Positions 1 through 32,000 are shown, counted from the stretch's first letter. The stretch is 32,000 nt of DNA from Kiritimatiella glycovorans (GCF_001017655.1 NZ_CP010904.1:2917724-2949723); one strand, 5' to 3'. The notes: a model not told the origin generated them from the letters alone. Made by a program: numbers and translations.

Positions 1-156
1 ATCGTGATTTCTGTATTATGCGGGCCTTATACCCCGGCCGCGCCCTTTCCGCGCGGATTCAAACGGGGCGAGGCAGCGATAAACGCTCAGCTTATGCTTT
101 CATGGGCCGCACGGATGCTTTATGAAGGTTTTTTTCGGCAGAAGAGGAGAGAATCG

Positions 157-1143
157 ATGAGTGAAGCATTTCCGGGACTGGGAGAGAGCGCCGCGGCCCT
201 GGGGCTGACGGCGCTGGAGGTCACGTCCGACGGCCGGTTCGCGGCGGGACGCGACGGGGTGTGCGCGGTGGCGCGGACCGGCGACGGGAAGGTCGAGTTT
301 ATCGGCTTCGACTCCCATACGCTGGCCACGGTCAATTCGGCCATGGGATACCCCGCCTGCTATCCCGTGCACCCGGTCCGGCTCGATAAGCCGGTCGAGG
401 CCGTGCTGATGGACCTCGACGGGACCACGGTGCACAGCGAGACGTTCTGGATATGGATCATTCAGCTGTCGACGGCCAGTCTGCTCGGCGACGACTCCTT
501 CGAGCTCGAGGACGAGGATATTCCGTATGTCTCGGGGCACAGCGTGTCGGAACACCTGCAGTATTGCGTAACCAAGTACTGCCCGGACCGCAGCGTCGAA
601 GAGGCGCGCGACTATTACTTCGAGCATACCCGCCGCGAGATGCAGGCCGTGCTCGACGGGACGGGGCGGACGGAGGCCTTCGTCCCGAGCCCCGGGATCA
701 GGGAGTTTCTTCTCGAATTGAAATCGCGCGGCGTCGCCCTGGGGCTCGTGACGTCGGGGCTCTACGAAAAGGCCTGGCCCGAAATCGTGTCCGCCTTCCG
801 CAAACTGGAACTGGGCGACCCGCTCGAATTCTACGATGCGATCATCACCGCCGGATTTCCGATGCAGCAGGGACGTTCGACGGGAACCCTGGGCGAACTC
901 TCTCCCAAGCCGCACCCGTGGCTGTACGCCGAGGTCGCGCGCGTGGGGCTCGGGATTCCCTTCGACCGGCGCGCGCATGTGATCGGGATCGAAGACAGCG
1001 GGGCCGGGGTATGCTCGATCCGCCTCGCCGGCTTCGAGCCGTTCGGCATCGCGGGCGGAAACATCGAGGGAAGCGGCACCCGGGGGCTGTGCAGAGAATT
1101 CTGTGCGGACTTTGAAGGTATTCTGGCCGCGATCGATTCGTGA
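157..1143 (+). CDS. HAD-superfamily hydrolase (phosphatase / beta-phosphoglucomutase-like) with an N-terminal extension of about 85 aa
   Basis: ORF 4..1143. HAD motif I VLMDLDGTTV, motif II LVTSG, motif IV GIEDSGAGV. Start placed at ATG 157, 6 nt after AGGAGA (145-150). The GTG at position 4 is not excluded. Confidence 0.7.
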   Translation: MSEAFPGLGESAAALGLTALEVTSDGRFAAGRDGVCAVARTGDGKVEFIGFDSHTLATVNSAMGYPACYPVHPVRLDKPVEAVLMDLDGTTVHSETFWIWIIQLSTASLLGDDSFELEDEDIPYVSGHSVSEHLQYCVTKYCPDRSVEEARDYYFEHTRREMQAVLDGTGRTEAFVPSPGIREFLLELKSRGVALGLVTSGLYEKAWPEIVSAFRKLELGDPLEFYDAIITAGFPMQQGRSTGTLGELSPKPHPWLYAEVARVGLGIPFDRRAHVIGIEDSGAGVCSIRLAGFEPFGIAGGNIEGSGTRGLCREFCADFEGILAAIDS

Positions 1144-1155
1144 TCGCGCGGCCTG

Positions 1156-1184
1156 TTGACTCCGCGGGGCGGACGCGGTAATAT
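1156..1184 (+). promoter_or_regulatory. sigma70-type promoter (TTGACT, 17 bp spacer, TAATAT)
   Basis: TTGACT at 1156-1161 and TAATAT at 1179-1184, separated by exactly 17 bp. This is the best match to the -35/-10 consensus I found in the window. It lies 13 nt after the HAD stop and about 260 nt upstream of rarA. Confidence 0.55.
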
Positions 1185-1190
1185 GATGCT

Positions 1191-1447
1191 ACAGGCGGCA
1201 GAGCGGAGCGGACGCTTCGGCAGCTTTGCCGATGGTGTGAACGGCAGCGGCACACGGGATGTACGGCTTGGCCCTGCCCGGTACGCGGACATGCAAATTC
1301 TCTGACCCTTTAGCCACTGAAAGGGAGCTCGGAGTCCGGCAGTGGCCGTATACCCCTGAAGGGGAAACGATAAACCGCCGGCAGAGCACCCACCTTGTTA
1401 CCGTGGTCCAGAGATGAGCATAACAGTCGGCCGGGCGGGGCCTTTTT
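1191..1447 (+). other. long structured 5' leader or small RNA between the promoter and the rarA start codon
   Basis: Series of local hairpins: TCGGCA-gctt-TGCCGA 1217-1232, GTGTG..CACAC 1235-1255, CCCTTT..AAAGGG 1306-1325, CCCC-tgaa-GGGG 1353-1364. A closing helix CCGCCGGC (1375-1382) / GCCGGGCGG (1430-1438) is followed by GGCC TTTTT, which abuts ATG 1448. The motif CGGCAG recurs five times. No family assigned. Confidence 0.3.
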
Positions 1448-2800
1448 ATGGATCTGTTCACCTCCGACAACCGGGATCGGGACGAAAGCGGCGGCGGGCG
1501 TACACGGCCGCTGGCTGACCGCGTCCGTCCGGATACCCTCGATGAAATCTTCGGCCAGGACCACCTGCTGGCTTCGGATAAGCTGCTGCGCCGCGCCATC
1601 GAAGCCGACCGCCTGAGCAGCATCATCCTCTACGGACCGCCGGGCACGGGCAAAACCACGCTGGCCGAGGCGATCGCGCGCACCACGCAGCGGCGCTTCG
1701 AACAGGTCAGCGGCGTAATGGCCAACGTGGCGACGCTGCGCAAAATCCTGGAGGGCGCCCGCGAGCTGCGGCGGATGCGCGGGCGTGAAACCATCCTGTT
1801 CATCGACGAAATTCACCGTTTTAACAAGGCGCAGCAGGACGTGCTGCTCCCCTACGTCGAAAAGGGCGATGTCACGCTGATCGGGGCGACCACCCACAAT
1901 CCGTTTTTCTTCATCAACAGCCCGCTGACCTCCCGCTCCCAGATCTTTCAGCTCAGACCGCTCGACACCGGCACTATGGGGCAGGTGCTCGAACGGGCGA
2001 TCCACCATCCCGAGGGACTCGGACCTCTGCGGATCGAGCTGCAGGACGACGCCCGCGAACACCTCTGCTCGATCTGTGAAGGCGATGCCCGCCGCGCGCT
2101 GAATGCGCTGGAAATCGCGGCCCTCACCACGCCCGCGGGCGAGGACGGTGTCCGGCGGCTGGACCGCGGGGTCATCGAGGATTCCGTCCAGAAGAAGGCG
2201 GTGGTTTACGACCACGACGAGGACGAGCACTACGACACCATTTCCGCGTTTATCAAGAGCGTGCGCGGCTCCGACCCGCACGCCGCGGTCTACTGGCTGG
2301 CCAAAATGCTCTATGCGGGAGAAGACCCGCGCTTCATCGCACGCCGCCTGATCATCCTGGCCTCGGAGGACATCGGCAACGCCGACCCGCACGGCCTCCC
2401 GCTCGCGGTCGCGAGCCTGAACGCCGTCGATTTCGTCGGCATGCCGGAGGCCCGCATCATACTTTCGCAGGCCACGACCTACCTCGCGACGGCCCCGAAA
2501 AGCAACGCGGCTTACCGGGCCATCGAAGAGGCCGGACGCGACGTCGAACAGGGAAACACCCTCCCGGTGCCCGACCACCTGCGCGATACGCATTACCGCG
2601 GCGCCCGCGAGCTGGGCCACGAGGGCTACAAGTACGCCCACGACTACGAGGGGCACTTCGTCGACCAGGAATACGTCCCCACCTCGAAGATCTATTACCG
2701 GCCCTCCCGGGAAGGACGCGAAGCCGAGATCCGCGCGCGCATGCTCGAGTGGCATCGTGCGCGGAAAAAAACGCCGCGAAAAGATGAACCGTCTCGCTAA
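1448..2800 (+). CDS. rarA: replication-associated recombination protein A (AAA+ ATPase RarA/MgsA)
   Basis: N-terminus aligns with the RarA pattern (RPLADRVRPDTLDEIFGQDHLL). Walker A GPPGTGKTTLA, Walker B ILFIDEIHRFNK, and a C-terminal MgsA region (YDxISAFIKSVRGSDPxAAVYWLAKML). Confidence 0.93.
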   Translation: MDLFTSDNRDRDESGGGRTRPLADRVRPDTLDEIFGQDHLLASDKLLRRAIEADRLSSIILYGPPGTGKTTLAEAIARTTQRRFEQVSGVMANVATLRKILEGARELRRMRGRETILFIDEIHRFNKAQQDVLLPYVEKGDVTLIGATTHNPFFFINSPLTSRSQIFQLRPLDTGTMGQVLERAIHHPEGLGPLRIELQDDAREHLCSICEGDARRALNALEIAALTTPAGEDGVRRLDRGVIEDSVQKKAVVYDHDEDEHYDTISAFIKSVRGSDPHAAVYWLAKMLYAGEDPRFIARRLIILASEDIGNADPHGLPLAVASLNAVDFVGMPEARIILSQATTYLATAPKSNAAYRAIEEAGRDVEQGNTLPVPDHLRDTHYRGARELGHEGYKYAHDYEGHFVDQEYVPTSKIYYRPSREGREAEIRARMLEWHRARKKTPRKDEPSR

Positions 2801-3380
2801 AGACAAGGCCCGGAGGTGGGGACGCGCAGGGCGGGCCTCTCTCCCCCCCGATGCACGCGCTCGCAAAAACCGCGCTCTGTGCCGTCGTCTGACCCGGCTG
2901 AAGCCTTTTATCACGGCGCGCTCCGTTGCCCTCTACAGGGCCGTCGGCGATGAAGTCGACCTCTCGGAGGTGGAGGCGCCCCTCCGCGCCCGGGGGGTGC
3001 GTATCTACCTGCCCCGCTATAACGGCGAACAATACGAAATGGCGCTCTGGCAACCGGACACCCCCCTCGAAAGAGGGCCGCTCGGCATCCCGCAGCCCCC
3101 GGGACCGGCCGCAGGCGAACATGAGATCGATCTCGTGCTGGTTCCCGGCCTCGCATTCGACGTGCAAGGGAACCGGGCCGGCCACGGGGGCGGCCATTAC
3201 GATCGCATGCTGAAAAATCTCCGCGCCTTCCGGACCGGCGTCGCCTTCGACGCCCAGCTCGTGCCGCGAATCGAAACGGCCCCGCACGATGTTCCGGTTC
3301 GCCTTGTGCTCACCGAACGCAGGTTGTACGGTATCAATGCCGAACGATTCTCAATTCTGAGTGTCGAACGAGGCGGATAA
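2784..3380 (+). CDS. 5-formyltetrahydrofolate cyclo-ligase
   Basis: ORF 2757..3380. Family motifs VALYRAVGDEVDL, YLPR, DLVLVPGLAFDxxGNRxGHGGGHYDR. The ATG at 2784 overlaps the rarA 3' end by 17 nt. GTG 2757 is an alternative start. Confidence 0.85.
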   Translation: MNRLAKDKARRWGRAGRASLPPDARARKNRALCRRLTRLKPFITARSVALYRAVGDEVDLSEVEAPLRARGVRIYLPRYNGEQYEMALWQPDTPLERGPLGIPQPPGPAAGEHEIDLVLVPGLAFDVQGNRAGHGGGHYDRMLKNLRAFRTGVAFDAQLVPRIETAPHDVPVRLVLTERRLYGINAERFSILSVERGG

Positions 3381-3424
3381 CCAACCGGGGAGGATCTTCC
3401 CGATGAAACTTCCGGAGGAGCACC

Positions 3425-4996
3425 ATGGGGTACGAGTACGATTGGTGGCAGATGTGGCAGGACATTATCGTCCCGCTGGGATTTGTCGTGCTGGGATTCT
3501 TTTTCCACGCCTACCTTACAAAGGCCAACGCCGTCGCGGCGTCGAAACAGGCCAAATCGATCCTTGAGGACGCGGAGAAACAGGCCGAAAGCATCCGGCG
3601 CGAGGCGCAGCTCAACCTGCGCGATCAGGAACTTAAAGTCCACGAAAAGGCGCATGAGGAACAGGACAGTGCGCGGAAGGAGCTGGTCGATCTCGAAAAC
3701 CGGATCATGAAGCGGGAGAAGGACTTCGACCGCAAGCTCTCCCTGCTGGACCAGAAAGAGCAGCAGCTCGAACAGCAGATTTCCGAGGCGGAGCGGAAGG
3801 AACAGGCGGCCGAGGCCCGCCGCACCGAACTCGACGAGCTGATTGAACAGGAGAACAGGGCGGTCCAGAAAGCCGCGGAAATGTCCCGGGATGAGGCGCG
3901 GGAGACGATCATGAAGCGGCTGCAGGAGGCCCTGAGCGAAGACTCGGCGCGTCTCATCCGCCACGCCCAGAACGAGGCCCGGGTGCTGGCCCGGACCGAG
4001 GCCCGCAAGATCGTGGTCTCGGCCATCGAACGCTACGCCGGCGAGCAGGCCAACGACGTGACCACCACCACGGTGGATCTGCCGAGCGACGAGATGAAGG
4101 GACGGATCATCGGGCGCGAGGGACGCAATATTCGCGCGTTCGAATCGACCACCGGGATCAACCTGATCATCGACGAAACCCCCGGGGTCGTGACCCTGTC
4201 AGGCTTCGACCCCACGCGGCGCGAAACGGCGCGGATCACCCTTGAGCGCCTGATCGAGGACGGGCGTATCCAGCCGGCGCGCATCGAGGAGATCTTCGAA
4301 AAGACCAGCCGGGAGGTCGACGACACGATCCGCAAGGCGGGCGAGGACGTGCTCTTCCAGCTCGGTCTGCAGGGGGTCGCCCCGGAACTCGTCAGCCTGG
4401 TCGGGCGGCTGAAGTTCCGCCACAGCTACTCCCAGAACGTCCTGCAGCACTCGCTGGAGACCGCCTTCCTTATGGGGTCGATGGCCGCCGATCTCGGGCT
4501 CGATCCCTCTGTTGCGAAGAGAGTGGGGATCTTCCACGACATCGGCAAGGCCGTGGATCACGAAGTCGAAGGCCCCCACGCGCTGATCGGCGGGAAACTG
4601 CTGCGCAGGCACGGGGAAAGCCCCGAAGTCTATAACGCCGTCGCCGCCCACCACCACGAAATGGACGTCGACAGCATCTACGCGACACTGGCGTCGTCGG
4701 CCGACGCGATCTCGGCCTCGCGGCCCGGAGCGCGCTCGGACACGACGGAGAATTATCTCAAACGCCTCTCCCGGCTCGAGAACGTCGCCGGCGACTTCGA
4801 GGGCGTGAACAAGGCCTTCGCCATCCAGGCCGGACGCGAACTGCGCGTGATCGTGGCCCCGTCGGAGATCAGCGACGAGGCAGCCACCCTGCTCGCACGC
4901 GATATCGCCAAGAAGATCGAGCAGGAAGTGCGCTACCCCGGCCAGATCAAGGTGACCGTGATCCGCGAGACCCGCTGCATCGAATACGCTCAGTAG
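3425..4996 (+). CDS. rny: ribonuclease Y
   Basis: N-terminal TM helix, long charged coiled-coil, KH domain (GRIIGREGRNIRAFE) and HD domain (HSLETAFL...FHDIGKAVDHE). GGAGGAG lies 4 nt upstream of the ATG. Confidence 0.93.
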   Translation: MGYEYDWWQMWQDIIVPLGFVVLGFFFHAYLTKANAVAASKQAKSILEDAEKQAESIRREAQLNLRDQELKVHEKAHEEQDSARKELVDLENRIMKREKDFDRKLSLLDQKEQQLEQQISEAERKEQAAEARRTELDELIEQENRAVQKAAEMSRDEARETIMKRLQEALSEDSARLIRHAQNEARVLARTEARKIVVSAIERYAGEQANDVTTTTVDLPSDEMKGRIIGREGRNIRAFESTTGINLIIDETPGVVTLSGFDPTRRETARITLERLIEDGRIQPARIEEIFEKTSREVDDTIRKAGEDVLFQLGLQGVAPELVSLVGRLKFRHSYSQNVLQHSLETAFLMGSMAADLGLDPSVAKRVGIFHDIGKAVDHEVEGPHALIGGKLLRRHGESPEVYNAVAAHHHEMDVDSIYATLASSADAISASRPGARSDTTENYLKRLSRLENVAGDFEGVNKAFAIQAGRELRVIVAPSEISDEAATLLARDIAKKIEQEVRYPGQIKVTVIRETRCIEYAQ

Positions 4997-5049
4997 GTTC
5001 TTCGTAGATTTTGGTGAACTACTGGAATCCCGGCGGCTGGATTAGAAAT

Positions 5050-5255
5050 CCGCTCGCGTCACAACGTACGCGTACTCGTGCTCAGCGAAGCGGTACTCGT
5101 ACTCGAATTCCTTGAATCGGGGGAGTGGGATCGCGCCTTCGGCGCTTCGGGTACGAGTACGGGTACGAGTACGAGTAAGAGTAAGAATGAGGGTGCGAAT
5201 TATGTTCACCCCCCTCGATTACCCTTCATGGTCTTCATGGTGAATCCCATTCTCT
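5050..5255. repeat. composite intergenic repeat, copy 1 (inverted relative to copy 2 at 15105-15284)
   Basis: Core GGGGGAGTGGGATCGCGCCTTCGGCGC is the exact reverse complement of 15214-15240. It is flanked by GTACTCGTACTCG (5093-5105) and (GTACGA/GTACGG/GTAAGA)x6 (5150-5185), which can pair as hairpin arms. On the minus strand it also carries GGGATTCACC + ATGAAGACCATGAAG (mini-ORF 5238..5206). Confidence 0.8.
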
Positions 5256-5280
5256 CCCCGCCGCTTTCGGGCCTCTGCGG

Positions 5281-6315
5281 CTACTCCCTCCCGCGACCGT
5301 GGGCTGCGGGGGCCCCGGCGATGTACCTCGCCAGATCCTCGATCCTGACCTGTCCCTGCGCGCGGTCGCGTTCGTCCATCAGCACCGCGACCGGCTGACG
5401 ATTTTTCCGCAGTTTGCTGAAGGCCTGCTGGAGGGTCGCGTCGGCCCGGATCCGTACGGCCTTGCGCACGAGCGGCCGCACCGGATCGTCCGGCCCCGTC
5501 TCCGGATCCATGAGATCGCAGAGATGCAGCGTGCCGATCACGTTATTCCGGCGTCCCCGGAATACCGCGCAGCGGTTGCGGCCGCTCTTCTGCAGGAGCC
5601 GTTCCGCGTCGCGCACCGCGGACTCGACCGACACCGCCGGCACCCGGTCGAGCGGGGTCATCAGCCGCCGCGCGGGTATGCGCCGCATCGCGATCACGTT
5701 CTCCATCATCTGGTTCTGGTGGGGCGTCAGGGCACCGTGGCGGATGCCCTCGGAAAAGTACATCCGCAGGCGCTGCGGCGAGAGCTGCAGCAGATCGCGG
5801 TGCGGGTCGGCGGGGGAGGTGCGCAGCAGCGCGCGGAAGAGCAGGCGCAGCGGAGTGGTCAGAGGACGGCATACGGCCAGGGATATCCGCAGGACCATCG
5901 CGCCGCGCGTCATCAGCTCCTCCGCCCGCGTCCGGAACAGGTTCTTGGGCAGCAGTTCGGCGAACAGGAACATGGGCGGCGTGAGCACGAGCGTCGCGGC
6001 GATCTCGGCGTTCCATGGGATCAGGCCGAACAGAACCCGCCCCCCTCCGGCGCCGACGCCGTGCGCCAGGAAGGAGGCCGTCACGGTCTGAGCCGCGAGG
6101 TAGTTGACCACGTTGTTGCAGAGCAGGACCGTAAAGACGAAGCGCTGGGGTTCGCGCAGCACCTCCTCCAGCCAGCGCGCGCGCCGCACGCCGTGGCGCG
6201 CGCGGTAGCGCAGGTGGATGCGGCTGACCATGTATCCGCCGGTCTCGCTCCCCGAGTAAAAGGCGGAGAGGATCAGCGCGCTCAGCAGTTTGACCCATGC
6301 GTCCCAGGCGGTCAT
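5281..6315 (-). CDS. DUF21 + CBS-pair membrane protein (CNNM/CorC-type) lacking the C-terminal CorC_HlyC domain
   Basis: ORF 5281..6543, with start moved to ATG 6315 (MTAWDAWVKLLSALILSAFYSGSETG...). This forms an ATGA overlap with the stop of the upstream paralog. It has a DUF21 TM region and then two CBS-like repeats, and the protein ends right after CBS2. Confidence 0.75.
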   Translation of the reverse strand: MTAWDAWVKLLSALILSAFYSGSETGGYMVSRIHLRYRARHGVRRARWLEEVLREPQRFVFTVLLCNNVVNYLAAQTVTASFLAHGVGAGGGRVLFGLIPWNAEIAATLVLTPPMFLFAELLPKNLFRTRAEELMTRGAMVLRISLAVCRPLTTPLRLLFRALLRTSPADPHRDLLQLSPQRLRMYFSEGIRHGALTPHQNQMMENVIAMRRIPARRLMTPLDRVPAVSVESAVRDAERLLQKSGRNRCAVFRGRRNNVIGTLHLCDLMDPETGPDDPVRPLVRKAVRIRADATLQQAFSKLRKNRQPVAVLMDERDRAQGQVRIEDLARYIAGAPAAHGRGRE

Positions 6316-7598
6316 GGCAGCGGCACCTTCAGTTCCTCCTCGGGCGAAGCGAGTTCGAGCAGGACTGTCTCGATCCGCCTGCCGTGCATCCGCTCCACCG
6401 TGAACGCAAGATTCTGCAGCCTCACCGTATCGCCCTCCCGGGGCACCCGCCCGAGCAGGTACACGATCAGCCCCGCGAGCGTGTCGAAGGGCAGCGATTC
6501 CAGCTCCGCCTCCGGCACGTAGCCTCGGAAGAGCGCGCGCCATTCGCGCACCGGCAGCCTGCCGCTGAGGCGGTAGCGCGCCTCGCCGAGCGTATCCACG
6601 TCGAGCGCCTGCCCGGCGTCGAATTCCCCGAGCACCTCTTCCAGCAGATCCTCGATCGTCACCACGCCCGCCAGCCCGCCGTACTCGTCGACCACGACCA
6701 CGAACTCGAGGTTCTCCTCGACGAAACGCCGCAGCAGTTCGTCCGCGCGCAGCATCTCGGGCACAAACTTCACGGGCCGCACGCGCCCGACCCCGTCGCG
6801 GCCGTCCCGCCGTGCAAAGTAGAGGTCGCGGACGCCGACGATCCCGATGATGCGATCCTCGTGATCCTCGTACACGGGGAGCGTGCTGATATCGCGCCGG
6901 CGCGCCGCCTCCAGCACCGGCCCCGGATCGCCGCGGCGGTCGAGCAGGAGCACATCCACCCGCGGCGTCATGATCTCGCTGATCCGGATGCCCGGCAGAT
7001 GCACGATGTCTTCGATGATCTCCTTTTCCTTCACGGGAACGGAATCGCTGCCGCGCGTCAGATCGAGCAGGATCCGCAGCTCCTCGCCCGTGATCATCCG
7101 CGTGGCCTCGCCGCCCTCGTGTCCGCCCCGGCGCGCGCGGACGGCGCGATACACTGCGCGGACCGGGGAGGTGAGCGCGAACCAGCCCCGAAGCGGAATC
7201 GCGGCCGCCCGGGAGAAGGCGAGCGGATAGGACACCCCCAGCGCCTTCGGAAGGATTTCGCCGAAGAGAATCACCAGCACCAGGAGGACGATCCCCGCCG
7301 CCACCTCGATCCAGCCCCCAGCCGCGCGGCCCAGATGCGTCGCCATTGCCGCGCCCGAGCAGAAGAAGAGCAGATTAACGAGCATATTCCCGAACAGAAC
7401 GGCGACCAGCAGCTCGGCGGGACGCGAGGAAAGCGAGACGATGGCCGCCGCCGTCCTGCCCTCCGAACGCGCGAGCTGATGGAGCTGGTCCCTCTTCAGA
7501 GAGAACAGCGCCGTTTCGGCCCCCGAGAAGAAGGCCGATCCGGCCAGCAGCAGGACCAGCCCCGCCAGTCCCGTTCCGTATTCGCTCAGTTGCTCCAT
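6312..7598 (-). CDS. DUF21-CBS-CorC_HlyC family protein (hemolysin-like / putative Mg2+/Co2+ efflux CNNM/CorC type)
   Basis: DUF21 signature SAFFSGAETALFSL, a CBS pair (IMTPRVDV..., VYEDHEDRIIGIVGVRDL) and a CorC_HlyC tail (YRLSGRLPVREW...FDTLAGLIVYLLGRVPREGDTV). Confidence 0.85.
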   Translation of the reverse strand: MEQLSEYGTGLAGLVLLLAGSAFFSGAETALFSLKRDQLHQLARSEGRTAAAIVSLSSRPAELLVAVLFGNMLVNLLFFCSGAAMATHLGRAAGGWIEVAAGIVLLVLVILFGEILPKALGVSYPLAFSRAAAIPLRGWFALTSPVRAVYRAVRARRGGHEGGEATRMITGEELRILLDLTRGSDSVPVKEKEIIEDIVHLPGIRISEIMTPRVDVLLLDRRGDPGPVLEAARRRDISTLPVYEDHEDRIIGIVGVRDLYFARRDGRDGVGRVRPVKFVPEMLRADELLRRFVEENLEFVVVVDEYGGLAGVVTIEDLLEEVLGEFDAGQALDVDTLGEARYRLSGRLPVREWRALFRGYVPEAELESLPFDTLAGLIVYLLGRVPREGDTVRLQNLAFTVERMHGRRIETVLLELASPEEELKVPLP

Positions 7599-7700
7599 GA
7601 TTGTGGTTTGCCCGCGGCGGAGATACGTTTATACTCGATTCTGTGCGGCGTCCCGTCAACAGCACGGAACGCCCGGGCGGATGCGCGGGGGGCCCATGGA

Positions 7701-7795
7701 TCCCGTGCCACACCGCAGGCAGGATGTTAGTATGAATATATTGTCCCGGTCGAGGACGGACGGTTCGAGCCGGGATCACGGGAGCCGTTTTATTT
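7701..7795 (+). other. nested hairpin plus T-tract (terminator/attenuator-like) in the divergent intergenic region upstream of the TPR gene
   Basis: Outer stem TCCCGTG (7701-7707) / CACGGGA (7777-7783). Inner stem CCCGGTCGA (7745-7753) / TCGAGCCGGG (7765-7774, one bulged G). Followed by GCCG TTTTATTT (7788-7795). Possible -10 TATACT at 7630-7635. Confidence 0.3.
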
Positions 7796-7843
7796 CTGTG
7801 CCTGCAACGGGCCGCGGCCCGGGCGGGTGCGGGTGAAAGGCGA

Positions 7844-9064
7844 ATGATCGATTCCATGCTCGACAGGAAAGGCACGTATGCCGCGCCGCTGATGGCCGGC
7901 CTCCTGCTGGTCGGGGGGATCTTCGGCTGCGGACGCGGCCCCGGCGATGCGGAATATGAAAAGGGCATGCGGGCGATCAGGGAAGGGCGGCTCGTCCGCG
8001 CCCGCGCCCATCTCGAAAAAGCGGTCCGCCAGCGGGCCGGACGCGGCGACACCGGACCCGCCTGCAATCGCCTCGGTATGGTCCTCTGGGAACTCGGCGC
8101 CCCCGGGGACGCAATCGAAGCGTTTCAGAAAAGCCGTACCCGGTCGCCGGATTCCTTCGACGCCCTCTACAATCTCGGATACGCGCTGGTCTCCGAAGGG
8201 CGGGCGGAACACGCCGAAGAGGTGCTTACCGAGGCGGCGCTGGTACACCCCCAGGACGCGCAGTCGCTCCAGCTCCTCGGCGCCGCCTTCCTCGAACAGG
8301 GCAAGTGGGACCGCGCCCGGCAGGCCTACGAACGGGCCCTGCGCCGCCGCCCGGACGACCCCGCCCTCCTGTGCGGGCTGGCCCTGGCGGAGTACGGCGC
8401 ACAGGATCCCTCGTCGGCGCTGAAACGCCTTCAGGCGCTGACGAAAGGGCACCCCGGCTACGCCCCGGGTCATTTCAACCTCGCCGCCGTGTACCGCTTC
8501 GGCTTCAACCGGTCCGGCGATGCCGACCGCGCGCTGAACGCCTACCTGGAGGCGGCGGAGGGCCCGGACGCACGGGAACGCGCCGCCCGCCTCCGGCGCG
8601 GCGAAACCCCGCCCCCCCGCCGCGCCCGGCGCACGCGGGAAGAGGATCCGCTGGGTCTCGAACCCCGGCCGGAACGCGACCGGGCCGCCGCGACCGAGGC
8701 CTTCGGCAGGGCGTTCCGCCACTACGCGGCCGGCGATTTCGACGAAGCGGCGCAATGGTACACCCGCGCAGTGGAACACGACGAGACGTACGAGGAGGCG
8801 TTCTACAACCTGGGGCTCACCTACCACAAACTGGACCGCCTGGACGCCGCGGCGGCCGCCTACCGTCGCGCGCTCGAACTGAACCCCGCCTCAGCCCGCG
8901 CACGCTACAACCTGGCGCTCGTCCACTATCAGCGCGGCAACCTGCGCGAAGCACAACGCGAAGCCCGGGCCGTCCTCGCCCAGCACCCCGACCACCGCTC
9001 CTCCGAACACCTCATCCGGCTCATCCGTGAGAACGGGGAGGAAAGGGACGGTGAAGAGGAATAG
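7844..9064 (+). CDS. TPR-repeat protein, probable lipoprotein
   Basis: Signal peptide ending in the lipobox-like GGIFGC. Multiple TPR-like units (e.g. AFYNLGLTYHKLDRLDAAAAAYRRALELNP, ARYNLALVHYQRGNLREAQ) are split by an Arg/Pro/Glu-rich linker. Confidence 0.75.
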   Translation: MIDSMLDRKGTYAAPLMAGLLLVGGIFGCGRGPGDAEYEKGMRAIREGRLVRARAHLEKAVRQRAGRGDTGPACNRLGMVLWELGAPGDAIEAFQKSRTRSPDSFDALYNLGYALVSEGRAEHAEEVLTEAALVHPQDAQSLQLLGAAFLEQGKWDRARQAYERALRRRPDDPALLCGLALAEYGAQDPSSALKRLQALTKGHPGYAPGHFNLAAVYRFGFNRSGDADRALNAYLEAAEGPDARERAARLRRGETPPPRRARRTREEDPLGLEPRPERDRAAATEAFGRAFRHYAAGDFDEAAQWYTRAVEHDETYEEAFYNLGLTYHKLDRLDAAAAAYRRALELNPASARARYNLALVHYQRGNLREAQREARAVLAQHPDHRSSEHLIRLIRENGEERDGEEE

Positions 9065-9096
9065 CAAAGAATCGGGATCGCGTTCGGGATCGGGAG

Positions 9097-9145
9097 TCAC
9101 CATGAAGCTCATGAAGCACGGCGGGGGTGCTTAGCCCGCCCCCGC
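9097..9145 (+). repeat. partial copy of the repeat family (mini-ORF module) plus GC hairpin between convergent genes
   Basis: GGGAGTCACC + ATGAAGCTCATGAAG (mini-ORF 9102..9134, MKLMKHGGGA). This overlaps the hairpin GCGGGGG (9121-9127) / CCCCCGC (9139-9145). It sits between the TPR stop (9064) and the TraB/GumN stop (9163). Confidence 0.6.
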
Positions 9146-9162
9146 GAATGGCGCCCATGACC

Positions 9163-10035
9163 TTATTCCTCCGCGGCCACGAGGCGCGTGACGCGGAAGC
9201 CCTCTTTCTCGAGCAGGTGCAGGACGCCTTTTTCGCCGACGAGATGGCCTGCGCCCACCAGCACGAACTCCGTCTCCGGCGAGCGCGCGAAGGCGGTCAG
9301 CTCATCCATCCAGTCACGGTTGCGTTCGACAATGATCTCCCGGTACAGCTCCGGATGCTTGCGCTTCATGTCGCGGTTGAGCAGCTCCTGAAGCGCCTCG
9401 CGATCCCCGTTCCGCCACGCCGACAGCAGTCCGGTCAGCATTTCGGAGGTCGACGCGATATCGTTCACGAACTGCTGCACCAGCTCATCCTCGTGCCCCT
9501 CGCCCATCGAGGCGAGCAGGTCGATCTGCTTCGAGAGGGGTTCGAGCCGGCCGACCTGCTTGCCTTCCTCGACGGCCCGGCGGTAGAAGTGCATATCGAC
9601 CCCCTCCTGGTCGACCCCGAGGCGCTGCAGCTCGAGCTGCATCAGCGTGAGAACGGCCATCCAGGGTTTCAACGCCTGCAGGCTGGCCGGGGGGATGTCG
9701 GCCGAATGGCAGTACCGTTTGAGCGTCTTCCAGGACTTGGCGGAGAGCGCCTCCTGCAGTGTCGTGCCGTCCTGGTAGACGCCGCGCTGGAGCAGCTCAC
9801 GCTGAACCTCCGGGTCGTTGAGCCCGCCCAAATCGGTTTCAAAAACCAGCAGGCCCGACGTTTCATACGCCGTTTCAAATTCCCGGGGCAGCGGGTAATC
9901 CGACTCGCGAAGGACATGACAGGTGCCGCCCACATACATGCGGTTCCCGTCAGCCCGCACTTCCCAGACCGAACTCTGCGCCGAGGCGCCGAAGGCCAGC
10001 CCGAGAACCGCGGGTCCGATGATCCGCCTGGTCAT
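9163..10035 (-). CDS. TraB/GumN family protein, secreted
   Basis: ORF 9163..10155, with start moved to ATG 10035 (MTRRIIGPAVLGLAFGASAQ signal peptide). Family-like motifs GGTCHVL and FVLVGAGHLVGEKGVLHLLEKEGFRV. Confidence 0.7.
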   Translation of the reverse strand: MTRRIIGPAVLGLAFGASAQSSVWEVRADGNRMYVGGTCHVLRESDYPLPREFETAYETSGLLVFETDLGGLNDPEVQRELLQRGVYQDGTTLQEALSAKSWKTLKRYCHSADIPPASLQALKPWMAVLTLMQLELQRLGVDQEGVDMHFYRRAVEEGKQVGRLEPLSKQIDLLASMGEGHEDELVQQFVNDIASTSEMLTGLLSAWRNGDREALQELLNRDMKRKHPELYREIIVERNRDWMDELTAFARSPETEFVLVGAGHLVGEKGVLHLLEKEGFRVTRLVAAEE

Positions 10036-10240
10036 TTTTTTCCGGTCCAACACGCTCGCTCCTCCCGGGTTTACCGTCGGTCTTCCGGGGCACGATTGTG
10101 CACGCACCGCGCTGAAGTGCAAGCGCGACGGGCGCATGCTCACATTTACACACACTTACGCTTTGATTTGCCGAGCCGCCTGTGTTCATATCGTGCGCTC
10201 AGGTTTTCGCAGATACGGGTAAACTTAACCCCTGATCATC

Positions 10241-11335
10241 ATGTCACCGGCACATCGGCTACTCCACGCGCCCCCGGTCCGCGCCGCCATGCTCGCATGG
10301 GCGCTCTGCCTTGCCGTACCCCTGTCCGCGGCGGGCGCCGAACGGCTCCGGATCGAAACCGAACTCTACCGGATGTCCGGCGTGTTCCCGGAGATGAACC
10401 AGATCGCGCTGGTTCACGATGTTCCGCTGCAGGGCATGCGCTGCATGTTCATCGCCCGGCTCCCCGAACTGGACGGCGAGCTGCGGATCGGCTTCGCGAA
10501 CGGGCCGGTGCCCGAGGACGAGGAGAGTGTGAGTGCACGCATCGAAGAGGTGCTGGGCACGGTCGGCACGCTGTTTGCCGAACAGGTGGAGAGCGGGGAG
10601 ATCGACCGCCCGGGCCCGTCGTACGGCGCCGCCATCTCGCGGCGGTTTCTGGACGAGACGCTGTATGTCGCGGCCTTCGAATCCTCCGGCCGGATCGCCG
10701 TGCTCCACCTCAACGGGTCCGCGGAACACGAAAAAGTACTCCGCGCCGGGCGCGAGCTGGCGCGCAGCCTGAAGATCAAACCGCCGGTCGTGGAAGGCGG
10801 CGTGGTGCTCCGCCCGTACTACGACCCCGACGAAGGCCTCGGCCTCGACTACCCCGAAGGCATGCGCCTGGTGCCTTCGACGATGCCCGGCGCAGGCCTC
10901 GTGGCCCAATTCGCCGGCAACGGAGACCAGCCGTTCGATACCATCCAGATCTACGACCGCAGCGGCATCTTCCGGCGCAACTCGATCGACGTCCCCGCAC
11001 CCGGCGATTTCGACAGCGCTCTGCACTATCTGCGCGAAGCGCATGCACAGCTGATGAAGCGCATGGGGCAGGAAACCAGCGAAGGGCTGCGCGTGGCCCG
11101 GGATCACGGCGGGCTCTACCTCGCGGATACCTTTCGCCATCCGGAAGGAAAGCAGTACCGCGTCTACTACCTCATCTCGCACGGACGCTTCTACAGCCTG
11201 GAATTCGCCTCCGGCGGCGAGTTGAACGACGAACTCGCCCGCCGCATATTCCGCTCGCTGCGCCTGCCGGAGAAGACGAAGGCTTCGCGCGAAAAGGACG
11301 CCGAAGGGGAACACGAAAACCCCGCGATCAGGTAG
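10241..11335 (+). CDS. hypothetical secreted protein (no recognisable domain)
   Basis: Signal-peptide-like N-terminus (MLAWALCLAVPLSAAGA). G/C-rich third codon positions and balanced amino-acid composition, unlike the Arg/Ala/Gly-rich antisense ORF 10259..11314. ATG 10289 is an alternative start. Confidence 0.6.
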   Translation: MSPAHRLLHAPPVRAAMLAWALCLAVPLSAAGAERLRIETELYRMSGVFPEMNQIALVHDVPLQGMRCMFIARLPELDGELRIGFANGPVPEDEESVSARIEEVLGTVGTLFAEQVESGEIDRPGPSYGAAISRRFLDETLYVAAFESSGRIAVLHLNGSAEHEKVLRAGRELARSLKIKPPVVEGGVVLRPYYDPDEGLGLDYPEGMRLVPSTMPGAGLVAQFAGNGDQPFDTIQIYDRSGIFRRNSIDVPAPGDFDSALHYLREAHAQLMKRMGQETSEGLRVARDHGGLYLADTFRHPEGKQYRVYYLISHGRFYSLEFASGGELNDELARRIFRSLRLPEKTKASREKDAEGEHENPAIR

Positions 11336-11535
11336 AGGACGATCTCTTAGGCCGCCGCTCTTATCCGTGAAATTGGTGTCGTCCGTGGTCGTCCCCGAAA
11401 TTAAACAATCCGAGCCGAACCTCCGTGGTGCTTTCCGCGTTTTACCTCACGCAACCCTCCCCATCCGCTTTCCCTTTTTTCATTTCTCAACTTCGTGCCG
11501 ATGACGTACATTCGGCACTCAATCCCGCAAGGAGC

Positions 11536-14500
11536 ATGAGAATCTTGGATACGTCAACACTGCTCGAGCTTTACAGACCCATCTGGACGGCCCGGCGCGT
11601 GGATGAAATGGAACAGGCGCTCGCCCACCGCGGCGAGGCGTTCTTCTTCATCCCCGGCTCCGGTCACGAGGCCGCGGCGGCGCTGGCGCCGCACCTGACC
11701 GCCGCCGACTGGCTGCACTGCCACTACCGCGACAAGGCGCTCGCCCTGGCGCGCGGCGTCAGCGTGGAGTCGATGTTCGCCGCCCTGCTCGCGCGCGACC
11801 CGTCCGGCAGCGCGGGGCGCCGTATGCCCGATTTCCCCTGCGATCCGGAACTGAACATCCTCAGCACCCCCACGCTCGTCGGCAACAACGCCCTGCAGGC
11901 GGCCGGCGTCGCGGCGGCGGTGAAGGACCGCGAGGGCGCGCCGGTGGTCTACTGCGGGCTGGGCGACGGCGCGACGCAGGAAGGCGAGTTCTTCGAGGCG
12001 GTGGCGGAGGCCGTCCGCGCGACCCTGCCGGTGCTCTTCGTCGTTCAGGACAACCGCTACGCGCTGTCGACACTCACCGCAGGCCAGACGTTCTACTCGA
12101 CGCCCGACGGCAACCCCGAAACGTTCTACGGTCTCCCGATCCGCCGCGTCGAGGGCGCGGACGTCGCGGCGTGCCACGAGACCTTCGGCGCGGCCGTGGC
12201 CGAGGCGCGCGAACACCGCCGCCCGCAGATCGTCTGCATGCGCTGTGAGCGGCTGCAGAGTCATACGAACGCCGACGACCATACCGCGTACCGCACGGAG
12301 GAGGATCTGGCCGAGGCGGCGGAGCACGGCGATCCCCTGCGCAACCTGGAGCGTATGCTGATCGACGCGGGCGAGGAGGCGTCGCGGCTTCGGGCGATCG
12401 AGGAGGAATGCGAACAGGCCGTGCAGGACGCCCTCGCCGCCGCCCGTGCCGGGGCGGAACCGGAAGCGGCGCTCAGCGCGAAGAAGCCGCTGCCGGTCGA
12501 GCTGACCGACCCGAAACGCGAATATCGCGGCACGGGAGAACGCAAGCTCACCATGATCGCCGCCCTGCGCGCGGCCCTGCGCGTGCGGCTGGAGGAGGAA
12601 GACGCGGCGTACGTCTGGGGTGAGGACCTCGAAGACCCCAAAGGCGACGTCTTCGGGCTCGCGAAGGGACTCAGCTCCGCCTTCCCGGGCCGCGTGCGCA
12701 ACGCCCCGCTGAGCGAGGCCACCATCGTCGGCGCCGCCGTCGGCCAGGCGCTCGCGGGCCGCCGGCCGGTCGCGTGTCTGCAGTTCGCCGACTTCCTGCC
12801 GCCCGCGTTCAATCAGATCGCCTCGGAGCTGGGCACGATGTACTGGCGCACCAACGGGCGCCTGGAGGCGCCGGTGACCGTGCTCTCGGTCTGCGGCGGA
12901 TATCGCCCCGGCCTCGGGCCGTTTCACGCGCAGACGCCCTCCGCCGTGGCCGCCCACCTGCCGGGAATCGACGTCTTTCTGCCCTCGACCGCGGCCGACG
13001 CGGCGGGGCTGCTGCTGGCGGCGCTGCGCTCGGACCGGCCGTCGATCTTCTTCTATCCCAAAAACCTCCTGAATGACCGCAGCGTCGCGACGTCGGAGGA
13101 CATCGACCGCCACTTCGTTCCGATCGGGAAGGCGCGAATCGCGCGGGCGGGCGGCGACCTGACGCTCGTCGCGTGGGGCAGCACTATGCCCACGGCCCTT
13201 CGTACGGCGGAGGCCGTCGAGCAGGCCGGCCTCTCGGTCGAGGTCGTCGATCTGCGTACGCTCTCGCCGTGGGACCGCGAGGCGGTATTTGAATCCACCT
13301 CGAAAACCGGCCGGCTGCTGGTGATCGATGAAGACCACCAGACCTGCGGGATGGCGGGCGAGGTCTGCGCCGCGGTGGCGGAGGCGCAGGGCGAACGGGT
13401 TCGCGTGGCGCGGCTGGGCGCCGCCGACGCGTATGTCCCCTACCACTTCGGCAACCAGCTCGACGTGCTGCCGTCGTTCCGGCCCGTGCTCGAAAAGGCT
13501 GCGGAGATGCTCGATTGCTCCGTGCGCTGGAACCGGCGGGCCGAGGAGGAGGAAGGGCGGGTGACGGTCAAGACGCTGGGATCGAGTCCCTCCGACGAGA
13601 CGGTGAAGATCGTCGAACTGCACGCCGCCGCGGGCGAGGCGGTCGAAGAGGGCGCGCCGCTGGCGTCGGTCGAGGCGGACAAGGCGACGATGGAGATCGA
13701 GGCGCCGCTGGCGGGTACGGTGGAGAAGGTGCTGCTTTCGGAAGGCGACGAGGTGGACGTCGGGGCACCGCTGCTGACGCTGGTGCCGTCGGTGGAGGCC
13801 GCGGCGCGGCCGCAGACGACCGACGATCCCGGCATCCCGGTGGTCGAAAAGCAGCGCAGCGTGACGGAGGCGGCGGCCCCGGCGACGCAAGGACACGAGC
13901 GCGAGAGCGCCCCGACGGTGATCTCATCGATCTGCTCCGCCCTGGGATCGCAGCTGAAGACGAACGATGAGCTCGTGGAAATCTGTCCCGGCTGGTCGCC
14001 GGACGACGTCGTACAGCGTACGGGGATCCGGAAGCGGCACTGGATCGGCGAAGGCGAATCGGCGCTCTCGCTCGCCGTGGACGCCTGTCACAAACTCTTT
14101 GAACGCGAGGGCGTGACGGTCAACGACTTCGACGCCATCATCTGCAGCACGGGGACGCCGCCCTCGACCACCCCGTCGCTGGCCTGCCGGATCCTGAAGG
14201 AGCTCAGTCCCGAGGAGGGCGAGACGCTGATCCCGGCGCACGACATCAATGCGGCGTGTTCGGGCTACCTGTACGCCCTGCAGCAGGCCTGCGACATGCT
14301 CGAGCACGACCCCGGCGCGCGGATCCTGCTGGTGACGAGCGAGACGCTCTCGCCGATGCTGAATAAGGATGATCCGGGCACGTTTTTCCTGTTCGGTGAC
14401 GCCGCGACCGCTTCGCTGGTCTCGCGGGAACAGCGCGGGGGCAACCTCAACCTGCGGGTCGGGCGACCGGTACTCTCGGCGATGGGGGCCGAGGAGAAGG

Positions 14501-14886
14501 TGCTCTACGTGCCCTCGCTGCAGAGCGGGACGTTCATGGAGATGGACGGGCGGAGCGTATTCCGGATCGCCGTGCGGAAGATGATCGACATGCTCGACCG
14601 CGCCTGTGCGCAGGAGGGCGCGACGGTCGACGACCTTTCCCTGATTGTCCCGCACCAGGCGAACGGGAGGATTATTGAGGCGATACGCAAGGCCATCAAG
14701 TTTCCGACGGATAAGGTGTTCTACTACATTCGCGATTACGGCAACACCTCGTCGAACACCATCCCGCTCAGCCTCGAAGCGCTGCCCTCCGACCTCCCGC
14801 CCGGCGGGAAGATCGGGCTGACGGCATTCGGCGGCGGCTTCACCTTTGCCGCCGGCGTGGTGGAGACGCTCGAGCGGCCGCAATAA
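11536..14886 (+). CDS. fusion protein: 2-oxoacid dehydrogenase E1-alpha + E1-beta + lipoyl domain + KAS III (FabH-type 3-oxoacyl-ACP synthase III)
   Basis: ORF 11425..14886, with start at ATG 11536, 1 nt after AAGGAG (11529-11534). Approximate domain spans: E1-alpha 11536-12490 (TPP motif GDG at 11962-11970 ... N210; SHTNADDHTAYRTEED). E1-beta 12541-13524 (NAPLSEATIVGAAVG, LQFADFLPPAFNQI). Lipoyl domain 13561-13788 (VEADKATMEIEAP, Lys codon 13681-13683). Linker 13789-13917. KAS III 13918-14883 (Cys 14257-14259 in AACSGYLYAL, His 14653-14655 in PHQAN, Asn 14743-14745 in GNTSSNT). Confidence 0.85.
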   Translation: MRILDTSTLLELYRPIWTARRVDEMEQALAHRGEAFFFIPGSGHEAAAALAPHLTAADWLHCHYRDKALALARGVSVESMFAALLARDPSGSAGRRMPDFPCDPELNILSTPTLVGNNALQAAGVAAAVKDREGAPVVYCGLGDGATQEGEFFEAVAEAVRATLPVLFVVQDNRYALSTLTAGQTFYSTPDGNPETFYGLPIRRVEGADVAACHETFGAAVAEAREHRRPQIVCMRCERLQSHTNADDHTAYRTEEDLAEAAEHGDPLRNLERMLIDAGEEASRLRAIEEECEQAVQDALAAARAGAEPEAALSAKKPLPVELTDPKREYRGTGERKLTMIAALRAALRVRLEEEDAAYVWGEDLEDPKGDVFGLAKGLSSAFPGRVRNAPLSEATIVGAAVGQALAGRRPVACLQFADFLPPAFNQIASELGTMYWRTNGRLEAPVTVLSVCGGYRPGLGPFHAQTPSAVAAHLPGIDVFLPSTAADAAGLLLAALRSDRPSIFFYPKNLLNDRSVATSEDIDRHFVPIGKARIARAGGDLTLVAWGSTMPTALRTAEAVEQAGLSVEVVDLRTLSPWDREAVFESTSKTGRLLVIDEDHQTCGMAGEVCAAVAEAQGERVRVARLGAADAYVPYHFGNQLDVLPSFRPVLEKAAEMLDCSVRWNRRAEEEEGRVTVKTLGSSPSDETVKIVELHAAAGEAVEEGAPLASVEADKATMEIEAPLAGTVEKVLLSEGDEVDVGAPLLTLVPSVEAAARPQTTDDPGIPVVEKQRSVTEAAAPATQGHERESAPTVISSICSALGSQLKTNDELVEICPGWSPDDVVQRTGIRKRHWIGEGESALSLAVDACHKLFEREGVTVNDFDAIICSTGTPPSTTPSLACRILKELSPEEGETLIPAHDINAACSGYLYALQQACDMLEHDPGARILLVTSETLSPMLNKDDPGTFFLFGDAATASLVSREQRGGNLNLRVGRPVLSAMGAEEKVLYVPSLQSGTFMEMDGRSVFRIAVRKMIDMLDRACAQEGATVDDLSLIVPHQANGRIIEAIRKAIKFPTDKVFYYIRDYGNTSSNTIPLSLEALPSDLPPGGKIGLTAFGGGFTFAAGVVETLERPQ

Positions 14887-14990
14887 ATTCGCACCCCGAA
14901 CGGATCAAGCCCGCGGGGCTGCAAAGGGGATGGTGGAAAAGTGAAAAGAAATCGAGACCTCAGCTTTCACCTGTTCCACATCTTCATCTC

Positions 14991-14999
14991 TGATAAAAT
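14991..14999 (+). promoter_or_regulatory. extended -10 element (TGaTAAAAT) upstream of the tRNA
   Basis: TG at 14991-14992 and TAAAAT at 14994-14999, 12 nt before the tRNA 5' end. No convincing -35. Confidence 0.4.
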
Positions 15000-15011
15000 G
15001 CCCCACTTTCC

Positions 15012-15085
15012 GGGCCCGTAGCTCAGTCGGTCAGAGCAGGAGACTCATAATCTCTTGGTCGGGGGTTCGAGTCCCTCCGGGCCCA
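15012..15085 (+). tRNA. tRNA with anticodon CAT; body resembles tRNA-Ile2 (lysidine) more than elongator or initiator tRNA-Met
   Basis: Clean cloverleaf. Acceptor GGGCCCG/CGGGCCC + A, D arm GCTC/GAGC, anticodon stem GGAGA/TCTCT, loop CTCATAA (CAT 15046-15048), variable loop TGGTC, T arm GGGGG-TTCGAGT-CCCTC. No encoded CCA. C4/C5 in the acceptor stem and the GAGCAGG..ACTCATAAT..TTGGTCG stretch match my recollection of E. coli ileX. It lacks the initiator hallmarks (C1xA72, three G-C pairs in the anticodon stem). Confidence 0.9.
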
Positions 15086-15104
15086 TTCCTTCACACCCCC
15101 GCCC

Positions 15105-15284
15105 CGTACTCAGCGAAAATGGGATTCACCATGAAGGCCATGAAGAGCATGAAGGTTGGTTGAGGGGGGGGGACGTAATCCGTACTCGCACTCGTACTCG
15201 TACTCGTACTCGGAGCGCCGAAGGCGCGATCCCACTCCCCCTGTTCAAGGAACTCGAGTACGAATTATGTTCTCTCTGAATCCC
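15105..15284. repeat. composite intergenic repeat, copy 2
   Basis: Modules in order: GTACTCAGCGAA; GGGATTCACC + ATGAAGGCCATGAAGAGCATGAAG (mini-ORF 15131..15163); G9 tract 15164-15172; (CGTACT)x5 15181-15210; core GCGCCGAAGGCGCGATCCCACTCCCCC; TTCAAGGAACTCGAGTACGAATTATGTTC. Homologous to 5050-5255 in inverted orientation. Confidence 0.8.
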
Positions 15285-15332
15285 GGCTTCGACTTCGATC
15301 CGGATTTCGAGATCCCATCCGTGTTCTCTCTT

Positions 15333-15536
15333 ACGCTCGTAGTAGGCCCGCAGGTCCGCGAAGCGGACAAGGGCCGTTATCTTTCACGCGCCTGGCCTGC
15401 CGGAGGGGCAGGCGTGCGGCGCTACTACGAACTTCCTCACGCTCGTAGTAGGCCCGCAGGTCCGCGCAGCAGACAAGGGCCGTTATCTTTCACGCGCCTG
15501 GCCTGCCGGGGGCAGACTTGCGGCGCTACTACGAAC
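15333..15536. repeat. two tandem copies (period 106 bp) of a hairpin element of about 100 bp
   Basis: Unit 1 is 15333-15432 and unit 2 is 15439-15536. They are near-identical (a few substitutions and a 2-nt indel) and separated by TTCCTC. Each unit is bounded by the 9-bp inverted repeat TCGTAGTAG ... CTACTACGA. Unit 2 extends the stem with CCGCAGGTC / GACTTGCGG. Confidence 0.85.
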
Positions 15537-15648
15537 GCTTGTCGTCTCCCATCCCGACCCCGGCATCCTCTGTGACCGCTGTGGTGAATCCCCGTCCCGC
15601 CTCTTCCCCGAACGGCTCCACCACAAAAAATTTGCGAAGAACCAAAAA

Positions 15649-15693
15649 GGATCGCGCCTTCAGCCCTCCAAGTACGCGTACGAATCATGTTCA
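15649..15693. repeat. fragment of the composite repeat family
   Basis: GGATCGCGCCTTC..GTACGCGTACGAATCATGTTCACCC parallels GGGATCGCGCCTTCGG...GTACGAG...CGAATTATGTTCACCCC of copy 1 (5128-5213). Confidence 0.6.
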
Positions 15694-15978
15694 CCCTTGC
15701 CCTTTTTCACTCACCTGGCCTCCTGATCCGTGAAGATTGCCGCCCACTAAAAATCCTGCGGATCCAAGGGGAAAATGACGCAATGTGCGACCCTCACACT
15801 CGAAGAAGATTGTAGCCTGTCAGTCAGCCATTACAATTATCGTCCTTCGCGAATGGGATGCTAGTGTCCGAATGAAAAAGATGGTGCGCCTGGGCAAACG
15901 GGCGGCGCAAGCGGAACCGGAAAAGATGAAAGGCGCGGCAGCAGAGAACGCACACACGAATAAGCAAAGGCAGGTCCG

Positions 15979-17112
15979 ATGAAAATTCCCGCTGCGATAA
16001 ACGTACGAACGCTCCTGTGCTTCTTTTTCCTTGTGATTGCGGAGACACACGGGTCGGGCCGGATTAACGACCTCGTTGCCGGATCCGGACGTCCGGAACC
16101 GATCGAGGTCGCGAAAGACGGCCACGGTTTTGTGTACGCACAATCCCGCACCCCTTTCGTCGTTTGGGGTGTAAACTACGACCACAATGAGTCCGGCAGG
16201 CTGCTGGAGGATTACTGGGATGACGCGTGGCCGGTCGTCAGGGAAGACTTCCGTGAAATGAAGGCGCTGGGCGCGAACGTCGTCCGTATCCATCTGCAGA
16301 CCGGCTCCTTCTTCGAGGACTCGCGTGCCATCTCGAAGCCGGCGTTACAGAACCTTTCGCGTCTGCTTGAGCTTGCGGAACGGACGGGCCTCTACCTGAA
16401 TATCACGGGTCTCGGGTGCTATCACAAAGACGAAGTGCCCGCCTGGTACGATGCGATGGAGGAATCCGAGCGCTGGAAGATTCAAGCGACGTTCTGGGGG
16501 GCGGTCGCCGCGACCTGCGCGCATTCTCCGGCGGTCTTCTGTTACGACCTTATGAACGAACCGATTCTGCCCGGGCGCGACAAGCCTGCCGACGGGTGGC
16601 TGGCAGGCGAATTCGGCGGGAAACATTTCGTCCAGTACATCACCCGCGATCTGCGGGGACGCACGCGCAGGGCCGTCGCCCGCGCCTGGGTAGAAACGCT
16701 GACCGACGCGATCCGACGCGGCGACCCGGATTCCATGATCACCGTCGGCGTCATCCCCTGGGCCCATACATGGCCGAATGCGAAACCGATCTTCTACTCG
16801 CCGGAGGTGCGCGGGCCGCTCGACTTTGCGTCCGTCCACTTTTACCCGCGTAAAGACAAAGTGGAAAAGGCACTGCGCGCGCTCCAGGTCTACGAGGTCG
16901 GCATGCCGCTGGTGATCGAAGAAATGTTTCCGCTGAGGTGCTCCATCGAGGAGATGAATGCCTTCATCGAAGGCTCGCGCGATATTGCCGACGGATGGAT
17001 CAGCTTCTACTGGGGAACAACCGCGGAAGAGTACCGGGCCGGGGAACGCGATGCGGCTGCACTAATCAAGGCCGCTTGGCTGGATTATTTTGCGAACAAA
17101 AAAATCCGTTGA
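15979..17112 (+). CDS. secreted glycoside hydrolase, GH5-like (cellulase/mannanase-type TIM barrel)
   Basis: Signal peptide MKIPAAINVRTLLCFFFLVIAETHG. GH5-style motifs VVRIHL, YDLMNEP (acid/base Glu), SVHFYP, and VIEEMFP (candidate nucleophile Glu). The 5' region is visibly more AT-rich than neighbouring genes. Confidence 0.6.
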   Translation: MKIPAAINVRTLLCFFFLVIAETHGSGRINDLVAGSGRPEPIEVAKDGHGFVYAQSRTPFVVWGVNYDHNESGRLLEDYWDDAWPVVREDFREMKALGANVVRIHLQTGSFFEDSRAISKPALQNLSRLLELAERTGLYLNITGLGCYHKDEVPAWYDAMEESERWKIQATFWGAVAATCAHSPAVFCYDLMNEPILPGRDKPADGWLAGEFGGKHFVQYITRDLRGRTRRAVARAWVETLTDAIRRGDPDSMITVGVIPWAHTWPNAKPIFYSPEVRGPLDFASVHFYPRKDKVEKALRALQVYEVGMPLVIEEMFPLRCSIEEMNAFIEGSRDIADGWISFYWGTTAEEYRAGERDAAALIKAAWLDYFANKKIR

Positions 17113-17162
17113 GGGGAACCTCCCAACCCCGTGGCCTGTTTAAGAAGCCCCGGCACGCACAC

Positions 17163-17200
17163 CGTTTCGCTGAGTACGAGAACGATGTGACGCGAGACGG
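17163..17200. repeat. fragment of the composite repeat family between convergent genes
   Basis: CGTTTCGCTGAGTACGAGAACGATGTGACGCGAGACGG matches the reverse complement of 5050-5092 (CCGCTTCGCTGAGCACGAGTACGCGTACGTTGTGACGCGAGCGG). Confidence 0.6.
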
Positions 17201-17254
17201 GTTCAGGTTCGGCCGCTAAGATGCCAGTCGTGCCGATTTCTGAATATCGCTTTT

Positions 17255-17884
17255 CTACCGGGATGCCGTCTGCGCCAGCTTATCCAGCTTCATTTCGTCG
17301 ATAAATTTCGCGGCGGTCTTCTCCTGTCCGGCCCCGTCGACTTCGACAACCACCTGCTCATGAACAGCCACGATCCGGCAGTCGTCGGGACCGCGCTGCT
17401 CCGTAAAGATGTACCAGCCCGCTTTTTCATCCAGCGTTATCCCGCGCTGCTTGAGCATCGGCTTCATCATCGCCGCCGATTTGGCCATCTGCCGGTAGGG
17501 CCTGATCAGTTCAGGCGTGTTCGCAATCATCAGGGTCACATCCCGCTTATCCTCTTTACGGATATAGCGGCGCTCGGCCTCCATCACGCGTTTCGGGCCG
17601 GATGAAGTGGCTGCCGACAAGGTATTGGTTTCTGTTCCGTCAATCTCCCACCCCTCCGGCGCCTCGGGGAGAAACGGGACGAAGGACGACGTAATCCGTT
17701 TGCCGATCCGCGCCACCGCCTGCTGCAGCAGGTCGTGGGCCTCCTTGTAGTGCTCGTTTTTATACGCCTTGCGTGCCTTCCCGGTCAGCTCGAGGACCGG
17801 ATCCTGTGCCGCGGAGACGGGAAGCGCGGCAATCAGGCAGACGGCGGAAACAAGGGCGATTCGTGCGGTAACAGAGCGATTCAT
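17255..17884 (-). CDS. hypothetical secreted/periplasmic protein
   Basis: ORF 17255..17920, with start at ATG 17884, preceded by AAGGAG (rc of 17891-17896). Signal peptide MNRSVTARIALVSAVCLIAALPVSAAQ. No recognisable domain. Confidence 0.6.
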   Translation of the reverse strand: MNRSVTARIALVSAVCLIAALPVSAAQDPVLELTGKARKAYKNEHYKEAHDLLQQAVARIGKRITSSFVPFLPEAPEGWEIDGTETNTLSAATSSGPKRVMEAERRYIRKEDKRDVTLMIANTPELIRPYRQMAKSAAMMKPMLKQRGITLDEKAGWYIFTEQRGPDDCRIVAVHEQVVVEVDGAGQEKTAAKFIDEMKLDKLAQTASR

Positions 17885-18105
17885 GACAGCCTCCTTTTCT
17901 TCCGGATCTCTCCATTCCATGCGAAGGCAGTCATCCCATAATCAGGAGGACGTGTCAAAAGACCGCTGCGGCGTGGCCGGGACATGACCCGCCCGGGAGA
18001 AGCAGGGATCAACCGCACCCGCTTATCGATGGCGCCGTCTCCGGCCAGCGGGCCTGATTCTTCCGCGTCAGCGATGCCGGAACAACCGGAGATCGAGTCC
18101 TGCGC

Positions 18106-18774
18106 TCAGCCGGATTTATTCAATGCGCCCTGAAGATGAAGCTTATGTGAAAGCACGGCGAGAGTGGATGCGAGGTCCTCTCGCTGGAGGATAACCTCCT
18201 CCGGCACGTGGAGGCGGGTGGGGGTGAAGTTCCATATTCCGCGTATCCCGCCCGCGACCATTGCGTCGGCCACCTCCTGGGCGACGGCGGCCGGGACGGT
18301 GAGGATACCGAGCCGCACGTGCATCCGTCGCGCGAGATCCGCGAGCCGGTCGATATGCAGCACCGTTTTACCGTAGATCCTGCGGCCGACCGTCCCGGAG
18401 TCGACATCGAACGCGGCGGTGATGCGCAGGCCGTGCTGTTCGAATCCCCTGTACCCGAGCAGGGCCTGACCGAGCGAACCCGTGCCGGCGAGAAACGCGT
18501 CGGTGGTGTTCGACCAGCCGAGAAACTCCTCGACGGACTCGATCAGTTCATGCAGCGGAAATCCCAGCCGGGGTTTTCCCCGCGCGCCGGTGATTGCAAG
18601 GTCTTTACGGACAACGATCGGGTCCAGCTCCAGTTCGCGCGCCAGAACGGCGCCGGAGGCGTATTCCGCGCCCTCTTCGCGCATCCGTCGCAGCAGACGG
18701 AGATAAAGGGGGAGCCGCTTGAGCGTCGGCACCCCCGCCGTCTTACATGCCATGGCGTCCGGTTGATCACTCAT
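18106..18774 (-). CDS. rex: redox-sensing transcriptional repressor Rex
   Basis: N-terminal winged-helix (TLKRLPLYLRLL), Rossmann loop AGTGSLGQALLGY, and Rex-typical ILTVPAAVAQEVADAMVAGGIRGIWNFTP. The start is uncertain: ATG 18774, GTG 18792 or ATG 18753. Confidence 0.88.
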   Translation of the reverse strand: MSDQPDAMACKTAGVPTLKRLPLYLRLLRRMREEGAEYASGAVLARELELDPIVVRKDLAITGARGKPRLGFPLHELIESVEEFLGWSNTTDAFLAGTGSLGQALLGYRGFEQHGLRITAAFDVDSGTVGRRIYGKTVLHIDRLADLARRMHVRLGILTVPAAVAQEVADAMVAGGIRGIWNFTPTRLHVPEEVILQREDLASTLAVLSHKLHLQGALNKSG

Positions 18775-18922
18775 GACCCGTGAGTTAAACACGGGCCCCG
18801 CTATATTACGATCTTTTTCAATCGATATTATTATATTTATTGCTTGCCCGCCCGGCGCGCGCAGTGTATCGGTGTTTATATATCGATATCAGAGGAGCTA
18901 TATTAACGAGGGGGGGTACTCC
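18775..18922. promoter_or_regulatory. divergent rex / adhE control region with an AT-rich core and palindromes
   Basis: Inverted repeat CCCGTG-agttaaa-CACGGG (18777-18795). AT-rich stretch 18800-18845. ATCGATAT occurs twice (18821-18828, 18882-18889), the second inside the perfect 10-bp palindrome ATATCGATAT (18880-18889). Candidate -10 TATATT 18899-18904. A G7 tract (18910-18916) serves as the only SD-like element for adhE. Confidence 0.45.
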
Positions 18923-21502
18923 ATGACGGATGAAGCGAAAAAGGTATTGCAGGAGATGGTCGATCGTGTGCGAACGGCGCAGGAGCGCTATGCCGTGTTT
19001 GATCAGGAGGCGGTGGACGGGATATTCCGCCACGCCGCCCTCGCGGCGAACCGTGAACGCATCCGGCTTGCCCGCATGGCGGCGGAAGAGACCGGCATGG
19101 GCATCGTGGAGGATAAGGTCATCAAAAACCACTTCGCGAGTGAATTCATCTACAACAAGTACAAGGACACCCAGACCTGTGGGGTACTGGAGGAGGACCC
19201 CTCGTTCGGGATCCGCCGCATCGCGGAGCCGATCGGGGTAATCGCGGGCGTCGTGCCGACCACCAATCCCACCTCGACCGCGATTTTCAAGGCGCTGCTC
19301 GCCCTGAAAACCCGCAACGGCATCATTTTTTCGCCGCACCCGCGCGCAAAAGCGTGCACGGCGGAGGCCGCTCGAGTGGTCGGGCGTGCAGCCGTCGAAG
19401 CCGGCGCGCCGGAGGGTTTGATCGCCTGCATTGAGGAGCCTGCCGTCGAATTGTCGAACGCGCTTATGAAGCATCCCGACATCCGTCTCGTCCTGGCGAC
19501 CGGAGGGCCGGGCATGGTTCGCGCCGCCTACAGCAGCGGCAAGCCGGCGCTCGGCGTGGGAGCGGGCAATACACCGGCGGTGATCGATGAAACCGCCTGC
19601 GTGCGGACGGCCGTCAACAGCATCCTGCTCAGCAAGACATTCGACCACGGCGTCATCTGCGCCAGCGAACAGAGCGCCGTAGCCGTGGACGCGGTTTACG
19701 GCGAGGTCCGCGACGAGTTCGAGCGGCGCGGGGCGGCTATACTTACGCCCGGCCAGAAAGAAAAAGTCGGCGCCGTACTGCTCAAAGACGGAAAACTGAA
19801 CGCGGCGAACGTAGGCCAGCCAGCGGCAAAGATTGCCGCCGCAGCGGGCATCGAGGTGCCGCCGGAAACAAAGGTGCTCGTCGCCGAGGTCGATGAGGTC
19901 GGCGAACACGAACCCTTTGCCTTCGAGAAGCTCAGCCCGGTGCTGGCCCTCTACCGTGCCCCCGCATTCGACCGGGCCGTGGACCGGGCCGTGGAGCTGG
20001 TGACGTTCGGAGGAATCGGTCACACCTCGGTGCTGTATACCGATCCCCGCAATACGGAGCGCATCGACCGCTTCGGCGCGCGCATGAAGACCGGCCGGGT
20101 GCTGGTCAACATGCCCAGCAGCCAGGGCGCCATCGGCGATATCTACAACTTCAAACTCGAACCCTCGCTCACCCTCGGCTGCGGGAGCTGGGGCGGCAAC
20201 AGCGTGAGCGAAAACGTGGGGGTCAAACACCTGATGAACATCAAGACCGTGGCGGAACGGCGCGAGAACATGCTCTGGTTCCGGGTACCGCCGAAAGTGT
20301 ACTTCAAGTACGGCTGCCTGCCGGTCGCGATGGGTGAACTGGCCGGGCGGAAGCGCGCGCTTATCGTGACTGACAAGCCGCTCTACGATCTCGGCTTCGC
20401 CGACCGCATCGCCACGGTGCTCGACGGGATGGGCATCGATCACCAGACCTTCTATGATGTCCGGCCCGACCCCGATCTGGCCACGGTCCGCGCGGGACTG
20501 AAGGTGATGACCACGTTCCGGCCGGATGTCGTGATCGCACTGGGAGGCGGCTCGCCGATGGACGCCGCCAAGATCATGTGGCTCATGTATGAAAATCCGG
20601 GCATGAAGTTCGAGGACATGGCGATGCGGTTCATGGACATCCGCAAGCGGATCTACGCTTTCCCCGAAACGGGTCGCAGGGCGATCCTGGTCGCCGTGCC
20701 GACAACCAGTGGTACGGGTTCGGAAGTGACGCCTTTCGCGGTGGTCACCGACGACGCGACCGGGGCCAAGTACCCGATCGCGGACTACGCGCTGACGCCG
20801 GACATGGCGATCGTCGATCCGGAGCTGGTGATGCACATGCCGGCGAACCTGACGGCGTACGGCGGCGTGGATGCCCTGACACATGCCCTCGAGGCGATCG
20901 TCAGCGTCCTGAGCACGGAGTTCACAAACTGCCAGGCTCTGGAGGCGGTCAGGCTGCTGTTCAAGTACCTCCCCGACGCCTACGAGCACGGTGCGGCGGA
21001 CCGCAAAGCACGCGAGAAGGTTCATTACGCGGCGACCTTGGCGGGCATGGCGTTCGCCAATGCCTTCCTCGGCGTCTGCCACAGCATGGCGCACAAGCTC
21101 GGCGCCGCGTTCGACCTGCCGCACGGTCTGGCCAACGCGCTGCTGATCGGCGAGGTGATCCGCTACAACGCCACGGACCGACCGCTCAAACAGGCCGCCT
21201 TCCCGCAATACAGCTGGCCGACGGCCAGGGAGCGGTACGCGCGGGTTGCGGACTACCTGCAGCTCGGCGGCGCAACCCCGGACGAGAAGGTGGAACGGCT
21301 GATCGCCGCGGTCGGGGACCTGAAGCAGCGGCTGGACATACCGGCGACGATACGGGAGGCCGGGGTCCCCGAGGGTGCATTCCGGGAACGTCTCGACGAG
21401 CTGGCTGAAGATGCGTTCGACGATCAGTGCACAGGCGCCAACCCGCGCTACCCGCTCATCGGCGAACTCCGCCGTCTCTACCGTCGTGCGTACGGGAAAT
21501 AA
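18923..21502 (+). CDS. adhE: bifunctional acetaldehyde-CoA / alcohol dehydrogenase
   Basis: 859-aa product from ATG 18923. N-terminal aldehyde dehydrogenase half (VPTTNPTST, FDHGVICASEQS) fused to a C-terminal iron-type ADH half (GGGSPMDAAK, PTTSGTGSEVTPFAV, HSMAHKLG). Confidence 0.95.
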   Translation: MTDEAKKVLQEMVDRVRTAQERYAVFDQEAVDGIFRHAALAANRERIRLARMAAEETGMGIVEDKVIKNHFASEFIYNKYKDTQTCGVLEEDPSFGIRRIAEPIGVIAGVVPTTNPTSTAIFKALLALKTRNGIIFSPHPRAKACTAEAARVVGRAAVEAGAPEGLIACIEEPAVELSNALMKHPDIRLVLATGGPGMVRAAYSSGKPALGVGAGNTPAVIDETACVRTAVNSILLSKTFDHGVICASEQSAVAVDAVYGEVRDEFERRGAAILTPGQKEKVGAVLLKDGKLNAANVGQPAAKIAAAAGIEVPPETKVLVAEVDEVGEHEPFAFEKLSPVLALYRAPAFDRAVDRAVELVTFGGIGHTSVLYTDPRNTERIDRFGARMKTGRVLVNMPSSQGAIGDIYNFKLEPSLTLGCGSWGGNSVSENVGVKHLMNIKTVAERRENMLWFRVPPKVYFKYGCLPVAMGELAGRKRALIVTDKPLYDLGFADRIATVLDGMGIDHQTFYDVRPDPDLATVRAGLKVMTTFRPDVVIALGGGSPMDAAKIMWLMYENPGMKFEDMAMRFMDIRKRIYAFPETGRRAILVAVPTTSGTGSEVTPFAVVTDDATGAKYPIADYALTPDMAIVDPELVMHMPANLTAYGGVDALTHALEAIVSVLSTEFTNCQALEAVRLLFKYLPDAYEHGAADRKAREKVHYAATLAGMAFANAFLGVCHSMAHKLGAAFDLPHGLANALLIGEVIRYNATDRPLKQAAFPQYSWPTARERYARVADYLQLGGATPDEKVERLIAAVGDLKQRLDIPATIREAGVPEGAFRERLDELAEDAFDDQCTGANPRYPLIGELRRLYRRAYGK

Positions 21503-21513
21503 CCGCGGCGGCG

Positions 21514-21534
21514 TCCCGGAGCCGTATTCCGGGA
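21514..21534 (+). terminator. hairpin 12 nt downstream of the adhE stop (no T-tract)
   Basis: TCCCGGA (21514-21520), loop GCCGTAT, TCCGGGA (21528-21534). A second small hairpin is CCCGC..GCGGG at 21552-21567. It sits between convergent genes. Confidence 0.3.
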
Positions 21535-21577
21535 AGCGCGGCAGAACCGGACCCGCCGTTAAGCGGGCGGCCGGGCC

Positions 21578-22729
21578 TCACCCGTCGCCCCGCGGGGCGG
21601 CGGGCGCCTGTCCGTCTTCGTCGGCCTTCTTCTCCCGGACCAGCTCGGCGCGGGGCGTGAGCATCTTATCGGCCTCAGCGGCGGGAACGACGTAACGCCA
21701 GTCGGCGAAGCGCTGTTGCTGCTTTTCGAGCTTCTCCTTCGCCTCGCGCACTTTTTCGCGGCGGGACTCGAGCTGCTGTTCATAGCGCTTCTGTGCCGCT
21801 TCACCGGGCTTTTCGCCTTCGGCGGCCGGCGCGGGCTTTTCGGGTTCGGGCGGCGCTTCGTAGGCGACGGCCATCTTCAAGTAGCGTCCCCCGGGGGCGT
21901 CGGCGCCGAGCATGAGCGTGTAGGTAAAGCCGTCCTCGCCCTCCACGCGCACGGTGTCCGGCCGGTCCAGCCCGAGCTGCGCGTCCGTTTTGCCGGGATC
22001 GGCCACCGCCGTGAACTCGACCGGGCTGAAGGCGCCGCGCAGGCTGCGCAGGGCCGAGTCTTTCATTTCCATGCCTTCGGCCAGTTCCGCGAGCTGCAGC
22101 GATCCGCCTTCCTTGACGAGCGTGTAGGACTCGTCTCCGGCGGGATCGACCTCGAGACGCGTGATCCTGTATGAGGGAATGCGCACCAGCTCACTGTCGA
22201 CCCATTCCAGCGGATCCGGCTTCCACTCGCGCAGCGCGGAATCAATCATCACCACCGGCTTTGCGTCGAGCCGCACATAGCGGCCGCCGCCGGCGCGCCG
22301 TCCGGAATCCTGCCGGTCCCCCATCCTGAGTTCGGCCAGCACATTCCCCCCGCCGTCCTTGAGGCGCAGGAGCTGCTCGTCCTCGCCGAGTCCGTAAGTC
22401 GAGGGGGTTTCAAGCCCGTCGTACACGCGCTGCACGACGCTCACCTCGCTCAGTTCGCGGAGCCGGCGGGCCAGTTCGGAAAAGTCGACCGGGTAATCGT
22501 GGAGCGCGGGACAGCGCCAGGTCTCTCCGGGGCGGGACAGCGTGAGGCTCTTTTCCGAAGCCGTCAGCTCGATTTCCCGCACCGCGTTGATGTCGAGACC
22601 GGTGAACAGCTCCTCGCCCGGCTGCGGCCCCTCCGCGTCCTGCCGGTCGCCGCGGCGGCCCTGCAGGACGGCGATTCCGATCAGTACCGCCAGCACAAGC
22701 ACGAGGGTAATCAGCTTATGATGCGACAT
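21578..22729 (-). CDS. DUF4340-like protein (fourth gene of the GldG-type ABC cluster)
   Basis: ORF 21578..22756, with start at ATG 22729 preceded by AAGGAG. Single N-terminal TM helix (HHKLITLVLVLAVLIGIAVL). Its position immediately after a GldG-like gene is the usual DUF4340 context. Lys/Glu-rich C-terminus. Confidence 0.55.
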   Translation of the reverse strand: MSHHKLITLVLVLAVLIGIAVLQGRRGDRQDAEGPQPGEELFTGLDINAVREIELTASEKSLTLSRPGETWRCPALHDYPVDFSELARRLRELSEVSVVQRVYDGLETPSTYGLGEDEQLLRLKDGGGNVLAELRMGDRQDSGRRAGGGRYVRLDAKPVVMIDSALREWKPDPLEWVDSELVRIPSYRITRLEVDPAGDESYTLVKEGGSLQLAELAEGMEMKDSALRSLRGAFSPVEFTAVADPGKTDAQLGLDRPDTVRVEGEDGFTYTLMLGADAPGGRYLKMAVAYEAPPEPEKPAPAAEGEKPGEAAQKRYEQQLESRREKVREAKEKLEKQQQRFADWRYVVPAAEADKMLTPRAELVREKKADEDGQAPAAPRGDG

Positions 22730-22742
22730 AACCTCTACTCCT

Positions 22743-24647
22743 TTATCTTCCCGCACGCCGGCGCCGGATGCCGTGTACGACGCCGAAGACCGCGACCACG
22801 AGGGGCACGGCGCCGATATTGATGACCTTGAGCATCAGCCCGAGCTTTTCGATATCACGCCGGAGATTCTTACGGACCTCCTTGAGCTGCTGCTGGATTT
22901 CAAAGCGTTTGGTGCGGAACTTCTCGATCTCGTCCTTCTGCTCCGGCGAGAGGATGTATTCCTGCTGGTCCTCCCGGGCGCGTTGCAGTTCGCGCAGCCG
23001 TCCCTGCAGTTCGCGCAGCTCCTGCTGAAGCCGCTCTTCCTCCGCTTTCCAGCGCTCCTCCGCCCTGCGCTCGAGTTCGCGCACCTTTGTGAACGGGCGG
23101 TCGTACGAGCCGCGGCTGCGCAGCCCGATCAGGGCCTCGCTGCCGGTTATCTGTTCGACCAGGTTCAGGGCGAAGTTGAGGTTGTCGTTGAGCGGCCGGC
23201 TGGTCGTCTGGCCGAAGAAGTTCATCTCCTCGATGCAAAACCGGTCGTAAAGCATATCCGCATCCCCCACCAGCACCGCGATCGCATCGCCGTCGCTCTG
23301 ATCGATGTGCGCTTCGGTCTCCTGCGTCTGCTCTTCCGGCTCTCCGTTCCCGTCCTCTTCGCCCGCGGCCTGCGGATCCTCCGGCGGACCGTCCGGGAAG
23401 GCGGAGGCGAACGAGCCGCTCACGCGCAGCGCCAGGGTACGGGTCTCCGCCGCTCCGGCGGGGCGCCCGCCGCCGAACTGCGCCTGCATGCCCTGCTGGA
23501 GGCGCGCATCGCCGCTCGATTCGATCAGCCGGTCGACCTCTACGCCGTCCTTCGGCGTAACGTCAAACGCCCCGGCGAACGGCATCAGCATGAAGTTCAG
23601 ACCGCTCGTGGCGGGATCCTCGGGATCGAAGCCGCTCTCGCGCACGCTGAGGAACGTATTGTTGCGTTCGGCGCGCCCCTGCCCCGCCCCGACCATACTG
23701 CCCAGCGCCGGGTCCCAGACCACGCCCTGCGCGGAGCGGATGCCCCAGCCTCCGGTCAGGCGGTCCAGGTTCGAGGCCATGCCCTGCTGCATCGCCTGCA
23801 TCCCGCCCATCGGGCTGGTCATCTGCTGCACGAGGCACATCGGGTCGGTGAACGCCAGCAGCCGGCCGCCGCGCAGCACGAACTGGTCGATCGCGTAGAG
23901 CGTCTTTTCGGACAGTCCCGCCGGATGAACCAGCAGGAGGGCGTCGAGGTCTTCCGGGATCGTTTCCGCGGAGGTCTCCACGCGGCGCACCTCCACCTGC
24001 TTGCGCAGCTCCTCGACCAGTGCCCACGGGCCGCCGCCGCGCTGCTGCGGGTTGTAGGGATTGCGCGGCGCGCCCATGACGGGCAGCGGGCTGAGTACGC
24101 CCAGCACCGGCTGATCCTCGCGCGTGACCTCGTACAGCATGCGCGTCAGGTGGTACTCGAGGCGCGGCTCCATCTGGGGGGCGAGGAACGGCAGGACCGC
24201 CTCCTGCTTCCCGCTGACCGCCACCACGCCGAAGTAGAGCCCGGCCGGCGAAAAGGGATCGACGGACTGACTCTCCAGCCCGTAGCGCATCGCCCATTCC
24301 TCCGCATCCGAATCGGGCTTCGGATCGTATTTCTCGAGGATGATGCGGCCCCCGGACCGGGCGCGGTACTCCTGGAGCAGATCGTACACCCGGTCCGCGT
24401 ACTGCCGCAGCGCCACGGGCGTGTCCTCGTTGCTCCGGGAAAAGAAGAACTTCAGCGTCACCGTACGCGGCAGTTCGGACAGGATTTCCCCGGTGCCCTC
24501 CGAGAGCGTGTACAGATTCTCCGCGGTCATGTCCGACCGCAGGCGCAGGGGCGCAAAGACGACATTGAGGGCCACGACGATCGCGAGCACGAGAAAGACG
24601 CCCGTGACGCCGGCCAGCCGATGGTACTGGGATGCACGTCCGCTCAT
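22743..24647 (-). CDS. GldG-like ABC-transporter auxiliary protein (ABC-type uncharacterized transport system)
   Basis: N-terminal TM helix, a large extracytoplasmic region with GldG-family-like blocks (ENLYTLSEGT, VTLKFFFS), an acidic insert (EDPQAAGEEDGNGEPEEQTQE), a C-terminal coiled-coil and a TM anchor. AGGAG precedes ATG 24647. Confidence 0.65.
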   Translation of the reverse strand: MSGRASQYHRLAGVTGVFLVLAIVVALNVVFAPLRLRSDMTAENLYTLSEGTGEILSELPRTVTLKFFFSRSNEDTPVALRQYADRVYDLLQEYRARSGGRIILEKYDPKPDSDAEEWAMRYGLESQSVDPFSPAGLYFGVVAVSGKQEAVLPFLAPQMEPRLEYHLTRMLYEVTREDQPVLGVLSPLPVMGAPRNPYNPQQRGGGPWALVEELRKQVEVRRVETSAETIPEDLDALLLVHPAGLSEKTLYAIDQFVLRGGRLLAFTDPMCLVQQMTSPMGGMQAMQQGMASNLDRLTGGWGIRSAQGVVWDPALGSMVGAGQGRAERNNTFLSVRESGFDPEDPATSGLNFMLMPFAGAFDVTPKDGVEVDRLIESSGDARLQQGMQAQFGGGRPAGAAETRTLALRVSGSFASAFPDGPPEDPQAAGEEDGNGEPEEQTQETEAHIDQSDGDAIAVLVGDADMLYDRFCIEEMNFFGQTTSRPLNDNLNFALNLVEQITGSEALIGLRSRGSYDRPFTKVRELERRAEERWKAEEERLQQELRELQGRLRELQRAREDQQEYILSPEQKDEIEKFRTKRFEIQQQLKEVRKNLRRDIEKLGLMLKVINIGAVPLVVAVFGVVHGIRRRRAGR

Positions 24648-24661
24648 GATTCGAACACTCC

Positions 24662-25405
24662 TTATCCCGCCGTTCTATTCCTGAGGGTCCACTGGGTCGC
24701 AAAGAGCATGAACCCGATCACGCTCGCGAAATACACCAGGTCGCGAAAATCGACGATCCCGCGCTGCAGGGTATCGTAATGCGTCATGAAACTCACCGCC
24801 GCGATGCCCTCGACCACGCCGGACGGCGCCCATTGCGTGAAGAAATCGGTGACCGGCGGATAGCCGGCGAGGACGAGGAACAGGCCGATGACGACGGCGA
24901 GGATGAAACTGATCACCTGGTTGCGGGTCATCGCCGACGTGAAGAGTCCGACGGCGAGGTACGCGCCGGCGAGCAGCGCGCTGCCGAGGTATCCGGAGAG
25001 GATCACGCCGAGGTCGGGCTCCCCGAGGTAGCAGGCGGTCAGGACCACGGGGAAGGTCAGCGCCAGCGCCAGGACCAGGAAGAGCCAGGCGGCGATGAAC
25101 TTGCCGATCAGCGCCTGGAGCGGCGTCACCGACAGCGTGAAGAGCAGCTCGATGGTCCCCGAGCGCCGCTCCTCGGCCCACAGCCGCATCGCCACGGCGG
25201 GCACGAGGATGAGGTAGAGCCAGGGGTGCCAGGTGAAGAATGGCCCGAGGCTGGCCTGGCGCGACTCGTAGAAGCCGGCCACGGAGAACGTGAAAAACCC
25301 GGCCAGCATGAGAAAGATGATGATGAACACATAGGCCAGCGGCGAATCGAAATAGGACTTCCACTCGCGCTTCGCCACGGCCCGGACTTGTCGGATCGCA
25401 TCCAT
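24662..25405 (-). CDS. ABC-2 type transporter permease (GldF-like)
   Basis: 247 aa with about six hydrophobic helices. It begins with the typical REWKSYFDSPLAYVFIIIFL segment of ABC-2/GldF permeases. 15-nt gap from the ATPase gene. Confidence 0.75.
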   Translation of the reverse strand: MDAIRQVRAVAKREWKSYFDSPLAYVFIIIFLMLAGFFTFSVAGFYESRQASLGPFFTWHPWLYLILVPAVAMRLWAEERRSGTIELLFTLSVTPLQALIGKFIAAWLFLVLALALTFPVVLTACYLGEPDLGVILSGYLGSALLAGAYLAVGLFTSAMTRNQVISFILAVVIGLFLVLAGYPPVTDFFTQWAPSGVVEGIAAVSFMTHYDTLQRGIVDFRDLVYFASVIGFMLFATQWTLRNRTAG

Positions 25406-25420
25406 TCGGCTCTCTCCCGT

Positions 25421-26362
25421 TCAGTGCGCGTCTTCGGTGGTGGTGATCCGGCGGAAGACATCCTCCAGCCGGCCCTCTTCCATGCGCAGGTCGTAGATGA
25501 CCCAGTCCCGCCGCCGGGCGAGATCGGTCACATCCTGGATCGGTGTGCGCCCGCCGGACGCCACGAGACGCAGCTCCGTGCGGCCGTCCGCGGTGTCGAG
25601 TCGCCGGACCTCGCGCACGCCTTCGAGCGCGCCGAACGCGGATTCGGCCTCGGCGGCGGGCGCGCCTACGCACAGGCGCACGGCGCCGTGGCCGGGACTC
25701 TGCCGCTTAAGGCAGTCCGGGGTGTCGTCGGCCACGATCCGGCCGGAGCTGATGATGACGGCGCGGGTACAGATCGCCTCGACCTCCTCGAGCACATGCG
25801 TGGAGATGACGATCGCTTTCTTCGGGGCCATCTCGCGGATCATGTCGCGCACGACCTGCTTCTGGTTGGGATCGAGCCCCTCGGTGGGTTCGTCGAGCAG
25901 CAGGATGTCGGGGTCGTGCAGCAGGGTCTGCGCCAGGCAGGTGCGGCGGCGGTAGCCGCGCGAGAGCGTATCGATGCCCTGGTGCCGGACTTCTTTCAGA
26001 AAGCACCGCTCCAGTATCGCGTCGACGCGCTCCTTCCGCGCTTCCCCGGTGAAGCCGCGCGTCTCGGCGACAAAGGCCAGAAATTCTTCGACGAGCATGT
26101 CGTCGTAGAGCGGCGCGTTTTCCGGCATATAGCCGATGTGCCGCTGGGCGGCCGGGGGATCTTCGGCCACGTCGCGGCCGGCGACCCGCACGGTGCCCGA
26201 GGTGGGGGAGAGATATCCCGCGATGGCGCGGAGCGTGGTGGTCTTGCCCGCCCCGTTCGGGCCGAGAAAGCCCAGAACGGTTCCGGGGTTCACCTCGAAC
26301 GATACGTCGTCCACCGCACGCCGCGGCCCGAAATCTCTGCACAGGTTCCGAACCTCGATCAT
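25421..26362 (-). CDS. ABC transporter ATP-binding protein (GldA-like)
   Basis: ORF 25421..26413, with start at ATG 26362 (MIEVRNLCRDFG) preceded by AAGGAG. Walker A GPNGAGKTT, signature LSRGYRRR, Walker B ILLLDEPTEGLD. Confidence 0.9.
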   Translation of the reverse strand: MIEVRNLCRDFGPRRAVDDVSFEVNPGTVLGFLGPNGAGKTTTLRAIAGYLSPTSGTVRVAGRDVAEDPPAAQRHIGYMPENAPLYDDMLVEEFLAFVAETRGFTGEARKERVDAILERCFLKEVRHQGIDTLSRGYRRRTCLAQTLLHDPDILLLDEPTEGLDPNQKQVVRDMIREMAPKKAIVISTHVLEEVEAICTRAVIISSGRIVADDTPDCLKRQSPGHGAVRLCVGAPAAEAESAFGALEGVREVRRLDTADGRTELRLVASGGRTPIQDVTDLARRRDWVIYDLRMEEGRLEDVFRRITTTEDAH

Positions 26363-26606
26363 CCCGATGGTGCTCCTTTCCCTTCGTCGATTAAAGCGCC
26401 AAGGCGCTCTCAAATTTCCGCGTTCGCGTCAAGAAGACAATGCGCGAACCTCACGCGTTCGATTTTTCGAACCTTTTTATCTCTCGCCGGGCCGCCGGGG
26501 ATGTTCTTCCTCCGGGGAGCACGTCTCGTTGCCTGTGCTCTTCTCATTCCTCTTTGCGATCCCGGCGCCTTTGCGAGAGTCATGGCTTGTGTGTTCGATC
26601 CCGGCG

Positions 26607-27956
<1,350 letters not shown>

Positions 27957-27983
27957 TCACCGTCGGACAGGAACCCCGTCGTC

Positions 27984-29780
27984 TTATCCGCCCGCGCGCC
28001 CGAACCGGCGGTCCAGCTCGCTGCGGCTGATGTAGATCATCGTCGGGCGCCCGTGCGGGCAGGTGTAGGGCATGTCCGCGCGGGTCAGGGCGTCGAGCAG
28101 GCCCTGGATTTCGCCCGTCCTGAGCGTGTCACGCTGCTTGACCGCCGCCCGGCACGCCGCGCGGGCCACGGCTTCGTGCGCCCAGGTCTCGGTGCCGCCG
28201 TGACCGCCGCCGGCTTCGAGGGCGCGGGCGACTTCGAGCAGCAGCTCCCCGGGATCGCCCTCGCGGAGATAGTCGGGCAGGGCGTCGACCATGAAGTGCG
28301 CCCCGCCGAATTCCGATACGCCGAAGCCCATCTCGACCAGCAGGGAGACGTGGCGCGCCACGATTTCCGCATCGCGCGGGGGCAGTTCCACACTGACCGG
28401 CTGGAGCAGACCCTGCGACTGCACGCGCTTCTCGAGCGCCTCGCGCATGAACCGCTCGTAGAGAACGCGTTCGTGGGCGGCGTGGGGATCCAGGATGATC
28501 AGGCCGCCCTCGGCCTCGAGCAGGACATAGAGGCCGCCGAACTGTCCCCGGATACGGGCGTTCTGCCAGGGGGGCGCGGGTGAGTCGGCGGGAGCTTGCG
28601 CGGGTTGGCGTCCCTCTTCCGCGGAGGCCCGCCGTTCGGCGCCTTCCGTCCGCAGCAGCTCGCCCGTACGGAAGACCCCGGCGGCCGGAAGCGGAGAAAA
28701 GGTTTTTGAGTCGCGCCCCGCGGCGGGCGCGGTCCATCCCGCGGAATGCGCGGGGGACGCCTTCGCCCCGTCCGCGCCGGAACCGGACCCCCGCAATCCC
28801 TCCCGAACGGCCTCGATCACGAGATCGCGCACCTCCGCCCCGTTTCTGAACCGGACCTCGCGCTTGGTGGGGTGCACGTTGACGTCGACCAGGGCGGGGT
28901 CGATTTCGAGAAACAGGAATACTATGGCATGACGGCCTTTCGGGATCAGGTCCCCGTAGGCCCGGTTGAGCGCGTGATAGACGAGCGGCGCGGCGGCCGG
29001 GCGGCCGTTGACCACGAACAGCTGGTCTCCGCGTCCGCGCCGGTGCACGGTGGGATCCGCGGCGAACCCGCCGATTTTGAGGCCGTGCATGCGTAGAGAA
29101 ACCGGCTTCAGCGACGGCAGAAGGGAGGTGCCGTACAAGGCCCCGATGCGGTGCAGCATGTCGTCGCCCGCGGGAAGACGGAACGATTCCTTTTCATCGA
29201 CCTTCAGCGTCATCCCCACCTCCGGGCGCGAGAGGGCGTGGACCAGGAAGCACTGGCGGGCGTGATTGAGCTCGGTGGCGGGAGCACGCAGGAACTTTTT
29301 GCGTGCAGGCACATTGTAGAACAGGCGACGGACTTCGATGCTCGTGCCGACAGGGCATCCGGCCTCACGGACTTCCCTGAACCGGCCTCCGTCGATGAGG
29401 ATTTCCGTGCCCGCCTCATCCTCCGCGGTGCGGGTGGTCAACGTGAACCGCGAGACCGACGCAATCGCCGCCAGCGCCTCTCCGCGGAATCCGAGCGTTC
29501 CGATCCGCACCAGGTCGTCCGCCGCGCGGATTTTACTGGTCGCATGCCGCTCGATGCTCAGCAATGCGTCGTCGCGGTTCATCCCGCGGCCGTTATCGGT
29601 GACGACGAGCTTCCTGCGGCCGCCGTCGACCAGCTCCACGTCCACCTGCGTCGCCCCGGCATCGACCGCGTTCTCAATCAGCTCCTTGAGCACGGAAGCG
29701 GGGCGCTCCACCACCTCGCCGGCGGCGATCTGATTAATGACGGTGTCGGAGAGCAGCCGGATGTGTTTTTCGGCGGACAT
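27984..29780 (-). CDS. mutL: DNA mismatch repair protein MutL
   Basis: GHKL ATPase N-terminus IRLLSDTVINQIAAGEVVERPASVLKELIENAVDAGAT, DNGRGM, LGFRGEAL. C-terminal dimerisation region with CPHGRP. Confidence 0.95.
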   Translation of the reverse strand: MSAEKHIRLLSDTVINQIAAGEVVERPASVLKELIENAVDAGATQVDVELVDGGRRKLVVTDNGRGMNRDDALLSIERHATSKIRAADDLVRIGTLGFRGEALAAIASVSRFTLTTRTAEDEAGTEILIDGGRFREVREAGCPVGTSIEVRRLFYNVPARKKFLRAPATELNHARQCFLVHALSRPEVGMTLKVDEKESFRLPAGDDMLHRIGALYGTSLLPSLKPVSLRMHGLKIGGFAADPTVHRRGRGDQLFVVNGRPAAAPLVYHALNRAYGDLIPKGRHAIVFLFLEIDPALVDVNVHPTKREVRFRNGAEVRDLVIEAVREGLRGSGSGADGAKASPAHSAGWTAPAAGRDSKTFSPLPAAGVFRTGELLRTEGAERRASAEEGRQPAQAPADSPAPPWQNARIRGQFGGLYVLLEAEGGLIILDPHAAHERVLYERFMREALEKRVQSQGLLQPVSVELPPRDAEIVARHVSLLVEMGFGVSEFGGAHFMVDALPDYLREGDPGELLLEVARALEAGGGHGGTETWAHEAVARAACRAAVKQRDTLRTGEIQGLLDALTRADMPYTCPHGRPTMIYISRSELDRRFGRAGG

Positions 29781-29885
29781 TGCGGCCCTTTATAGCGCAC
29801 CCGCCGATACGGGGAAAGCGAGGAGTAGCGGTTACTCCATCGCTGACTATGACCGCGAGTACGCGACGGCCCGCGCCATGGATGC

Positions 29886-29912
29886 ACAAAAACGGGGCCC
29901 GTAATTCCCGTT
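29886..29912 (-). terminator. rho-independent terminator of the Spy/CpxP-like gene
   Basis: On the minus strand: AACGGG (rc of 29907-29912), 10-nt loop, CCCGTT (rc of 29891-29896), then TTTGTG. It begins 5 nt after the stop codon. Confidence 0.5.
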
Positions 29913-29917
29913 CCTCA

Positions 29918-30433
29918 CTATTCTCCGCCCGCCGGGTCGTGCAGGTGCGGTTCGCCGGACCGGGTTCGCGGCCCCGCACGGTCCCGGCGATGCTCGTGCA
30001 GCCTCCGGAACGCTTCCCGGATGGTCTGTTCGAGCTGTTCGCTCTTTTCCTCGCCGAGATAGGCGCGCAACTCGCGCTTGTGCATCACGCGGGCACGCAT
30101 GAGTTTTTCCTGGATTCCAAGGACCTGTTCGATCGCGGCGTTCACCTCTTGGGTACTCACCGCCGGATCATTTTCGAGTTCATGAAGATCCCGCATCGCG
30201 ACCCGAAGCTCTTCCCTGAGAGGTTCGGTCTTTTCCTTGTGGGCGCGGGTCATGCTCATGACCCGCTGCCGCTGCTCCTCGCTCAGGCCGGCCTGTTCGA
30301 GAATCCTTTCGCGGACGTGCTCGAATCGCTCGCCACGGGGGCCGCCCGGACCCTCTCCGGGACCGGCCCACAGCATCGTCGGCCACAGGCAGGCCGCGAG
30401 AATCACAGCCGCGTAAGGGGTTGTTCGCTTCAT
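29918..30433 (-). CDS. Spy/CpxP-family (LTxxQ) periplasmic protein
   Basis: ORF 29918..30487, with start at ATG 30433 preceded by GGAGG. Signal peptide MKRTTPYAAVILAACLWPTMLWA. Helical, Glu/Arg-rich with LSEEQRQRV-type motifs. Confidence 0.55.
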   Translation of the reverse strand: MKRTTPYAAVILAACLWPTMLWAGPGEGPGGPRGERFEHVRERILEQAGLSEEQRQRVMSMTRAHKEKTEPLREELRVAMRDLHELENDPAVSTQEVNAAIEQVLGIQEKLMRARVMHKRELRAYLGEEKSEQLEQTIREAFRRLHEHRRDRAGPRTRSGEPHLHDPAGGE

Positions 30434-30489
30434 GGTATCGCCTCCTTGATTCGATGTTTCCCGGACCGAATCCGGTCCTCGCATCACCC

Positions 30490-30532
30490 AACGGGAGCGA
30501 GGTCCGTTTATTGCCGTCGCACCGCTCCCGTT
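30490..30532 (-). terminator. 10-bp perfect inverted repeat 4 nt after the M24 peptidase stop (terminator/insulator hairpin)
   Basis: AACGGGAGCG (30490-30499) / CGCTCCCGTT (30523-30532) with a 23-nt loop and no clear U-tract. A second perfect hairpin GGACCG-aatc-CGGTCC (30463-30478) lies in the 5' UTR of the Spy-like gene. Confidence 0.35.
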
Positions 30533-30536
30533 TGAG

Positions 30537-31670
30537 TCATCTGAACTCCCACCGCCGCGAGCACGGGGCGAGCAGCCGGTTGCCGTCGCGCGTAATCTCG
30601 ACCGTGTCCTCGATCCGCACCCCGCCGGTTCCGGGGTAATACAGGCCGGGTTCGATCGTCACCACATGCCCCTCTTCGAGCACCCCGCCCCCGGGCGCGA
30701 TGCGCGGCGCCTCGTGAATTTCGAGTCCCACCCCGTGTCCCGTGCCATGAATAAACCCCGAGGGCGGCCTGCTGCGGACATCCGTGACGTACCCCCTCTC
30801 GCGGAAGAGGGCGCAGACGCGCCGGTGTACTTCGTCGCCGCGTACCCCGGGACAAACCATGGACAGGGCTTCGCGCTGCGCGGCTCGCACGGCGCGCACC
30901 ATGTCGCGCAAGGCACGCGGCGCCGGCCCGCGGCAGAAGGTACGGGTCAGATCGCCGCAGTACCCGTGACCCGCATGACGGGGAAAAATGTCCACCACGA
31001 TCGGCGTTCCGGCGCGGTATTCCGCCTCGCCCGGATGATGGGGGTCCGCGGACTCCGCCCCGCCCGCCGCAATGACCTCGGGGGCCAGACAGTCGTGGTC
31101 GAGCAGCACGGTACGTATCGCCCGCCGCAGCCTGGCCGGGGTGAGCATACGCTTTTCATGAACCAGCCGGCCGGAGCGGTCGATCGCGGAGTCCGCGATT
31201 ATGAACGCCGCCCGCCGCATCGCATCGGCGGCCGCACGCTGGGATTCACGAAGACCGCGCAGCTCCGCTTCCGTCTTGCACGCCCGCTCGCAGGCCGCGG
31301 CGCGCTCCGAGAGATCGACCCGGAAACCCGCCCGGACAAGGGCGCGTACGATCCCCGCCGCCGTGTCCGGCGTCGTGACGACGCGCCCGATGTCCAGGCG
31401 GCGCAGCAGACGCCTGCACCACTCCGTCCGGTCTCTCCGGCCGCCTTTACGCACCCCCAGCTCTTCCGGCGTCCACACGCGCAGGGACCCCCCGACGGCC
31501 GCCTCCACGCGGTTCCGCTCCATCTCCGGAACCACGACATGCCCGTCCGCCGCACGCCTCACCATCACGATGGGATCGGGGATCGAAAGACCCGTCCAGT
31601 AACGCAGATCAGGAGCCCTCGCTGTGTCCCCGACCCGCAAAACCGGTGTTGTTAACTTCTTTGTTTTCAT
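30537..31670 (-). CDS. Xaa-Pro aminopeptidase/dipeptidase (peptidase M24B)
   Basis: Creatinase-like N-terminal domain followed by an M24 pita-bread core: DIFPRHAGHGYCGDLTRTF, HGTGHGVGLEIHEAP, VVTIEPGLYYPGTGGVRIEDTV. Start is ATG 31670 (MKTKKL); ATG 31685 is possible. Confidence 0.88.
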   Translation of the reverse strand: MKTKKLTTPVLRVGDTARAPDLRYWTGLSIPDPIVMVRRAADGHVVVPEMERNRVEAAVGGSLRVWTPEELGVRKGGRRDRTEWCRRLLRRLDIGRVVTTPDTAAGIVRALVRAGFRVDLSERAAACERACKTEAELRGLRESQRAAADAMRRAAFIIADSAIDRSGRLVHEKRMLTPARLRRAIRTVLLDHDCLAPEVIAAGGAESADPHHPGEAEYRAGTPIVVDIFPRHAGHGYCGDLTRTFCRGPAPRALRDMVRAVRAAQREALSMVCPGVRGDEVHRRVCALFRERGYVTDVRSRPPSGFIHGTGHGVGLEIHEAPRIAPGGGVLEEGHVVTIEPGLYYPGTGGVRIEDTVEITRDGNRLLAPCSRRWEFR

Positions 31671-32000
31671 TCCTTTGACCCGCATTCTTATACTTTTTCC
31701 CTCTTCCCGGCGCTCTCCCTGAAACGGTCTCCCTATTCGCCGGACAGAAAATGGAAACCTAACCTTATCGCTCCTGTTTAATACTACATATTGTATTGTG
31801 TGTATTATTCACACCAATATATTCTAATATTCGCCATTATAACATTTTCTTCCTTTTTAGGCTTGTCCGGCCGTTTTTTCTCAATTATAAAGCCTCTTCG
31901 CAGAGGCCGCAGGGAGAAGGCCAGCCTGTTAATAAGTTGTTAAGAAGGGGACGTTTCCTGTTAATTTAAATCCTAACCCGACAGGTATGAGTTGTTCAAA

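What the first reader, a model, noticed from the sequence alone, without database searches (positions are those of the whole stretch)
11536..14886. One polypeptide fusing E1-alpha, E1-beta, a lipoyl carrier and a complete KAS III (FabH), with no E2 core and no E3
A single uninterrupted reading frame concatenates modules that normally sit on three or four separate proteins.

1. A TPP-dependent 2-oxoacid dehydrogenase E1-alpha. It has the GDG...N TPP motif (GDG at 11962-11970) and a branched-chain-type loop SHTNADDHTAYRTEED.
2. An E1-beta (NAPLSEATIVGAAVG, LQFADFLPPAFNQI).
3. A lipoyl domain with the canonical E-A-D-K-A lipoyl-lysine (AAG 13681-13683).
4. After a low-complexity linker of about 40 aa, a KAS III condensing enzyme. 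Its Cys-His-Asn triad is intact: TGT 14257-14259, CAC 14653-14655, AAC 14743-14745.

What is absent matters equally. There is no E2 acyltransferase catalytic core and no peripheral-subunit-binding domain, and no E3 is present in the window.

In textbook metabolism, BCKDH E1/E2/E3 makes acyl-CoA, and a free FabH then uses that acyl-CoA to prime branched-chain fatty acid synthesis. Here the KAS III domain occupies the position of the E2 core.

This suggests that the S-acyl-dihydrolipoyl arm hands its acyl group directly to the KAS III cysteine, forming a CoA-bypassing primer channel. Alternatively, KAS III may act as a surrogate acyltransferase. I am not aware of a characterised enzyme with this architecture.
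Basis: partly seen in the sequence, partly recalled or inferred. Interest (0 to 1): 0.82.

Follow-up and report, generated by a model that had tools for sequence, protein, structure and literature searches.

The report
Ketoacid dehydrogenase fused to FabH
A single, widely conserved bacterial protein joins a 2-oxoacid decarboxylase (E1), its lipoyl swinging arm and a fatty-acid-initiating condensing enzyme (FabH), and probably makes branched fatty-acid primers directly from a keto acid without going through coenzyme A; this has not been tested biochemically.

Summary
Window 11536-14886 (+), from Kiritimatiella glycovorans, encodes one 1116-aa protein: E1-alpha, E1-beta, a lipoyl domain, a 43-aa linker and KAS III. 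All catalytic residues are intact. There is no E2 core, no E3-binding domain, and no E3 in the window.

It is not an assembly artefact. About 40 clusters at 50% identity and at least 80 species genomes carry the full-length fusion. They include MAGs labelled Kiritimatiellota, Lentisphaerae, Planctomycetota, Spirochaetota and Sumerlaeota.

Four indirect lines favour direct hand-off from the acyl-lipoyl arm to the KAS III cysteine:
1. The two residues that sandwich the CoA adenine in FabH are lost (Arg151 0/170, Trp32 10/170). The catalytic triad and ACP-docking arginines are kept.
2. In sister proteins the same E1-lipoyl cassette carries an E2 core, E2 core+ACP, a thioesterase, or KAS III-KR-ACP in that slot.
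3. All five cultured Kiritimatiellota make only even-numbered iso fatty acids, which need an isobutyryl primer from 2-oxoisovalerate.
4. Lipoate-ligase and KR genes are neighbours in some lineages.

Nothing is shown biochemically, and how the arm is re-oxidised is unknown. No description was found in the literature searched. I rate it a new variant of known kinds, of high interest.

The parts
11536..14886 (+). Whole gene: E1-alpha/E1-beta/lipoyl/KAS III fusion, 1116 aa plus stop. NCBI's alternative start is the TTG at 11545.
   Evidence: ORF list; 100% match to K. glycovorans P0001; start codons and Shine-Dalgarno context.
11593..12465 (+). E1-alpha module (TPP-binding), aa 20-310.
   Evidence: Pfam E1_dh, E = 3.4e-42. 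The best solved relative is the Thermus 2-oxo acid (branched-chain) dehydrogenase E1-alpha, 1UM9_A, E = 1.1e-39, against 1.7e-24 for PDH E1-alpha.
11962..12054 (+). TPP/Mg motif, from G143-D144-G145 to N173.
   Evidence: Invariant in 24/24 relatives.
12259..12294 (+). E1-alpha active-site loop, S242-H243-T244-N245-A-D247-D248...Y252-R253. By my alignment from memory, His243 corresponds to human BCKDH His291-alpha.
   Evidence: All of these residues are invariant in 24/24.
12544..13461 (+). E1-beta module (pyrimidine-binding plus C-terminal domain), aa 337-642, including invariant Glu394 and His464.
   Evidence: Pfam Transket_pyr and Transketolase_C; 1UM9_B, E = 6.7e-62; E394 and H464 invariant in 24/24.
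13516..13788 (+). Lipoyl domain, aa 661-751 in the model (Pfam 690-749).
   Evidence: Pfam Biotin_lipoyl, E = 3.5e-16; AF2 beta-barrel strands at 661-751.
13681..13683 (+). Lipoyl-lysine Lys716 within E-A-D-K-A.
   Evidence: AAG codon confirmed; EADKA invariant in 24/24.
13789..13917 (+). Flexible linker, aa 752-794. It contains the conserved motif DDPGIPVVEKQR (aa 763-774, nt 13822-13857).
   Evidence: pLDDT of 31-58; length of 39-46 aa and motif conservation.
13918..14865 (+). KAS III (FabH-type) condensing domain, aa 795-1110.
   Evidence: Pfam ACP_syn_III and ACP_syn_III_C; NCBIfam PRK09352 scores 251.8 bits against a cut-off of 249; the best PDB hits are all FabH, E = 1e-42.
14257..14259 (+). 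Active-site Cys908 (EcFabH Cys112).
   Evidence: 170/170.
14653..14655 (+). His1040 (EcFabH His244).
   Evidence: 167/170.
14743..14745 (+). Asn1070 (EcFabH Asn274).
   Evidence: 170/170.
14005..14007 (+). Asp824, at the position of EcFabH Trp32 (CoA adenine stacking). Trp820 (nt 13993-13995) sits at the EcFabH Thr28 position.
   Evidence: Position 32 is W in 10/170 fusion domains and 5/5 solved FabHs. Position 28 is W in 132/170. Residue role from PMC4606726.
14374..14376 (+). Pro947, at the position of EcFabH Arg151 (the other face of the adenine sandwich).
   Evidence: Arg in 0/170 (Q 88, P 49, F 18, Y 5) against 5/5 solved FabHs; role from PMC4606726.

Best explanation
The gene encodes a self-contained primer synthase for fatty-acid synthesis that starts from a 2-oxoacid instead of an acyl-CoA.

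Proposed cycle:
1. The TPP-dependent E1-alpha/beta module decarboxylates a short 2-oxoacid, most likely 2-oxoisovalerate and possibly also pyruvate.
2. E1 reductively acylates the lipoyl-Lys716 carried on the same chain.
3. The S-acyl-dihydrolipoyl arm enters the substrate tunnel of the C-terminal KAS III domain and transfers the acyl group to Cys908. This takes the place of the acyl-CoA loading step of ordinary FabH.
4. Free malonyl-ACP docks on the retained arginine patch. His1040 and Asn1070 drive decarboxylative Claisen condensation. The product is a 3-ketoacyl-ACP (4-methyl-3-oxopentanoyl-ACP from isobutyryl), which the type II FAS elongates to even-numbered iso fatty acids.
5. The dihydrolipoyl arm must then be re-oxidised by an E3 or some other disulfide reductase encoded elsewhere.

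What is shown here: the architecture, its conservation, intact catalytic residues in every module, loss of the CoA adenine contacts, interchangeability of the C-terminal acceptor domain, and the correlation with lipid phenotype.

What is inferred: steps 1 to 5 as chemistry, the substrate identity, a homodimeric assembly (both E1 alpha2-beta2 and FabH dimers have two-fold symmetry), and re-oxidation.
For: **Architecture and catalytic residues.**

**Deep conservation of the full-length fusion.**
- At least 120 proteins of 55-63% identity.
- About 40 full-length cluster representatives down to 37% identity.
- 80 of the 80 best genome loci are full length, spanning several differently labelled phyla.

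**KAS III functional positions in 170 family members.**
- Cys112 170, His244 167, Asn274 170.
- ACP-docking Arg36 147 and Arg249 163.
- CoA adenine sandwich lost: Arg151 0/170 and Trp32 10/170, against 5/5 for both in solved FabHs from diverse bacteria.
- The roles of Trp32, Arg151, Thr28 and Arg36 come from the E. coli FabH-CoA structures as described in PMC4606726.
- Phe87, which limits the E. coli pocket to acetyl (my knowledge), is Thr in 141/170.

**Interchangeable C-terminal partner.** The E1-alpha/beta-lipoyl cassette occurs with an E2 core (nine representatives), E2 core+ACP (P0192), a thioesterase (P0158) and KAS III-KR-ACP (P0126). The E2-core, thioesterase and unknown-C-terminus variants P0156, P0158 and P0153 nest inside the KAS clade in an NJ tree of the E1 part.

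**Phenotype.** K. glycovorans, three Pontiella species and Tichowtungia all have C18:0 plus only even-numbered iso fatty acids. For K. glycovorans the description also states that no odd-numbered fatty acids are formed and anteiso-C15:0 is not detected (PMC5148204; PMC7356697; PMC10880615).

**Neighbours.**
- An LplA/LipB-type gene lies within 2 kb upstream in the closest relatives: directly upstream (about 0.1-0.4 kb) in L005, L006 and L008, and about 2 kb upstream in L002.
- An SDR/KR gene lies directly downstream in Spirochaetota loci.

**E1 type.** The E1 is closest to the Thermus branched-chain E1 among solved structures.
Against: - There is no biochemical evidence of any kind.
- No E3 is linked to the gene. 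It is absent from the window and lies within 10 kb in only 2 of 85 related loci, so multiple turnover is unexplained.
- I could not examine the rest of the K. glycovorans genome. A separate E2, E3 or canonical fabH may exist.
- The organisms also make straight C18:0, so either E1 accepts pyruvate as well or there is another initiator.
- The residue counts are not phylogenetically independent, because 120 of the 170 sequences are 55-63% identical relatives.
- A Trp appears one helical turn away (the Thr28 position) and could conceivably still contact a nucleotide.
- The lipoyl domain follows E1-beta with almost no flexible tether.
- The AF2 model has a pTM of only 0.65.
Confidence: 0.6

Rival explanations
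1. Surrogate E2. The KAS III domain acts only as a transacylase, moving the acyl group from the lipoyl arm through Cys908 to free CoA (giving isobutyryl-CoA) or to holo-ACP (giving isobutyryl-ACP). Condensation is then done by another enzyme.
For: FabH enzymes have a known acyl-CoA:ACP transacylase side activity (my knowledge). KAS III occupies the E2-core slot. In the relative P0192 an E2 core is followed by an ACP, so lipoyl-to-carrier transfer does occur in this family.
Against: A pure transacylase has no need for the decarboxylation residues, yet His and Asn are retained in 167 and 170 of 170. The CoA adenine contacts are lost, which argues against CoA as the acceptor. The variant P0126 adds KR and ACP after KAS III, the partners expected for a condensing enzyme. 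Transfer to ACP cannot be excluded, but it would still bypass CoA.
Confidence: 0.15
2. A simple co-expression fusion (Rosetta stone). The E1-lipoyl part works with a separate E2 and E3 encoded elsewhere to make isobutyryl-CoA, which diffuses to the fused KAS III and is used as by any FabH.
For: The rest of the genome was not searched. An Lpd gene lies near the fusion in L071 and L063. NCBI and JGI annotate the protein simply as FabH or as a BCKDH E1.
Against: - No E2 core was found in the window or within 10 kb in 85 loci.
- There is no peripheral-subunit-binding domain.
- The lipoyl domain is attached to E1 instead of to an E2 core, so a free E2 core would have to accept a foreign lipoyl domain.
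- The CoA adenine contacts are lost in the KAS III domain.
- The same slot is filled by an E2 core in sister proteins. That makes sense only if the C-terminal domain serves the tethered arm.
Confidence: 0.12
3. Starter module for a specialised lipid or polyketide, not for bulk membrane fatty acids.
For: The variant P0126 is fused to KR and ACP like a PKS module. In L002 an AMP-binding/PP-binding/thioesterase gene and a phosphopantetheinyl transferase gene lie about 9-10 kb upstream.
Against: The gene is single-copy and sits among unrelated housekeeping genes in most genomes, with no conserved biosynthetic cluster. It is near-universal in a phylum whose bulk fatty acids are iso-even.
Confidence: 0.08
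4. Assembly or annotation artefact: a missed frameshift or stop joins ordinary bkd and fabH genes.
For: None found.
Against: The frame is uninterrupted and GC3 is uniform. The same junction, with a conserved linker motif, occurs in more than 170 sequences from independent assemblies, including Mb-scale contigs up to 4.1 Mb.
Confidence: 0.01

Closest known systems
Branched-chain 2-oxoacid dehydrogenase complex (E1-alpha/beta, E2, E3) feeding a free FabH, as in Bacillus, Staphylococcus and Listeria
   Same: The chemistry for E1 is the same (TPP decarboxylation, reductive acylation of a lipoyl-lysine). The final condensation with malonyl-ACP by a Cys-His-Asn KAS III is the same. The physiological output, branched fatty-acid primers, is the same.
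   Different: Here there is no E2 catalytic core and no peripheral-subunit-binding domain, and E1, the lipoyl domain and KAS III are on one chain. The acyl-CoA intermediate is probably skipped, because the KAS III domain lacks the CoA adenine-binding Trp32 and Arg151. Only the isobutyryl-type primer seems to be made, since the organisms have iso-even fatty acids only.
Single-chain E1-alpha/beta-lipoyl-E2 core proteins, with or without a C-terminal ACP (relatives found here: P0156, P0181, P0194, P0198, P0199, P0204, P0205, P0207, P0214, P0192); uncharacterised as far as I know
   Same: They share a homologous E1-alpha/beta-lipoyl cassette (34-49% identity over aa ~10-780), the same domain order, and the same absence of an E3-binding domain.
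   Different: Their C-terminal acceptor is the classical acyltransferase core (to CoA, or to the fused ACP) and not a carbon-carbon bond-forming condensing enzyme.
Quinocarcin/naphthyridinomycin C2-unit pathway (two-component transketolase/E1-like enzyme, lipoyl E2-like protein, ACP; Peng et al. 2012 PNAS). Recalled from memory; cited second-hand in PMC13249901. The paper itself is not held.
   Same: A TPP enzyme loads a lipoyl arm, and the acyl group goes on to a carrier protein without a CoA intermediate. This is a precedent for CoA-free hand-off from lipoyl.
   Different: That pathway uses a ketose donor and an E2-type acyltransferase domain, has separate proteins, and feeds an NRPS. No ketosynthase takes the acyl group from lipoyl.
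KAS III-like enzymes that take acyl groups from carrier proteins instead of CoA (for example DpsC- or CerJ-type enzymes; from memory, not tested here)
   Same: They share the KAS III fold and active-site cysteine, and accept an acyl thioester presented on a protein-bound arm.
   Different: Their donor is a phosphopantetheinyl-ACP, not a dihydrolipoyl-lysine. They are stand-alone proteins from secondary metabolism.

Membership tests
Heterotetramer-type 2-oxoacid dehydrogenase E1 (alpha/beta, TPP-dependent) | E1_dh, Transket_pyr and Transketolase_C domains score above the curated cut-offs. | tested here: met
   144.9, 78.4 and 101.4 bits against cut-offs of 22, 27 and 25.9.
Heterotetramer-type 2-oxoacid dehydrogenase E1 (alpha/beta, TPP-dependent) | TPP/Mg motif GDG...N, the E1-alpha active-site His loop, and the E1-beta Glu and His. 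| tested here: met
   G143, D144, G145, N173, H243, E394 and H464 are invariant in 24/24. The mapping to known catalytic residues is from my own knowledge.
Heterotetramer-type 2-oxoacid dehydrogenase E1 (alpha/beta, TPP-dependent) | Substrate is a branched-chain 2-oxoacid. | tested here: inconclusive
   The best solved relative is the Thermus branched-chain E1. NCBIfam's best E1 models are PDH-type but score below their cut-offs. The lipid phenotype points to 2-oxoisovalerate. No assay has been done.
Lipoyl domain | Biotin_lipoyl fold with the lysine in a D-K-A type hairpin. | tested here: met
   Pfam 59.2 bits; EADKA invariant; beta-barrel in the AF2 model.
Lipoyl domain | The lysine is actually lipoylated. 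| not testable with these tools
   Only indirect evidence exists: an LplA/LipB-family gene upstream of the fusion on four distinct contigs (L005, L006, L008, and L002 = L007).
FabH / KAS III | ACP_syn_III and ACP_syn_III_C domains with the Cys-His-Asn triad. | tested here: met
   (170, 167 and 170 of 170).
FabH / KAS III | NCBIfam FabH model cut-offs. | tested here: inconclusive
   PRK09352 is just met (251.8 against 249). TIGR00747 fabH is not met (216.2 against 292.1).
FabH / KAS III | Acyl-CoA donor site: the adenine is sandwiched by Trp32 and Arg151 (E. coli numbering). | tested here: not met
   Asp824 and Pro947 occupy these positions here. Across the family, Arg is found in 0/170 and Trp in 10/170, against 5/5 for both in solved FabHs. 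Roles per PMC4606726.
FabH / KAS III | ACP docking patch (Arg36, Arg249, Lys214, Lys256). | tested here: met
   147, 163, 140 (K/R) and 147 (K/R) of 170. Assignment of the patch is from my knowledge of Zhang et al. 2001.
Classical 2-oxoacid dehydrogenase complex (E1+E2+E3) | E2 acyltransferase core (PF00198). | tested here: not met
   Absent from the protein, from the window and from 85 related loci. A genome-wide search was not possible.
Classical 2-oxoacid dehydrogenase complex (E1+E2+E3) | Peripheral-subunit-binding domain (PF02817). | tested here: not met
   No hit at E <= 0.01.
Classical 2-oxoacid dehydrogenase complex (E1+E2+E3) | A dedicated E3 (dihydrolipoyl dehydrogenase). | tested here: inconclusive
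   Not in the window. An E3-like gene lies within 10 kb in 2/85 loci only.

The most novel reading that the evidence does not exclude
This would be a previously undescribed enzyme class: a 2-oxoacid:malonyl-ACP primer synthase in which a lipoyl swinging arm, not CoA or ACP, delivers the acyl group to a ketosynthase cysteine. It would be the main or sole initiator of iso-even fatty-acid synthesis in Kiritimatiellota and would be used in several other phyla. It would belong to a wider family in which one E1-alpha/beta-lipoyl cassette is plugged into interchangeable acyl acceptors (E2 core, ACP, thioesterase, ketosynthase).
Probability: 0.55. Interest if true: 0.88.

Novelty: new variant of a known kind. 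Interest (0 to 1): 0.8.

Why it matters
If the hand-off is direct, fatty-acid initiation has a route that needs no acyl-CoA, and the lipoyl arm can serve a carbon-carbon bond-forming enzyme. Neither idea is in current textbooks.

- **Chemotaxonomy.** It would explain why every cultured Kiritimatiellota strain makes only even-numbered iso fatty acids. It would also give a genetic marker for that lipid signature in sediments and guts, where these anaerobes are common.
- **Enzymology.** It exposes a modular E1-lipoyl cassette with swappable acceptor domains. This offers a natural experiment on how swinging-arm enzymes evolve.
- **Engineering.** It would be a compact single-gene tool for turning 2-oxoacids directly into branched fatty-acid or polyketide starters.
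- **Testability.** The hypothesis can be tested with one recombinant protein and two point mutants.

Tried and rejected
- **Source contig.** A look-up of the exact K. glycovorans protein in the contig index found nothing on record. Context therefore came from homologues.
[quoted passage not shown] Peng et al. 2012 is not held.
- **Literature.** Six searches for the architecture or its biology found nothing.
- **Split forms.** I suspected natural split forms (lipoyl-KAS III of about 415-450 aa) among the representatives. Most start mid-domain without Met and are contig-edge fragments, so I did not use them. Only P0268 starts with Met at the lipoyl boundary, and that remains unresolved.
- **Conserved neighbours.** Unbiased clustering of neighbours in 85 loci found no partner conserved across phyla. 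PtsP is specific to the Kiritimatiellota-labelled loci, plus the one Gammaproteobacteria MAG.
- **Directed neighbour search.** tblastn found no E2 core, AcpP, FabD, FabF, LipA or stand-alone FabH in any flank.
- **Geometry.** Model coordinates are not exposed, so I could not test whether the arm reaches both active sites.
- **Biotin carrier.** I rejected a biotin-carrier reading of the domain. The motif is EADKA, not the biotin-type AMKM (from my own knowledge), and an LplA-type ligase is a neighbour.

Full report
**1. What is in the sequence**

A single open frame runs 11425..14886 on the + strand. The first ATG (11536) gives a 1116-aa protein. NCBI's model of the same gene starts three codons later at a TTG, 10 nt after an AGGAG. 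The protein is 100% identical to a Kiritimatiella glycovorans entry on a 2.95-Mb contig, so the window is from that organism.

- E1_dh, aa 20-310
- Transket_pyr, aa 337-513
- Transketolase_C, aa 531-642
- Biotin_lipoyl, aa 690-749
- ACP_syn_III, aa 903-969
- ACP_syn_III_C, aa 1024-1110

NCBIfam places aa 795-1110 just above the cut-off of a KAS III model (251.8 against 249 bits), but below the TIGR00747 fabH cut-off. GC3 is flat across the domains, 0.88-0.91.

**2. It is a conserved gene, not an artefact**

- A word-indexed search returned 120 full-length proteins of 55-63% identity with the same six domains. The named sources are Kiritimatiellia, Pontiella and 'Verrucomicrobia' genomes, and several of these proteins lie on contigs of 1.2-4.1 Mb.
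- An exhaustive HMMER pass over 1.84 billion cluster representatives found about 40 further full-length representatives, down to 37% identity.
- A scan of one genome per species returned 80 loci, all covering essentially the whole query. They come from MAGs labelled Kiritimatiellia/Pontiella/Tichowtungia, Lentisphaerae, Pirellulaceae/Planctomycetaceae/Anammoximicrobium, Spirochaetaceae/Alkalispirochaeta, Sumerlaeota, and one Gammaproteobacteria MAG. MAG labels can be wrong, but the spread over several phyla is clear.

In a 24-sequence alignment the following are invariant:
- the TPP motif (G143-D144-G145...N173)
- the E1-alpha loop S-H243-T-N-x-D-D...Y-R
- E1-beta Glu394 and His464
- the lipoyl E-A-D-K716-A
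- Cys908, His1040 and Asn1070

**3. Surroundings**

The window has no E2, E3 or FAS gene. Its genes are:

| Side | Genes |
|---|---|
| Upstream of the fusion | HAD hydrolase, MgsA, RNase Y, two CNNM/CorC genes, a TPR protein, TraB/GumN, a hypothetical |
| Downstream of the fusion | tRNA-Met, GH5, Rex, AdhE, ABC auxiliary proteins, SerRS, MutL, an M24 peptidase |

These come; the TPR label rests on reading the translation, not on a Pfam scan. The gene appears monocistronic.

Unbiased clustering of all ORFs in 85 related loci found no neighbour conserved across phyla. Lineage-specific neighbours are informative, though:
- An LplA/LipB-family gene lies upstream on the same strand in the closest relatives (L005, L006, L002 = L007, L008).
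- An SDR/KR-type reductase lies directly downstream in seven Spirochaetota loci.

Directed tblastn found an Lpd-like gene within 10 kb in only two loci. It found no E2 core, AcpP, FabD, FabF, LipA or separate FabH anywhere.

**4. Evidence on mechanism**

(a) *Donor site.* I used E. coli FabH as the ruler. My recalled sequence proved identical to PDB 1HN9. I aligned 170 fusion KAS III domains with five solved FabHs from diverse bacteria.

| EcFabH position | Role | Solved FabHs | Fusion family (n = 170) |
|---|---|---|---|
| Cys112 / His244 / Asn274 | catalytic triad | Cys 4/5 (one chain has Ala); His, Asn 5/5 | 170 / 167 / 170 |
| Arg36, Arg249 | ACP docking | 5/5 | 147, 163 |
| Arg151 | stacks on CoA adenine | Arg 5/5 | Arg 0/170 (Gln, Pro, Phe, Tyr) |
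| Trp32 | stacks on CoA adenine | Trp 5/5 | Trp 10/170 (Ala, Asp, Glu) |
| Thr28 | H-bonds the adenine | Thr 4/5, Ser 1/5 | Trp 132/170 |
| Phe87 | restricts the E. coli pocket to acetyl (my knowledge) | Phe 4/5 | Thr 141/170 |

The roles of Trp32, Arg151, Thr28 and Arg36 are taken from the E. coli FabH-CoA structures as described in PMC4606726. The domain therefore looks like a working condensing enzyme that still binds malonyl-ACP but no longer has the nucleotide-binding face for acyl-CoA. The counts are not phylogenetically independent.

(b) *Interchangeable acceptor.* Proteins sharing the same E1-alpha/beta-lipoyl cassette (34-50% identity over aa ~10-780) carry different C-terminal domains:
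- an E2 core (nine representatives)
- an E2 core plus ACP (P0192)
- a thioesterase (P0158)
- an unknown domain (P0153)
- nothing
- KAS III followed by KR and ACP (P0126)

None has an E3-binding domain. In a crude NJ tree of the E1 part (no support values), the E2-core, thioesterase and unknown variants P0156, P0158 and P0153 nest inside the KAS clade, so the partner has been swapped more than once. It makes functional sense only if the C-terminal domain unloads the tethered arm.

(c) *Phenotype.* The K. glycovorans description reports i-C14:0 and C18:0 as major fatty acids, with i-C18:0 also present. No odd-numbered fatty acids are formed and anteiso-C15:0 is not detected. The organism grows without vitamins or yeast extract (PMC5148204). 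Pontiella desulfatans, P. sulfatireligans, P. agarivorans and Tichowtungia aerotolerans have the same pattern: C18:0 plus i-C12, i-C14, i-C16, i-C18 and i-C20 (PMC7356697; PMC10880615). Even-numbered iso chains require an isobutyryl primer, derived from 2-oxoisovalerate. The absence of iso-odd and anteiso chains means that the leucine- and isoleucine-derived primers are not used. A selective E1 wired directly to the initiating condensing enzyme would explain this. The E1 is closest to the Thermus branched-chain E1 among solved structures. This is correlation, not proof.

(d) *Structure.* An AF2 model built from the 24-sequence alignment has a mean pLDDT of 78.6 and a pTM of 0.65. The E1, lipoyl and KAS III domains are folded, and the linker at 752-794 is disordered. 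Coordinates are not exposed, so I could not test reach.

**5. Most likely mechanism**

1. E1 decarboxylates 2-oxoisovalerate (perhaps also pyruvate) and acylates its own lipoyl-Lys716.
2. The acyl-dihydrolipoyl arm loads Cys908 of KAS III.
3. Malonyl-ACP condenses to give a 3-ketoacyl-ACP, which enters type II FAS.
4. The reduced arm is re-oxidised by an unidentified E3-like activity.

I put about 0.6 on this full chain. I put about 0.8 on the looser statement that the protein primes lipid synthesis from a 2-oxoacid, and more than 0.95 on it being a real multi-domain enzyme.

Rivals:
- KAS III acts as a mere transacylase to CoA or ACP (0.15).
- The fusion is only for co-expression, with a separate E2 and E3 and a free acyl-CoA (0.12).
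- It is a starter module for a specialised lipid (0.08).
- It is an artefact (0.01).

**6. Comparison with what is known**

It works like a BCKDH-plus-FabH pathway collapsed into one chain with the E2/CoA step removed. It passes the membership tests for E1, the lipoyl domain and the KAS III fold and triad. It fails the tests for a classical complex (no E2 core, no PSBD) and for the acyl-CoA donor site of FabH.

The nearest conceptual precedent for CoA-free unloading of a lipoyl arm is the quinocarcin/naphthyridinomycin C2 pathway. I recall this from memory and it is cited second-hand in PMC13249901. That pathway uses an E2-type acyltransferase and an ACP, not a ketosynthase.

Public databases label the protein 'beta-ketoacyl-ACP synthase 3', 'putative transketolase' or '2-oxoisovalerate dehydrogenase E1 component'. 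Six full-text searches found no paper describing the architecture. The library does not cover most subscription journals, so prior description cannot be excluded.

**7. Open problems**

- Re-oxidation of the arm.
- The source of the straight-chain C18:0 primer.
- The function of the conserved linker motif DPGxPxxE(K/R)R at aa 763-774.
- The meaning of the Trp shifted to the Thr28 position.
- Whether the near-rigid E1-beta-to-lipoyl junction (an invariant 16 aa) allows the arm to reach the E1 site in cis or only across a dimer.

**8. Verdict**

I rate it a new variant of known kinds (a 2-oxoacid dehydrogenase whose E2 core is replaced by a ketosynthase), with interest 0.8.

Noticed in passing
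window 1268-1445 (+): 6S (SsrS) RNA gene, Rfam RF00013, 88.2 bits against a gathering score of 46.4. It lies between the HAD-family gene and the MgsA/RarA gene.
   Followed up: no
window 15012-15085 (+): tRNA-Met (CAT), 126 nt after the stop of the fusion gene, in a 1.1-kb gap where GC falls to 0.58. It suggests the fusion gene is monocistronic.
   Followed up: partly
window 18106-18792 (-) and 18773-21502 (+): A Rex-type redox repressor (Put_DNA-bind_N plus CoA_binding) lies next to a bifunctional AdhE (Aldedh plus Fe-ADH). This fits the ethanol-forming fermentation reported for the organism.
   Followed up: no
window 5281-6543 (-) and 6312-7598 (-): Two adjacent CNNM/CBS (CorC-type) transporter paralogues. 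Their longest ORFs overlap by about 230 nt, so the start of the 5281-6543 gene is probably further in.
   Followed up: no
window 13822-13857 (+), aa 763-774: A conserved short motif, DDPGIPVVEKQR (family consensus DPG-T/R-P-x-x-E-K/R-R), sits inside the otherwise variable lipoyl-to-KAS III linker. It is also recognisable in the non-KAS variant P0153. Its function is unknown; it may be a docking peptide.
   Followed up: partly
P0126 = L004:10001-15829: A 1942-aa relative extends the same fusion with a KR domain and a phosphopantetheine-binding ACP, giving E1-alpha/beta-lipoyl-KAS III-KR-ACP. It sits among unrelated genes on a 64-kb MAG contig.
   Followed up: partly
P0158, P0192, P0153 (representative proteins): The E1-alpha/beta-lipoyl cassette is fused to a thioesterase (P0158), to an E2 core plus ACP (P0192), or to a roughly 240-aa C-terminal region with no Pfam hit (P0153). 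As far as I know, none of these architectures is characterised.
   Followed up: partly
L058, L061, L069, L070, L078, L079, L081 (just downstream of the fusion gene): In Spirochaetota loci a short-chain dehydrogenase/KR-type gene follows the fusion on the same strand. It may be the ketoreductase for the 3-ketoacyl product.
   Followed up: partly
L001 and L003, upstream of the fusion gene; 26 loci in all: In the Pontiella clade a PtsP-like gene (GAF plus PEP-utilizer domains, about 758 aa) is a conserved divergent neighbour of the fusion gene. Its relevance is unknown.
   Followed up: no
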